DNA of 63,279 nt, counting the filler, from Asterionella formosa (Eukaryota), in NCBI GenBank assembly GCA_002256025.1. It is 14 parts of 14 records of this genome, joined end to end, with 100 filler letters (N's around TTAATTAATTAA, not from the genome) between each part and the next. Parts side by side here need not be neighbours in the genome. Positions count along the whole stretch, not along the records: positions 33,198 to 55,827 come from NKIB01002668.1; 13 more parts are not named here. One strand, written 5' to 3'. A program made the position numbers and the translations under genes. This document shows, one piece after another, positions 1 through 63,279 of the stretch. How positions within the stretch are numbered: the first letter of the stretch is position 1; each line of letters starts with the position of its first letter. The notes under the pieces are model-generated. The model worked only from the letters and a program-made list of their open reading frames with translations. It searched no databases and was not told the DNA's origin.

Positions 1-178
1 TTCATCATGTCAAGAACATGATAGATGAGGGTGAGTTGCATATTGTTTTTCTAAGATCAGAAAACAATCCAGCAGACATTTTGACGAAGAATGTCAAAGA
101 GCAGATTTTTACAAGGTTATCTGGACCCGTGCTGAGTGGTACAATTTTAGAACTTCTTGAACATGGTAACGAGGAGGA
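1..178 (+). mobile_element. 3' end of Ty1/Copia pol (RNase H C-terminus) and polypurine tract
   Basis: The translation IVFLRSENNPADILTKNV matches the Copia RNase H C-terminal motif. The purine run GAGGAGGA (171-178) lies immediately before the LTR TG. Confidence 0.85.
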
Positions 179-557
179 TGTCAAGAATATAGCATCAATG
201 GCTATAATGAGTCACAAGGACTGTGGACTCGACTATAGTCCAATGAGTCAAATGGTGCGTTCCCATGTCAAGAAGCTTGCTAACGAGATTGATGTCTTAG
301 ATCAATCAGAAGAAGGTTTACATCAACGAAAAGGGAACACGAAGAACAGGTTCTCGAAGTGTGATGAATGGGATTGAAACTTAGTTTTAGTTTAATCTTA
401 TAATTAAGAAACAGTGAGAATTGACAGAGTAAGGTCAATAGCGAAAACTAGCACGAAGGCTAGCAGCAGAAAGAAGATAACAATACTAGTGGTATAACAG
501 GTAAGTTTTACGTAAGAGGAACCCGTCAGACGGGAAGGAGTACGAGACCTATCAACA
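179..557 (+). mobile_element. 3' LTR of the Copia element (about 379 bp, TGT...ACA)
   Basis: Starts TGTCAAGA right after the PPT and ends TATCAACA. The 3' boundary is supported by the diverged copy at 15683-16028, whose similarity stops at the same point. Confidence 0.8.
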
Positions 558-915
558 CCGGTGTACCGGTAGCTGAAAGAAAATGATGCATATAAAGTAG
601 TGCTGCGGGCGGCGGGCGGCGGGCAGTTCTGCAATAGGGTCCGTCATCGACCAGTTTATTCGTGGTAGTTCCGGTATGTACAGTTCGGTACCAGGGGTAG
701 GGTTAATATTTACAGTCCAGCCCTGTGGTACGACCACCGCTACCAGTACCTGCTAGACGTACTCGGAGTACTGGTAAGATCGAAGATGATGATAATGATG
801 AACAAATTGTGAGGAAGTGCGTGATGATATGTATGATAAATAAATACCAAAATTCCTGGTACGTAGTGGCGCCGACGGATCAAGATGTTCTCATATACAG
901 GAGATCTGTGAACAC

Positions 916-1575
916 ATGTCACCAATCATCATGTCAGTCGTTCAGCTGAAACGGCATCATATCTGGGGTTGCCTGCTACTCCTTCTAACACTAATTCGTT
1001 CCGCAGAATCGTTCGTGCAGCGAGCAATTCAAATAAGGAGTACCTCGACTGGGAATCCGTCGACAAGTTGTCTATTTCTGGCCAGAAGCAAAAAGAAGAA
1101 GAAGCCCAAGGGTAACATTATTGCTCTTAACCGAATCGCTTATCGCAATTACGAAATACTTGCAACGCTTGAGGCTGGCATTTCTCTCACTGGAACCGAA
1201 GTCAAATCCATTCGAGATGGCAAGATGAACATCCGAGATGGATTCGTGCGCGGAGCATTGGGTGGCAACAGGGGGCTTATCCTGTTTAATGTGCACATTG
1301 GAAAGCATTCCATGAGTGCAGAATACTTTCAACACGAAGAACGACGGGCACGCCCTCTGCTTGTTCACAAGGAAGAAGCTCGCAAATGGAAACAATCGAC
1401 TGAGCAAGATGGTATGACAATTGTCCCTCTCAAGGCATATTTTAGTGAACAAAATAGAGTCAAACTAGAAATTGCACTTTGTCGAGGAAAGAACGTCAGA
1501 GACAAGCGAGAGGACATAAAAGCGCGGGAGGCGAAACGAGAAGATAATCGTATCATTAAGAACTTTAGGATATAA
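916..1575 (+). CDS. smpB: SsrA-binding protein SmpB, nucleus-encoded with a bipartite plastid-targeting presequence
   Basis: SmpB motifs NRIAYRNYEILATLEAGISLTGTEVKSIR, LLVHKEE, GMTIVPLKAYF and RGK..DKRE.IK.RE. The N-terminus has a hydrophobic signal peptide ending SAES-F followed by an S/T/R-rich transit peptide. The start is 916 or 931. Confidence 0.95.
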   Translation: MSPIIMSVVQLKRHHIWGCLLLLLTLIRSAESFVQRAIQIRSTSTGNPSTSCLFLARSKKKKKPKGNIIALNRIAYRNYEILATLEAGISLTGTEVKSIRDGKMNIRDGFVRGALGGNRGLILFNVHIGKHSMSAEYFQHEERRARPLLVHKEEARKWKQSTEQDGMTIVPLKAYFSEQNRVKLEIALCRGKNVRDKREDIKAREAKREDNRIIKNFRI

Positions 1576-1641
1576 GATAAATATTCCTTGTGGCTTCGGT
1601 GCGAATATCAGACAAGGAACGCGCCAAAAGATCTATGGCCC

Positions 1642-2626
1642 TTAGCTGCCTCGGTAGGTCGAAAAGCTCCATGGACTAACAAGAAGAGGGACGTGATAGT
1701 GATCATCAGGATTGTCAATGCCAAAACGGAGCGGAATCTCGTCAATAAAAGGCGTACCAGAAAAAAAGGTACCCTTCGAAGCAAAATAGTCAGCTACAAA
1801 GAAAGTGAATTGGTACGTTCCGACTGTAAAGTCCTTGCCTCCTTTCAAGGCGGGTCCACCATCCAAGCGGCCATCGTCGTTTGTTATAAAAGCACCAATC
1901 AAACCGGCCGATTCAGGCGGGGACATGCGATGAAGGTGAATTCGCATCTTGGCGGCTGATCGAAAGCAAATGAAGAAAATGGTGAGAAAGTAGATGCAGA
2001 AAACCAACCGAACAGAAATGCACTTGATTATTCTTACCAGGACAACCACCAGCAGTATCCAAGACATGGCAAGTCAGGAAACCATTGGCATCATCTGTAT
2101 TAATGGCAGACAATATACGCATCCATGCAATCTTGTGTACTTGTGTGATAGCTTGCACAAATTCAGTTTCCACGGGGCTCATTATCCGGCCTTCCAAAGC
2201 AGATAATACAGTAAACTTTGTCGCATTTCGTACTGCTAAAATGAATGGAAAGCCAAATTTGGCTCGATATGCTGTGTTGCAAGTTGTGAATCGTTCGAGT
2301 TCGTCGCTTGTTAGAGATTGCAATCCTGCTCGTCCTTGTTCTTCTTGACTGGCTTCCGTCAGTTCTCCGATCTTGCCGACCTTTTCGCAAAGATCAGGAT
2401 GGGCACAGAGCAGCTCCATCTTTCTTTCAGCAGAGGACGCATCGACGATTGACTTCATAGAGGCTGCCAAGTCCGTTACTGTGGCTAGCCTTGTGTATTC
2501 GCAATTGACAAGCTCGTCTGCGACCCAAGGAGAATGCTCATAGATACCCGCGAGGAACCTTGCGATTTCGGTTTTAGGAAGGGAAATCAGCTCCTTGATT
2601 GATGGTCGAGTTGTGGACATACTCAT
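1642..2626 (-). CDS. TTL: Bifunctional OHCU decarboxylase / HIU hydrolase (allantoin synthase, Urad-Urah fusion); exons 2626-2038 and 1955-1642
   Basis: Urad motifs YEHSPW, AHPDL and YRAKFGFPFILAV; Urah motifs TCHVLDT and HYHVPLLVSPWSFSTYRGS. The 82-nt GT-AG intron 1956-2037 joins GGCP to AAKMRI in frame. Confidence 0.95.
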
Positions 2627-2760
2627 GGTGAATAAAGTTCAGTGTCCTGACGAACGGGTGTTGTTGATTGATATTTCCAACTGTTATTTCGCTTCTTCTT
2701 CATTGTCCTTGTTGCATAGTGGGAACAGAATTCATCATCATCGGGTGGCAAACCAGTAGT

Positions 2761-2795
2761 ACCAGGTACCAGGTACCTGGTACCTGGTACCTGGT
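2761..2795. repeat. Palindromic heptamer array (ACCAGGT)2(ACCTGGT)3, an example of a dispersed GGTACC motif family
   Basis: 2761-2788 is a perfect 28-bp palindrome. Similar arrays occur near 11040, 11430, 16065, 16265, 21500, 21735, 34630, 53970, 55555 and 59130. Confidence 0.9.
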
Positions 2796-4265
2796 CCGGT
2801 CTATGTGTGATGGACTTTATATAGCGCATGATCTTCATAAAAGTGGAAATTAAAAATAGCACATCTACGACGGTACATACTTACCGGTACTTGCTTAGTA
2901 ATTACCGGTAAGTAATTGGTTTGACTCCCTACGTGAGAATTGTCGACAGACAACATCGGTACGTTGTGGTCGCTCGGTACCTGGTACCTGGAACCGTAGT
3001 CAGTCCGCCGGCAGTCCTGAAATTCTTCCATGCATTACACAAAATGCCAATGCCAGTACATGGTAGTAAGTACAGTACTCCGTCACGGTAGTAGAAACAG
3101 TCTAACAAACCAAGCAAGTTGCGGTCATTTTGCTTAAACTAACATTTTACCCTCGGATAAAAAGCTAGCTAAATATTTAGTTTCAGCAAAATTACCGCAA
3201 GTTGCCAGGACAAGGCAATTTTCATGACTCCCATGTGCTGGTAGGCCGTACACCCTACACATGGCTCAATATAAGGTTGTAATTTACTACCTGGTACCAG
3301 GGTACCGTAACAGTACTGCGATAATCATAACCACGAACAACCGGTATTCTGCTTTGTCACTATGTATGTGCTGGACAATTCATCTGTTTCAGGTTTGCAG
3401 ACAGGGTTTTACTTTTGCTCTTGCTGCTGTGAGCGATGCTAAGAATTACTATGTGTACCTATATTCATCGAAATATTACCGTTGTTATTCATATACCGTA
3501 GTGTATCATTATTTCTGTACAGAAAATGGCGTGCACTGTAAATATTTTATGATTACATACATATAAACCAGTATTTGAACAAGTAGTATGAACTACGAAA
3601 TGATATAAATGTAGACATTTGAATGTCGGACAACGTTGTTGACGTCATGAAGTGTCCATTTAAAAAAAACCAGCACGTACCAAACCAGGATGATAAATAA
3701 AAAACTGTTATTGCAGATGCGTTCTCGGGGATTGTTTCTTGCAATTTTTCTTAGCCGAAACTCTTTTTAGAACAAGTGTTGACGGCAGAATATTTCAAAA
3801 GAGTCCGCTAAAGAAAGAAAACAGTGTTAAAGCTGTACGTCTCATTTTCTTGCATTTAAATTGGGACATTGCGAGAATTCACTGGTGGTTGAATGATACC
3901 AGGCGGTTCGGCGTTATCGACGACCACACCACACGTACGCGTGATCGGGAATCACTGGTATCGATTCTACTATGCCTCCGTGTAGGACATGGGACAGTTC
4001 CCCTTTTAGGCGCTCGTTGTTCTTTGTGTTCACGTCACTACGACCTGCGCTGTTGTTTTTTCTACTTTCGGTTCCGTACATATTTTCAGCGTATGCAGCA
4101 GTGTCCTTTGGAGAACACTCACACCTTCTATGCTTGTTCCATTTCTCACCTCTATTCTTCCTCCAGCGTCAACAAAGAACTCAAAAGCTAACCTATTAAA
4201 AAGACACATTTCAACCCTCACAAACTGCAATTACTTGTTTAAGCTGCTGTTGAATAGAAGGCGAA

Positions 4266-6311
4266 ATGAACGGACACAGTGCTCTCAAGATTGACGGGCC
4301 TGCTCCAGTGTCTACAATCCCATCAGCGCCAGAATTGTCGACCTCGTCAATGGCAAATGTCATGCAGCAGCAGTTTGCTTATCAGCAACAACAATTGCAG
4401 CAGCAAATGCAACAACAGATGCAAGTCCACCAGGCGCAGCAAGCTCATCAAGCATTGCAAGCACAGCATGCTCAACTGACGCAACAAGCAGAGCGCCTGC
4501 AAAACCAAGAGCACAATCACCTTGTCCCAGGATCAACGAAATCAAGGACGGAACAAGACGCCACGCTCAACGGAGGCCAATCGAATCATGACGATGAAGG
4601 TGATCCAAACTCATCTGTCCCTAATCACCCGATTGCTGAATTTTTGTATCAATTAACAAAAATGCTCTCGGACAACAATGAAGAGATTGTTGAGTGGACC
4701 AACGGGAGGATTAAGGTGCACTACCCAGATCGGCTAGAGGGGGAAGTCCTACACAAGTACTTCAGGCATTCCAAGTTTGCCTCCTTTCAGAGACAGCTCA
4801 ATTACTTTGGCTTTCGAAAAATTGCTGGCAAAGGGAAGATGTCCCCTTGCTCGTACGTAAATGATGGGGCCACAGCTGATATTCGCAGTTTGTTGATGAT
4901 CAAGAGAAAGACTAATGGATCAGCAGCTCGCAAGGCTGCTATGGTGCAAGCTCAGCAGCAGCAGCGCCATACACATCAAACTGGTCAAACTAATATGATG
5001 GCCCCACCAGCTGGTATGATGATGCAGACTGCTCCTACTGCAGGAATGACGGCAGATTTGTTCAAGAATGCTTTTGCAGCTGCTGGTATGTCCACACAGC
5101 AAATGCAAGTTCTCCAAGGGATGGGGTTTCCTTCCCCTGGGACTATGTTCATATCAAACAATACAGCGTATGCCCAAGTTGCTGCTATGCAGGCACAACA
5201 GCAGAACGTGGCTGCACAACAAGCTGCTAATATGCAACAGAGGCAGTTGAATGAATCACTATTCTATCCTAACGACAGCGCCCTAGCCACATTTTCCCAT
5301 GGACAACGGAAAAATTCTATGGAAAACATGGCTTCAATGGCTCCTGGTGCTATGCCGTCCACTGGGTCCTTGGATGCAATGTCAAGTTTTGGAAGTTTCG
5401 GAGCCTTCGCCCAACGTCAGTCGGCATTAAATCTTGCTGCACTGTTTAGTTCTCCATTGAATTACGGAGCTCCATACGCTCCACAACCATCGTCAAATGT
5501 TGGTGCAGCTACGGCTGCCTTGAATGGCTTAGTTTCCAATGCTCCAAACCATGGTACTCCTGCACCCTTGAACCATCCAACGGCAACAGGCGCTGCTTCA
5601 GCTAGATTTGAAGCTACCTCTTCTACTCCTGTTTCAGCTGCTTTTCAATCTACAACACCTACTGCGCTCGCGGCATCCTCGCAATCGGTGGCGGGAGCTG
5701 CTACAGCCGCCTTAGCTGCTACCATGCCTTCCGGTGCAGCAACTGCAGCACTTGGAGCGGCCGGTCCTGCGTCAGCAACAGCAGCTATGCGTGAAGCGAC
5801 GTCACAAGCGAACAGCATTTTTGAAAACAATGCAAACTTGAACGCCTTGCTCGGAAAAGACGAAGAAAAGGGCAGTACCCCAGGACCTGCTCCTGGGAAC
5901 ACGTTGAATCGATTCTCGAGTAGCAACCTCCTTCGTTTGCCTTCGTCCGGGGCCTTCTTTCCTGACAGTTTCAGCAGTGTGTCGCTAAGTGGACTTATGC
6001 CTGGTATGAGTTCGAATCGGCTGAATTCTATGTTGAGTTTGAGCAGTTTCTTTTCGCGTGATCCTTCTATGGGTGACTTCACTGGAAATGGCTCAAATTA
6101 TGCCAGTACGCAGTATAATGCTCTGAGTGCTGTTCCACCATTGTCCGCACTCACTTCAGGCGCTCCCCTGAGTGTTGCTTCCTTGGCTGCACTTAGGGGT
6201 GCTGCTGCCTTTCCCTCTGTGTATCCTTCTGGGAATCCTGGACTAGCATCGGGAACTGGGGGGACTGCAGGTGTTGCCTTTGAACCAATGCAAATGCAAG
6301 ACAATCGGTAA
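4266..6311 (+). CDS. HSF: Heat shock factor (HSF-type DNA-binding domain) transcription factor, Q/A/S-rich
   Basis: The segment [10 protein letters not shown]...WTNGRIKV...[22 protein letters not shown] is an HSF DBD. The 681-aa ORF is uninterrupted. Confidence 0.93.
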
Positions 6312-7426
6312 TTCTTCAGAGGATTGCTTACAATGTTCATATAGGCAAGGGATCAAGGCAACTAAAACATATTCCAACCCAAATAATTGGGTCCTCAATA
6401 TATTTTCTTGTCATCAACGAAATGGGAATACTAGCAGGTCGAATTTGTGAAAATATGTTTACTTTTCGGGAACAGTTAGTTCAATAGTTCGTCTTCGAGG
6501 CCTTCTTCAAGGTCAAAAAAAGCCATTGGAGACTGAATCATTTGTCCTTTCGCTTATTCTTCATTGTCTACTGTACATTGTGTTCCTAGACTTCCATAAA
6601 ATTAATCAAATGGCCTGCATCAAAAATATAAATATTCTGAGCTAATTTAAATTCAAAAGCAAAATTGTTCACCATGCAAACTCACTACTGGTACTGGTAT
6701 GGCTGGGTGCAAAGTTTGAGGACATGATTGGGAAGGTTTGTACACATTTAGACCTAGTACCAAGGATAATCCTGTCCCTATCTCTTAATATATTTTCATG
6801 CAAAAATGCTTGTTGTTTTGACATCACAATAGCCATCACCAAAAGCCGCTTTTTTGTTCCTTGTTGTCATCTCAATGATCCACCTCTGATTCAAGCATTG
6901 CAAACATTTGGACTGATAGAATGAGTTGATGGATCTGCAAGGGCACTCATTCCCATTTAGTATTAAGCACACATTGGTTTTTGCAACAAGCACAAGTAAA
7001 CAGCTTGCTATTAGCTTCTAAGCAATGGAAATAATTTCCTGTTCCAACAAGCAATAATGAAGAACTCATTTTTCCCATGACATCAGAACCTACTCCACAT
7101 ATCATTGATCAATGCAAAGTATTATCTTGTCAACACTAAATCAATTAACCCTCACTTCCAAGACACTCTGATCAATTGTCTCTTCAAATCACTTCCAATA
7201 TTGATTTTGCCTTCTTCCTGGAACCTTTTCCAGTACCGGTATATCAATGGATTGTATAGCTAACAGGTACTCCTATGTACAACGGTACGGGTATGTACTT
7301 TCGGATAGCTATAAAAAAACAGAAAGAAATGAGCTTCATGTTTCGCCAAGTTCAAATTTATTTGCCGCCATCAACGCCTACTTCACAGGCGTTAGTAATC
7401 AGAAGCTAACTTGCTGCAATATTAGT

Positions 7427-8650
7427 ATGGACAGAGAAGATGATCTTCGTGTGTTAGGCGATCCGTCTGGCCAGCAAGACGCCGACTATTGGAATGAATG
7501 GTTCCAGATTGTGTGCGGAGGGGACGATCGTTCCTTTGAATGGTACACAGCGCCTTCAGAAGTCGCTCGACTGCTCAAATCATTCAACTGCAGCCAAGGC
7601 AAGAATCCTCGAATGATTCACCCTGGCTCTGGGAATTCACTGGTTCCTGTAAAGCTTCGAGATACGTTTTTCTTTCCGCATCAACATTTTGTGGTCGACA
7701 TTGCCGATGCCGCTCTCAAGCAAATGAAACGAGTTCACAATAAGTACTGTGACGGGGGAAATGAGATCAAATATCTCCATTGCAATGTGCTGGATCCACC
7801 TTTACCTTTAGATGCCGACTCGTTTGATGTTTGGGTTGACAAAGGGTTGGTCGATGCACTGTTCAAAGACTGTGAATCATCAAGTGCCTCTCAATGCCAA
7901 ACGCTTTTTGACGAGGCTCATCGATTGTTGAAGCCTTGTTGCGGTGTGCTACTTGTTATCACGATGGCAGAGGAACATTCCTTATCCTTGATTCTTAGAA
8001 ACTGGACTAGAAAATTGAACAACTCTGTTGCTATGTGGCAATCTGACTTAAATGTGTACGAATTAGAACCAGTCAGTGGTGATATGCGCCCTTTTGGTAT
8101 CGTCATGAAAATGGCGACACCCTCGGATGCCATAGAAAAAGGCATCACAACTCTCATTTGGCATCATTTTAATGGCTCAACAAAACAATTTGCTCTGGAA
8201 AATGTATTTGACACGGTCAAGAGCCTCTGTGAAGAATCGCGGAGAGAATTTCACTGCAAGCGGAACAGGGTAAACGAGAACGACATGCTTTTGACCATCG
8301 AAATGAAACCTTGGGACACGGATGTTGATTTATACGCAGTTGGCCAACTCATTACGGGGCTGGAATGGACCGTGACAGGAGGAAGAGTTATTCTTCCGAT
8401 CTGGCAACAATTCGACGACAGCGACGGGGTAAAAACATCAATTAGGGTAGTTCCTGTCGCATATGGTATATGCAAGTTGGTTCTCAAATGTTTAATAGGA
8501 TCTGACGATGTTGAAGATTTTACTGAAACACTTCGTGAATGGGACGGCGGCGGTGTCGCCCAAGATGGTTTCCAATCTGTTGATATTGATTGGGAAAAAA
8601 CGTTCCGTGTCTGTGATTTATCATCTATGGCAATCATAGGCAAGATCTAG
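7427..8650 (+). CDS. Class I SAM methyltransferase (METTL13-N/EEF1AKMT4-like) fused to an EF1B guanine-nucleotide-exchange-like domain
   Basis: MTase motifs YWNEWF, FEWY, PGSGNS, VVDI and FDVWVDKGLVDAL. The C-terminal TIEMKPWDTDVDL...VPVAYGICKL...QSVDI...GKI matches EF1B-beta GNE signatures. The likely start is ATG 7427; the ORF is open from 7247. Confidence 0.85.
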   Translation: MDREDDLRVLGDPSGQQDADYWNEWFQIVCGGDDRSFEWYTAPSEVARLLKSFNCSQGKNPRMIHPGSGNSLVPVKLRDTFFFPHQHFVVDIADAALKQMKRVHNKYCDGGNEIKYLHCNVLDPPLPLDADSFDVWVDKGLVDALFKDCESSSASQCQTLFDEAHRLLKPCCGVLLVITMAEEHSLSLILRNWTRKLNNSVAMWQSDLNVYELEPVSGDMRPFGIVMKMATPSDAIEKGITTLIWHHFNGSTKQFALENVFDTVKSLCEESRREFHCKRNRVNENDMLLTIEMKPWDTDVDLYAVGQLITGLEWTVTGGRVILPIWQQFDDSDGVKTSIRVVPVAYGICKLVLKCLIGSDDVEDFTETLREWDGGGVAQDGFQSVDIDWEKTFRVCDLSSMAIIGKI

Positions 8651-8833
8651 GGGCAAGTTTGAAGCATGATGAAATATTATGTCTTATCTAGACCTGCCCA
8701 TTGTAGGAAAAGGCAGCTTATACTCTGACCTGTGGATGATCATGAGATGAACATGACAAATTTAAAAAAAGGTAAAGTACACATAATAACTGATGAATCA
8801 TTATTATTATGTACACTATAGTTTGAGTTAGGG

Positions 8834-10301
8834 TTATATTGGATCCATAGAATCGTCATCGGGAAAGTCAAGAAATGCCATCCCTGATGAATCAATATGA
8901 AGTGAGGCTGCAGCATCTGCCTCTTGCATCTCGCTCACAGAGGTTGGTTCAACAGACGGTATCATGGCAAGATCCACCAGAGAATCGTCTCTCCTCAGCA
9001 TAGAAATGTAAGCTTGATCGTCAATCTCAAGAGATTGTTTAAGAGAGTTTCGGAAGTTGTTGCTTAACTCGTCTAGGCTGCTCTGCACGTCCATACCAAG
9101 TTGGTGTGGTTCCTTGAATGTGAACGAATTGTCCGCGGTAGTTGCGTCCACGACACTAGGTTCCGTTAGAGTATTTTGCGCGCTGACGCTGTGTCGAACT
9201 CCCTTGCCGACAGCTATTTTGGCCAGTGCTAAGTGCGATATGTTCTCGGGAGGATTCCTGAGAAATCCATTCAGTTGATGTTTGATGCCCTTACCCACAG
9301 CAACTTTTATAGTTGTTACCGATGTGGAATCATCAAGCCTCTCGCGCTTAGGTTCGCAAGGTCCGCTTTCTGCTGTTGTGCGGTGAAGAATTCCAACCAG
9401 CACAGGATCTACAGGTAGATTTGTACTGACTTGGATGTGCCCTGTGTTTGATCCGCTACGCTCTCGTTTCTTGGGGACCTCCTTCTGGATTGTAGTAGTA
9501 GTTTTTCGCTTGATTGCGAGAATACTTTTGTAATCCATTGTGGTTGCCTCGTTGACATACGAACAAGGAGACATCTTTCCTTTACCAGCCAATTTCCGAA
9601 AACCAAAATAGTTGAGCTGTCTCTGAAAAGAAGCGAATTTGGAGTGCCGAAAGTACTTGTGGAGAACTTCGCTGGCAAGTTTGTGGGGATTATGAACTTC
9701 GATTTTCCCTATTGGAGAAATGAGTGAGTCAGCAAACTTTTACGAAATAAACACATCAATTTTGAAAATTCAAGTGTTTCGTCAAAATTCAGACATGAAT
9801 GCAAGTACTCTCACCGTTGGTCCATTCAATTATTTCTTTGTTGTTATCGGTCAACATTTTGGTCAATTGGAACAAGAATTCTGCGACTGTATTGCTATTT
9901 GTTTCTATTGGTGTTGCTGGGGCGGATGGCGTTGCAGGCATAATTGGTACCAGGGCCTGCAAAGGAAACCCAGAATTTTTTTTTAAGCCTTTTGGAACAA
10001 CTCCAGATTGGGGTACTTGCATGGTCCTTACATTTTCTGAACTTGGCAACATCGACCCCGCATCGGTTCGAGTTCTTATACCGCTTTCTGCGGTCATCGG
10101 GTTCGCTACAGGTATAATAGAAAATGAAGCTTCCGAAAATGAATATTGTCTTGACGAGTTAGAAAGAATAGCGTCGATTGCTGACTCAGTTTCTGTGTTT
10201 GATATTGGGTTGAATGACTCAAGTGAGGAAGTTGATGATACTGTGACAGGTACACGCTGTTGTGTGCCAGTTATCTTGGCCGCTTCACCTCTTGATATCA
10301 T
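8834..10301 (-). CDS. HSF: HSF transcription factor, paralogue of 4266-6311; exons 10301-9815 and 9708-8834
   Basis: The GT-AG intron 9709-9814 joins IIEWTN to [51 protein letters not shown]. Confidence 0.92.
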
Positions 10302-13300
10302 AATTGGCTGAGATAATAAAAGATGTTAGAGTAAAAGATAATGTTGCTGGTGATTCATGTAATTCGGTTGAATAGTTTGTCCTTCCGCTCATTCCGTTGA
10401 CACTAGTCAAGTTCTCATACAACCGTTAGTCCAAATGCTCTGCGCGCTTGCTCTGCCTCTGGAAGTCGACTTTCTGTAAGGATGACAAGGAATGAAAAGT
10501 AAGTACAAGAACAGCGATGATATAACAATTACACCGAATTCCGTGAACAAACGATGCGGCGGGGCATGCTGCGATGATTCGAAGCAGTTCATGCATATTC
10601 ATTTCAAACATTGCTTTATCTTACGTCAACACTTAAATGGAGTCTCAGTGCTTTCAATTCAGAGAATATTTCTGGGAAGGTTATAAGTCTTTGCAGTTAC
10701 TGCTGATTGATTTCTTGAGTACAAGACCTGATTTGTGACCACGTGCTGTTAAGGTAAGCTTCGTGGGATTTATTCAGTGACCAAACACGGTTCAAGGCCA
10801 TCAAGAAAATAGCTTTCTATTGCACTCACACGACGAGGCCTCCCTTCCCAAGGCAAACGGTGAAATGATTTGTAGAGGTAGCGATCGCCGTTTCCTTTTT
10901 ATTCGGCGTCGGGAGCTGACGTGCTTGACACCATAGAAGAGACGATTTGTGTTCACTCTTCCAGCTGAAAAAGTTTTATACGACACTCAATTAAAATTCG
11001 TAATTCACTTTCAGATGCATGTACTGGTAGACTGCTGGTACCGGTACCTGGTACCTGGTACCAGGGTAGACAAGAAATGTCTGCATGCACTGATGATGAA
11101 GGTGGACATACGTTATGATGGACAATGGCTGATGTGGAAGATTGAGCTGGTGGTGATTGCTTGATGGCACACGAATGAAGCATATTCAAATGGCTCGTAC
11201 TTTTAAAGCTAAATTTGTCGCATTTCCGGAATGTATTCTATTTTTCGGCATAATGAATGAACATGAATATAATTCGGTTATGAATTCATACATAGGACTT
11301 TAAATGATGACTCAAAAAATCTCGCAATGCTTACGTCAGCACAATCGGACAATGCAGTACCGGTACATCTGCAAAAGCAACAAATGCCGGTGGTGGCGGG
11401 GATGATTCCTTGTTCGAGTAAGCAACGCTGGGTACCAGGTACCTGGAACTCCACCTGGTTGGTACAACCAGGACTACCGGTAGGTAGCGGTAGTTTGTGA
11501 TTGAGTGCCAGTTATTTGCTGGTATACTACCAAGTACATGGTAGTACGTGGTGCCAACAAATGCAAGAATACCACCGCATCAGACCGAATGACCAGCTCA
11601 TGTTTCCAGTCGCTCGGCTTGATGTCAGTGCGTATTCCTACATAGTATGATCGTAATAGCATCTCCACCGCACCGACCAGATGCCAAGCGCCAAGCAATA
11701 CAAGTTGAAAGTATCAAAACACGTCACTTGCTCGAGAAACTTTTTATCAAAAGTCGAAGTTTTCGTATTTTTTCCCACTGCATTGACCAAATCCCAAAAT
11801 AGTCAAATCTCGCGCACATTTTTATAGCGAATAGAAATTGATCTAGAGTGTAGTTACATCATGTAAATATCATCCTTTATGAAAACATAATGTCCAGCAT
11901 ACCAGTAATTGAAATGTTGTTAGGTATACTTTACATTTCCACATGATGATGAAGAGGGTAGCAATTGCGACTCATCGGACAACAACCTCCTCTACTGCTG
12001 TATGGGTGATATCATGCTACAGCAACAAGAACACAAGAGGGCAAAGCAGTTGAGATGCTGGGGAGGAGCATTGAATGTGGGAAAGTCAGTAAACATAGTT
12101 TTTTCAATAACAGCATCACCTTTCCAGAAATTCCTTATTGTTATGCAGCTAGTACTATGCCCATCTAGTGTTACCCATCAAAAACTACTATGACTCTGCA
12201 TATGCATGTGTATATTGGCATTCTAGTTTGGATAAACTCCCTTCCATTTTTCCAATTCGATTTTAAGCTACCAGTAGGGCGATAAATTGATAATCGAAAT
12301 ACTAGCATTGACATGTTAACTGAATAATTGTACCTATTTTTCAGAATCAGCTACTAACATCAAAATGATCAGTGCTCTCAATCAATTGTGTTCTTCATGT
12401 TTGAATCATTCGAACTAACTTGACTTGCCCATCAATTTTTATCGCTTTGTACCAAGTGCAAACATTGGTTTAACACTCATAATGATGCTACTCACGTTGC
12501 TCGTGATCTCACTACTGTTAATGTTGCACCCACTGTGAACTGAGGACAGTAAGAGTCCTACAGCGAAAATGGCTTGCAAAACTGCCTCGCACAAGAATAA
12601 AAGCAACGATCTTGCTCCACAATTTACGTGCTTTGAATTTGTTGTTACTTGTGATGACTCTCATATCAGCCACTTGGTTGGTCAATCATAATTTTTCCTC
12701 CTTTGTTCATGCTGATGCTTTCGTCTTCGAATGAAAAAAAAAGGCCAACACTTTGCTCTATTGTCAACTGCCCCAAACTTATTGCAGGATCACGTAATTT
12801 TTTTCTTTGATCATCAAAAAAAGTTATGGATCAAGAACCTCTTGCGCGTTTGATCATAAATATATACATGATTGATCACATACATATTGTCATCATATCA
12901 AATAGAATTTTTTGTTGCATCAATAAGTGAACCGCCTCGTTTATACATTGATTATATGTATATATCAATTGCAATTAAAACTCTTCGAATGAAATGATGA
13001 TAATTATGCTTTAACTAGTTATCTGTATTTTATTATTATATGATTGATACATTTGCGTTCTTTGTTCCTAACCTTCAATCCAATACCTTTGTACTCCATT
13101 GAACGCATGCTTTGATCATAAATATTGCAACCAAAATAACCGAAACAAGATCAAGGATTGATTCATTTTGTAGTGTTCATTTTTCTATGTCGCTGATTCT
13201 GGTAGGAGGAGAGGGAATGATAATATTTGTGAGCCAAATAGTTGAATATACATTCTTCAGCTTCCCCCAGATCATTCTTCCTCAATTAGCAGGCACTACA

Positions 13301-14545
13301 AAGGCAGTAGTATATCTAGGTACTACTAGCTCGTAGTACAGAGAGAGTCATGTATAAGCTACTCAGGCTGCGCTGTAGAGGGCAAACATTTTGTAGCTAG
13401 TAGCCGCTAATAGATTCCGCTTTGGGCTACCACTACTACTATGCTGGTTAATAAAAAATCGAGATCTCGCCTCACTCGTTTCCAGAGTATTCTAGCCACA
13501 ATTCCAACTTCCCGCTGTACTGTATAAAGTCAAAAGTTGTAATACTAGAGGACCTTCTTTTTAATATACCACCAGCTGCCGCTACTAATGCACAATCCAG
13601 CTTCATTAGCTGTAGATAGTAGAGTAATAGCTACGAGAAAAGGTCATGGAGAAGGTAAGGATATCTACAAAATTTTGGAACTTTTCTATAATTAGCCCAA
13701 GACCATAAGGTATGATCGTTTCTCAACTCAGAAACTATCAAGACATCAAAATTTGAAAAAAAGTTTTAACATATTGGCAACATGACAGCAAAAATTGGCA
13801 AAGCAAGAGAAACCGCAAGAAACTATACTGAAACAAAAGAAAAGCAGCCAGAAGCAGATTCAATCAAGCAACATATCCAATAGAGTTCGCATTGATTCTA
13901 AAAATCGACCAACAAAACAACAAGAGGCAGTGTCTATCTAGCATCCATAGAGCTACATGGTGATATAATGGAAATTGACCAACACACTCATAAGATTGGC
14001 TAATCATACAAGAGTAGATGAAGTAAGCAATCAAGCATACTGGTAATCAACTAAAAAGAAGAGCAAGTTCGAACATTATAAATCGACCGGGCAAACAGCA
14101 AGATTCACTATCCAGCATCAATGGAACTACATGATGCATGATAAGGAAAATTAATGAAGACATGAACATTGTTTCAGCACACAAGAGCAACAAGGCAAAC
14201 AAATGGAGCAAACTGAAAGTTACAACACAACAAGAATTAGAATTTAATTCACTCCTTGAAGAACTGAGTGATGCAGGCAAGCATGGTGAAATATATATCA
14301 CTTCAGCCAGACGCGCCTCACCCCACAGACGCAAATCAAGATACACACTTACGTCACAGCTCAAAGCAACAGCAAGGTAAAAGAAGGATCCCATAAATGG
14401 CATCTCGCGAATCATCAGTGTGGCCCAACCAGCACAACCAAAGACTTCCAAATTCCCCATCGGGATAATTTCCTCAAAGGGATGATTTAAAGAAATTAAA
14501 CACATTTAGCACCACTTTGATCCTTACTCTCATTCAAAAGAGTGC

Positions 14546-14620
14546 AACTCACTACATCTCTCCGCACACAATTGTCCTGATGAACTCACTACATCTCTCC
14601 GCACACAATTGTCCTGATGA
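14546..14620. repeat. Perfect tandem duplication, 37-bp unit x2
   Basis: AACTCACTACATCTCTCCGCACACAATTGTCCTGATG is repeated head to tail. Confidence 0.9.
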
Positions 14621-15447
14621 TTGCAGAGCATTTTTAGTTCCCTTTTGATTTTTCCACTGGTTTCGATCCCTTTTGCATTCAAGTCAAGAAACAAGCAACT
14701 CATTGAGATTTCTGGAGATCTCGGTCAGTGGCACCATAAAGCAACAATCAACAGATCATGGCGACTGTTCTACATTTTCTGTAGCAAGTGACATTCAAGA
14801 AGGGACTGGGATCATTGGGAAGAAAAATTAGTAGGATTCTCTGTGATGGTTTTTATTTGCAGACTTCATCAATTTCGTTTACTCTCTCATTTCATTTTGA
14901 AAAGGCAATGATCTAAGCATAGCTACCGGAAGTGAAAATTAAGGTATTGAAGACCACTGTGTGCTCATTCTGATAGAGGATGCACAGTGGAAAGTATGGG
15001 TGACCAGAAGTAGAATATTTGAGTATTAAATAGCAATCCATTTAATTCGATTTTTTTCCATCATTGATCGAACATGATAATAGGTTTGATCAATGAGAGA
15101 AATTAGTTAGATCAGTAGTAATGAACGATAGATTGAAACCTATAAATTCTATTTGATATTAGTATTCCAAAGGTTAGACCGAATGAATAACTGATTTGAT
15201 CTCACGATTACTATCTTTAGATCGAACACCAAAACGTTAGTTGATAATAAGAGTGAGAGTGCTGTATTGATCATAAGCATAATGTATGATCTATTGATTT
15301 GAAACTCATTGATATGTGTATGATGAGTGTATACTAAATGTGCTTCGTTATTCATGTTACAAATGCAATCGATTAGATATTACATAATATGCATGTGATC
15401 TATGCTAAGCATAGTACATAAGATCAATGCTACTATAATATTATTCA

Positions 15448-15542
15448 ATCAATCAGTTTTTTTGTATGATCAATCAAAAATTCTGTATGATCAATCAGTA
15501 TTTTTGTATGATCAATTAGTTTTTTGTATGATCAATCAAAAA
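15448..15542. repeat. Minisatellite of about 21 bp (core TGTATGATCAATCA), about 4 units
   Basis: The core recurs near 15463, 15484, 15505 and 15525. Confidence 0.8.
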
Positions 15543-15682
15543 ATGGTATGTCATACTGAGAATTTTTGGGGCAGTATTTCTTACAGCAAAACTGTTAGGC
15601 CTAACGGTTTTTAATTTACAGATGGCTGTTACAACCTGTTAAATCCTTCAGTGGTATCAAGTTCCTTTGCTGCCCAAAGAAG

Positions 15683-16028
15683 TGTTAAAAAGCTTTGTAT
15701 TCCTTCCCATGTGTGAGTATCTCCTTACGTGGAACTTACAGGTTGTAGTACTAATACTTATACTTATCTTTGCTAGTAGCCTTCTTGCTAGTTTTTGCTA
15801 TTGACCTTTCTCTGTCAATTCTCCCTGTTTCTTAAATTAATAAGCTTAAACTAAAACCCAGTTTCGAAAATTCCAGCCATTCATTCATCACCCTTTGAGA
15901 ACCTGTCCTTTGTGTTCCCTTTTTGGTGATGCAAACCTTCACTTCAATCTTGTTAGCAAGTTTCTTAACATGGGAATGCTCAATTTGATACATTGGACTA
16001 CAATCGAGTCCACAACTCTCGTGACTCA
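15683..16028 (-). mobile_element. Degenerate solo LTR of the same Copia family as 179-557
   Basis: The reverse complement aligns by eye with about 208-557, e.g. AGAATTGACAGAG, AGGTCAATAGC, GGGAACAC..AG..CAGGTTCTC and CTTGCTAAC.AGATTGA. Confidence 0.85.
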
Positions 16029-16909
16029 GAGTTTCTAGTCCTATGCATACTGGTTCTAACTACCTGGTACCAGGTACATTGTTGACAAGCAGTTACTCAG
16101 CCACTGTTCCTAGTGCCAGGGTACCTGTATACTGGTACGTACAGTATGTAATAACAAGGGGAAACACAACTGCGGAGCGAAGAAGAACAATTTGGAAGTC
16201 GTGCGAGTTCGATGGAACAAATTGGAGGAGGAAAATGAATGGTTTGTGTGCCCTCGTACATGGTACCAGGTACCAGGTACCTGGTTCCTGACGAATCTGT
16301 TGGCTCCTACTACCGTATTCGTGCCTGTGACATCGAACAAGCGCGGTCCACGTTTGTTGACCCTCGTTGGACGAGACATGAAATATGATACCTTACATAC
16401 CTACCGTAAGATACCGGTACCGGTACTGTTACTAAACTGGTGTCATCCGTACATGCAGGGCAGCGGCTCCCTATTTCGTGTACCTGGTACCGGAATGTAG
16501 CTGACGACGAGGGAGAAGATAACTCAATTTGCTTCGCTCGCTCGTCAGCAACCACCCTACCGGTACCTGGTCTGAGTACCAGTGCCAGGTACCTAGTACC
16601 CCTAGTACCAGAAGTACAAGCACCAGATTACTCGTTGGTAAATCGTGTGTATCTTGAGTGGCATTCACCGTCATCAAGGCAGCAATCAAAGGACTCAGAG
16701 GGCCTCTATGTATACCGTATTACAACTCTCTATTGCTTCCTCATACTCCGGAGTACATACGAAAAGATCATCAAAGAGAATCCGAAAGAAGAACCTGGTG
16801 CCATTCGAACTCTTTCATGCCCTGCAAGAGCCTCGGAACATCGTTTTGTTCTCATATCTGCCTCATAGTTGCACTTTTGACAATTTGTTGTGACGGGTTC
16901 ACGCTAAAG

Positions 16910-19867
16910 ATGGGTAAGCATGGAAGTGTCGGTTTGAGGTTGTGATTAGTTCGTTTCTTGGCCGCGTCATTCCTTTCTAACGTTTCACCTCCAAATAGGT
17001 TTACTCAAGGCTGGAAAGCCCAAAACCTGGGAAGATTCCAAGAAGAACTTGGGGTACATCCGAAAGGCCGGAGTCCGTCAGTTCATCGCCACTTACAACA
17101 GGGTCAAGGATCTCAAGGGTGATGAACTACTTTGGGGCGACGAAATCGAGTACGGCGTCTTCATGCTCGATCACGAAAACAAGAAGATTCGTCTGAGCAT
17201 TCGGGCAAAGGAGGTGAGTAACGCGGTACGAGCAGGACCATGGCGAGCAACTCATGACAGCACTGTCCCTCAATTTGTCTCGTCGCGTTCTCTTCGTAGA
17301 TCATGGATGAGCTCAATCGGAAGGAAAAGTTAAACGAACAAATGGTTGAAGGGTGCACCTGGGTGCCCGAGTACGGAGCATGGATGGTGGAAGCAACTCC
17401 CAATCGTCCATACACTGGGTACACTACTGACTTGTTGCGTGTCGAAAGAAATATGCGTCTACGACGCAAGCGCTTCCTGACCGTCCTCGGTGAAAACGAA
17501 ATTGCTCCCACTGTGTCTGCATTTCCGATGTTGGGTGCCATGGGCGATGATGGAACGTATCCGCCGACCAAGGTCGGTGGTCCCGTTACACTGAGTGACT
17601 ATATCGGCGACGACATTATCAATCCACACCCTCGTTTCGCAACCCTTTCTGCAAATATTCGTCAGCGTCGTGGTGAAAAAGTCAACATCCGCGTCCCTCT
17701 TTTTCGCGACGTCAACACACCAGAGTTTCAAGGGTTCGAGGTTCCCGTCGGTGTTGATGGCTGCTGTGGAAGTGACTCACAGCAGCTCTGGCGATATGGT
17801 AAAGGTGATGCCTCCCAAGAGAAGTATGGAACTGATTTTCTTGTTGTTGGCTGTTCCACGTCCTCCAAAGATGAAGAGTTCCAAGATATGGGAGCAGGTG
17901 GTATGGTGACTTTACAGAAGTGGCTTGTCAATGTTGAATGTGAAGGATGTCGAGGCCTCTTCTATCGTAGTGCCCCTAATGTGATTGTCCCTGATGCTGA
18001 TTGGCCTCGTAACGGCGACATCGTAGTTGGCAGCGAGGTCCCAGATGTTCCAGGTTGGGTTCGTCTCCAAAACGGGTACTATTTACCTGCGGTGAGTGAT
18101 GACGGAAAAGTGAAGTTTCTTCATTTGGTTTCGACTCGTACATCACCGTCGAATCCAGAAATGAAGCGTATTGGATCCAATACTCCTTTGTTTCGCTCGT
18201 CGGTTCAAGACCGAGAAAATCTCACTGAGCTTCTGGAAGGAAGAGTTGAGTTGGCAACCCTACCACGAGATTTCTCTACCTTTCCCGCTGCTAGCATAAC
18301 AACCGAGGACAAGAGCTCTCTTGCAGCGTCAGAACGTTCAGAAAGTGTTCGTGCGGCGATTCACATGGATGCCATGGCATTTGGAATGGGCTGTTGCTGC
18401 CTTCAGATCACTTTCCAAGGAAAGGATGTCGACGAAAGTCGGTTTATGTATGATCAACTCGCAGTCATGGCGCCAATTATGATGGCTTTGACTGCGTCAA
18501 CACCCATTTTGAAGGGGCGGATTGCTGACACTGATGCTCGCTGGGGAATCATCTCCGAGAGTGTAGATGACAGGACTCCTTGCGAGCGAGGTCGCGTTGA
18601 TCCCAAGGCCCCATATGCTGATCTTGTTGGAAAGGGACAGCGACGCATCTATAAAAGCCGATATGATTGCATTAGCACATATATCTACCAAGGAGCGATT
18701 TATGAAAGCGCTGCGGCCAAGGCCGGCCTTGCAAATCGTGTACTTAATATGTACAATGATATTCCAGTGCCAATTGATGAAGAAAGCTATCGGCAGCTCC
18801 GAGACGCTGGAATAGATCCTGCGCTTTCTCAGCACATTGCCCATCTCTTCATCCGTGATCCGCTAGTCGTTTTTGATGGTGGTGTTGAGGAAGTCGACGA
18901 TGAGACAGAAACTGATCACTTTGAGAGCATTCAAAGTACCAACTGGCAAACTGTTCGTTGGAAGCCCCCGCCGCCTAGAAATAGCCCAAACGATCCTCAC
19001 ATCGGCTGGAGAACTGAATTCCGTAGTATGGAGATGCAACTGACTGATTTCGAGAATGCCGCATTCACAGCATTTACTGTCTTGCTCACTCGCGTTATAT
19101 TGACGTTTGACTTGAATCTTTATATTCCTATGAGTCGAGTTGACGCTAACATGCAGAGAGCCCATAGTCGAAACGCTTCTGCAAAAGGAAAATTTTTCTT
19201 TCGGCGGCATTTGGCCCCGTTAGAGGAAGGTGATGATGGATATGGGGTTAAGTATTCGTCGATGTTTTCGCGTGCTACAAATGGAACTAATGGCGATTCG
19301 ACCTCTCCGTACAGCCGTGAGCTGGACATTGACGAGAATGGGGTGAGTCGTCAGCGAAAGAGTGCCCCATTTGCCCCAGGTAGTGACGAGGAGAACTCCT
19401 TTGAAGAAATGACAATGGCTGAAATAATGACTGGAAAAGGAGATTTTTACCCAGGTTTGATTCCTCTGGTTCGCGCTTACCTAGATCATATCAATTGTGA
19501 CACTCTTACTCGTCCCCGCTTGTTGCAATATTTGGACTTCATCGAGAAACGAGCGACCGGAGAACTTGTTACTCCTGCGACTTGGATGAGGATCTTCGTA
19601 CGCAGTCATCCTGCGTACAAGGGCGACTCTGTCGTGTCCGACGAGATTGCATACGATCTCATGAAGCTGTGCTCAGACATTGGGCTCGGTAAGGTGCACA
19701 TCCCTGAGCTTTTGGGCGATCTTGTCTTCGAAGAGATTTCACCCGAAGGCGCGTACGCAGTTAAATTAGACTCGCAACGAGTGCAAAACGATCGGATTTT
19801 GCATCTACTTCAGCGATACGCGAATCGGAAATCCTTCTCGTCGAGTGGCATTAGTGCGTCTTTATAA
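16910..19867 (+). CDS. GCLC: Glutamate-cysteine ligase catalytic subunit (animal/fungal GCLC type); exons 16910-16913, 16999-17213 and 17300-19867
   Basis: The spliced N-terminus reads MGLLKAGKPKTWED. Motifs LWGDEIEY, PEYGAWMVEATP, HMDAMAFGMGCCCLQITFQ, KSRYD, HFESIQSTNWQ and GWRTEFR are present. Introns 16914-16998 and 17214-17299 are GT-AG and keep the frame. Confidence 0.96.
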
Positions 19868-20049
19868 TAATAAATGCCACAGGTTTTGTTATATTCACGC
19901 TAGAGTTATCACACAAAGATAGGTAGCCCACTACTCTACAGTCACTATTATGCATACTTGATGCTCAACATGGCTGGCGCATACTGAGTAGTTTGAAGGC
20001 ATATGTGGTTTTATCACGGAAACTCAAAAAAGGGTAAGAATGACATGAT

Positions 20050-21320
20050 TTAGATTTCCCCAGACTTTCGCTGGCTTGTCATGGGCAGAATAGGAGTCTT
20101 TGCTTTATTTTCAGGAGCAGAATAAATGACTGTAGCGATCACCACTAACGATGTACCGATAATGAACAGAAAGTTCGCATGGAAATCAAAAAATATAGCA
20201 GAAATAAGGCAGGAAATAATGATACTGAACGAGGTAGCAAAAACTTTTAACACGTTGTCGGCGTATTTGACGACCACCGCAACAATCAGTCCTCCCGCAG
20301 CTTGCACAGTCACCACAGTCCAGACCGTTGACGAGAACCCCCCGAGAAAGCCGTGCTCAGCCACAGCAGCGCTGTCCTTGGCATAAATAGTGAGATAGGC
20401 AATAATAATGGATGGGAGGCCCATTTGCACGTTACGAACCCACAAGGTTGTGTGGCTACCCTTTAAAATCTTTTCAAAGTAGACCCCAGAAAAGCCAGAC
20501 GTGCAGGCAGCACACAAAACAGCGACCAGTCCAACAAAGCGGTGTTGCTTGTTTTCCGCAGTTGTATGCTGATCACCACTTCCAGAAAGTTGCACAACTG
20601 CCACTCCAACTGTTAAGATAACAAGGGAAATCCATTTGGCACTGGAGAATTTTCGCTGTTGAAATGCGGACAGAGTCAGGACAATGCAAGTATTAGTGGT
20701 CGCTGTGTCCCATTCCATTGAGATATATTGGCACTCACCTGCAGCAAAATTGCACTAAAGAGAGCAGTAGTTAGAATCTTGAGCTGATAGCAGACTTGAT
20801 AAGTAGCAGCATCCAGATTTGTCAGAGCGAGATATAAAAGATTGTTTTGAACTGTGTACAGCAGCGAAGGGACGCAGAGTTTGAGCACTTCCATGGGTGA
20901 ATGTAGAACGTGCACTTGAAGTTCACCGAGCAAGTTTCCTCCAGTTTGACACGCAATGACAACGCAGCAAATGACAAATTTCATCAGCTCCATCGTTAAA
21001 ACAGCGACGGAAGCCAAGTAGAGGGGCTGTCCCGGATCTCGGTGGGTCCGGGAGATTCTCATAAGCAAGACAAGGCCCACCATTTGAGCAACCAGCAAAA
21101 AGAGGGCAGAGTACTTGATGATCTTGTCCGAGGAGTTCGACTTCTTCTTGACGACCTTCCGAACTTTTTTGATCACAACTTTTCCAGCCTTCGGCTTGCT
21201 CGAACGCTTTAGGGCCGATCCATCGCTCATGGCTGGAATCAGCTGCTCAGTTGGATCTTCACCTTCCTTGCTGCGGAAGCCACCAATTGTTTCATCGCCA
21301 TTCCTAGACGATTCCATCAT
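20050..21320 (-). CDS. SLC35A: Nucleotide-sugar transporter, SLC35A family (UDP-Gal/UDP-GlcNAc/CMP-Sia type); exons 21320-20739 and 20655-20050
   Basis: Motifs VPSLLYTVQNNLLYLA, YQLKILTTALFS, SGFSGVYFEKILK and VVKYADNVLK. The GT-AG intron 20656-20738 is in frame. Confidence 0.93.
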
Positions 21321-21933
21321 CTTTCGTTCCGTTCCACCAATCAATAAGGCGAGTTATGAGTTTGATTCTGGTTTTCAGGACGAGCAATGAAGACAGGACG
21401 CTCTATTTTTGGAACAATCGGGTCGTTAAGGAGTGAATATTGTTGAATTTGATTACCGGGACATTCATAAATTGTTACTCGACGAGCAAATTGGAAACAG
21501 TACCTGGTACCTGGTACCTGGTACCTATTATCATGTGATGTATGGTATTTCCTACGCGGGGCAAAGATTAGACTACCGATAGTCAATAAAAATATGTACT
21601 TAGCTAATATGCCGGTTATCTTATCATGTGCGTAATAGAGGCAGCAGCGGTTACAATCAATATTCCGGTATGTCTATTTCACACATTTATTTATATTCCG
21701 GTCGGTTGTTTAATAATCCTGCTAATAATATTGTACCAGGTACCTAGGTACCAGGGGTACCAGGTACCATGTCTTATGCATACGATGGCAGGTGCAGGTA
21801 GGTACAGTCACAAGTTTAAGGTTCCTGCATTTGAACCCCTATGTAGGCAAAAATGAAAATATTCCTTAGGGTTGCCGAAATTCCCTAAAACTACGAATTT
21901 CTCTGGAATAGATAAATACATGTATCAATATCA

Positions 21934-22156
21934 GGGGGAATAGCTCAGTTGGTTCGCTCACCTACCGATGTGGTGGATTCGATTCCCGCATTCTCCACCT
22001 GCTTTGTTCATGTAGTCCCTTGGGTTCCGGGTGATGAGGCAGACAACAAGCAGGTCTAAGACCCTCTGGGGGACAAAGTACGACTTCACAACCTCCACAA
22101 TTGTCGACTTCCTTAACAATAGCATACTATTAAGTTTACATAGTAATAATTTAATT
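21934..22156 (+). mobile_element. tRNA(Ala)-derived SINE, 223 bp, flanked by a 17-bp target-site duplication
   Basis: A box TAGCTCAGTTGG, B box GATTCGATTCC, acceptor stem GGGGAAT/ATTCTCC-A and an AT-rich tail. The direct repeat TACATGTATCAATATCA occurs at 21917-21933 and 22157-22173. A second copy lies at about 37991-38085. Confidence 0.85.
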
Positions 22157-22420
22157 TACATGTATCAATATCATATTAATACTTACAATATTCTCTATCA
22201 TGTTAGAAATCTGTCTGTTATCAGACTATCATCATTGATTTCGTCTTGGCTGTTTCTGTGTTGCAAACAAAGTGACTGATGATGATGATGATGAACAAAT
22301 AAATGTGTTACTTTTGCTGGTACATCGCCCAATGATGAAACTTACATACATGAACATAAGAGAAACAACATAAATAAAAATTGAATTTGCATATAGTCGA
22401 AACAATTACTATTTAATTTA

Positions 22421-22528
22421 CGACGATAATTATTGTACTGTTTTGATGATATATTGAAATAATATGATCAGATGATCATCATCATAGTATGATGCATCAT
22501 TTGAATATGATGTTTTTCTATTTGCAGA
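22421..22528 (+). repeat. Short dispersed repeat shared with about 31517-31595
   Basis: Both read ATGATCAGATGATCA..ATCATA..TGATGCATCAT..AATATGAT...TATTTGCAGA, and both lie near contig ends. Confidence 0.65.
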
Positions 22529-22657
22529 AGTGCCTTCTTCCTTTTTCCATTAGATTAATTTGTATTTTTCAATCTCTCCTCAGTCAGCAGGTTGGTGAAG
22601 TAAAGCAATTTTTGGTTGCAAAAACATAGGAGGATCAATCATAGTTTCTTTAAGACA

Positions 22658-22757
22658 NNNNNNNNNNNNNNNNNNNNNNNNNNNNNNNNNNNNNNNNNNN
22701 NTTAATTAATTAANNNNNNNNNNNNNNNNNNNNNNNNNNNNNNNNNNNNNNNNNNNN
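22658..22757. other. Artificial contig spacer N44-TTAATTAATTAA-N44 (first of 13)
   Basis: Identical 100-nt spacers start at 22658, 24150, 25642, 27134, 28625, 30116, 31607, 33098, 55828, 57319, 58809, 60299 and 61790. The 12-mer has stop codons in all six frames. Confidence 0.98.
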
Positions 22758-24149
22758 TTTTACCAAGCATCTGAGATGCGTGACTGGATACTATTGGATA
22801 ATCAATCAAGTGTCACAGTCTTTTGCAATCCAAAAATGGTTAATAACATTCGAATGTCAACCAACGGAAGCATGCACCTGGCCACAAATGGTGGATCCAT
22901 GGTAACTAATATGAAGGCTGATCTTCCAGAATGGGGAGAAGTATGGTTTAATGAAAAGGCTATCACAAACATCTTCAGTTATGCCGAAATGGCGGATAGG
23001 TACAGAATTACCTACGACTCTGAGAAAGAAGATGCATTCATTGTTCATTTGCCTGACAAAACAGTTCGATTTGAAAGAATTGGGATGAACTTATGTTTTC
23101 AAGCCAACTACAAGAATTAGAGCGGAGAATGCTCAAATGTTAATTACACTTGAAGAAAACAAAACATTTTACACTGAACGTCAATTTCAGAGAGCTAAGC
23201 GAGCTCGTGATCTATTTCATGCCTTGGGTACACCATCAATCAATGATTTCAAGGCAATAATTCGTATGAATACGATCAACAATAATCCAGTGACTACCGA
23301 TGATATCAAAATTGCAGAGAAAATTTTTGGACCTGACATCGGAACACTAAAAGGCAAGACAACTCGTCGCAAGCCACTGCCAGTTGTGAACGACTACATC
23401 GAGATTCCTAAGGAGCTTATCCAAGCTCAACGCGAAGTGACTCTTTGCATGCATGGAATGAAAGTCAATGGACAATCATTTCTCACAACAATTTCTCGAA
23501 ACATTATGTATAGGACAGCGCAATGGGTCAAGAATCAGACAGCTGAAGTCTATCGAGATGCTTTGATTCAAGTATTCCGTGTTTATAATACCGGAGGATT
23601 TAAAATTACAACAATCCACTGTGACAACGAGTTTCGACCTTTGATGGAACAAATTTCCAATGAATTTCAAGTCACTATGAACTACGCAAACCCACAAGAA
23701 CATGTTCCCGAAGCGGAGCGAAATAATCGAGTGATTAAAGAACGCGTGCGCGCAGCATATCATCGATTACCTTTCAAACATTTGCCGCGACTGATGATTA
23801 AGATTCTAGTGACAGAATCTGCAAGGAAACTGAATTTCTTTCCGGCAAAGAACGGGATATCCCCGTATTACAGTCCTCGTATGATTTTACATCAACGAAA
23901 CCTGGACTATGCTCGACATTGCCAGTATACATTTGGCACTTATGTCCAAGCACATGAAGAACCTGTGTTTTCAAACACAAATGCACCTCGCAGCCTAGAT
24001 TGCATTTATCTACGCTACAATGACAATGTGCAAGGAGGTCATGAATTGTTACACCTACCTAAAAATTCATTGATCACTAGACGAACAATTACTCCTCTAC
24101 CACTTACCCCAGCAATCATGAATCAAGTACACGCCCTTGCTGTGCAGGA
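22758..24149 (+). mobile_element. Copia-type pol fragment (protease-integrase), degenerate
   Basis: Protease motif WILLDNQS; integrase motifs IHCDNEF and EHVPEAERNNRVIKER, then FGTYVQAH. The frame changes near 23090 (MNL / YVFKP). The first DDE aspartate position appears to read H (LCMHGM). Confidence 0.88.
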
Positions 24150-24249
24150 NNNNNNNNNNNNNNNNNNNNNNNNNNNNNNNNNNNNNNNNNNNNTTAATTA
24201 ATTAANNNNNNNNNNNNNNNNNNNNNNNNNNNNNNNNNNNNNNNNNNNN

Positions 24250-25518
24250 ATTGGTTTGGATTGAAATGCGATGCAAATAGAAGCCAGGTCATTTCGATAG
24301 ATTTGACTAACAATACCTTAATGGGGTTTATTCCCCCGGAAATTGGTCTCTTGTCAAGTTTAGGTAAGTTAACATACCCGGCAAGAGATTAAAAAATCAT
24401 TGAAGATCGCTCGCTAATGAAATGAGTCATATCATTTTACGACAAAGAATCTATTGATTTTTCGAGAAATGACATAGAAGGATCACTACCAAGTGAATTG
24501 GGTCTATTGACAAGTGTTACATATATGTCTGTATCTATTAATAAGCTTACCGGCCCAATTCCATTGGAGCTTGGACAGTTGACAAAACTATCAGCATTGT
24601 ATATCAACTATAATTACTTCACTGGTTCTATTCCTACAGGGGTTGGCAATTTGACAAATCTCATTGATTTCAGAGCAAATTCCAACCGTCTCTTTGGCAC
24701 ACTTCCTACAGAGATTGGATACCTGAGAGGTCTAACAACATTGTATGTACTGGAAAACCAGTTGACTGGTCCACTTCCTTCAGAAATTGGCTATTTGACA
24801 AATCTCATTGATTTTAGAGCAAATTCCAACCGTCTCTTTGGCACAGTTCCTATAGAGATTGGATTCTTGACAGGTCTAACATTATTAGTTCTTTGGGAAA
24901 ACCAGTTGACTGGTGCACTTCCGACAGAAATTGGCAATTTGAAAAATGTTGCTCTATTTGATGCAAGCTTAAACTATTTCAATGGAACACTTCCTTCAGA
25001 AATTGGACTCTTGACAAGTCTAACATTATTGCATCTATTTAATAATCAGTTGACTGGTGCACTTCCAACAGAAATGGGCAATTTGACAAGCATTGCAGAT
25101 TTTCAAGCAAGCACAAACCATTTCAATGGAACACTTCCTGCAGAGATTGGATACTTGACAAATCTAACGGAATTGTATCTATATGATAATCAGTTGACTG
25201 GTTTACTTCCTACAGAGATTGGATTCTTGAAAATTCTCAATGATTTCCAGATTCATTCCAATATGTTAACTGGTGCAATTCCCACAGAAATTGGTCTCAT
25301 GTCTTCATTGAGTAAGTTTTGTTTATCTGAAACTTACATTTTATGACCATTTGTTCTAAAATTTCACTTTCTTGACAGCCACATTATCTTTTGGAAAGAA
25401 CAATTTTACAGGGCCAGTTCCAACAGAAGCATGTAATATTGCAAAAATACAGAGCATTTATGTTTGCCCACCACTGATTTGCAAATGTGGTAGCCACTGT
25501 TTCACGTATTGTTTTTAA
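24250..25518 (+). CDS. Plant-type leucine-rich-repeat protein, 5' partial; exons to 24363, 24448-25311 and 25379-25518
   Basis: 24-aa LxxLxLxxNxLxGxLPxEIG repeats, GT-AG introns in frame, and a Cys-rich C-cap (CPPLICKC...C). Confidence 0.9.
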
Positions 25519-27233
25519 TCATTTTTTGCTCTGATGATTTGTGTAGATGCATACTCAATTTATATCTTAAGGCGGCCAGAATTCCATGATAGTAGTAAAA
25601 TACCAAGCATCTGCTGGTATTAATTCGATTCATTTATATAANNNNNNNNNNNNNNNNNNNNNNNNNNNNNNNNNNNNNNNNNNNNTTAATTAATTAANNN
25701 NNNNNNNNNNNNNNNNNNNNNNNNNNNNNNNNNNNNNNNNNCTTTTTATAATTCATTACAAATAGCAATTCATGCGCTAACAATTCCGAACAAAGACGAA
25801 GGAGAATAGGAGAGGAGATCCGCCCACAACAAGCAACAGCAAACAGTATCAAGCAACAAAAGGCAAGAAAACATTGCACTTGCTTACCATGTATATTATT
25901 GTGTCCCCTTTGCACCAGAGGAATCGCTTCGGCAATGCGAAAAACAAATGATTGATAGCCTGCCTGACACAGAGCACGACACATTTCATTCTTCCCAAGG
26001 TTCAACCCTGCCCTGCCAAAAACATTTTGATTGTCCGTAGGAAAAGAACAAGGTTCACAGAGTAAGTTCATGACTTGACCACTGTTCCAATTCCAAACGG
26101 AACAAGAAAGAGGAAGAACGAAATTGAGGTAGAGGAACTACAACAACAATCAAACATAGTTCAGAGCACAAGTCGAAGAACACGATGATGCAGAGCAACA
26201 AGAGGAAGAACAACAACAATCTAACACATGACCTGTCTCCATTTTCCAAAATATTAACTGCTTACCATATATTTCTCGAACTTTCAGATGCATCCTTTCT
26301 GTACTACTGACAAGGAATAACAAAATAATTGCCTGTCTGTTTCTTCCAGAACCGGCCCGCAACAGAGTCCTCGTTGCTTTTCTGGAAGTGAAGAACATGA
26401 TTCACAGAGTAAGATCATACTAGTAGCAGAATAAACTCACACAAGACCTTTTTGTATTTCTTAACAAACAATGCATATTCAGTTCAAACGGAGGGCAAAG
26501 AACAATCAAGAGAAGGGTATACAGCCACAGTAACCAGAATGCACCAACAGCCAGCTCCTTGTTTCCAACAATAAGATCCAAAGGGATAACAGCAGAAACA
26601 ACAGATAGCGACAACGTCAATGACAACGACAACAATAAAAACAACCACAATGCATAATGCATTTTACCACGAAAGTGATAATTTGTTTCTTCACCACGTT
26701 CTAGCCAGTAGCTGTTTTCCATTAAAAGAAACCTGGCGCGGACAGTCCTCCTCCTATACCTTTGCTTTGTACTAGCCATGTGTACATTCTACATAACAAA
26801 AAGCTGGCGCGCAGTCTATGCTTTGTCAGTATACTTTTTGGCGAGCAATGCAGACCTCACGAAAATCTGACGAACATGGTGAATCGTCACGATTTTCAAC
26901 GTTGTGATTTGCAAAAGGTGAGTACCAGCAGTAATGCCGCTAGATTGCACTACATAGGATGTCTGAATTAATTCAACTATTTTTCCCACCTTTTCGGAGC
27001 GTCTTTAAGCAAAACTACCGCTACAATGAAGACTCCAACAGGGAAAATATCTAGCTGTAGCAAATCTATCGAATATGCGAATTTTTTTACACAGAAATAG
27101 CTGTTGCATGTATTCGCGTTCATCTGATGATCANNNNNNNNNNNNNNNNNNNNNNNNNNNNNNNNNNNNNNNNNNNNTTAATTAATTAANNNNNNNNNNN
27201 NNNNNNNNNNNNNNNNNNNNNNNNNNNNNNNNN

Positions 27234-27297
27234 CTGGTGCCAGCACGCAGAGAAGCGAGAGCAGAATGATTGGGAATCGCATATTCTTTCTCGCCAT
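27234..27297 (-). CDS. Possible 5' end of a secreted protein, cut by the contig end
   Basis: MARKNMRFPIILLSLLCVLAP looks like a signal peptide and is divergent from MRI1. Confidence 0.35.
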
Positions 27298-28285
27298 CTT
27301 GCAGCGAAGTACGAAGTCAAGCAAAAGTGCGAATGGGAGTATACTGTAGGACCGAGTAGCCGCGAAGATCTCATGCATTCTCTTTTGCTGACTGATGGAG
27401 TCATCACCGCCCTTTGTGGATGTATTAGTATACCGGTATTCTTGTGAGTGATGACGTCGACTTTGTTTGACTTGGTCGAGTCGAATCCTGCGCACGCACG
27501 ACTGGCATGTAGGTTTTTAAAAATATGTTCACAAGCAACATCACAAATTATACATATTGTCGTAGAGTTACAATTTTGATTACCGGTATACCAACGAATT
27601 CTCAATGGAAGCAAAAGCTTTTGTTTTTTAGCGATTTGGGCAAAGGATTCATCCCAAGCTTTCAGCACCAGATCATAATGTCATCATCCTTTTCAACAAC
27701 TGTGAATCATTTAGTGTCATAGTAGCAGGTAATTGTAATACCCGGTAGTGAATTAGTTGTCTTTCTCATCTGATTTAGCTTCTGCAAATGGTACTTGACC
27801 ATAGGTTTTGTAAGCCAAGTCAGTGTGTAGCCGCCTTAGATATTGCACCATAAGGCAGTTTGTTGCCATAGTTATTTGTCTTTAAAGGATGCTTTCTAAT
27901 TCCATAACAATATTATTTAAAATAAGCGATACTATAGTCTTATCCAAAGAATTAGGGTTGAGGCTGTTTTCTTGCTGTACATAGGTTTCATTGTTGATGA
28001 TGAGATGATCTCGATTCGCTTCATTTTGTGGTGCTTCGGAACACTTATAGGGATAAGGATAATAATATGTAGCAGATCTACGTGGGCTAGCAATACCGTT
28101 ACCGTAGTCTACCTATACACATGTGACATGTATACATAGGTCCTCTACGTACTAGACTGACTACTTACTACCGATTCTGTATATTCGTCCCCGTTTCGTA
28201 CGGCTAGCAGACTACTAAGTACCAGTACCGGAAGAGCCATACAAGGTGCACTTCTATATCACAATACCGGTATTTGTCAACCACC

Positions 28286-28624
28286 ATGACGACAAATCTT
28301 CAGTCTCTCAAGTATTCCAACCAGAGCGGCACCAAGCCAACGTTGGCTGTCCTCGATCAGCTTTTAATTCCGCATGAAAAATGCTACGTTGATATCCCTG
28401 ACGTCGAAGCGGCATGGTCGGTGATCCGTACGATGCAAATCAGAGGTGAGATTCGTCGCGACGGATAGAAGTCCGTCTGAACCGTACAATATCCTTGAGT
28501 CGTGAACCACTTGGATTCAAATTTCATGCTCAAAAAACGATTGTTGAACTCTCCTTAGGTGCTCCTCTGATCGCCATGGTGGCTTGTTTGGGCCTCTCCG
28601 TCGACCTCAACTCAAACGCATCCA
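28286..28624 (+). CDS. MRI1: Methylthioribose-1-phosphate isomerase, 3' truncated; intron 28446-28558
   Basis: The spliced sequence LQSLKY...VLDQLLIPHE...AWSVIRTMQIR-GAPLIA matches the MRI1/MtnA N-terminus. Confidence 0.9.
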
Positions 28625-28724
28625 NNNNNNNNNNNNNNNNNNNNNNNNNNNNNNNNNNNNNNNNNNNNTTAATTAATTAANNNNNNNNNNNNNNNNNNNN
28701 NNNNNNNNNNNNNNNNNNNNNNNN

Positions 28725-29158
28725 ACTTGCAACTCTTGCAATACGAAGTTGGCCAGTATTATAGAACCCACCATGATTATATCGAGCATCAAGTAACACG
28801 TCAGCAAGGAGTCCGGTTATTGACAGTTTTCCTTTACTTGAATGATGTTGAAGCTGGTGGGGGGACCAACTTTCCCGCTTTGGATATTACTGGTACGTTA
28901 TTCCTGCTCCATTAAGCAAGCATATAACGTTCATTCCCTGGACAACCATTCTCATCCTTCCCTTTTTTCTATCACTTAGTCATGCCGAAGAAGGGGCGCG
29001 CTCTCGTTTGGCCTTCGGTTAAGAATGAATATCCAGATGAAAAGGATGGGAGAACAACTCATCAAGCCTTGAAGGTAGAGGCTGGAATCAAGTATGGAGC
29101 TAATGCATGGCTTCATCAACGTGATTTCAAAGGACCAAACAAAAGTGGTTGTCAGTAG
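28725..29158 (+). CDS. P4H: Prolyl 4-hydroxylase-type 2OG-Fe(II) oxygenase, 5' truncated; intron 28893-28979
   Basis: QLLQYEVGQYYRTHHDY (HxD), RLLTVFLYLNDVEAGGGTNFP, then the spliced VMPKKGRALVW...THQA...GIKYGANAWLH. Confidence 0.9.
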
Positions 29159-30021
29159 ATAGACCAATGAGTTTCGCCAACTTAAGATATGTATGACCAT
29201 GGAATATGAATTTGTTGTTTCTATGGATATTTGGCTCATGGTGGATTATTTTTGGCGAAGGGTGCCACTTACTGACTATTATTCTCCCAGTTTGATCATT
29301 ACGTGCTGAACAGATCATATCCCAGTATTTTTTGCATCCTGACACTTGGGAAACAGCACTTTTTAGCTATGTGGTTTTTCTCGCCCCTCTTTCCAACATC
29401 ATTATAAGCAAAGCATTTTTTATTTCTTAAGTGCGTTTTACCGTGGTTGCACGTGGAGCACCGTGCTCCACGTGCACATTACTTTTTGTTATAGATAGGA
29501 TTTGGATGTCAGGGCAATAGCATTTCAAAAATTGACGAACCGAACTAAATATTGCTAAATATACATTTTCTTTCCTTCTCCACCATGCAAGGGAAAATTG
29601 CCCCTCATCCATTTTAGCCAAGCTTACAATTTTCACTTCCTGAAAAATGAAACTGGTGGTAACCAATTCTAGAGGTGTCCGGTTCGTGTGAGGCAGGTCT
29701 CATATGGAAAGTGGTTGTACGACCAATTTTAATAATCATTTCATAACAAAATTTAGCTGTCGTGCGTTTCGAAAACATTGTCGTCACATAGGGGCAATAA
29801 TATTTTATTAGCCTAAATGCAAACCACCTTAACACTCAAATTCATCCGCATCAATTACGGTATACTCTTCTCTGATCGCCAACCAGTACCGGTGTACCAG
29901 TATACCGCTATGTGTGGGTGAGTAACTAAGACATAAGCAACAATGATCACCTGTACAAAAATGGAGTTTCTGGAATGGTATGACACTACAAAAAGCTACT
30001 AATACCATTACTCCCGGTACC

Positions 30022-30115
30022 ATGATGCTTCGCATTGCTGCCGTCCTCATGGCACTTGTTGCTCTTGCCATCGCACAGGACAACGAGCAAACCTGTCTAG
30101 CCGACGGAACCCAGT
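30022..30115 (+). CDS. 5' end of a secreted protein (possibly a tandem P4H paralogue), truncated
   Basis: The signal peptide MMLRIAAVLMALVALAIA-QD runs into the spacer. The paralogy is a guess. Confidence 0.5.
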
Positions 30116-31706
30116 NNNNNNNNNNNNNNNNNNNNNNNNNNNNNNNNNNNNNNNNNNNNTTAATTAATTAANNNNNNNNNNNNNNNNNNNNNNNNNNNNN
30201 NNNNNNNNNNNNNNNTGCCGCTGTAGCCCAACTGTTGCACTGCACTTATTTTGGTTGCATATCTTCTTCCTCTGAACGGTAAGCTGCACTTTTCCGTACC
30301 TTGCCAAGATACCCCCTCATCGTCAAAATTATGCCCAGTTGGTTTTGTTGTTCTATTGCCTTTAATTTCCTTCATTTCATTGGTTCCCAAGTTCCTGGGT
30401 CGAAGATGATTTTAAGTTTCTCCTTTCGTTGTGATAGCTAGTATGTGTTTTATGTACTGTAGCCATGCAGATGAGACGCAGTTTCCCACCTGAACTTGCT
30501 GCACTCTGGAGGACATTGCTGATAATCTTGTCTCCCGCTCCTTGTACCTATTCTTTTGACTTTGATACTCGATAAGATGTTCATTTGTTTCCCTATGTCC
30601 ACACATAGGACAATTTTCATTTCCTTGGAAAATAAACTTCCTTCAGGCTCCTGTGGGGAGCCATCCATGTAGGTATTTTGTGAGAAATATTTTGTACGTG
30701 TGTGTCTGATTTTTGTATGCTTATGCAAGATTTTCCCAATCCGCTAATGTTGCTTTCGAGTTTCCATGTTTTCCAACAAAATAGATGTTGTAGTTTCTTA
30801 ACTTTATACTCTGTCTCATCCGCTCTGCTGTCGAAGTGTGTATACGCTGTTTATTTATAATAAGACTTGCTTGCATTGGATAAAAAAGCGAAATGCGGAA
30901 ACGAGCAATATGAAAAAGAAATTGTAATCAGAATCATTCTATAACAATAAATATGTGGATAGCAGTCTGTTACATTTTCGTATCTCCTTCTATGCTGAAT
31001 CAGAATAATTGATGTAGTATCATGTGAGAATTGAAAATATCAACAAGAACAAGTATCAACAAGAACAAGTAGAATTTGTTTGTTTACAAGTTGATTTGCC
31101 AGATTGTCATGCTGCTGGTGGTCGACGAAATGGATTTACTATTTGTGCTGTGTGCGGAACCATTCCGAGTTCGAATGATTTCTTCTCTGTAAACTCTTAA
31201 TTGAATGATTAAGAACATAGTAGGTTCACTGCACATGACGATTACTTAAAGATATAATGTTCACTTGACCAACATTTGAAGATGTTATCGCAAACAATCA
31301 TTCCACTTGTCATCGCTAGTATTTCGTTGTTGTTGCAAAAATCGGAGTGATGAAGGATGGAAATGATGAGTCAAATTACATTACTTTAGCTGGTATATTC
31401 TCCTACCAAGAAATTCGAATACAGGTATCTAATAGAAAAAATACATATAATAATTAAATATACATGGTCAAAAGGGTTACTATTTAAATTGCAAGGACAT
31501 TAATCAAAATTATTAGACGATATAACGAAAAATTATGATCAGATGATCACAATCATATGATGCATCATGGAAATATGATAATTTTATTTGCAGACGAGGG
31601 TATTGCNNNNNNNNNNNNNNNNNNNNNNNNNNNNNNNNNNNNNNNNNNNNTTAATTAATTAANNNNNNNNNNNNNNNNNNNNNNNNNNNNNNNNNNNNNN
31701 NNNNNN

Positions 31707-32632
31707 AGTGTCATTCTGAACTCGCCGACTATTCCATTGTTTAATCGGTTTTATTGTCCTATGCAGTTACAGTAACAATGAGAAGGAATGACTTGTTAGC
31801 TAGACATGTTACACTGACACAAGCAACATCACGCCATTCCATCATATCCTCTTGTTTGCGTCACTTACCACAAATCAAAGCAAATGATGCATAAGTCTGT
31901 AATAGTAAATTGTCAGTAAATTCTTGAATAAGTAAGTTTCAGTTTTCCAATGTTATCGAGTAAAAAAAACCGATTCATTTTCGTTAGCTTAACTTTGAGA
32001 GAAGGTAAACATGGCGTGTCCGTCAGATATGTTCCATCAGAAGTGAATAAGTCCAACAACAAGACGAGCACTTACCAATTTTGTTTTGTTTTACATTGGT
32101 GCTCCCCAACAAGCGAAACGAGCTGTTGAATCAACTGAGAAAAAAGGAAATGTGCGTTTAGTTTACAATTGGTTGCTGTCCTGACTCCCAACAATTGTCA
32201 TCCAAGTACCACATTGATGGCTTTATTACCTTAAACATACTCCATCCTTCGAAGGCGCAATGTGTCGAAAGCCACAATGTTTTTCGTTACGTAAACTTTC
32301 CTTTCTTGTCATGTGCTTTGCTCCGATATTTCTTTTCATGAAGCAGGCATTGTTTGTTAACATGACAGAACGGTTCAAATATATCTGCCATGGATATAGT
32401 TATAAAATTTGTAAATATATAAATATATCAAGTGTCGTACATTTATAAAATTCAAAGGCACTCTCAATATGGAATGTCTGGTATTGTTGAGATGATCATA
32501 TTTGCATATACATAATTCGAAAATATTCAATGCACTATATGTCCATTGTTTTCCACGGCTATGCGTACCGGTATTGTTTTTGAAATTTATTTGCATCAAT
32601 ATTTTCTAGTACGTCCGTTGGAACTAGTTATT
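31707..32632. repeat. Dispersed non-coding repeat of at least 0.93 kb; second copy inverted at 60399-61342
   Basis: Colinear reverse-complement similarity, e.g. ACATTGGTGCTCCCCAACAAGCGAAACGAGCTGTTGAATCAACTGAG and GTGTCATTCTGAAC. Confidence 0.88.
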
Positions 32633-32824
32633 CAGACCATTCAATTGGTGTAAGTCATAACCCATTTGTATCATTATTTATATGCAAGGATTTTGCTAGC
32701 AAATTGTTTAACCCCATTTTTTAGGGCGAAAGCTCTTCATGTGTACCGGTACATCATATGACAATATCATTTTATCATATATATATACAGAGTACCAGTA
32801 GTAGGTAAGAAGTGGTATACTGGG

Positions 32825-33097
32825 GGTAGTTAGAGTACCAGGTAGTAATCAAGCAACAGATCACCATATGTTCAGGACTATTGCTACTGCAGTGGGACAG
32901 TAAATCATCATAGTTTCAGGATCGTATGATTGTAAAACTGAAAGAGGGTAGTCGGAGTAATAAGCAAGCAACAGAGCACCATATGTTCATGACTGCTGCT
33001 ACTGCAGCGGGACAGTAAATCATCATAGTTTCAGGATCATATGATTGTAAAACTGAAAGAGGGTAGTCTGAGTAGTAAGCGAGCAACAGAACACCAT
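32825..33097. repeat. 115-bp tandem repeat, more than 2 units, cut by the contig end
   Basis: (A/G)AGCAACAGA.CACCAT recurs at 32851, 32966 and 33081. Confidence 0.88.
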
Positions 33098-35063
33098 NNN
33101 NNNNNNNNNNNNNNNNNNNNNNNNNNNNNNNNNNNNNNNNNTTAATTAATTAANNNNNNNNNNNNNNNNNNNNNNNNNNNNNNNNNNNNNNNNNNNNCAT
33201 CACTATGACTTTCTTGTTGAGACTGTTATGGTGGGACTGAGCATTTGAGTGTATTACAACGCTCATCCAGTCAGACAAGACGATATCTGTGAGTCATCTT
33301 TTGTAGCAGTAGGTGAACAAGCAAAGAATCTGCTGGACTGAAGATATATGTGTTAGCCATATCACAGGATTTACTGAAATCAATAAACAAGCTTCCCCTG
33401 AGCGTCAATTGATCATATCTTTGCTGTAAGACTCCAAATGTTGACCTGGCTTGTAAGGATACACAAAGAAGTTTGAATCTTGATGTTTAGTATGTTGTTA
33501 TCCTTCATCAATGGGACCACTGGAACTTGAGAGGACATCAACAATATTAATTCTAATTGGACTCTTTTTGAATTCAAAGTGAAGTATCTAACTAGAAGTA
33601 GTAGTATTTGTTGAATATATGAGCTTATTTGTTAATCCTTGTGTGTAACTCGTTCTCCAAGTCGACACCAAAGTATACAATGAGGGTTAGTCGAGTTCTC
33701 TCATTATTGAGTTCTGATACATATATGATATAACACTAACCCTATATACATCTGTATTGATGCGCAAGATCGCTCACCAGGTACTGTATATGGGACCAGG
33801 ATCCAGATCCAGGCAGCATTAATTACCCGTGCCCTCTCTAATACACGTATCTAAGAGGAGTGTACCGGAACGGCTCGTGAATCAACGCCAGGCAAATAGA
33901 AGGAACAGGCACGGCGGCACTCTGAGTACATACATAACTGTTAGCTTCATGTACCAGCAGGAGTGGTGTGCTGGTGATGCAACCGTACATTTGCTTGCTT
34001 TGTGGTTCTTCTACGACAAAGCAAAATGAACAGCGAAGGCAAAAAAAGGCTGGATAGTAATAATATTTACCATACATACGAGCCAACGTGGTTTGCAGGT
34101 GTACAAGATTGTTTGCACGGCCGAAAGAAGCAATCGGTTGTTACCCTGTAATGACATAAAATGCGGTACCAGGTACCGATTTACAAAGTTACCACCCCAC
34201 TAGTGCGCACCAGTAATGCACTATTTGTGTGCACTCCCGATAGCTATAACACTCGCAAACCGTATTCATTCATGTGAATATGTTTGTATTTTGAAAAAAC
34301 GTGAACTGGACAAAAACCAGACTATGAAGAATTGGCAAAGTGCGTATGCGCACTTTAGTCATACCGTTATACATTTACATACATAGATAAAATCGTACGT
34401 AGTACCCTGGTACAAGTAAAAAATAAACGAGTCAGCCCGACGACATCACTTCCAAATTGTCAGGATTGCTAAACAAGAATGACATACCGGGAGACATTCT
34501 TCATTATCCTGCCACAATACGAGCGGGTATTACGACTCCTGCTATCTGCCTGGTACTGCAATATGAGGTGCACATCAGCCAGTTGGAAAGCATAAAGGAC
34601 ATCGATGGCACCAGTCATTAACAGGACCGGGTACCAGGTACCAGGTAACCAGGGTACCCCGAGGAAATACCTACTGAAGAACCGGTACTTGGTCCAATGA
34701 CCCTCTGACCCTCTACTTTTGGAGTCACCGTAGGGGTTTATCATTCAATATTGTATTGTGAGCAAGCTCAAGGTACTTATGTCCAAGTGGCATTGCGAAA
34801 AGGGATTGCCAGCTCGCGGCGGCATTCATTCCAGTGTTACTAAGTGTGAGTAACAAAAGAATTTTAACAGGCATTGATACATCGAAGAGCGTGATAACAG
34901 CAAGTTCCTTGTTGCTCTGTAGATACATAAATTTTGCTGCGACGCAAAACCCCATTCCCTCTTTTGTTGCCATCTTGTGTCGTGAACCACAGTTACAGCA
35001 CTGAAGAAAGTGATATTGCTCTACTCTGCTCTCTCTCTCTCTCGCCCTTGCACATCATCACGT

Positions 35064-36498
35064 ATGATGAACAATAATAATGACATGCCGATCAGCTTGA
35101 GCGAAATTTTGGCTTCGTTTGGCTCGAACAACAATACATTAAATTCGTTGCACGAAGATGAGCAAGTGTTGTCATCAGGTACGTTGACGCCTGACTGTTC
35201 CGTATTTTCGGGCCTACATAAAACACACTATCATATGTACTGAGTCGCTGGGAGAATTTCTACGGTGCGTTTGTACTGCAGATAAGTCGCAGCGAGCAAA
35301 TTACCCCATGACCCCATTATGTACCTGTACTGCGATTGATTCTACACAGGTACCGGTAGTGTTCTGATCGGGACCTGATTCATTCTTTTGCTAACGGAAC
35401 TGTCAAACTGCATCCCCAACAGTCTATCCCAGCAGCGTCTCGAACAATCATAGCTGTCAAGGCAATATGGGCGACTTGTACAACCACTGCAGCAACTTTC
35501 ATAACAACGGAAACGGCATCACCACCACCGCCACCACAAACAACAACAACAATAACAACAACAGCAATCTGTTGGGCAACTACCACACGAACAGCAATGG
35601 CCTCGAAATGAACAACAACAACAACCTTGGACTATCCAGCGACCCACAAGAACTGATGTGGGCGCGCACAGTGTTACTGAACCATCAGCGAGAGCTTGCC
35701 ATGTCCATGCCGTCGCAAACGCTCGCTGGGAGGAAGTTCGACCCCTTTGACGATAACATGTCGGTCCATTCTTCCGCGAGCAGCAAGAAGAAGCCAGTAG
35801 AATCGTTCCCGGAGAAACTACACCGCATGCTGGAAGACGCAGAGATGGAAGGAAACTCGCACATTGTCGGCTTTTTCGCTCAAGGCAGGGCCTTTGCGGT
35901 GCATGACTCAGACACCTTTGTCAGGGCCATTATGCCCAGATACTTCACCACCTCCCGCTTTTCAAGCTTCCAGCGTCAGCTCAATCTATATGGATTTCGT
36001 AGGATCGTCGAACGCAACATGAGTGGCTTCTGCCATGAACACTTTTTACAAGGACAAAAGGAAATGGCCATTCTCATAACGAGGAAGAAGCAACGCGTTC
36101 CGGGGGGAGCAGACGATGACGCCATCACGGCAAGGCGATTGGAAGAACGGATGAACGCCAAGGGGGATGAATATTCGGTCATTAGCTTTGGATCAGCCAG
36201 TCATGGGTCCTCTTCAACCAGTGCGAGCTCGCAGCGAATGAGCATGGCAGATGCTCGACAGCAGATGGCCGATATGCGTTCATTGTTGGCATCCACCCAG
36301 CAGCATGCTGCCTCCATGCCTCCTCCAGTCCCTCGTCAACCAGACATTCCTCAGCAAAACTTTTCAACTGCTGCAATGGGATTTGGGCACATGGAGCCTA
36401 CCAACATTCCTACAAGTACTAATGCTCAAAATCATCTGCAAGATATGAGATCTTTATTACAACTTCAAGCTCAAATGCAATCAGGGACATTGAAATAA
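35064..36498 (+). CDS. HSF: HSF transcription factor, Asn-rich N-terminus; exons 35064-35178 and 35423-36498
   Basis: The DBD reads FPEKLHRML...GRAFAVHD...MPRYFTTSRFSSFQRQLNLYGFRR...HEHF. A phase-compatible GT-AG intron 35179-35422 has a CTAAC branch site. The first exon is less certain. Confidence 0.88.
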
Positions 36499-37990
36499 TT
36501 GCTGGGAAGAATTTCAAAAAATAGATGATAGTTTTCATGCTTTCTATAAAAGTTATTACATTTACAGCCAGACTGGATCCACAATGCTATTCCCAAGGAG
36601 ACCGTAAATGTAGAAATCACCAATTCATAACTGTTTCCTTTTACTAGGCCGATCAATCTGATTAGACCACAGCTACTGGTACTAAATTGGTCCTGGAATG
36701 CATTCAACTTCCCACTTGAAACTTTCGCTACACTCAATTTTGAAAATCCTTGTTGTTTTACCCCCATTCATAACAAAGAGTTACTGTCCCAAAGGGATTC
36801 AAGGATGGAATGAGACTACGTCAATATCACCAAGTTGTAGACATTTCGACCATTATCAGGCAGCACTTAATGACAAAAAGTTCACTGGAGGTATTCAAAT
36901 ACCACCAGTACTATGGTTGACAATTTGCATTGCTATTCTATTGCCATACTGTGCTTTCAAGATCCAACATATTTCAGTTAAAATGGTACAGCTTCATTTC
37001 GCTGTACAGTACATTTTCGCACAGAAAAAATCATTTGATTAAAGAAAAAGTGTACTACTGGTGGTGCGCAGGGCTAGTCATAATCTGTTGTTCTAATGAT
37101 TGCAATCCTCGTCTAATCAACACGCATTAATAATTTTCTGATTTAATTATTGCAATCCTCCTCATATCAAACATTTTTACTTCCTTACCAATCTAACAAT
37201 TTCTATGATCCTTTGATCAATTATTTGTCCATATGCAATCTATCCATACTAGTAATCACAAGCAACTCGAACCATGCAATGGTATTTAAAAATGTACAGC
37301 CCTCCTTTCTTCGTACTCTTGACTTGTTGGCTTGTAATTCATCCAATTGAATTTTTCTATCCAAATATACACTCACTACTGCTCACCTTGTCTGCTTAAA
37401 GACTGACAGAGGAGTCAGCTGCCTGCATAAGTCACTTTTCTTCGTTCATCTCACATGTGGTTGTTGTTGTCATGGCACATGTTACACCCTTTGACATTGA
37501 TGGTGCCAACATTGTCATAACAAGGGGCCTTTGTTGTATCCACTTGAAAATGATTTTTCTATCAAAAACTGATCAGCATGTGCTTTGCAGTTAGCATCGA
37601 AATCGACATTAGACATAGTAACTGTCACAAGTTTATATACTTGGATCCATCGATCACTATCTCTACGACAGAAAATAGATACGGTATGCTAGCCGAATAT
37701 TTGATTACATTTTAATTGAAATTCTCCTTTATGGTAGCAGCTTACATCCTTTAAATTCATAGTATCATTATTTCTGCATGTAAAAGTTTCAATTTGAAAT
37801 TATGCCTTTTCTTTATTAGCTGATTGTTTTTACTGTTTTGTTGAATTTAGCTATACTACTGATTGTAAAAAAATGACGAATCTGCATGGAGAGGAATGGC
37901 TAATGGAAATAGGTTAAGATCGCTGCCTTGATCTGAAGTTGTGTGATTTGATTCCCGCAAATTGTTCTTTTTTTGATTCATTAGCCGCAA

Positions 37991-38085
37991 ACCCCAGAAC
38001 CCTAGAGACTACATAAAAAAGGAGACAGGTGGAGAATATAGGAATCGAACCCGCCACCTTGAAGGCTGACTATCCAACTAAAAAG
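37991..38085 (-). mobile_element. Second, diverged and truncated copy of the tRNA-derived SINE
   Basis: The minus strand reads AGTTGG...GGTGGCGGGTTCGATTCCTATATTCTCCACCTG...ATGTAGTCTCTAGGGTTCTGGGGT, matching the 21934 copy beyond the tRNA-like part. Confidence 0.75.
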
Positions 38086-40699
38086 CCAAATGATATTACA
38101 AACTAATTTGAAAGGTAAAAAAAATCACTTCACAATGAAGGAGTGACATTTTTCAAATCATTTGGGAGTGTGGTACAAATAAAAAGGGACTCTATTTAGA
38201 TTCCATCATTGAGGAGTTTGAGCATGATATGCTACAAGATTATCATGCTATTTTTGGAAATTATCCAAGAGATGCACGCATCGACCCTAGCTTGCTTTGC
38301 CAGGAATTGTTCTTAGAAGGAATCCAACCAAGTGCTTCTACAAAGCTAGATTATATCGTTCAATGGTTGGAAAACTGTTTTTAATTTGTGAAGAAGGTTG
38401 GTCCATAATGTGCAAATGCATGTCAAGAAGACCTTTCTCAGCATCAAGAGAATTCAGGAGAGGCTCATCATTGGAGCGCAGCCCGCTGTTGCATGCTTGT
38501 CAGGATTTATTGCAACTGATTAAAAAATAGAAAGTTGCAAATGAGACCACCACATGAATTACGATCTCAAGATATGGTAGGCAAAAAGATGTCGAATGGG
38601 ATACCGAAAATGATGTCTTGTCAAAGTCCATGACAATATCATCTAATTTCTCGAGTGTCACATCAATTGGATTGTAACCTAAAGAATGAGATGCCTCGTA
38701 GCTAATCTAACTGATCCTTATCTTGTAGCAGATCAACCCAACTATCTTTCCATGGAAACCAACTTATCTTGATCCTCCATTTGCCATCAAGTAAGGCAAC
38801 ATCGTTGTTCACAAAGGTCCTTCAATTGATACGCTTTCTAACAACATTGCTACAACCCGAATTATTATCCTTCAATTCTTCCAGGAACATGGTGCTTATA
38901 CACTAAGTTGATGGACAGCATTACGATGGAGAAGCATTTATGCATATATCGCCTTTAACCAGCATCTTTCCTCTGGACGGCTTTGGAGCCTTATGGATCT
39001 TCCATTGACCGTTGAAACAAATGCAATCGTCGTGCGTTTGTTAAAACTTATTTGAAATCCTTTCGGAAATTATCGCTACACCCTGAAGACACTCCTTCCT
39101 GACTTGATACACCAGTAGCTTGCGCATTCACTCTGTTGATAGCAATTACAACGAACATCTAAGCCGCGTATTACGTGAAGTGACCATTATATAAATAAGC
39201 CTAGTTGATTTTGAATGGATCACATGAATTAGTTGAAGACATCAAAATCCTTACTTGCATATATCTATATATTATCTGAATACATCACGTTAATTATTTA
39301 ATCAGAGTGACTATCATGCATGCATTCCTGATCATCACTATATTACGTGATCACCTTCACATTATTATTTGAAATACTTCACGTAATTATTTGAAATACT
39401 TCAATTAATTCTGTAATTTAGTTCACATTGCCTTATAATTTTGTTCACGTAATTCCATAATGTAGTTCACGTAATGTATTAAATTTGTTTATGTAATTTA
39501 AAAGTACTATCAAATATGTTGATTTCTAATTCAACTGCCAGTATTTCACATTACATGCGAAACAAATCTCGATATGCAATCAAACAAAGCAGTTCTTTCA
39601 GAATGACATCTTCAGTCTTGAGAAGGCAGGCATTATGAGACGTCTGTAAGGACAATACAAGACAAACAGAAACCGTTCATTCTGAATGAAAAAATTATTC
39701 ATTCTTGAAGAGCATCATGGTGCGAAATCGCAACAGGAATGCATCACATTGGCTTCCTTTCTGTCCTTGAAATGACTTCGTCATTGACCTGCAAAGATTT
39801 ACATAACAACAGTGTGTCAGTAATACATATGATAGAACTAGCAACAGCAGAAGAACACTCCTTTTCTGAAAAGGCCTGTTCAAATGTCAAATGAATGTTG
39901 AGAACAGCAGCATATTATTATGAATTATCACTCGCTTGGTGACATGATATCAAAAATAGCAAGCAAATAAATCTTACTTTAAAAGCATCCATTGCGGACC
40001 ATCTCAATGTTGCATCATTCCACCTTTTGTTGGTGCAACAAACCATATGTGAGCTGATAAAAGATTGGTTTGTAGTAAGGCAGCTGAAAATCTGGAAGGG
40101 GGATGCTATTTGTAAGGGTCGTCCCCATGTTGAAAATAAATTGTTCACAGTGGTGTTGAATGTTGGTGTTTTTATGAATTCAGATGGTCAAAAATCCTGG
40201 CGCAGCCATGACTTCCTCTTTGTACCAACAGAACCTACAATCTACACGAAAAAATCTGGCGCAGTCTTGCTAAGAACAATTTCGTCGGTACAAATTTCTG
40301 AGGCTACAAGTGTGACTTGAAAAAATATGACAAGAGGGAGAGGACACAGCCAATAGCGACTACTCCTAATTGCACATGCTGCACTGAATGATCTACCATT
40401 AGCCTCGTCCTACTATAATGAAAAAATACGCCTAGATTTTCTATTGAAATCAATCAACTGATGAGTTAACCAATTCACTTGCATGATGAAATTTTAATCT
40501 GTTGTGTCTTCCTCAATTCTGTGTGATTCGTTCATTCAGAGCATTGTAGCAACTGCATGGCAACCCATCGGTCCCATGCTTGTTCCGCCTAAAAAGAGTT
40601 CTTGGATCCCTCGAGTGTCATTGACTCCATATGACGTTTTTCTCCTTCTCAGTTCATCTTCTAGTATGGCTTCTGTTACTGTAATCACTCCATCTGGCT

Positions 40700-40910
40700 C
40701 TATCTAATCGGTTTCCAGTCAAATACAGTTTGGTCACAGCGCACCCTCTCCTGATCCCATCAGCCAACGCCATGGCTCCTTCTTCCTGCATATGATTCCC
40801 TGCCAAGTAGAGCATATGTAAGGCAGATCCAAACAAAGCACGTGCCTATGATCTAATCCCATCATCGCCGACTTGGTTGAATCCAAGATCCAACGATCCC
40901 AAAGCGCAGT
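40700..40910 (-). pseudogene. Degenerate RNI-like (ribonuclease inhibitor/NLR-type) LRR gene fragment
   Basis: SLDLGFNQVGDDGIRS*ARALFGSALHMLYLAGNHMQEEGAMALADGIRRGCAVTKLYLTGNRL: RNI-type LRRs with an in-frame stop. Confidence 0.7.
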
Positions 40911-43223
40911 GTGCTGAAATCCCGACAGCCAACGTATTAAAACATACCTTTGTTGCCCAAGTTTTTGTAACCTGGTTTGAGAATGGAAAGATTTGAATTC
41001 TGCAGCAGAGCCACTTTGACTAAGCGTGCGTCCGATGACTGCAATCCTTGCTGTGATAATCAATCTAGTACCAATCGTGAGTACAGATGGAGTATTTGAG
41101 GGAAAAAGCGCCAAGGGGTTAGAACAACTGAGCCACGACACAGCACAAGTCAACAACACATACTCGGGGTGCTTGTACCAGTACTTAATTTGGTTAGCTA
41201 TCATCGCATGAGTGCTTCTGATAAGCGCTGAAGGAAACTCTCTAGAGTCGGCGCTGCTTTGGCGTAGTGGTGCGAGTTCAATTTGCCAAGAATTTTGCAT
41301 TGACAATACGCACTTCCTTCAGCCTAGTACAGCGGCAATGTTTATGGTTGCGTCAATTTGGTACATGAGGATGGCGCAAACTCTTTTCACTGTCATTTCT
41401 TGGCCGATTCATACCTTCTCGGCATATGTATCATACTTTACTTGAGTTGCATTTCGCAATGATTTATCCTCTAAAACAATTTTATCTTGAACTTTTAAAA
41501 TATTCAGTGGTAACATGAACTAGTTTTGTCTTGGAAATCACTGTATGATTCTGAACCATCACATGAAAACCTCGAAGAGAAGTCTTGTTCACTATAATAG
41601 TTCATATTATTAACGTGAAGTGCACAACCATGATAAACTGTAGATTGTCCATGCATGAAATAAGACACTACAAATATCCTTACTATTTCACAAATAAAGA
41701 TGTTTGCAGTAAATGAATTAGCCATGAGAGTAGGATATTAGTTGAACTTTGAAATGAATTATTTGAAACATCAATTAATTCAGTCTCGAGTTCAAAGTTC
41801 ATTGTGAAAACTTCACATGAAACCGTTAAAAGTAACCTTTTTTACGGGAAGAGTGGCATTAATTCATGTAAAGTACCCCATCATTAACACTCCTACGTAA
41901 ATGAAATTTCGAAAAGTGGCGTATTTCGCGGCTTAGATGAAGGAGCGTTTCGAGTTTCCATTAAGTGAAAAATGAGAAAGTTCTTCAGCTTTCAAGAAAA
42001 ACACGACTTCCTGTTTCTATTGGCGATCTTAATTTTCGTTGTCATTTTCAGTGCTGTTACTTTACTTCTTTTACGATTGTATATTATTTGTAAAGCTTAA
42101 TATTTATACCAAGCAGCAGAGCATCTTTCTCAATTTTCGCGGAGATAATTTGTATTTTCATCATGGTCAAGGTTGCGACAACATGATGCAGAATTCTCCG
42201 GCTACTTAGAACCAGCCACTATACACCGGTAGCATTCTACCTACTCTATTCTTGTTGATCATGTACAAAGGAATCACAACATTATAGCTACATAATATAC
42301 CAGTATCTACGAGGACAAACAGAAATATAGCATGTTACTTTGTCTATTTCTAGAAAATTATTAAGTGCTGTTTGGTCCCACCTCGAAAAAAATGTGCAAG
42401 GGGGCCAGCAACCTCATTGGGGGGGGGGGGCATGACAATGAATGATACAGGCGTATGTATTTTATGCATTATATTAAACCATAATTTACAAACAGCAGGA
42501 TTGCACTAACCCGCTTTATTCTGAATTTTATGTCATTTATGAATATTGATAGCTTTAGAATGAGATTTTCAATTTTACTACGGTACCGGTATATGGAGGA
42601 ACAGGATGTTAAGAATGTACCGACGCCTTCTGACATCAATCCCACAAAACATATTTCAGAGAAAGGCAAGTTACGTGTTAGTCGAACTAATCAAACGAAT
42701 TTGAGGAAACAGTGGTACCTACCGGTAGAAGTGGTTGTATGTAACAAGAGAATTGTATTTCCCACGACGCTCGTCGAGTGACATTGTGATTCTCGTGATT
42801 TCATACCAGGTACCAGTACCGCTAACCACATGAACTCACATTTCCAAATACTCCACGTGGAGTTGGAGATTTCCATTGTTGTGGTGTTGGTGGTCTGATT
42901 TCTTGTGGGTGTGTCAAAAACAATATCGTGAGACAACCATACCCACGTCACAGTAAGCATAATAACAAGAAGGCAATAGTATACATAGATCACAAATCTT
43001 TGGGGAACCCGTTTGTTGAAGTATTCAATTGGGTCAGTCGTCGTCAGCCATGCGAAGAATACCGCGGCGCCAGTTGGATCCTCGTTCGTTTTGGAGTCTT
43101 CCCATTTGTTCCATTAGCTTGTATCGGCTCTCTTTTGTTTTCCTGTTGATTGGACTGCTCACACTCCAGTATTGACTACAAGTGCCTTTAAAGGAATTTG
43201 CCGTATTCTTGATTTCATCCACA

Positions 43224-44627
43224 ATGCCTCGATTCACCTCGCTTGCTCTCTTGGCAGTCCTCGGCAGTTCTGCCGCATTTGCCCCAATCGCTCCACCTCG
43301 CGCTGCTGCATTTGCGTTGCAAGCGGCGTCCACGACTGCGCCTTCTCCACTGGCTCCCCTAACACAATGGGGACAAGCCATGGACGACGTCGTTACTAGA
43401 CAAGCCGAATTCAGGTCGCAGCCTGCTCCCGATTTCGCCCCTGAAATTAGTGCCAAGGCCCTTGGGTTGACGACCAAAGAAGCGCAGTTGAAGTACTTTC
43501 AAGACAATGCCATGGAAATAAAAATGAAGATGCAAGAGGGCAGTGCTGTTATTTTTAGAGACTTTGACTTGATGAAAGAACAAGATGGATTTGTGCAAAT
43601 GTACCAAGCGTTGGGAATGAAGACATGTTTGGATCCCTTGCACTCTGTTTCGGCTCGTCCTACTGTGGACGGCACCAAGAATTCACCGGTGTACGAAGCC
43701 GTCAACAAGGAATCAAGAAAGAATTTTTTCATTGGTACGTACGTGGCGATCCTGATCCCCTGTAGCAGCTACTGAATGGAGATACTATATTTTCCAACTT
43801 TTTATCGCTGATCTTCCCACTTTTTATTTCCCTCATTCACAATAGGCATGCACAATGAATTTGTCGGAACCCGCGCTCCCCGTGCTGCTGCATTTGTTTG
43901 TTTCAAGGCCGCCGAGGAAGGTGGTGAATTCTTGATTGCTGATGGACGCAAAATCTTTCGTGACTTGAGCCCAGAGTTGGTCAAGGAGCTGTACGAACGG
44001 GGCATTCGCTACTCTGTTATGGAACTTCCCTTTTTTGGGTTTGTTGACACCTTGCCGGAGTTTTTGCAAGGGCCTATCATGGGAGCCATCAAGGGAGCTG
44101 CCACCTTTGCTATCAATTCCAAGGTGGATTTTGATGTGGAACTTCAATGGGGCCAGGGTGGGTATGATAATGTACGCATGTTGCAAGCTAGAGCGCCTAG
44201 TCAGCCTCCAATTGTCTTGCACCCAGTGACAGGAGAACCGACATGGTTCTGTAACGTTCATTCCCATTCTAGTAAATTGCGACATGCCAGAGAAGAAATT
44301 TACGGCGCTGAACGATTCGAGGATGGAGCATCCCAGATCAATAAGAGTGACATGTTCTTTGGGGATGATGGTGATATTTCGGAAGCTGCGCTCAAGGAGA
44401 TGGATGAAGTGACCTTGAAGAATGTGAGGTATGTCAAGATGCAGGAAGGTGACGTTGTTCTACTGGACAACTACAAGTGCTTGCATGGGCGGAATGTTTT
44501 TGATGGCACTCGTAAACATGGAGTTGCATGGTTTGAAGGCTGGGAAGGGGAAGAAGAAATGAAGAAAATCTTGCAAACTCGTTCATCAATCAACGCCAAA
44601 ACCCCCTTCTTTGTGACCAAGCAATGA
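43224..44627 (+). CDS. Plastid-targeted TauD/TfdA (clavaminate synthase/SyrP-like) 2OG-Fe(II) dioxygenase; intron 43735-43845
   Basis: Presequence MPRFTSLALLAVLGSSAA-FAP. Motifs GMHNE, GGEFLIADGR, HPVTGEPTWFCN and GDVVLLDNYKCLHGR. Confidence 0.9.
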
Positions 44628-45538
44628 ACAAAACCAATATTTTCTCATAAGTACTGAGGAAGTATGTTTTTTTAGGTAGCATGGCGGTGAATATCCTAGG
44701 GAGGAAGACTAAAGTATTTGCGTATTGAATTAGTTGATATACATACATACATGTAGCTACTTAAAATTTGCCAGGTGTGACCCCCATGAAAGCAAGCAAC
44801 AGGAAAAAGGGATGTGATCCAGTTTTCTAGACTGCCTTTCATGTGCAATACATGATATATGTGATTCCTGTTTCGTAATTCTCCATGACATGATCACAAG
44901 TTCTGTCTCACCTTAACTATACTTGGTTCTAGTTTTTGTACAGTATTGAATAGATAAATTTACCGTTCCTGCCCATCTACATATGAACTACTAGAATGAA
45001 CTTGATGGTTTCAGACCCTCCTCCAATTCAAAAATTATTGCCTAATAACCAAATGGTACAAACTGGATTCAGTTGCCAGGGAAGTTACAATGCCTTTTGC
45101 TCTTCAGATAGAAATGAATAGTAACATTATTTTGTACAACTGGAATTGATTTCTGCGGAGAAGCACAAAACCCAGCAAAAGCAATGGAATTAGTACATGA
45201 ATGGGGCTACCGGTATGTTAAATGAGTGATTACCATTAGAGTGTATTTGAAGTGTACAGATACTGGTAGAAAGTGAGAGTAGAGCGGGAACACGAGACAA
45301 GTGTTGTTCACAGACAAACAGACAGAGCGATGAGTCAACATCATGATACGACAGTGATTCATAACAAAAAACCGTCATTTACCACAACTTCCTCTTTCGT
45401 AAGACGAAGTACAAAATATTAGCCAACAGCAACCCTTTACCGGTACATGTATGTGTGTCAACTTATTGGCACTTTTGCTGAAACCTTCACATCCCCACAT
45501 CAGCCATTGAGTTGCATCGAAGGAGCAACACCAGCATC

Positions 45539-47380
45539 ATGAACGCAATACGCAAGACAGTTCAAACGACCCTCTTCCGGTCCAACTCCAAGTTGAAGGA
45601 CGAAGGACCGATTGCGAATCCGTTAGATTCAGACATTTTGCTCGGCCGTTCCAAGGCCAGCTGGAGCCACACTGGGAACCGCAAATTCCGCGCGTTTGTC
45701 GGCCTTCACCTCAAGCGCTACATGGAGTGCACCTCTCGCCTTGAAAAGACCATGGTAGTCAACATTGTTGCCGAGAGCGTCCAAGAAGCAGGAGGCCGCT
45801 TTTTGAAAGTTGGCAAAGACGGGCACTGGTACACTGTCACACAGAAGGAGGTGCGAGAAAAGGTGGCCCACGCCCTTCGAGATGCCGTATGTTTGCGTGT
45901 CAAACTATCGTCGACGGAAGTTCCTGTGGCGTTAAAATCAGACGTCAAGCCCAGCCAGCGGAGAGTCAGCAATATTGTCATGGAGCGCCGACGATCGTCT
46001 GTGCTTGTTCTGGGTGCTACTAGTCATAATAATCCATCGGAAACTAGCGGTGGACAACCTTGGGCGGAGGCCTTGGCAGAAATGCAAGACTTTCCAACGT
46101 ACATGAGGAGCAAGTCCTGCAGTAATCTAGAATGTGAACAGGAACTTGTTACAGGTGTAAGACCCGTGATGCAACCGACTATTCGCATGGCAAGCCTCCA
46201 AGAGGCTCCAGCGCCGCAAAGGTCTTTGCTCAAGAACGACAATTTTGATTCTGGTGAGTTCTCATTAATGAGCATTGCGACTGTCAATCAAGAGATGTTT
46301 GACAATGATGTCGGCGCTCCTGGCTATGCGACGGTCGCATCCAAGAAACCGAACATGTTCGAGAGTATCAAATCAGAACTATCTCATGACCCTAACATGA
46401 ATTGCATGATCAAGCAAGTCAGTGATCGTATCAAGATGAAAGTTTCGAAAGATTTCTTGGCAACCACGAATTCTAGCAAACCGTCTAACTCTGGAACTTC
46501 AGGTCCATGTTCACCTGGATCGAAAATTGAACTCAGGCTCTCAGTTGCCGATGTTGACATTTCGGAGGAGTTTTCGGTGATGAGTATCTCGGATTTTAAA
46601 AAGGCATCCATCGAGGGGACGAACCGTCGAAAAGAACTAGTACCATCGGCCAGGCGCTTTCCGCTAAATGGTGTTGAAATAAAACCCAAGGCCGGATGGG
46701 AAAATGAAATTTCGGAAGAATTTTCGTCGCGGGGATTTTCAACCCTTTCAATTGGATCCGTGAGCGTCAATGGCTCGTCAGCATCAGGTACAGATGCAGA
46801 AGAAACCTTTCGTTTAACGGACAGTCGAAGCTCCGATGATGTGCCCACTCGCCATCAGAAGGCATCCTCAATGACTTTTGCCATTAATGATTATGCGTCG
46901 GCAAGTCGAAATCCTTCGTTCACGATAATTGATGTGAATGAGGTGGCCAAGGTACTTCAAGATGAGCCATTGGCATCCGCTGACAAGGCTGACAGGAATC
47001 TGTCATCCACGTCGTTGCAAATGTCGGACTTTTTGAATGTCGTGGACTTTTCAGAAGAATCTGTCCACTCTGCAATACAGGCAAGCACTCATCCTTCAGT
47101 TTCCCTAAGAGGAAGTGGCCGAAAGAAATTGATTTCACTATTGTCGGATGTTGGAGAAGAAGAATACTATGAGTTAGATGCCTCAAAATCTAGCAATTTT
47201 TCGGCAAATCTACAGGAGTGCAACAGCTTAAATGAGGAATGGCAAAATGTTAGAAAGAAGCCAAGTACTGAAACTGAAGCATCCGAAGCTTCTAGCGTAG
47301 ACACCGAGATAGAATGGAACCTGACATTGAATGCCTTGGCAAGGTCAGAATGTTTCGACCAACCTGCAGGAGCGCAATAG
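45539..47380 (+). CDS. Diatom-expanded DUF6824-like domain protein with a long Ser-rich disordered tail
   Basis: The N-terminal domain reads DILLGR...HTGNRKFR...GGRFLK...W...REKVAHALRD. Confidence 0.8.
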   Translation: MNAIRKTVQTTLFRSNSKLKDEGPIANPLDSDILLGRSKASWSHTGNRKFRAFVGLHLKRYMECTSRLEKTMVVNIVAESVQEAGGRFLKVGKDGHWYTVTQKEVREKVAHALRDAVCLRVKLSSTEVPVALKSDVKPSQRRVSNIVMERRRSSVLVLGATSHNNPSETSGGQPWAEALAEMQDFPTYMRSKSCSNLECEQELVTGVRPVMQPTIRMASLQEAPAPQRSLLKNDNFDSGEFSLMSIATVNQEMFDNDVGAPGYATVASKKPNMFESIKSELSHDPNMNCMIKQVSDRIKMKVSKDFLATTNSSKPSNSGTSGPCSPGSKIELRLSVADVDISEEFSVMSISDFKKASIEGTNRRKELVPSARRFPLNGVEIKPKAGWENEISEEFSSRGFSTLSIGSVSVNGSSASGTDAEETFRLTDSRSSDDVPTRHQKASSMTFAINDYASASRNPSFTIIDVNEVAKVLQDEPLASADKADRNLSSTSLQMSDFLNVVDFSEESVHSAIQASTHPSVSLRGSGRKKLISLLSDVGEEEYYELDASKSSNFSANLQECNSLNEEWQNVRKKPSTETEASEASSVDTEIEWNLTLNALARSECFDQPAGAQ

Positions 47381-47642
47381 CATACATGAGGAATGTCAAG
47401 ATGTTGGAGAGGAGCCAGTTACTGAAACTGAAAACTCCAAAGCATTTAGCAAAGACGCCAAGCTACAATGGAGCCGAACATTGAATGCATTGGCAAAATC
47501 AGAATGTTTCGACGAACCATCAGGATCGCAACAGCATAAATGAGGAAAGGCAAAATTTTGGAGAATGCCAAGTACAGAAACTCAAAACTCTGACATTTTC
47601 AGCGTCGATACTGAGATAGAATGAATTTGGACATTGAATGCG
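47221..47642 (+). repeat. Tandem repeat of about 154 bp, about 2.7 units, spanning the stop codon of the DUF6824-like gene
   Basis: GAGGAA.G.CAA.AT.TT.GA..G..GCCA..TAC.GAAACT recurs at 47234, 47388 and about 47542. Confidence 0.85.
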
Positions 47643-49612
47643 TAGACAAAGTAAATTCGTGGAAAACATATATCATTGCTAAAATGGATGCTTTCAAAGC
47701 TTAATGTACCTTTGACTTGCAATTTACTAATATCGAAAGGTATGTATAAGATGATGTGATTATTTTGTGGTGGGCATTTTCGAAGTATTAGTACTAGTTG
47801 GAAATACATAACTTTGTGATTTGGACGCAAATGACTTTTTTAAATTTCTTCTATTGTTTATGGTGGGGCATATGATTCCTCCTGGGGTTTCAGCATAATA
47901 AGCTGAATATCTGAAAATGCAGCAGGCTTTACTGGACAAATCAATTCTGACCATTATATGTATGAAGTATAGTGTTTTACAGCTGGCTGTCACCAGCACC
48001 CCCCCCCCTCCCCTTGCATGCAAATATGTATCCATCCTTCCCATCTGCAACTTTTCAGCACCACAATGATCTTGATATGCACCTCCCTGGATCTGTCAGT
48101 TTGAATGTAAGTTGTAAGGAATAAGGCAACGGCACAAGTAGTTGTGTACCAAATCTCTGTTTTTCATGGGTAAGCAAGACAAAATCTGATGTGAATTCTG
48201 TCATAGACAAGGCCAAGTGATACTCAAAATGTATTGAGTTTGTGGTGTCATGACAGAATATGTGTGACCCCTGCTCTGGTAACTTCGTATAGCATTTGCA
48301 TTGTTGAAAACTGCAATTAACTGATGGAGTTGATCACTCTACATATCCTACTAAATATTGTGTTTCAACCATTCTCCACGTATCCCTATGCATGTCCAAC
48401 ATTCCTGAAATTTACTTTTCATTAATCAAGTTGCAAGTTGCAACTGAATTATGATTTGACATCAAATATTTGTTTGATATATCAATATTTTCGTCATATT
48501 GTTCAATGCTTCTATCTCCTCATGAAAAACAAACAGAACTCTTCTTTCCAAAAGTGTGGCATTACTGTTAACTTCTCATGACAACAAGAACATGATGCAC
48601 AATCATAAAGCCCTTCTTGTTCCATTCCTGAAGAAGGTCAACACCAGAAATAATCTTGAATTTTGTAAAAGAACTTGGGATTTGCAAATGAATTATCCTT
48701 TCAAGTAGAATATTACTTGAATCTCCAATGAAATTATTTGTTTCATCTAGCTATCATTGTATTGTGGTGTTCAATGTTTGGATTTGAAAGTTCACACAAC
48801 AACATCTAAATAATAACCTTGCTTCAAAAATAGTTTCATAAGTATGTTTGTGAAGTGTAAAATGGTTCAGTCCAGCCAGTTTGAACAAAAATTCAAATAA
48901 TAGCATAATACATGACTAATGTGGCAGCATGGCTGGTATGCCAGTTAGCACTACTAGAACCGATTTCTACTACTGGTATATGCACTGCTCTTTCCAAGGT
49001 TGAATGCAATGTTCATACTGTACACTGCTCGAAGAACATAATGAGACAAGAGTGACAATATTGTTGGAGTTGGACCAGGCCGGTAGCCTACCGGTACACC
49101 GTACTATATGTGCTGTCGCAAATACCAGGAAATAGAAAGATGCCGCCTAATTCCAAACCGAGAAAGGAAATGCATGTCACACTTCTGCCGATGTGAAAAA
49201 TCTAAGAAGGAATCGAATCAGCTGGCTGATGAACGAATCTCAATATATATTGTGCTGTATATGGATATTTACATACTGTCGGTAAGTTCAGGTGCTCTGT
49301 AAAACGCATCAGGTTCTGATTCCCACGTAAACAATGACATCATTTTTTCTCATCGTCTTGACTTTTCTCCTACGACATTGAGTGCTGTGCGCAGTTAGTA
49401 TGTACATAAACAATTTTCCTATTAAACTTAAACTACCGTATTACAAACCGGTAATTATATACCTAAATATCATTATTCTAAATAATATTTATTTTATGTG
49501 TCGTATAGCCCCAAGTCCTCCTTGACAAAAATCTTCCGACTCAATCTTACGTCGCTCAATCATCATAGTTCCTTTTTTTTTTCTCGCTTTCGCTGTATTC
49601 TTTGTGTCAAGA

Positions 49613-51928
49613 ATGGCACCGCCTTTAACTCCTTCGTGGCAGTCCAATCAGCTACTCGTCCCTTCGATAGTACTTGGCTTGTCATGCGGAGTCGGCTACT
49701 TTATCGCCCACTCTGGATCCAAGCGCGTCTCGTGGGAAAAGACGTCCAGAGTCCTTGCGCGAGAGATTGTTAATCCCACGATTCCCTGGTGGCTCTTGTT
49801 GTTTGGGCAACGCGCTGTCTTCCCACTCACTGCCTGGTGGATATGGAATCAGATGGGAGAAGATGATGCAGGAGGGACTTATGGAAAGGATCCTGATTTA
49901 ACCACTCCAGGGCCGCCGAAAGATGCAACTCCCAAAAGTCGCAACGTCAAAATGGCCGTCGACGGAAGAAGCGCCTCACAGATGGACACGGTCAAAACGA
50001 AGAACTCGACTGGTGAATCTCGACCAGTGCCAAATATGGATCTTTCGGTTCTGGAACAAATTGTTGTGCCGCCTGACTTGACGAAGAAGTCATCGACTGA
50101 GCCTCAGAGATATTTGGAGATGCTCGTTCACAATGTATCGCACAAAGACCTGGTGTTGAGCTTGGACGCTAGGGACAATGGTGAGTATTGCCTGTGTCGG
50201 CCTAGATTCTCAGCCTTTGATTTGTACTCCAGACGAATCCTGGCAGCGATACCAGATAATCCTGAAATTGTTTCATTTAGTCGGTACGAACGATCGGACG
50301 CTACACCTAGGTATTCCATTGTCACCCCAAGACCAAGTCGACAGAAGAAAATTCCAGCTGGTCTCAAACTGCCTTTTGAAGACCAGCGATTGCATATTCC
50401 TTGCAACGAACTCGTTAATTTACGGGTGAGAGGCCGAGATGCTCCTCGTATCGAACGAGATGCTACCGCCACATCATCAAGGCTTCAGATCGATCATGTC
50501 TTCTTCCCCCTGCTGGCCACTCTACTGCCTCGATGGAATCAACAAATGAATCAAAAATACGCGACCTCGACGCCTGATGTCAAAAAAGTTTTGATTCTGG
50601 TCTCTGGCGTAGGAACACCCCGAAATTGGACTCACTCCATTTCCGGAAATTCAACGGAAGCGTGTGCCCAGCTCATGGAGAAATTCATTCAACTCCTACA
50701 CCCCGAAATTACTATTGTCTTGATTCATTCTCAAACAAATCTCTTTAGGTACGACGAGAACATCTTATTTGCCAAGCACGAGCTAGTGCCGCAGATTGAT
50801 GCCTACAGAGATGCTCATGCCAAAAACCTACCATACCCAGATGAAATAGATCGATCGAATCTTTCATTTGAAGTGTACGAAGATTGGCCTTTTAGTCCAG
50901 ACTGGAAGCAGTCCTTTCATATTACCTTGAGTTTTGCTGACGGAACGCCTGCTCGTACACATGCCATTCAAACGTCATTGCGACCCTACAGGCCAGACTT
51001 TTTGCACTTTTGGCAGCTCCAGACCTTTTGGCACGACACAAAAATTGTGGACGATGACATTGAAATGCATTCTTTTGAAGATATGGAGACTGTTCCTGCT
51101 ATGGATTGTTCTGATGTGCTCGACGACGAGACCAAGTCTGTAATTGTAGAAATGAATGCATTTCGACAAGAGTTCTTGGAATTGCTAGAAGGACGGAATG
51201 ATGTACGTCAATTTTGGTTACGGAAAACCAATAAGCCTGTTCTGGCTGTACTGTTGGTCCAGCCGCCAAATAAGCCAGCCATCCTGTATCGTGGAACTAA
51301 TATGGAAGTTAGTATGCCCACGGGGAGTTTGTGTGCCGAGCGCAATGTGATTGGAACTGCGTTGGCTAGCAATCCTGGTCTGAAACGAGAAGATTTGCGA
51401 ATGGTTGCAGTATTGGCTGTGCCACTACCGGACCCTGAGGAGCTGATATCAAGGCCTACCAATATCAGTCGGAATATGAGTTTTGCAAGCTATTCGAGCG
51501 TAGTGAATAACGAGGACGAAGAATGGATAATTGGTGAAAATGACGAAGAATGCACGACGGAGCGACTCGCCAATGTGGTTACAGTCCAGAAATCACCTCC
51601 AGTGTATCCATCACTTGGCCAACAAGTTCCGGCCTTTCACTTGCCGGTTCCAGCAAGTGTTGAACCAACTCCTCCTGGAACTCCAATTCGGCGTATCCAC
51701 TTATATCCACAAGCACGGGAGACAACATCCAAACCAATCATGGGTGGAAGTCGTAAACAAAAGCGCACAGTTTTGGTCCATTCTGCAAAGGATCTAAATC
51801 CACTGAAACCCTGCGGTGCTTGCAATGAGTGGCTCAAGAAGATTGCCGAGTCCAATCCCTACTTTAAGGTTGTGACTTTCACAGACGCGGGATGCTCTGG
51901 AGTCTATGTGTGTCCTTGCCAAGCGTAG
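49613..51928 (+). CDS. Large cytidine-deaminase-domain protein with N-terminal hydrophobic segments and an unassigned alpha/beta (CARF-like) middle domain
   Basis: Zn-deaminase motifs RGTNMEVSMPTGSLCAERNVIG and PCGACNEWL in an uninterrupted 771-aa ORF. The middle-domain assignment is inference. Confidence 0.85.
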   Translation: MAPPLTPSWQSNQLLVPSIVLGLSCGVGYFIAHSGSKRVSWEKTSRVLAREIVNPTIPWWLLLFGQRAVFPLTAWWIWNQMGEDDAGGTYGKDPDLTTPGPPKDATPKSRNVKMAVDGRSASQMDTVKTKNSTGESRPVPNMDLSVLEQIVVPPDLTKKSSTEPQRYLEMLVHNVSHKDLVLSLDARDNGEYCLCRPRFSAFDLYSRRILAAIPDNPEIVSFSRYERSDATPRYSIVTPRPSRQKKIPAGLKLPFEDQRLHIPCNELVNLRVRGRDAPRIERDATATSSRLQIDHVFFPLLATLLPRWNQQMNQKYATSTPDVKKVLILVSGVGTPRNWTHSISGNSTEACAQLMEKFIQLLHPEITIVLIHSQTNLFRYDENILFAKHELVPQIDAYRDAHAKNLPYPDEIDRSNLSFEVYEDWPFSPDWKQSFHITLSFADGTPARTHAIQTSLRPYRPDFLHFWQLQTFWHDTKIVDDDIEMHSFEDMETVPAMDCSDVLDDETKSVIVEMNAFRQEFLELLEGRNDVRQFWLRKTNKPVLAVLLVQPPNKPAILYRGTNMEVSMPTGSLCAERNVIGTALASNPGLKREDLRMVAVLAVPLPDPEELISRPTNISRNMSFASYSSVVNNEDEEWIIGENDEECTTERLANVVTVQKSPPVYPSLGQQVPAFHLPVPASVEPTPPGTPIRRIHLYPQARETTSKPIMGGSRKQKRTVLVHSAKDLNPLKPCGACNEWLKKIAESNPYFKVVTFTDAGCSGVYVCPCQA

Positions 51929-52574
51929 AACTGTAGACTTGCTGAACATAATAGATATGGTAGATCAATAAAATGGTATTATATTTTAATTATCCCAAGC
52001 CATAGTTCTGCACTAGACTCGTGACTGAATAGCTATCCCGGTATTCTTTTTTAAAACTTATATTGATAGTAATAAATATTTAAGTAAGAAAATAAGAACA
52101 CAGACAAATACACTTGCTAGTGTCATTTTGTGTTGAACAGAACAAATGTATATAGGCCCAGCCTCACTTGTGAAAGCGCAGACCCTAGCATCTCCACATC
52201 AAGGAATTGACGTTTCTGTCAGAATTGACGTGGTCCTTCTGACTAAAGGACCAATGGCAACGACCAATGGTTTATTTTATTGTATATTAGCCTATGATGG
52301 TCTACCGGTAGTGAGGAACCTATGGCAACCTGATGTCGCAGTAAGAAAGTATCTTTACGAAAGTGAAGGAATCATCGCTCTTTCAAATCAGCCATACATT
52401 GAAAAATTACATGATTAATTTCTCACAAATCTACACAACTTGCCAAATGCACTTCCTTATTTCCTTATTTCGAATGCAAACAGTACATTGTTTTGCTTCC
52501 AAGAAGAATGTGCTGAACTTCTGCGCCAGTCTGGTGCACTAATTGATGAAAGGATACATCGTTCTCGTACCAAC

Positions 52575-53291
52575 ATGGGAATGCTGCATCAAGCCCACAC
52601 CTTTTCACAAGTCGATAAATCACAAGATTGGATCGGGCACACATCGACTCTGGACAAGGCGGGGTCCAGTGCTAGAAAAAATAAAGATCCAGTGGCTCAA
52701 AAACCAGGTGCGGTCCCGGAGTCAGTTGAGGACCGGAATATTGCAAAGTTTCCAGCCTCTCTGATTCATTCCGCTTCTGCTGGTCCATTCCCTGTAAAGC
52801 TATATCGCATGCGGAACATCAAGGTAGTGAAGACATAATATCCTTTTACCCTGACGGGCGTTCCTTCGGGATTCACGATCCAAAACGGTTTCAAGACGAG
52901 ATAATGCCTCGATACTTCAAAACTGCCAGGTATATTTCCTTTCAACGCCAACTCAACCTCTACGGTTTCAGCAAGTGCACCATTGGTAGAGATAATCGAG
53001 GCTTCTTTCATGAGTCCTTCATACAGAACAAGCCTCTGCTTTGCAAGCAGATCACACAAACAACAGAAGGTTCCAATGGTCGATGTCTATCATCCGTTCC
53101 TGGACGATGCCAGCATTCTTGCTACAAGTATGAGCACTCCTACAATGCAGCAACAAGCGGCTACTCTTCATCAGTACGACGCTAGCCTACAAGGAATTCC
53201 ATGGTATCAAACGCCATTTGATGGCGCTGGATTATCTACTATGATATGCATACATTGCGCTTATCGACATAGGACAATTGTAAAAAGCTGA
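52575..53291 (+). pseudogene. HSF: Frameshifted HSF gene
   Basis: FPVKLYRM (one frame) continues as AEHQGSEDIISF...MPRYFKTARYISFQRQLNLYGF (another frame) with no room for an intron near 52810. A second apparent shift lies near 53057 (KQIT / KQQKVP). Confidence 0.75.
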
Positions 53292-54213
53292 AGCAAGCAG
53301 TCATTTGCTGACAAATAACAATGCGCCAAAAAATTCGAGTGTTGTAACCTAGAACAAGGCTGCCAAGATTCGCCAAGCGTCCATCCCTCTTCTCATTTCG
53401 CAGCCATGGCTGTGATTCATTCAACTAAAATTAAAGTTATCTCGCCACTCTGCCTGTCTCTAAAATGACATGTTTTTTTGTTTTGATGCTTGAAAGTACC
53501 ATTACCAGCGGTGGTACTTTTAATAAATTGCACGTGGTCAGTCACGAACAAAAATTTGGCTGTTTGTTCTCACGATACACATACGAATATTTACGTGGCG
53601 GGACCAGCTCTTACTGGGCGGAGTACCTGGTACTGGTCGGATCTGGGACTGAGTCACATACTACCAGGGTCCCAGTACCGGTACCGTTAGATTGATAAAA
53701 TTGCATCCATGTCCTTACAGTCGTTGTGCTTGGTACCAGTAGTCTAGTCGTAGATAATATGATTGTATGCAGTATCGCGACTTACAATTCCGGATGATTA
53801 ACGTGTAAACCTCCTACCACTGTATGTATTTACCAGGCAGAGATTGTACTAGTCGTAGTCGTGTGTTTTTACCTTCAAGTATATACCGTACCAGGACCAA
53901 GTAGTTTCTAGTCGCCTGCTGATGACCAACCCTCGTTTCGATTCATTACCGTTCTCATTCATATCGCCTACCGGTACCTGGTACCGGTATGTGGAATATA
54001 AATGATAATATAGTCAGTCATTAAACTACCGGTACTTCCGGTATTAGTCAGTCGAAGAAAATCGAATCGGAAGAGAGAAGGTCACAATAAACTCAACCGC
54101 CTCTACTCGCAACGACTCAACATCCAACTCCACTTTCAGCAGATCATATTCCGACTGAACGAACACACACAACTACCGATAGCAACATAACATCAAACTC
54201 GCAACGTACCATA

Positions 54214-54747
54214 ATGACGAAAAGGGTTTCCTTCTCCCACATCAACGTGGCGCCTTTCGAGATTCCATCCGACGCAGAAAAAGTGAGGCGATGGTTCACC
54301 AATGCAGACTTTTGCTCCTTTCAAGATGACCGCAAGGCCTGCATCAAAGCAGTCAAGCTTGCCGACGGCGACTTGGAGCAGCTAGATCACAACATGTACT
54401 GCATCAGGGGCTTAGAAGACAAGATTTCTGTCGACCATTACAAGGAAAAGATTTGCAAGCGGAACGCCGTTATCAGAATGATTTTGAGGACACAACAGCT
54501 GCAAAAGGAACAGAAGAAGCCAGATGCTGAATATTTGAAAATGATTTCCATCATGTGCTCCCAAATGGCAAAAAACCAAGCCCTTGCTATGGCCCGATCT
54601 GATGAGTTGTCGTGTGACAGACCGCATAGACGGTGTGGTAGTAAAAGAGATCGAGGGGAAAATCAAGAATCGCTATCACTGCCATGCAAACGATTCGCAA
54701 CCATGGAAGCTGGAAATGAGTACGACCAACGGATGGGTTCCACATAG
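54214..54747 (+). CDS. Uncharacterised diatom multigene-family protein (KRVSF...W...RGLE...Q..Q...S..A..A pattern)
   Basis: A 177-aa ORF with a motif layout typical of an expanded diatom family; function unknown. Confidence 0.75.
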   Translation: MTKRVSFSHINVAPFEIPSDAEKVRRWFTNADFCSFQDDRKACIKAVKLADGDLEQLDHNMYCIRGLEDKISVDHYKEKICKRNAVIRMILRTQQLQKEQKKPDAEYLKMISIMCSQMAKNQALAMARSDELSCDRPHRRCGSKRDRGENQESLSLPCKRFATMEAGNEYDQRMGST

Positions 54748-55098
54748 ATGGGATGCTCTACATGGGGTATAGACATGCCACATATAGACAACGCACATGT
54801 ACACAAACAAAACAATATGCTAAAATACTTTTTCCGCGCTAAATATGGTGAACGCCTACTAGTGCCCTCTTTTTACCACATGTAGCTATCAGCATAGAGC
54901 AAACGCGATTCTAGAAAATCATTCATTTCCATCATAACTGCTGCAGTCGAGTGATGGGAATGCTGTCTTGTCCTCTATAGTAACATAACACATTCATGCA
55001 TAACTTAAGCTGATGGCCGAACTACTGCCTTTTTCAAAACTCATGACCAACTAGCATTTCACTGGATAAATTGCTCCGAGTGAGTGTCATTCTTGACG

Positions 55099-55236
55099 CA
55101 GCAGTCGAATTTTCGAGTCAGTTTTCTACTCATGCAAAACATACCATGCCACAAGTATCATGATCCAGCAGTCGAATTTGCGAGTCAGTTTTCTACTCAT
55201 GCAAAACATACCATGCCACAAGTATCATGACCCAGC
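55099..55236. repeat. Near-perfect 67-bp tandem duplication
   Basis: CAGTCGAATTT.CGAGTCAGTTTTCTACTCATGCAAAACATACCATGCCACAAGTATCATGA starts at 55102 and 55169. Confidence 0.9.
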
Positions 55237-55927
55237 CAGTTAGGGAATAGGTAAGACCTAGACCCTATTTAAATGGTCAAGGCATACAATAAGAACGTTT
55301 TAAATTCAAGATTACCGCTATTTGGCTCGTGGACTGTGAGACTGAAAGAAAAATGTACGAGTCTGACAGTACAGATGCTAATTTTACCAAGATTGCTTTC
55401 TTGATTAATTATCGCATTAGAAATAGTGCAATGGCTTTTTCGAACTCTAATTGTCATGAACAGTTATTTTTCAGATCATGTAAGCAAACCTCGACATTGA
55501 TTAGGAGTACCAAATACTGCCAGTACTATGTACCCCAAATGGGAAGTAGTACAGTACCAGGTACCAGGTACCAGGTACCAGATGACCTCATCTTGCTGCA
55601 GCTTTACATCAGACTCCCACCTGTTGGAGTACCTGGTGACGACTCACCTGGTACTACCTCGTGCTAGTCATTTTGCTTGAACGGAAAACTTGACGACAGA
55701 TAGATCCCTTATGGTAACAATGTAACCATACATCTTCAATTCACGACTGTTTGAAAATCGTCTGTATCATGACTAACGGCAATGCAGTGAGTGATGTACT
55801 CCAGTAGCTAGTTTCTTTGTGTGCGTTNNNNNNNNNNNNNNNNNNNNNNNNNNNNNNNNNNNNNNNNNNNNTTAATTAATTAANNNNNNNNNNNNNNNNN
55901 NNNNNNNNNNNNNNNNNNNNNNNNNNN

Positions 55928-57073
55928 TGTCTGTAGGAACTAATCAGCTTACTGGCCCAATTCCATTGGAGCTTGGACAGTTGACCAACATCATAGGATT
56001 GTCATTGCTTGATAACAAGTTAACAGGAACACTTCCAACAGAAATTGGCCAATTAACTAACCTTGCTTTTTTTTCGTTAGCGAGTAACTTTTTGAAGGGA
56101 ACACTTCCTACTGAGATTGGATTCTTGACAAGTCTAATAACATTGCATCTACTTGATAATCAGTTGACTGATGTACTTCCAACAGAAATTGGCAATTTGA
56201 AAAATGTTGTAAATTTTGATGCAAGCTTAAACCTTTTCAATGGAAAATTTCCTACAGAGTTTGGATTCTTGACAAAACTAACATTATTGTATTTATATGA
56301 TAATCAATTGACTGGTGCAATTCCGACAGAAATGGGCAAATTAACAAGCTTAATGGGATTTTACGCCTACAGCAACCATTTCAATGGCACCCTTCCTACA
56401 GAGATTGGACTCTTGACAAGTCTGACCGGCTTATCTCTTTTGGCTAATAATTTGACTGGCACTATGCCTACAGAGATTGGACTCTTGACAAGTCTAACCA
56501 GCTTATCTCTTTTTGCAAATAATTTGACTGGCACTATGCCTACAGAGGTTGCATTCTTGACAAGCCTAACATTATTGTATCTATTTGATAATCAGTTGAC
56601 TGGTTCTTTTCCGACAGAAATTGGCAATTTGACAAGCCTCATAGAATTTGGAGCTTCCAGTAACTATTTCAATGGAACACTTCCTACAGAGATTGGATTC
56701 TTGACAAGACTAACGTTATTGTATCTACAATTTAATCAGTTGTCTGGTGTACTTCCGGCAGAAATTGGCAATTTGACAATTCTCAATGATTTTGAGATTC
56801 ATTCCAATATGTTTACTGGTTTAATTCCCACCGAAATTGGTCGCATGTCTTCCTTGAGTAAGTTTTGTTTATCTGAAACTTACATCTCTTGACCATTTGT
56901 TCTAATATTTCACTTTTTTGATAGCCATTTTATCTCTCGACAATAATAATTTTGCAGGGACAGTTCCAACAGAAGCATGTAATATTGCTACAATAAAGGG
57001 CATTTATGTTTGCCCACCACTGATTTGCAACTGCAGCAGGTCATGTATCATTGACAAGACTTGTTCTGCGTAG
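55928..57073 (+). CDS. Plant-type LRR protein, 5' partial, paralogue of 24250-25518; intron 56858-56924
   Basis: Same 24-aa LRRs, a near-identical last intron, and the Cys-rich C-cap CPPLICNC. Confidence 0.9.
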
Positions 57074-57115
57074 ATCTCACCATATCTATTAATCAACACA
57101 CCTGTTCTAATAAGG

Positions 57116-57195
57116 TTAGTGTTAGTGTTAGTGTTAGTGTTAGTGTTAGGGTTAGGGTTAGTGTTAGTGTTAGTGTTAGTGTTAGTGTTAGTGTT
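57116..57195 (+). repeat. Telomere-like hexamer tract, (TTAGTG)n with a central (TTAGGG)2
   Basis: About 13 hexamer units read directly from the sequence. Confidence 0.85.
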
Positions 57196-57581
57196 TTCTA
57201 TGTACAAAAGAATCGCAAAATGGTAGCTAAATATTTATATGCTAGTGCCTACGAGGAGAAAAAGAATTATAGCACGTTACTTTGTCTATAACAAGAAAAT
57301 TATTAGGTGTTTGGTTCCNNNNNNNNNNNNNNNNNNNNNNNNNNNNNNNNNNNNNNNNNNNNTTAATTAATTAANNNNNNNNNNNNNNNNNNNNNNNNNN
57401 NNNNNNNNNNNNNNNNNNCCAGAATGATCAAGTCGGCAATCAGAATTTACCGCATTGTGAGAAAGATTTTGAGCCGTCGCTAAGCTCAGATTTAGGAACA
57501 TCAATTTGGATCCACGTGGTATGCTGGTGCAATAGTTCGTCAGTCATTGACCCTTGTGATCAAAATCAATTCCAAAACAAA

Positions 57582-58808
57582 TTATTCCTCCATGTTGTCG
57601 TGAAATATATAACTTTTTGTGTATACTGCTTTGCGCTCACAGTGATGATCTTTGAAGAAAGTTGCAGCTTCATTCAGGCCTTGAATGAGAGTGCAGATCA
57701 TAAAAGCCATTCGTCGGGGGACTTTCAATGTTTTGACCGTTGTCCTCGTTCCTTCAGGTGCAATTTGATAATTTTTGTTGACAATATCAGGTGAAGGCTC
57801 CATCAGCAGTTCTGCATCGCACGATATGAAATCCTTTCGCAATTTATACTTGCTGATATACCATTTCCCTAAGCTGTATCGTTGACAGTAGTGCAACACG
57901 TGAGGTAAATCCTTCTGTGGAAAGTTCTTGCAAACTCTCGTTTTTGGATTAACTGTGTCAATGGTTTGCCATCCTTCGGCGGGCACGAGGGTATCTGACA
58001 CCATGAACCCATATGCAACACGATGTGGAAGATTCAAATGAGCAGCGGCCAAACAGTATGCAAACATCTCAGCCAGCAAATGAGGATAATTGTCGTACAC
58101 CAAGGGAACGAATTCTGTCCATTTTTCTACAATGGCGTACATGTCCTTGGCTGTAGCTATATATGGAGGCCCCACTGAGTAGTGCATCCTCGCTTCGTCC
58201 ATGTCCATGCCCTCTATTCGTGATGGTTGCCCTCCGGCCACATGAGTCATATTGACTTTCGTTTTCCATTGAAGGCCAAAGCCATATTGTTGTGCAAAGG
58301 GAGACCCGTGTTCCACCTTATTTCGCATAGGAATAGAACTCGTTGGTGTTGGTCTCCAAACCTCTGAAGAATTTGTAAAATCGTTTGTAAATGGTCGCAG
58401 TAGTATCTGATCCGGGTCCACCAAAATGACAATGGCGTTGGAATTCTCGGGGTTATCAGGAAATCCCAAAACATGTTCCATCCAATGTCTCACGCCAAAT
58501 GGCTTATTAAAATATTTGAATCTCAGACCTGGTTTTACAGTTGCGAATTCGGGAGTCAAGTGAAGGTAGAAGCGGTCTGACATGATTTCAATTTGTTCCT
58601 TGTGTAGCTGCTTCATGGCTTCGGTATCCTCATCCCTACATCCTGAGGCAATTCTTGTGACTCGACCCTTTTGTCCTGATTTGAGTGCGTGGAAAAAGAA
58701 AACATACGATTGCCAGTCTTGAAACAACGAGCATCCCGTCGAAAAGATGAGGTGATATTCTTGTTCGTGATCGTCTGTACCAGGCTTGATTGTCGAGGTA
58801 ATTCGTTG
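57582..58808 (-). CDS. Peptidyl-serine galactosyltransferase / hydroxyproline arabinosyltransferase-like glycosyltransferase (SGT1/HPAT-like), 5' truncated
   Basis: Motifs IFSTGCSLFQDWQS, SGQKGRVTRIASGC, FNKPFGVRHW, LVDPD (DxD), LAEMFAYCLAAAH and LHYCQ. Confidence 0.8.
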   Translation of the reverse strand, partial: QRITSTIKPGTDDHEQEYHLIFSTGCSLFQDWQSYVFFFHALKSGQKGRVTRIASGCRDEDTEAMKQLHKEQIEIMSDRFYLHLTPEFATVKPGLRFKYFNKPFGVRHWMEHVLGFPDNPENSNAIVILVDPDQILLRPFTNDFTNSSEVWRPTPTSSIPMRNKVEHGSPFAQQYGFGLQWKTKVNMTHVAGGQPSRIEGMDMDEARMHYSVGPPYIATAKDMYAIVEKWTEFVPLVYDNYPHLLAEMFAYCLAAAHLNLPHRVAYGFMVSDTLVPAEGWQTIDTVNPKTRVCKNFPQKDLPHVLHYCQRYSLGKWYISKYKLRKDFISCDAELLMEPSPDIVNKNYQIAPEGTRTTVKTLKVPRRMAFMICTLIQGLNEAATFFKDHHCERKAVYTKSYIFHDNMEE

Positions 58809-60029
58809 NNNNNNNNNNNNNNNNNNNNNNNNNNNNNNNNNNNNNNNNNNNNTTAATTAATTAANNNNNNNNNNNNNNNNNNNNNNNNNNNNNNNNNNNN
58901 NNNNNNNNGATTAAATTGTTTATTTAAGCAAACTACCGGTACCACAACTTGCTAGTGGTCAAGTTGTGAGTCATGGTGGGTCCGCCAGCGGCAGGAGTCC
59001 GTTCGGTGAATACCGGCATGTCGAGATGTACAGGACATACCGGCAACAGCTGGAAAATATATTCGAGTACCAGGAGGTCCTGGTACCGTAACTGATGCTG
59101 GTCCTGCAACCAGTGCCAGGGCAGCTTTACCGGTACCTGGTACCAGGTACCAGGGTACCAGTACCAGGTACGCACCGTTGTACAGAAGTCTTGGAGTAAC
59201 AGGTTCCAGTACTTGGGAGGCGAGGCAAGATCAGCCATTTTTTTTTCAATACCAGGAAGCCAATACCTTGCAGGAGATACCAGAGGTGCCTCAAGATGAC
59301 AACCTTTCTTCTGATATCTTTGTCACAGCACTCTCATCAACAGCTTCATGTGGCATCACCACCACAACAGGCACATCCTGGCGCAGTTCCAGTACGGGGA
59401 TCAAGAATCACTCCACAGCATGATTCCTTTTTGAATGCTGACAATGATTTTGCCACCCATGAGATTCAGAAGTGAACAAGGCCAGCTGGAACCTGCAACA
59501 CTATTCAATGCTGAACTTGTGGTTGATTCCGAACTTGCCAGCAATGCCTCTCTTGTTGACGTTGAAGCAGAAGAAACAGCCCAATGTCAACGTCAAGTAA
59601 AGACTGCTTTGTTAATATTTTTGGTAATTGACATCTTCGTTTCCATCCCAATTCAGCTCCATCAGAAACTCCATCAGTAAGCCCATCTCAAAGTTTGTTT
59701 GGATTCTTGGCTGAACATTCGTTTGATAACGGAACAGCACTTTCAACTACTGGCTCCTCACAAAAAAGGCACGTTGGAGAAGTCGACACATTATAATAGT
59801 GATAAATACGGGAACGAGATTGCTCGGGTTCTCCGGGTAATTGGTGACTTACTGCTTACTGCAACTGATGAATCAGATATCCACAGTATTGATGGGTACT
59901 GGTACAACGTGGTTGTACCATCTACGTAGATACATACTAACCTAGTAAAAAGTACTGCTGGAACGGCCTCAAGTCACAACTTGTTGGACCTACCATTACA
60001 GCAGGGCACTAACAGGCCAATTCGTCTTT

Positions 60030-60298
60030 AGATAGCATCTTATCAGATTATGAGACCGAGTCTACTAGTTCATGAACCGACGAAGAGTGACTAGTAGAAC
60101 CATGGATCCGAAAGTGGTGGAATTGTCTGGAATGACTCAACATGAGTTGGAAACACTCGCAAACGCCGGTCTGACAAATACAGACAATCTTTCCGTCCTC
60201 GAAGAAGCGGACATCGTCCAGTTACTTCCCAACTCTTCTATCCTGCTTAGGCGCAAGTTGGCAAGACTTGGGACATTTCTCGCAAGAGGACATGTCGT
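60030..60298 (+). mobile_element. Possible 5' end of an LTR retroelement (LTR end, PBS-like site and start of gag)
   Basis: ...TTATCA (ending 60045) is followed by GATTATGAGACC, which resembles the Copia half-tRNA-iMet PBS GGTTATGRGCCC. A helical SAM-like ORF (MDPKVVEL...) then runs into the spacer. Confidence 0.4.
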
Positions 60299-60398
60299 NN
60301 NNNNNNNNNNNNNNNNNNNNNNNNNNNNNNNNNNNNNNNNNNTTAATTAATTAANNNNNNNNNNNNNNNNNNNNNNNNNNNNNNNNNNNNNNNNNNNN

Positions 60399-61342
60399 AA
60401 ATAATTAGTTTCAACGGACGTAGAAAATATCGATGCAAACAAATTTCAGAAACAATTCCGGTACACGTAGTCGTGGAAAACAATGGACATATAGTGCATT
60501 GAGTATTTTCGAATTATGTATATGCAAGTATGATCATCCCAACCATATCAGATGTTCCATATCGAGAGAGCCTTTGAATTTTATAAATGTATAACACTTA
60601 ATATATATATATATATTTACAAATTTTATTACTTTATTCATGGCATATATATTTTTGAAATCGTTCTGTCATGTTAACAAACAATGCCTGCTGCTTCATG
60701 AAAAGATGAAACGTCGTAGTAAAGCACATGACAAGAAAAGAAAGTTTACGCAATACATTACGAAAAACATTGTGACTTCGATACATTGCGCCTTCGAAGG
60801 ATGGAGAATGTTTAAGGTAATGAAGCCATCAATGTGGTACTTGGATGACAATCGTTGGGAGGCAGGCAGCACAACAACAAATTGTTAACTAAACGCACAT
60901 TTCCTTTTTTCTCAGTTGATTCAACAGCTCGTTTCGCTTGTTGGGGAGCACCAATGTAAAACAAAACCAAAATGCGTAAGTGCTCTTGATTGTCGCTCGT
61001 TGGACCTATTCACTTCTGTTGGAACAAAACTATCAAAACGTTTACCTTCTCTCAAAGTTAAGATGACAAAAATGAACCGGTAAGTTTATTCGACAACATT
61101 GGATACCCGAAACTTACTTATTTAAGAATTTACTGACAAGTTACTATTACATGCAGGCTTATGCTTCAGTTGCATTGATTTGTGGTAATTGAAGCAAGAG
61201 GATACGATGGAATTGCGTATTCTTGTGTCAATGTAACATGACTAGCTAACAAACCATTCCTTCTCATTGTAACTGTAACTGCATGCATAGGACAATAAAA
61301 ACAATCAAACAACGGAATACTCGGCAAGTTCAGAATGACACT
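60399..61342. repeat. Second, inverted copy of the 31707-32632 dispersed repeat
   Basis: Reverse-complement similarity along its whole length. Confidence 0.88.
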
Positions 61343-61979
61343 TACAACAGGGAAAGAGACGCAGCATCAGTAAGGCACTGCCTCGCACACGATTCAGATC
61401 AGAGGAAGAAAGAGCAAGAAAGGAATATACATTGAGCCGAGTAGAGAGAGAAACGTTGGGTCGCTGGCATGTAGATTAATAGATAGCATTGCTTAACTTG
61501 ATAGTTAAATTACGATCAATTTTAATCTATTTTGAACAATGCTTGTGATTAGAATTATGATCATGTTTACGATAGATTTACGATGAAACAATTCACATGA
61601 TAGCATAGAGTTGAGCTGGTTTTAGGATATGTTGTAGTTATAATTTACATCGGGCGATCACGAGAAGTTAAAATAATATGAGAAGGTTTATGATATTGAT
61701 GGGAAATGTTGTTGATCAGTTTATATACATTGTGTGATGATAATGTTCTTATTATCATTATACTTCAAGGTCGGTAACATATTAATAAANNNNNNNNNNN
61801 NNNNNNNNNNNNNNNNNNNNNNNNNNNNNNNNNTTAATTAATTAANNNNNNNNNNNNNNNNNNNNNNNNNNNNNNNNNNNNNNNNNNNNTCAAATTCAGT
61901 CACGGCAGCAGTGTACATTGGGGGGTCCAAGACAATGAAGTATACGGTAACCATGTAACCACATGAGTACGGTTTGTGT

Positions 61980-63279
61980 TTACAAGCTTGATTGTGGAGG
62001 GCGACAATAAGGACACTATAGAGGGCCTGGGAGAGGGCGGCATAGGAAGGGTTGGAGGGGGAAGCTAGGTGGACATGGCGCCAGACGGGGGTGCTAAGCC
62101 GGGTTGTGAGCATGGTAAACCATTCGTTAAATTTATTGGAATCACCATTAAAATGGGGAAGGTGTGTGGAGAGCTCTTTCTTTGCATCAGCGGAAGCAAG
62201 ACTGGAGACAATCGCAGCCTGAACATCAGCCTTGGTGGCGATGGTTGAGGGGAAGCTCTCAGGATGGGTGGCCAAGACAATGGTGTAGGAGTCAGAGACA
62301 GAGAGATGAGAGCAGGGCGGCTGGAGAGGAATGGAGAGTGACAGATCCGGCGGGGAGGAGGCGGAGGGAGAGGCCAGGGGGAATAGGAAGTATCAGGGAC
62401 CAGTGGCACAGGGGCAGGAAGGGGCCGAGAAGGAAATGGGACATGAGGTTGCCGGAATAAGGACGAATAAAAGAGGGCTGGCTCGACATGGAGAGTACCA
62501 AGGGGGAGGGACAAAGAGAGTGGGCCACACCCAGGAATGGGGGCGGCATAGGCATCGACGTCCCTGGCATGATGAAGGTAAGCCTGGGCGGCCTCGGCAT
62601 AGGTGCCGAAGCCACCAACCTGGCCACGGAGGGAACCCCAATGGTAACCTGCAGTGAGGGCCCATGCGAGGGGCCAGCTGTGAAAGATGCCGCGATGGCG
62701 GCCCCGATACATGACGTAATAGCGCTTAAGGGACCGCTTGGTCGAGCGGTTGGTGCCCTGGTAATGGTGTTGTTGGAATGGGTGGGGAAAACCGTCCACC
62801 AGGGGAGGAAAACTACTGTGTGTTGGGGACTGAGAAGAGAGTTCAACTGGATGGTAGTGAGGGTGTGGGGATGGACCGGCAGGGGTGTAGAAAGCGGGAG
62901 AGCCGAAGGCGGCGGACCGGATAGGGGGTGCCGACTGAGTGAATGGAGTCATCCGGGCGAGCTCGGCCTGTAGATGGGCGATGACGGAGCTATAGGGGGT
63001 GACAGTGGACCGGTGGGACCAGGGAATCTACGGGGAGTCGGGAGGGTTGGGAGCAGACTGGCCGTTGGGGGGTGGAAATGGGGACTCATGTGTTGTTGTG
63101 GGTGATGTGCTGAATGGTGTGGCAGGGGTGGCGCAGGATGATGTAAAGATGATGCAACATACTCAGGCGACGACGTGGGAACGTAAATGGAGGGAGGATG
63201 ACCATGAGCGGCAAAGGAGTGGTGGTACAGGGCATCGCCGTGAGGAGGTGGCAGCGAATCGGGGCACCACAGTGGATCT
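61980..63279 (-). mobile_element. GC-rich gag-like retroelement fragment carrying an RNase H1 N-terminal (Cauli_VI-like) domain, frameshifted
   Basis: YYVMYRGRHRGIFHSW...LTAGY (hybrid-binding-domain pattern) sits in a Pro-rich ORF. The gag-like LPHFNGDSNKFNEWF follows in another frame. Confidence 0.6.

Follow-up and report, generated by a model that had tools for sequence, protein, structure and literature searches.

Among the eEF1A methyltransferases closest to the protein described here, eEF1A-KMT4 is a single-domain enzyme whose target is Lys36, and Efm4 acts on the lysine K316 in eEF1A domain 2; to our knowledge, little is established about the way in which each eEF1A methyltransferase locates its site. 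In humans this methyltransferase family has four members, three of which are reported to methylate eEF1A, with MT13-N described as highly specific for eEF1A Lys55 (PMC8624817, PMC5737405). METTL12/CS-KMT belongs to the same family and methylates citrate synthase (PMC8624817), so that the substrate is not fixed by family membership. The family's Post II motif, [D/E]-K-G-T-x-D, follows directly after beta-strand 4; its charged residues were found essential by mutagenesis, and T132A reduced but did not abolish the activity of eEF1A-KMT4 (PMC5737405). A docking contact has been described for Efm4/eEF1A-KMT2 (METTL10). F163 of yeast eEF1Balpha inserts into a hydrophobic pocket of eEF1A domain 2, and a beta-hairpin Phe of Efm4 enters this same pocket, for which eEF1Balpha competes; the same report notes that, histone H3 apart, no protein has as many dedicated methyltransferases directed at it as eEF1A (PMC10844748). 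For Lys205 of eEF1Balpha a role in expelling Mg2+ has been proposed (PMC4227793).

The locus considered here lies in Asterionella formosa DNA, within a window of 63,279 nucleotides (the whole stretch that was analysed, filler included), to which all positions refer. The interval 7427-8650 on the plus strand is a real, expressed diatom-type gene in which a METTL13-like lysine methyltransferase is joined to an eEF1B exchange-factor domain, with the following features.

7427-8650, plus strand: complete single-exon coding sequence of the methyltransferase-GNE fusion protein (P0001), 407 codons and a TAG stop
7475-8125, plus strand: METTL13-N / eEF1A-KMT4-type seven-beta-strand lysine methyltransferase module, aa 17-233 (hhalign, Foldseek, profile)
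7619-7639, plus strand: motif I (SAM binding), H65-P-G-S-G-N-S71, with H65, G67, G69 and S71 invariant in 60 of 60 members
7838-7855, plus strand: Post II motif D138-K-G-L-V-D143, the family-defining [D/E]-K-G-T-x-D with Leu for Thr
8126-8281, plus strand: less conserved middle region, aa 234-285, with small beta elements and a long helix (260-283) running into the GNE domain (AF2 model)
8282-8602, plus strand: eEF1B-type GNE fold domain, aa 286-392, with KPWD, PVAYGICKL and QSVDI, then a family-specific DW..T
8462-8464, plus strand: Y346, counterpart of yeast eEF1Balpha F163 (Y in 31 members, F in 29, aromatic in 60 of 60)
8603-8647, plus strand: variable C-terminal tail, aa 393-407, ending GKI, where canonical proteins have a 6-residue xx[FM]xK[ILV] end
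7378-8791, plus strand: single contig of 1414 nt from run X1 that spans the entire open frame, possibly an mRNA (the "RNA" label of this library is the tool's guess)

The frame opens with the ATG at 7427, closes with the TAG at 8648-8650 and translates without an internal stop. An earlier note on this DNA had described methyltransferase motifs that continue in frame into KPWD, VPVAYGICKL, QSVDI and a terminal KI, and all of them are present in the one 407-codon frame: Y21-W22, F37-E38-W39-Y40, G67-S68-G69-N70-S71 and D138-K-G-L-V-D-A-L145, then K294-P-W-D297, V342-P-V-A-Y-G-I-C-K-L351, Q383-S-V-D-I387 and finally K406-I407. Upstream of 7427 the same frame is open as far as 7205 and holds a further ATG at 7247, where a public 467-aa model (P0002, 99% identical to the fusion protein) starts. 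We take the ATG at 7427 as the start, since homologues begin at M1 by the family consensus and since in all four runs the RNA-library contigs have their 5′ ends at 7322-7378, on the downstream side of 7247, though contig ends can neither prove a transcript start nor fix transcript ends, and this 5′ evidence is a hint only. The ATG at 7247 was judged less likely on the same two grounds. RNA-seq support for the junction between the methyltransferase and GNE parts, which the earlier note had proposed to look for, takes the form of RNA-library contigs that cross it in all four runs, colinear, at no less than 95% identity and without joints.

Though the fusion protein alone scores just below the cut-offs of the Pfam methyltransferase models (26.5 against 27 for Methyltransf_31 and 21.0 against 21.2 for Methyltransf_11), the methyltransferase domain is clearly identified by profile and fold comparison. 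The top Foldseek match of the full-length AF2 model (pLDDT 90.7) is 2pxx (E 9.1e-12, TM 0.75 on target), and a profile of 60 homologues run against the PDB finds 2pxx_A at E 1e-6, the sole methyltransferase matched at that level. This structure is human eEF1A-KMT4 (PMC5737405), which has the Post II family motif in common with the fusion protein and about 20% sequence identity to it in the fold alignment. Comparison by hhalign with 28 proteins of METTL13 architecture gives a probability of 99.9 and E 1.1e-33 over aa 17-233, a module that takes in the N-terminal YW...FEWY extension and the post-core segment common to METTL13-type proteins. By profile, MT13-N of METTL13 (eEF1A-KNMT) is the closest unfused relative, sharing YW..F..FEWY, GxGNS, DKGxxDA and the post-core LAxxH.L..L segment. 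However, MT13-C of METTL13, a spermidine-synthase-like N-terminal methyltransferase, is absent from the fusion, with the GNE domain in its place; no Spermine_synth match appears in the fusion protein at E ≤ 1, nor in any of 24 fusion-length relatives. The best fold match to 2pxx, the hhalign result and the invariant D, K, G and D of Post II all support placing the methyltransferase part in the eEF1A-KMT4 / METTL13-N / eEF1A-KMT2 / METTL12 group, as had been proposed from the motifs.

Across the 60-member alignment motif I reads HPGSG(N/T)S, and the acidic last residue of Post I, D91, is invariant in all 60, as are D138, K139, G140 and D143 of Post II. Position 141 of Post II is L in 34 members and F in 26, and it is the position whose mutation merely lowered the activity of eEF1A-KMT4. 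Leu or Phe where the family consensus has Thr is a point against the explanation that we favour below, namely an eEF1A-directed enzyme. The family's N-terminal extension, which precedes the core fold, shapes the substrate tunnel together with Post II. Here the sequence of the extension (YW..WF...FEWY) is nearly invariant and aligns with METTL13-type proteins from aa 17.

Among the Foldseek matches listed for the full-length model there were only methyltransferases, 2pxx first, so the GNE domain was folded and searched separately. For the resulting model (pLDDT 84.6) ranks 1-9 are all eEF1B/aEF1B chains with TM on target of 0.52-0.80 (0.80 for 1f60_B), and ranks 10 and below are ACT/GlnK-like modules with weak scores; the eEF1Balpha/eEF1Bdelta exchange domain (PF00736; 1f60_B, 1b64, 2n51, 9a9s) has the same fold, at a TM of 0.78-0.80 on target. 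With 28.3 bits (E 2e-6) the match to Pfam EF1_GNE (PF00736) clears that model's gathering cut-off of 20.8 and exceeds what chance would give, though it covers only profile positions 34-82 of 88. The profile of 60 homologues matches the solved eEF1B exchange domains 2n51, 1b64, 1f60_B, 2b7b_B and 1ije_B at E 2e-13 to 2e-12 and spans almost all of the solved domain, for instance residues 8-85 of 91 in 1b64. Pfam, profile and fold thus agree in supporting the EF1B GNE domain that the earlier note had seen at the C-terminus. Mean pairwise identity within the family is 0.48 for the methyltransferase core, 0.44 for the GNE core, 0.30 for the middle region and 0.20 for the tail, and since the GNE core comes close to the methyltransferase core in conservation, the GNE domain appears to be under selection.

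The three motifs common to the fusion and the eEF1Balpha/eEF1Bdelta domain include the aromatic residue equivalent to F163: Y346 sits in the P-x-[AG]-[YF]-G-I motif of canonical eEF1B, and its conservation fits a docking role. Differences lie in an insertion of about 20 residues between the first helix and the PxGYG strand, and in the C-terminus, where the canonical Lys end has been lost and DW..T and a variable tail stand instead. The eEF1Bgamma-binding N-terminus and the acidic region of eEF1Balpha are absent from the fusion as well; PF10587, which represents this N-terminal/central acidic part, has no Pfam match in the fusion protein at E ≤ 1 and is present in the canonical eEF1B proteins P0226, P0228 and P0229.

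While KPWD, YGIxKL and QSVDI hold as GNE signatures, the terminal KI, which the earlier note had counted among them, does not. Canonical eEF1B proteins end in xx[FM]xK[ILV], with the Lys 5 residues after QSVDI in 11 of 11; this comparison set was obtained with a profile of 11 GNE parts, the fusion protein's GNE part alone having returned as a query two short canonical eEF1B candidates, none of them scored. At the same position (+5 after QSVD[IV]) the fused family has T in 54 of 60 members and K in one, whereas K406 lies 19 residues past QSVDI and a penultimate K occurs in 13 of 60. The terminal KI was accordingly rejected as the equivalent of K205, with Thr at the canonical position and K406 not conserved. 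Tails after QSVD[IV] run from 10 to 34 aa (median 20, 60 members) with low pLDDT in the predicted models, and no conserved basic position was found in them among the 60 members. K or R has a frequency of 0.21 in the last six tail residues against 0.095 overall, with at least one present in 54 of the 60.

The earlier note had also proposed seeking the same architecture elsewhere. PF00736 is present in 61 of the 64 homologues of the fusion protein (precomputed annotation), and EF1_GNE also in 22 of 24 more distant fusion-length matches; a search of 1.84 billion proteins gave 75 representatives at E ≤ 1e-30. The named fusion members are from diatoms and Parmales (Corethron, Synedra, Attheya, Parmales), and one family member stems from an MMETSP transcriptome. 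For the more distant fused proteins, cluster look-ups covering 30 proteins gave Parmales and Corethron as the only names, beside a UniRef/MMETSP entry that carries no organism; Synedra and Attheya come from the homologue search with the fusion protein. Atlas searches returned methyltransferase clusters only. The top unfused matches of the 1.84-billion-protein search are proteins of 650-990 aa, with a C-terminal Spermine_synth domain in 5 of the 8 scanned, and the closest unfused relatives have the METTL13 architecture. In the tree all fused rows fall on one side of the starred branch and the METTL13-type rows on the other; the fused proteins stand outside the starred METTL13-type group. The methyltransferase-GNE fusion is a real, conserved family, old and kept. 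Consistent with the earlier note, which knew of no characterisation, the literature searched yielded no description of this architecture, though public databases already carry automatic names for it such as 'translation elongation factor EF-1beta/SAM-dependent methyltransferase'.

On balance we favour, with a little more confidence than doubt, a lysine methyltransferase directed at the eEF1A family that docks by means of a domain of exchange-factor origin without being a canonical exchange factor itself. It would work in the cytosol, as a SAM-dependent protein-lysine methyltransferase of the METTL13-N / eEF1A-KMT4 family, on an eEF1A-family elongation GTPase, and the C-terminal domain, a copy of the eEF1B exchange domain that has diverged, would serve as its built-in docking module. 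This domain would bind the eEF1A surface used by eEF1Balpha, with Y346 entering the domain-2 pocket, and docking may bring the catalytic domain to a G-domain lysine, for which the Lys55 region is the first candidate by analogy with MT13-N. Binding, substrate, target site and the absence of exchange activity are what we infer here. A complex prediction for GNE aa 286-407 with a stand-in metagenome eEF1A (445 aa, L037), run without alignments, gave a score of 0.00, with the partner fold uncertain in at least one run, and speaks neither for nor against binding. Since the canonical Mg2+-displacing lysine is gone, the GNE-derived domain is unlikely to catalyse exchange efficiently. The same loss also counts against the favoured explanation, as it implies some change in the interface, which a change of partner could have accompanied.

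The protein might instead be bifunctional, a working exchange factor for eEF1A in which a basic residue of the tail replaces the canonical Lys and methylation is coupled to exchange, acting on nucleotide-free eEF1A. The fold and the three hallmark GNE motifs are kept and basic residues are over-represented in the last six positions of the tail (at least one in 54 of 60 members), and in the supplement of a 2014 survey three EFL diatoms are without detectable eEF1Balpha (PMC3938643), so that such cells could profit from a replacement exchange factor. We nevertheless consider it improbable, as 54 of 60 members have Thr, and one has K, where canonical eEF1B has its Lys, Lys205 being the proposed Mg2+ expeller (PMC4227793), the tail of 10-34 residues is predicted at low pLDDT with no basic position conserved among the members, and the N-terminal and acidic parts of eEF1Balpha are missing, as judged by PF10587.

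If the remodelled C-terminus is given more weight, one arrives at a GNE-derived domain that no longer binds an elongation factor at all, having become a generic small alpha/beta module (regulatory, for oligomerisation or for another partner) on a methyltransferase with a different substrate. The family-specific, invariant DW..T, absent from the canonical eEF1B proteins compared, the weak-scoring fold likeness to ACT/GlnK-like modules, and METTL12, whose case shows that family membership does not fix the substrate, all speak for such a module. Yet the best-conserved residues of the fused domain are precisely the canonical eEF1B motifs KP.D, P.G[YF]GI.KL and QSVD, with the aromatic residue in 60 of 60, and the nearest relatives of the enzyme are eEF1A methyltransferases, so both halves point independently to the same protein and we regard this alternative as unlikely. 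An artefact, whether by read-through of two neighbouring genes or by mis-assembly, is next to impossible: the frame is single, the architecture recurs in 61 of 64 close and 22 of 24 distant homologues, transcriptome-derived sequences included, and the RNA-library contigs of all four runs cross the junction without joints at 95% identity or better. Nothing in the data gathered favours it, and the sole uncertainty of the gene model concerns the 5′ end (ATG 7247 or 7427).

For the eEF1A-directed, docking enzyme that we prefer, a functional analogue is Efm4/eEF1A-KMT2, of the same methyltransferase family; Efm4 imitates the exchange-factor contact by a short hairpin, whereas the fusion carries an entire homologous GNE domain. 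The fusion thus hints at a recognition strategy of general use, docking where the exchange factor binds, in which Efm4 mimics the contact and the fusion has borrowed the domain. A METTL13-N-type enzyme joined to the domain with which eEF1B grips eEF1A is a natural 'Rosetta stone' fusion, and as such it gives independent support to the eEF1A-family specificity of this enzyme branch.

Most diatoms are reported to translate with EFL, in which the sites of eEF1Balpha-specific contact are said to differ (PMC3699394, PMC3938643), and this counts against the explanation that we favour. Diatoms and Parmales are a lineage in which eEF1A, EFL and eEF1B are being reshuffled, and the fusion is therefore a concrete gene with which to test the role of the retained, divergent eEF1A and any residual eEF1B-like activity. 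One speculative reading, to which we give a low probability, is that in EFL-translating diatoms with no canonical eEF1Balpha detected the fusion is the surviving eEF1B-type domain, the dedicated partner and modifier of the eEF1A that many diatoms retain in a divergent, 're-modelled' form at low expression. If true, the fusion would be a molecular trace of the replacement of eEF1A by EFL, and a handle on the role of the remodelled eEF1A.

A further fusion involving eEF1B has been reported from Thecamonas trahens, a lineage with unusual elongation-factor content (PMC3938643). There the eEF1B part is fused to a kinase, not to a methyltransferase.

The fusion protein, a METTL13-like methyltransferase joined to an eEF1B-type exchange (GNE) domain, is encoded by one gene:

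7427–8650, + strand: fusion ORF, a single open frame of 407 codons with a TAG stop

All of the motifs listed in the earlier note (YW/FEWY, GSGNS, DKGLVDAL, KPWD, VPVAYGICKL, QSVDI and a terminal KI) are found in this frame. Upstream of 7427 the frame is open as far as 7205, with an additional ATG at 7247 where a public model begins (P0002; 467 aa, 99% identical). Homologue N-termini align with M1 in the family alignment (A1), and in each of the four RNA-library runs the contigs start at 7322–7378, so we took 7427 as the start, contig ends being no proof of a transcript end. These contigs (four runs, three studies) are 95–100% identical to the locus with no joint, a cover observed directly, as are the domain identities and conservation patterns below. 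That of run X1, whose RNA label is the tool's guess, is 1414 nt long and spans the entire ORF (7378–8791), and that of X2 extends from 7322 past 8900. Contigs of two poly-A runs (X6 and X4) cross the domain junction, where RNA-seq reads had been proposed as a check. For all four libraries there is a tool warning that they may contain DNA. One fused-family member comes from an MMETSP transcriptome. A small upstream ORF (7329–7409, + strand; ATG, 26 codons, TAA) lies in the presumed 5′ leader, the main ORF being in another frame; the X2 contig includes it, and those of X1, X4 and X6 begin downstream.

This is a real gene, and its fusion is conserved. Word-indexed searching found 64 homologues (29–99% identity, near full-length coverage), with PF00736 in 61 and PF13847 in many according to a precomputed column; some carry automatic names such as ‘translation elongation factor EF-1beta’ or ‘EF-1beta/SAM-dependent methyltransferase’. 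The A1 profile, built from 60 of these, gave 3435 matches at E ≤ 1e-3, of which 75 reached E ≤ 1e-30, in an exhaustive HMMER search of 1.84 billion representatives, and EF1_GNE was present in 22 of 24 weaker fusion-length matches scanned (exceptions: P0145 and P0147). Named members include the diatoms Synedra, Attheya and Corethron pennatum, and GMI53925.1 from the Parmales, a group sister to diatoms. In a quick maximum-likelihood tree computed for 70 rows from the N-terminal 260 residues (unrooted, with long branches in several fused rows), all METTL13-type rows and their short forms fall together in a starred group (SH-aLRT 95), opposite all 40 fused rows; since the fused rows share one side of the tree, the fusion may have arisen once. 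Other architectures are based on the same enzyme module: P0147 (1171 aa) matches A1 positions 19–378 and has a HAD hydrolase domain, the Pfam scan finding no EF1_GNE, and P0140 (2461 aa) matches a short methyltransferase segment (positions 153–198) in 14 stretches.

Generic Pfam models fall marginally below cut-off in the methyltransferase half (Methyltransf_31, 26.5 against 27; Methyltransf_11, 21.0 against 21.2). The earlier assignment to the METTL13-N/eEF1A-KMT4 group nevertheless holds. The full-length AF2 model (pLDDT 90.7) has as its top Foldseek match 2pxx (E 9.1e-12, TM 0.75 on target), described as human eEF1A-KMT4 in PMC5737405. That paper groups eEF1A-KMT4, eEF1A-KMT2, METTL12 and METTL13-N into one family on the basis of their Post II motif ([D/E]-K-G-T-x-D, with essential charged residues). 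Here the motif is D138-K-G-L-V-D143; all 60 fused members keep its D, K, G and D unchanged, with L or F in place of the Thr. Closest in the exhaustive search among unfused proteins are relatives of 650–990 aa, which match profile positions ~19–290; a Spermine_synth-like C-terminal domain, as in the METTL13 architecture, is present in five of eight long ones scanned. Comparing A1 with a profile of 28 such relatives gave a probability of 99.9 and E 1.1e-33 over aa 17–233.

The suggested Pfam scan identified EF1_GNE at aa 337–387 (28.3 bits against a gathering score of 20.8, E 2e-6). Against solved structures, A1 matches five distinct eEF1B exchange-domain sequences over nearly their whole length (E 2e-13 to 2e-12). 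For a separate model of aa 260–407 (pLDDT 84.6), the best nine Foldseek matches are eEF1B or archaeal EF1B chains (1f60_B: TM 0.80 on target, rmsd 3.1). Mean pairwise identity is 0.48 in the catalytic core, 0.44 in the GNE core, 0.30 in the middle region and 0.20 in the tail; as the GNE core is nearly as conserved as the catalytic core, these alignments indicate that the domain is under selection. KP[WY]D, P.A[YF]GI.KL and VQSVDI are common to the family and 11 aligned canonical eEF1B proteins. The second of these has an aromatic residue, Y or F in 60/60 fused proteins, that corresponds to yeast F163, which is reported to enter a hydrophobic pocket in domain 2 of eEF1A, contributing 6.5-fold to affinity (PMC10844748).

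Both halves point independently to eEF1A, by analogy with the nearest enzymes, which methylate it (MT13-N is described as dimethylating Lys55 with high specificity; PMC8624817), and with the appended domain type, which binds it. There is a precedent: Efm4/eEF1A-KMT2 belongs to this enzyme family and reportedly recognises eEF1A through a mimic of the F163 contact, in competition with eEF1Balpha (PMC10844748). Whereas Efm4 imitates the contact, the fusion protein appears to reach the same end by carrying the whole domain. On these grounds we favour, as somewhat the likelier account, a lysine methyltransferase directed at the eEF1A family, which would dock through its GNE-derived domain, a domain probably no longer active in exchange; what we infer is the binding, the substrate, the lysine targeted and the absence of exchange. 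That the domain was re-used by an enzyme with an unrelated substrate seems unlikely beside the agreement of the two halves, and an artefact is scarcely conceivable for so conserved a gene.

That the protein is a true exchange factor, with methylation coupled to exchange, is improbable. In all 11 canonical proteins QSVDI is directly followed by a final xx[FM]xK[ILV], and this C-terminal Lys (yeast K205) has been proposed to displace Mg2+ (PMC4227793). Five residues past QSVD[IV], the fused family instead has Thr in 54/60 and Lys in 1/60; a family-specific D-W-x-x-T leads into a variable tail (10–34 residues from QSVD[IV], median 20); the canonical end is missing from more distant fused proteins as well. 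Since a penultimate Lys occurs in only 13/60, the terminal KI, earlier read as a GNE signature, is a coincidence of this one protein. The Pfam scan also found no eEF1Bgamma-binding or acidic region of eEF1Balpha in the protein. In the rival's favour, the last six positions are rich in basic residues (frequency 0.21, and 0.095 overall; at least one in 54/60), so the alignments allow that the family may have a floating basic tail. Canonical-type eEF1B with a normal ...SKI end is seen in P0222 and in P0224 (partial), the latter from the raphidophyte Heterosigma akashiwo. As this end persists in at least one ochrophyte outside the family, its loss marks the fused proteins specifically and is no general stramenopile trait.

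EFL serves translation in most of the diatoms studied, and many retain a divergent, weakly expressed eEF1A of presumably remodelled function; Bolidomonas has eEF1A (PMC3699394). A 2014 survey lists EFL and eEF1A with no detectable eEF1Balpha in Thalassiosira pseudonana, Pseudo-nitzschia multiseries and Fragilariopsis cylindrus, and eEF1A with eEF1Balpha in Phaeodactylum; the word methyltransferase is absent from that paper (PMC3938643). From this distribution, the fusion might be an overlooked eEF1B-type domain in EFL lineages lacking detected eEF1Balpha, and a partner of their divergent eEF1A. In keeping with the earlier note, the architecture is uncharacterised as far as openly accessible full texts show: searches of these yielded no paper describing it, and the proteins sit in public databases under automatic names. 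Enzyme family and domain are both known; their combination has a plausible and testable logic.

The neighbouring genes are consistent with a nuclear genome of diatom type: they include several HSF-type factors, LRR proteins, DUF6824 and glutamate-cysteine ligase. Other ORFs in the window are as follows:

844–1572, + strand: nuclear SmpB ORF, full SmpB domain (E 1.3e-46) after a ~90-residue N-terminal extension
4254–6308, + strand: HSF-type DNA-binding ORF, domain match
8837–9739, − strand: HSF-type DNA-binding ORF, domain match
20053–21353, − strand: nucleotide-sugar transporter, in two open frames that overlap (positions 3–141 and 122–315 of the Pfam profile)
35395–36495, + strand: HSF-type DNA-binding ORF, domain match
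49526–51925, + strand: 800-aa ORF, C-terminal LmjF365940-type CDD/CDA-like deaminase domain (E 1.3e-62)

The SmpB protein is presumably an organelle-targeted trans-translation factor, and the split transporter suggests a short intron or frame change. The window contains 1144 N (assembly gaps) and is 41% G+C. The HSF ORF at 8837–9739 is convergent with the fusion gene, less than 200 nt separating the stops, and the X2 and X6 contigs continue across both.

Follow-up and report, generated by a model that had tools for sequence, protein, structure and literature searches.

The window analysed here, a stretch of 63,279 nucleotides (filler included) from the diatom Asterionella formosa (assembly GCA_002256025.1), carries in its part from record NKIB01002668.1 (positions 33,198 to 55,827) a gene that raises the question of whether a eukaryote possesses a zinc deaminase controlled by a CARF-type sensor domain, as found in CRISPR effectors. 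A preliminary description of this DNA had claimed a membrane-anchored cytidine deaminase with a CARF-like middle domain, recognised from two short motifs, and had suggested that a nucleotide signal might gate the enzyme in an antiviral or signalling role.

Results

Gene and expression

49613..51928, + strand: whole gene, an intron-free ORF of 771 aa, stop codon included

Translation of the ORF, which opens with an ATG at 49613 and closes with a stop codon at 51926-51928, yields the 771 aa at the coordinates originally given and contains all of the peptides quoted at that time. Homologues were found in 260 cases at E<=0.001, with alignments that span the full length of the ORF, and PF14421 is carried by all of the best 120 of these 260 that were listed; the ORF is therefore far beyond chance. 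RNA-library contigs of three studies in all map to the ORF, among them a single contig of 2373 nt that spans 49553-51925 without gaps or joints. Those of the other two studies lie over parts of it, in one study as several short pieces with gaps; in one study they leave just one base of the ORF uncovered, at a variant site. RNA-library contigs gave zero cover at 49300-49493.

Deaminase domain

51137..51922, + strand: LmjF36.5940-type CDD/CDA zinc deaminase domain (PF14421), residues 509-770
51332..51340, + strand: C574-A-E576, with zinc ligand and catalytic glutamate, part of the invariant block GTNMEVSMPTGSLCAERNVIG
51425..51757, + strand: variable insert inside the deaminase domain, residues ~605-715, of low conservation
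51809..51823, + strand: second zinc-binding motif P733-C734-G-A-C737, from the sequence

The PF14421 HMM matches residues 509-770 at E 1.2e-62 (211.9 bits against a cut-off of 27.1), and column identity reaches 0.99 for residues 561-580, around C574-A-E576. Both CAE and the P, C, G and C of P733-C734-G-A-C737 are nearly invariant across the family, and together with the PF14421 match they bear out the earlier claim of an intact C-terminal CAE...PCxxC zinc deaminase. Judged from its motifs, the fused deaminase is catalytically intact. The internal insert at residues ~605-715 has a column identity of 0.12-0.46 and low occupancy. With the classical cytidine/dCMP deaminase model PF00383 the protein scores 17.1 bits, below the cut-off of 25, and sequence searches of the PDB found no solved CDA structure.

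N-terminal region

49652..49708, + strand: N-terminal hydrophobic helix, likely membrane anchor, residues 14-32, from hydropathy
49787..49846, + strand: second, weaker hydrophobic stretch, residues 59-78 (WWLLLF...AWWIW)
49847..50107, + strand: poorly conserved linker, residues 79-165

Two hydrophobic stretches had been proposed at the N-terminus, and both are present. The first (LLVPSIVLGLSCGVGYFIA, residues 14-32) is the sole 19-residue window with a Kyte-Doolittle mean above 1.4 (2.01), is kept in close relatives (P0003-P0006, P0010, P0016 and P0018) and is likely a membrane anchor. The second is weaker: no 19-residue window of residues 59-78 reaches a mean Kyte-Doolittle hydropathy of 1.4, and column occupancy among homologues is low (0.39). 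A 19-residue hydropathy window of at least 1.6 occurs in 82 of the 168 homologues that have an N-terminal extension of at least 40 aa. The anchor shows no conservation beyond diatoms, and the oomycete forms lack an N-terminal extension. The linker that follows (mean column identity 0.06-0.24 across residues 81-160 in a 121-sequence alignment) is probably disordered.

Fold of the middle domain

50108..51100, + strand: predicted CARF-fold Rossmann-like domain including its insert, residues 166-496, from the model and structure searches

The middle domain had been placed at about 50580-51030. These borders had to be revised: conservation in the middle of the protein extends over residues ~166-496 (50108-51100), and the domain begins about 155 residues earlier than proposed. 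A Pfam scan of the domain found no matching family. An AlphaFold2 model of residues 163-510 reached a pLDDT of 89.6 and a pTM of 0.88. Foldseek returned nothing from the PDB at E<=0.001, but its weak top rows were CARF proteins (SSO1393 at E 5.3e-3, then Sso2081 and Can2), and for this reason VIA-align searches were run. Among 48,161 PDB representatives, the best 21 VIA-align matches of the model were all CARF proteins (Z 12.2-7.9), including Can2, Card1, Csm6, Cam1, Csa3, Crn1 and Cad1. Every chain with Z>=8 (19/19) was a CARF protein, drawn from many different CARF families; the first non-CARF match was a universal stress protein at Z 7.7, and 340 chains lay at Z>=5. In a second structural comparison, a re-scoring of Foldseek's own top matches, CARF proteins made up 48/50 among the matches listed. 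The best of them, cA4-bound Can2, aligned over 134 of 140 CARF residues at Z 13.1 and an rmsd of 2.8 A (model 4..325 against chain 1..140).

Along the model the elements follow in the order strand-[insert]-helix-strand-helix-strand-helix-strand-helix-strand-strand, which equals the six-stranded Rossmann-like layout by which Makarova 2014 described CARF domains. The last two strands of the model (300-304 and 321-324) are separated by a short helix (309-313), so that the strand 5/6 hairpin of CARF is not evident. Overall, the model and the structure searches support a CARF-type fold for the middle domain, and this support is at the level of the fold. The earlier suggestion of a CARF-like domain is thereby borne out as a fold, and the check for a non-CARF fold that could have overturned it came out as CARF in all of the top 21 matches. 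A homodimer prediction for the middle domain scored 0.00, in a run that ignored the family alignment and left the chain's own fold uncertain, and this score counts neither for nor against a dimer. Searches for structural look-alikes of the protein in the ESM Atlas gave no usable match, and Foldseek against viral structure models found no relative (best E 0.054).

Sequence-level comparison with CARF families

Kinship with CARF, which the preliminary description had drawn from two motifs, was not recovered in sequence. On the CARF side of the profile comparison stood one family profile that we built, of the Card1/Can2 type. An hhalign comparison of a 73-sequence family profile with these 17 Card1/Can2-type CARF domains gave Prob 0.09 and E 0.6, and removal of the insert columns gave Prob 0.17 and E 0.35 against the same 17 domains. 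The only local pairing joined the region of residues 323-348 with Card1/Can2 strand 1 over 11 columns and was not significant (E 0.35). When 7 divergent members were scanned with Pfam and PADLOC models, no CARF family was detected, and the family profile found nothing among PDB sequences. Since no sequence-level link to any CARF family emerged, convergence on a common Rossmann-like layout has to be weighed, and we return to it below.

Elements and conserved residues of the middle domain

50111..50149, + strand: likely CARF strand 1 (YLEMLVHN, residues 167-174; model strand E5-12) and V-S176-H177-K-D179
50135..50503, + strand: insert domain separating strand 1 from helix 1, residues 175-297 (123 residues), with a conserved RPRFS and several Arg
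50579..50656, + strand: likely strand 2 (VKKVLILVSGV; model strand E161-171) and the most conserved loop, GTPRNWTHS..GNST, residues 323-348
50915..50956, + strand: likely strand 4 (FHITLSF, residues 435-441; model strand E273-279) and A-D443-G-T445-P-A-R448

Strand 1 likely corresponds to residues 167-174, a mapping that follows element order and aligned ranges rather than residue-level superposition. All CARF alignments begin at model residues 1-7, and for entries with an N-terminal CARF domain they begin at or before chain residue 3. The stretch taken as the first strand in the preliminary description (KKVLILVSGVGTP, residues 324-336) is, by the order of structural elements, most likely strand 2. 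H173, N174, S176, H177 and D179 vary little or not at all in the family, and S176 directly follows the likely strand 1, named by element order, at the place of the polar S/T of Makarova 2014. Around the loop after strand 2, G332, V333, P336, R337, H341, N346, S347 and T348 are invariant.

The second motif originally singled out (DGTPAR, in ITLSFADGTPARTHAI, residues 437-452) follows the likely strand 4, where the CARF signature [DN]X[ST]XXX[RK], with its conserved K/R just after strand 4 (Makarova 2014), is located. Across 58 sequences, S440, G444, A447 and R448 do not vary. The spacing of D443-G-T445-P-A-R448 is one residue below that of the signature, and in one of the 7 divergent members D and R give way to G and E. 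Further invariant residues of strand-end loops are S373 and H465, in addition to H173, H177, D179 and H341.

Modelled alone, the insert between strand 1 and helix 1 reached a pLDDT of 88.9, and a comparison with 48,161 chains revealed no known fold, with a best Z of 3.3 and none reaching 5. Its conserved residues are R196, P197, F199, S200, R227, G250, R271 and R273, and five insert Arg are invariant or nearly so. CARF ligands bind at the loop that joins strand 1 to helix 1, which is exactly where the insert lies, and the pocket could therefore be very unlike that of known CARF domains.

Distribution and architecture of the family

Our survey of homologues showed the family to be conserved across stramenopiles, namely in diatoms, oomycetes, brown algae (Ectocarpus), Phaeothamnion and a chrysophyte, with 40-76% identity among diatoms. 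The names of the homologues agree with a diatom-type stramenopile as the source. The layout of middle domain plus deaminase was present in 20 of the 24 divergent homologues scanned, and in another homologue search 74 of 81 matches carried PF14421. Forms that stand alone or have another fusion partner were sought by a profile search, which gave 200 matches; among the 120 listed no Pfam family besides PF14421 was found. Short 'domain-only' proteins nearly all end at or just past a conserved FW..V; we take these to be gene models cut short at a conserved intron rather than free CARF-like proteins. Two partial proteins of Nothophytophthora carry ankyrin repeats and are possibly merged gene models.

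No prokaryotic relatives were seen among the best 150 of 545 representative matches. In prokaryote genomes, the family alignment gave 49 pattern matches, one of which passed tblastn. This match of 28 residues, in a Prevotella MAG, was rejected as chance: it lies in no + strand ORF of at least 60 aa, and the genes there are on the opposite strand. The family looks housekeeping-like from its sequences, that is, like a strongly conserved orthologue and not like a patchy, fast-evolving defence gene.

The pairing of a Rossmann-fold domain with an LmjF36.5940-type deaminase is already in print; Iyer et al. 2011 (PMC3239186) describe a stramenopile/chlorophyte form and leave the Rossmann domain uncharacterised. 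Our model has a Rossmann-fold domain N-terminal to the deaminase, as in that stramenopile form. New with respect to the 2011 account are the placing of the Rossmann domain in the CARF fold, as predicted by the model, the delimitation of the large insert and the likely diatom-specific anchor. No experimental study of the LmjF36.5940-type deaminase clade was found in the literature searched.

Discussion

Our analysis gives about an even chance to a reading in which the protein is the diatom representative of an old, three-part family found across stramenopiles, with a CARF-fold domain that binds a ligand and tunes the fused deaminase. Its parts would be a lineage-specific N-terminal membrane anchor, a CARF-fold Rossmann-like domain with a 123-residue insert right after strand 1, and a catalytically intact LmjF36.5940-type CDD/CDA zinc deaminase. 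A small, phosphate-rich ligand (a nucleotide, or an oligonucleotide that is short or cyclic) may bind to the CARF-fold domain, in a pocket built from the arginines of the insert and the conserved loops that follow strands 1, 2 and 4. Once bound, such a ligand could switch or modulate the C-to-U activity of the deaminase domain, much as in Cad1, where a CARF sensor is coupled to an adenosine deaminase. Given the invariable domain pairing and the strong conservation of the entire protein, an endogenous housekeeping-type ligand would be expected and not a CRISPR-like alarm. Ligand binding, allostery and the nature of the substrate (RNA or DNA, or else a free nucleoside or nucleotide of cytosine) are what we infer here. 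Residues conserved at CARF ligand positions (S176/H177/D179 after strand 1 and D443-G-[ST]-P-A-R448 after strand 4) argue for this reading, as does the precedent of a CARF-deaminase fusion in Cad1. On the other hand, the fixed pairing is just as compatible with a domain that is integral to a single enzyme as with a sensor.

The deaminase might instead edit RNA or DNA, its CARF-fold domain and arginine-rich insert binding and positioning a nucleic-acid substrate like the CCCH zinc fingers of kinetoplastids, which we regard as unlikely. The five invariant or nearly invariant Arg of the insert would suit such a role, and the two domains go together throughout the scans (20/24 and 74/81 scanned); however, CARF domains are known as binders of small ligands, and the insert has no known nucleic-acid-binding fold (best Z 3.3). 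An mRNA-editing or DNA-mutating function was proposed from kinetoplastid CCCH fusions by Iyer et al. 2011 (PMC3239186), yet the classification given there puts the clade in the CDD/CDA branch, in which the characterised enzymes have free nucleosides as substrates.

An antiviral deaminase gated by a second messenger, as suggested by the preliminary description, appears quite improbable. In such a system an oligoadenylate-like alarm made upon infection, cyclic or linear, would bind the CARF-fold domain and lead to (d)CTP depletion or viral mutation. This would agree with the nature of the best structural matches, which are cA4-, cA3- and cA6-binding CRISPR effectors including the CARF domain of Cad1, with the conserved, arginine-rich loops of the putative pocket, and with a membrane anchor that recalls membrane-bound CARF effectors such as Cam1 (Z 10.4). 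Unlike a patchy defence gene, however, the gene looks like a conserved orthologue across stramenopiles (40-76% identity in diatoms). Moreover, its middle domain is not modular, PADLOC defence models had no match in 7 divergent members, Foldseek found no structural relatives among viral models and, to our knowledge, Cas10 is absent from eukaryotes. An antiviral role, like ligand gating itself, is a putative property of the protein.

Equally improbable, in our judgement, is that stramenopiles keep a true descendant of prokaryotic CARF domains, the first in eukaryotes, which gates a cytidine deaminase via an oligonucleotide second messenger. If this were true, a signalling pathway of the cyclic-oligoadenylate kind, with a putative synthase, would exist in diatoms, oomycetes and brown algae. 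Makarova et al. did not find CARF in eukaryotes by sequence searches, and a confidently modelled CARF-fold domain, joined to a deaminase and conserved in a major eukaryotic group, would reopen the question of eukaryotic CARF.

The chances are poorer still that the middle domain is itself an enzyme, of a phosphodiesterase type like the CARF ring nucleases, or an oligomerisation scaffold, and senses nothing. Many invariant His, Asp, Ser and Arg do lie in its strand-end loops, and the ring nucleases Sso2081, Sis0811 and Sis0455 match at Z 10-11. Two of 7 members weakly match the Pfam 2H phosphoesterase model (2_5_RNA_ligase2, E 0.028), and the structure search argues against this reading in that the middle fold is not 2H. 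We attribute the 2_5_RNA_ligase2 matches to chance, as they are far below significance and the His is not conserved in diatoms.

Finally, convergence or modelling bias, by which an unrelated Rossmann-like domain would merely share the strand order of CARF, would account for the negative sequence and profile tests, the weak Foldseek E-values (5e-3 at best) and the general abundance of Rossmann-like three-layer sandwiches (340 chains at Z>=5), but it has the slimmest chance, given that the ranking is specific (19/19 at Z>=8 are CARF, from many CARF families), that nearly the whole Can2 CARF domain aligns (134/140 residues, 2.8 A) and that conserved residues fall at both CARF signature positions, as mapped by element order. 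Should the likeness go no further than the fold, the gene would be an ordinary, little-studied stramenopile enzyme.

Comparison with known systems

The reading of a ligand-tuned deaminase can be set against the systems it most resembles. With the PF14421 family of Iyer et al. 2011 the protein shares family, architecture and the CAE/PCxxC motifs, and the model would assign a fold to what was an "uncharacterized Rossmann-fold domain" of the LmjF36.5940-type deaminase clade. The PF00383 cytidine/dCMP deaminases have the zinc-deaminase fold and the catalytic motifs in common with it, whereas these housekeeping enzymes lack a CARF-fold domain.

The proposed control by a small ligand would have a parallel in dCMP deaminases, which are under allosteric control by nucleotides. 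Among CARF proteins, the Can2/Card1/VC1899 family provides the best structural matches (Z 12-13.1), with 131-134 aligned residues that amount to the whole CARF domain, but its effector is a PD-(D/E)xK nuclease and there is no detectable kinship with 17 members (E 0.35-0.6). After strand 4, Can2 has N-x-T-G-G-T-K where the diatom protein has D-G-T-P-A-R. Cam1 likewise begins with a transmembrane segment followed by a CARF-type domain (Z 10.4, rmsd 2.4, 115 residues); it is without an enzymatic effector, in contrast to the diatom protein with its deaminase and its diatom-limited anchor. Furthermore, prokaryotic CARF domains are modular, whereas among the matches listed the domain of the diatom family was never seen alone or with another effector.

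A parallel in architecture is Cad1/CAAD, in which an N-terminal CARF-type domain is likewise fused to a C-terminal deaminase, and whose CARF domain aligns with the model over 137-138 residues at Z 9.7-9.8 and an rmsd of 2.9. The effector of Cad1 is a TIM-barrel adenosine deaminase acting on ATP, while the diatom protein bears a CDA-fold zinc deaminase (PF14421). Moreover, Cad1 is prokaryotic and Cas10-linked, whereas the diatom protein is eukaryotic, has a likely membrane anchor and a 123-residue insert in its CARF-fold domain, and is without sequence similarity to Cad1. If the domain is indeed regulatory, the family would represent a eukaryotic parallel to this CRISPR effector and a candidate for a ligand-switchable cytosine deaminase.

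The deaminase gene and its transcript

A single long open frame on the + strand (49604/49613-51928 in an ORF scan of the window) encodes 771 residues from the ATG at 49613, and every peptide quoted in the preliminary description was located in its translation.

Peptides and motifs located in the 771-residue protein
Residues 14-32, + strand, LLVPSIVLGLSCGVGYFIA
Residues 59-78, + strand, WWLLLF...AWWIW stretch
Residues 324-336, + strand, KKVLILVSGVGTP
Residues 437-452, + strand, ITLSFADGTPARTHAI
C574-A-E576, + strand, deaminase motif 1, from sequence
P733-C-G-A-C737, + strand, deaminase motif 2, from sequence

The protein has 260 database matches at E<=0.001, and the best 120 listed all carry Pfam family PF14421; RNA-library contigs from three studies map onto the gene. 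Homologues and contigs together establish it as real. One contig of 2373 nt spans 49553-51925 without gap or joint, while contig cover is absent at 49300-49493. Since RNA-library contigs can contain DNA, the evidence for an intronless transcript extending over the anchor-coding 5' part is good rather than absolute. The public gene model P0002 (691 aa, 99% identical) starts 80 residues later, at Met81, and so lacks the transmembrane segment; retention of the anchor sequence in relatives of 72-76% identity, together with the RNA contigs, favours the upstream ATG and the longer frame. At 49849 the contigs of two RNA runs break and a third run reads G, not T, probably reflecting a strain polymorphism that split the assemblies.

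Both N-terminal hydrophobic stretches described earlier are present, but only the first, residues 14-32, has a 19-residue Kyte-Doolittle mean above 1.4, reaching 2.01. Aligned with its 120 listed homologues, the protein is poorly conserved over residues 1-160, and conservation runs from about residue 166 to the C-terminus. A hydropathy window of at least 1.6 occurs in 82 of the 168 homologues with at least 40 residues ahead of the middle domain, and oomycete proteins begin at that domain itself. Judged from these sequences, the N-terminal extension is variable among homologues.

Just downstream of the gene, an RNA-library contig beginning at 52141 (52141-52200 and beyond) has the very high word depth of about 1043, where the deaminase gene reaches 22.6 in that run; the region from 52141 holds only short ORFs, of 90 and 132 aa.

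Other ORFs in the window
43848-44627, + strand, TauD-like dioxygenase (E 2e-20)
45512-47380, + strand, DUF6824 (PF20710), 622 aa (E 2.8e-22)
55966-56892, + strand, leucine-rich-repeat protein
57582-58727, - strand, hydroxyproline O-arabinosyltransferase-like, weak match (E 3.9e-6)
62065-62952, - strand, RNase H1 N-terminal (Cauli_VI), weak match (E 5.5e-4)

The deaminase domain

Residues 509-770 match PF14421, the 'LmjF365940 subfamily CDD/CDA-like deaminase' (E 1.2e-62, 211.9 bits, cut-off 27.1), whereas the general cytidine/dCMP deaminase model PF00383 reaches 17.1 bits, below its cut-off of 25. The C-terminal zinc deaminase noted earlier is indeed intact: the CAE and PCxxC motifs are present, separated by a variable insert (about 605-715), PCxxC is conserved among homologues and the GTNMEVSMPTGSLCAERNVIG block is almost invariant (column identity 0.99). 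The clade was defined by Iyer et al. 2011 (PMC3239186), with members in kinetoplastids, stramenopiles, chlorophytes and Perkinsus. Their paper already contains the two-domain architecture of a Rossmann-fold domain joined to a deaminase and leaves the Rossmann domain uncharacterised.

A predicted CARF fold in the middle domain

A Pfam scan of residues 1-508 matched no family. A structure of residues 163-510, predicted from an alignment of 58 sequences, was confident (mean pLDDT 89.6, pTM 0.88). Foldseek against the PDB returned nothing at E<=0.001 with this model; its weak best rows were CARF proteins, led by SSO1393 (E 5.3e-3), with Sso2081 and Can2 next. In a VIA-align search of 48,161 representatives, independent of Foldseek, CARF-domain proteins of many families filled the top 21 rows and made up every one of the 19 chains with Z>=8; the top non-CARF row was a universal stress protein (Z 7.7). 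Several of the matched entries, such as VC1899 and SSO1393, we take to be CARF proteins.

CARF proteins matched by VIA-align
With Z given: Can2 12.2; VC1899 12.0; Card1 11.9; Cad1-CARF 9.7; PfCsx1 7.9
Further matches: Csm6, Cdn1, SSO1393, Can1, Csm6', Cam1, Csa3, Sso2081, Cami1, Csx1-Crn2, TtCsm6

When Foldseek's 1000 best chains were realigned, CARF proteins filled 48 of the 50 rows shown, led by cA4-bound Can2 (Z 13.1, rmsd 2.8 A, 134 residues), whose essentially entire CARF domain is covered (model 4..325 on chain 1..140). At the level of fold, the predicted model supports the CARF-like domain that had been proposed from two short motifs.

Elements of the model (model residue number + 162 = protein residue number)
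First part: strand 5-12; mixed alpha/beta 13-135; helix 137-153; strand 161-171; helices 181-200
Second part: strand 204-214; helix 218-241; loop; strand 273-279; helix 284-293
Last part: strand 300-304; short helix 309-313; strand 321-324

Makarova et al. 2014 define CARF as a six-stranded fold with conserved places after strands 1 and 4, and the predicted strand-helix order agrees with theirs except for stretch 13-135. All CARF alignments start at model residues 1-7, at chain residue 3 or lower where the CARF domain is N-terminal. From element order and alignment starts we therefore infer that YLEMLVHN (167-174) is strand 1, that residues 175-297 are an insert separating it from helix 1, and that strands 2 and 4 correspond to KKVLILVSGVG and FHITLSF (435-441), a mapping at the level of aligned ranges. 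KKVLILVSGVG, earlier read as the first CARF strand, would accordingly move to second place. Against this mapping, the only local pairing made by hhalign sets VLILVSGVGTP on Card1/Can2 strand 1, LVSLVSDQTIP, although over 11 columns and at E 0.35 it is not significant.

On this mapping, strand 1 would be followed by V-S176-H177-x-D179, whose S, H and D vary little or not at all, also in the most divergent members, and strand 4 by A-D443-G-[ST]445-P-A-R448, whose R448 is invariant in 58 sequences and replaced in one of seven divergent members. The second motif singled out earlier would sit at the CARF signature place after the likely strand 4, but its D-x-T-x-x-R falls one residue short of the [DN]X[ST]XXX[RK] given by Makarova et al. 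2014. Conservation is highest in the loop after the likely strand 2, G-V-G-T-P-R-N-W-T-H-S-x-x-G-N-S-T. Folded alone, the insert was modelled with confidence (pLDDT 88.9) but found a best Z of 3.3 and no match at Z 5 or above among 48,161 chains; its conserved residues include RPRFS and additional arginines. The Pfam 2H phosphoesterase model 2_5_RNA_ligase2 weakly matches two of seven divergent middle domains (E 0.028), probably through the H-x-T-x look of FHITLSF (window 50915-50935), whose His is not conserved among diatoms.

Sequence comparison and distribution

For comparison, 17 Card1/Can2-type proteins were located in Bacteroidota genomes through their nuclease domain, PF09002 (present in 16 of 401 genomes); their aligned CARF halves showed the expected LVSxQxxPN and N-x-T-G-G-T-K motifs. 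Against their profile, a middle-domain profile of 73 sequences gave Prob 0.09 and E 0.6 in hhalign, and Prob 0.17 and E 0.35 with the insert and one loop stripped. Seven divergent members, scanned with Pfam and PADLOC, matched no CARF model, and the family HMM matched no solved structure by sequence. With all sequence tests negative, it is therefore the predicted fold and the position of conserved residues that support CARF kinship. At three of the Bacteroidota loci (L005, L007 and L008), ORFs of about 360 aa starting NILICV(T/S)GLTPQI adjoin the Card1/Can2-like genes; they may represent a second CARF-type family.

A phmmer search of 1.84 billion representatives with the middle domain gave 545 matches at E<=0.001, and PF14421 was present in 20 of 24 divergent ones chosen among the best 150. 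Named members include two oomycetes, Aphanomyces and Albugo, along with a chrysophyte. The Aphanomyces domain in turn found 81 proteins (74 with PF14421), from Phytophthora, Pythium, Saprolegnia, Peronospora, Ectocarpus and Phaeothamnion, so that the domain extends to oomycetes, the brown alga Ectocarpus, Phaeothamnion and a chrysophyte. A profile search limited to proteins of 158-592 residues revealed no domain partner other than PF14421 among the 120 of its 200 matches that were listed. Some twenty metagenome proteins (P0193, P0206, P0343-P0355 and others) consist of the middle domain alone, and nearly all such short proteins stop at or just after the conserved FWQLKSFW..V; this shared end point looks like a conserved intron of a non-diatom lineage, read through by gene callers. 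Prokaryotic relatives of the middle domain were not found, the phmmer part of this result covering the best 150 of 545 matches.

A possible ligand-controlled deaminase

The protein is a fixed union of an intact zinc deaminase with a domain of predicted CARF fold, and it is most highly conserved in that domain's loops at the C-terminal ends of the likely strands 1, 2 and 4. These loops, with the arginines of the insert, could form a pocket for a phosphate-rich ligand, whose occupancy would control the deaminase. Because the architecture is fixed and conservation strong, the ligand may be endogenous and the role of a housekeeping type rather than an alarm signal, a reading to which we give an even chance. 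That the protein edits nucleic acids, its conserved middle domain holding the substrate, seems unlikely. Still less probable is a true alarm-gated antiviral deaminase. A middle domain that is catalytic or merely structural is slightly more doubtful again. CARF likeness through convergence or model bias, with which the silent sequence comparisons would agree, is the least credible in view of the consistent ranking of CARF chains.

According to Makarova et al. 2014, sequence searches detected no CARF domains in eukaryotes, and the 2025 CRISPR classification covers prokaryotes only. In the literature searched we found no description of a eukaryotic CARF (the 2020 CARF classification lying outside it) and no study of the PF14421 deaminase family beyond Iyer 2011 (PMC3239186). 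As far as checked, the novelty would lie in the CARF-fold identity of the Rossmann domain, as modelled, in the insert without a fold match and in the eukaryotic setting. The PF14421 protein family is already known, as is the fusion of CARF and deaminase in Cad1, where binding of cA4 or cA6 controls the adenosine deaminase, and which may serve by analogy as a model for the gating proposed here.
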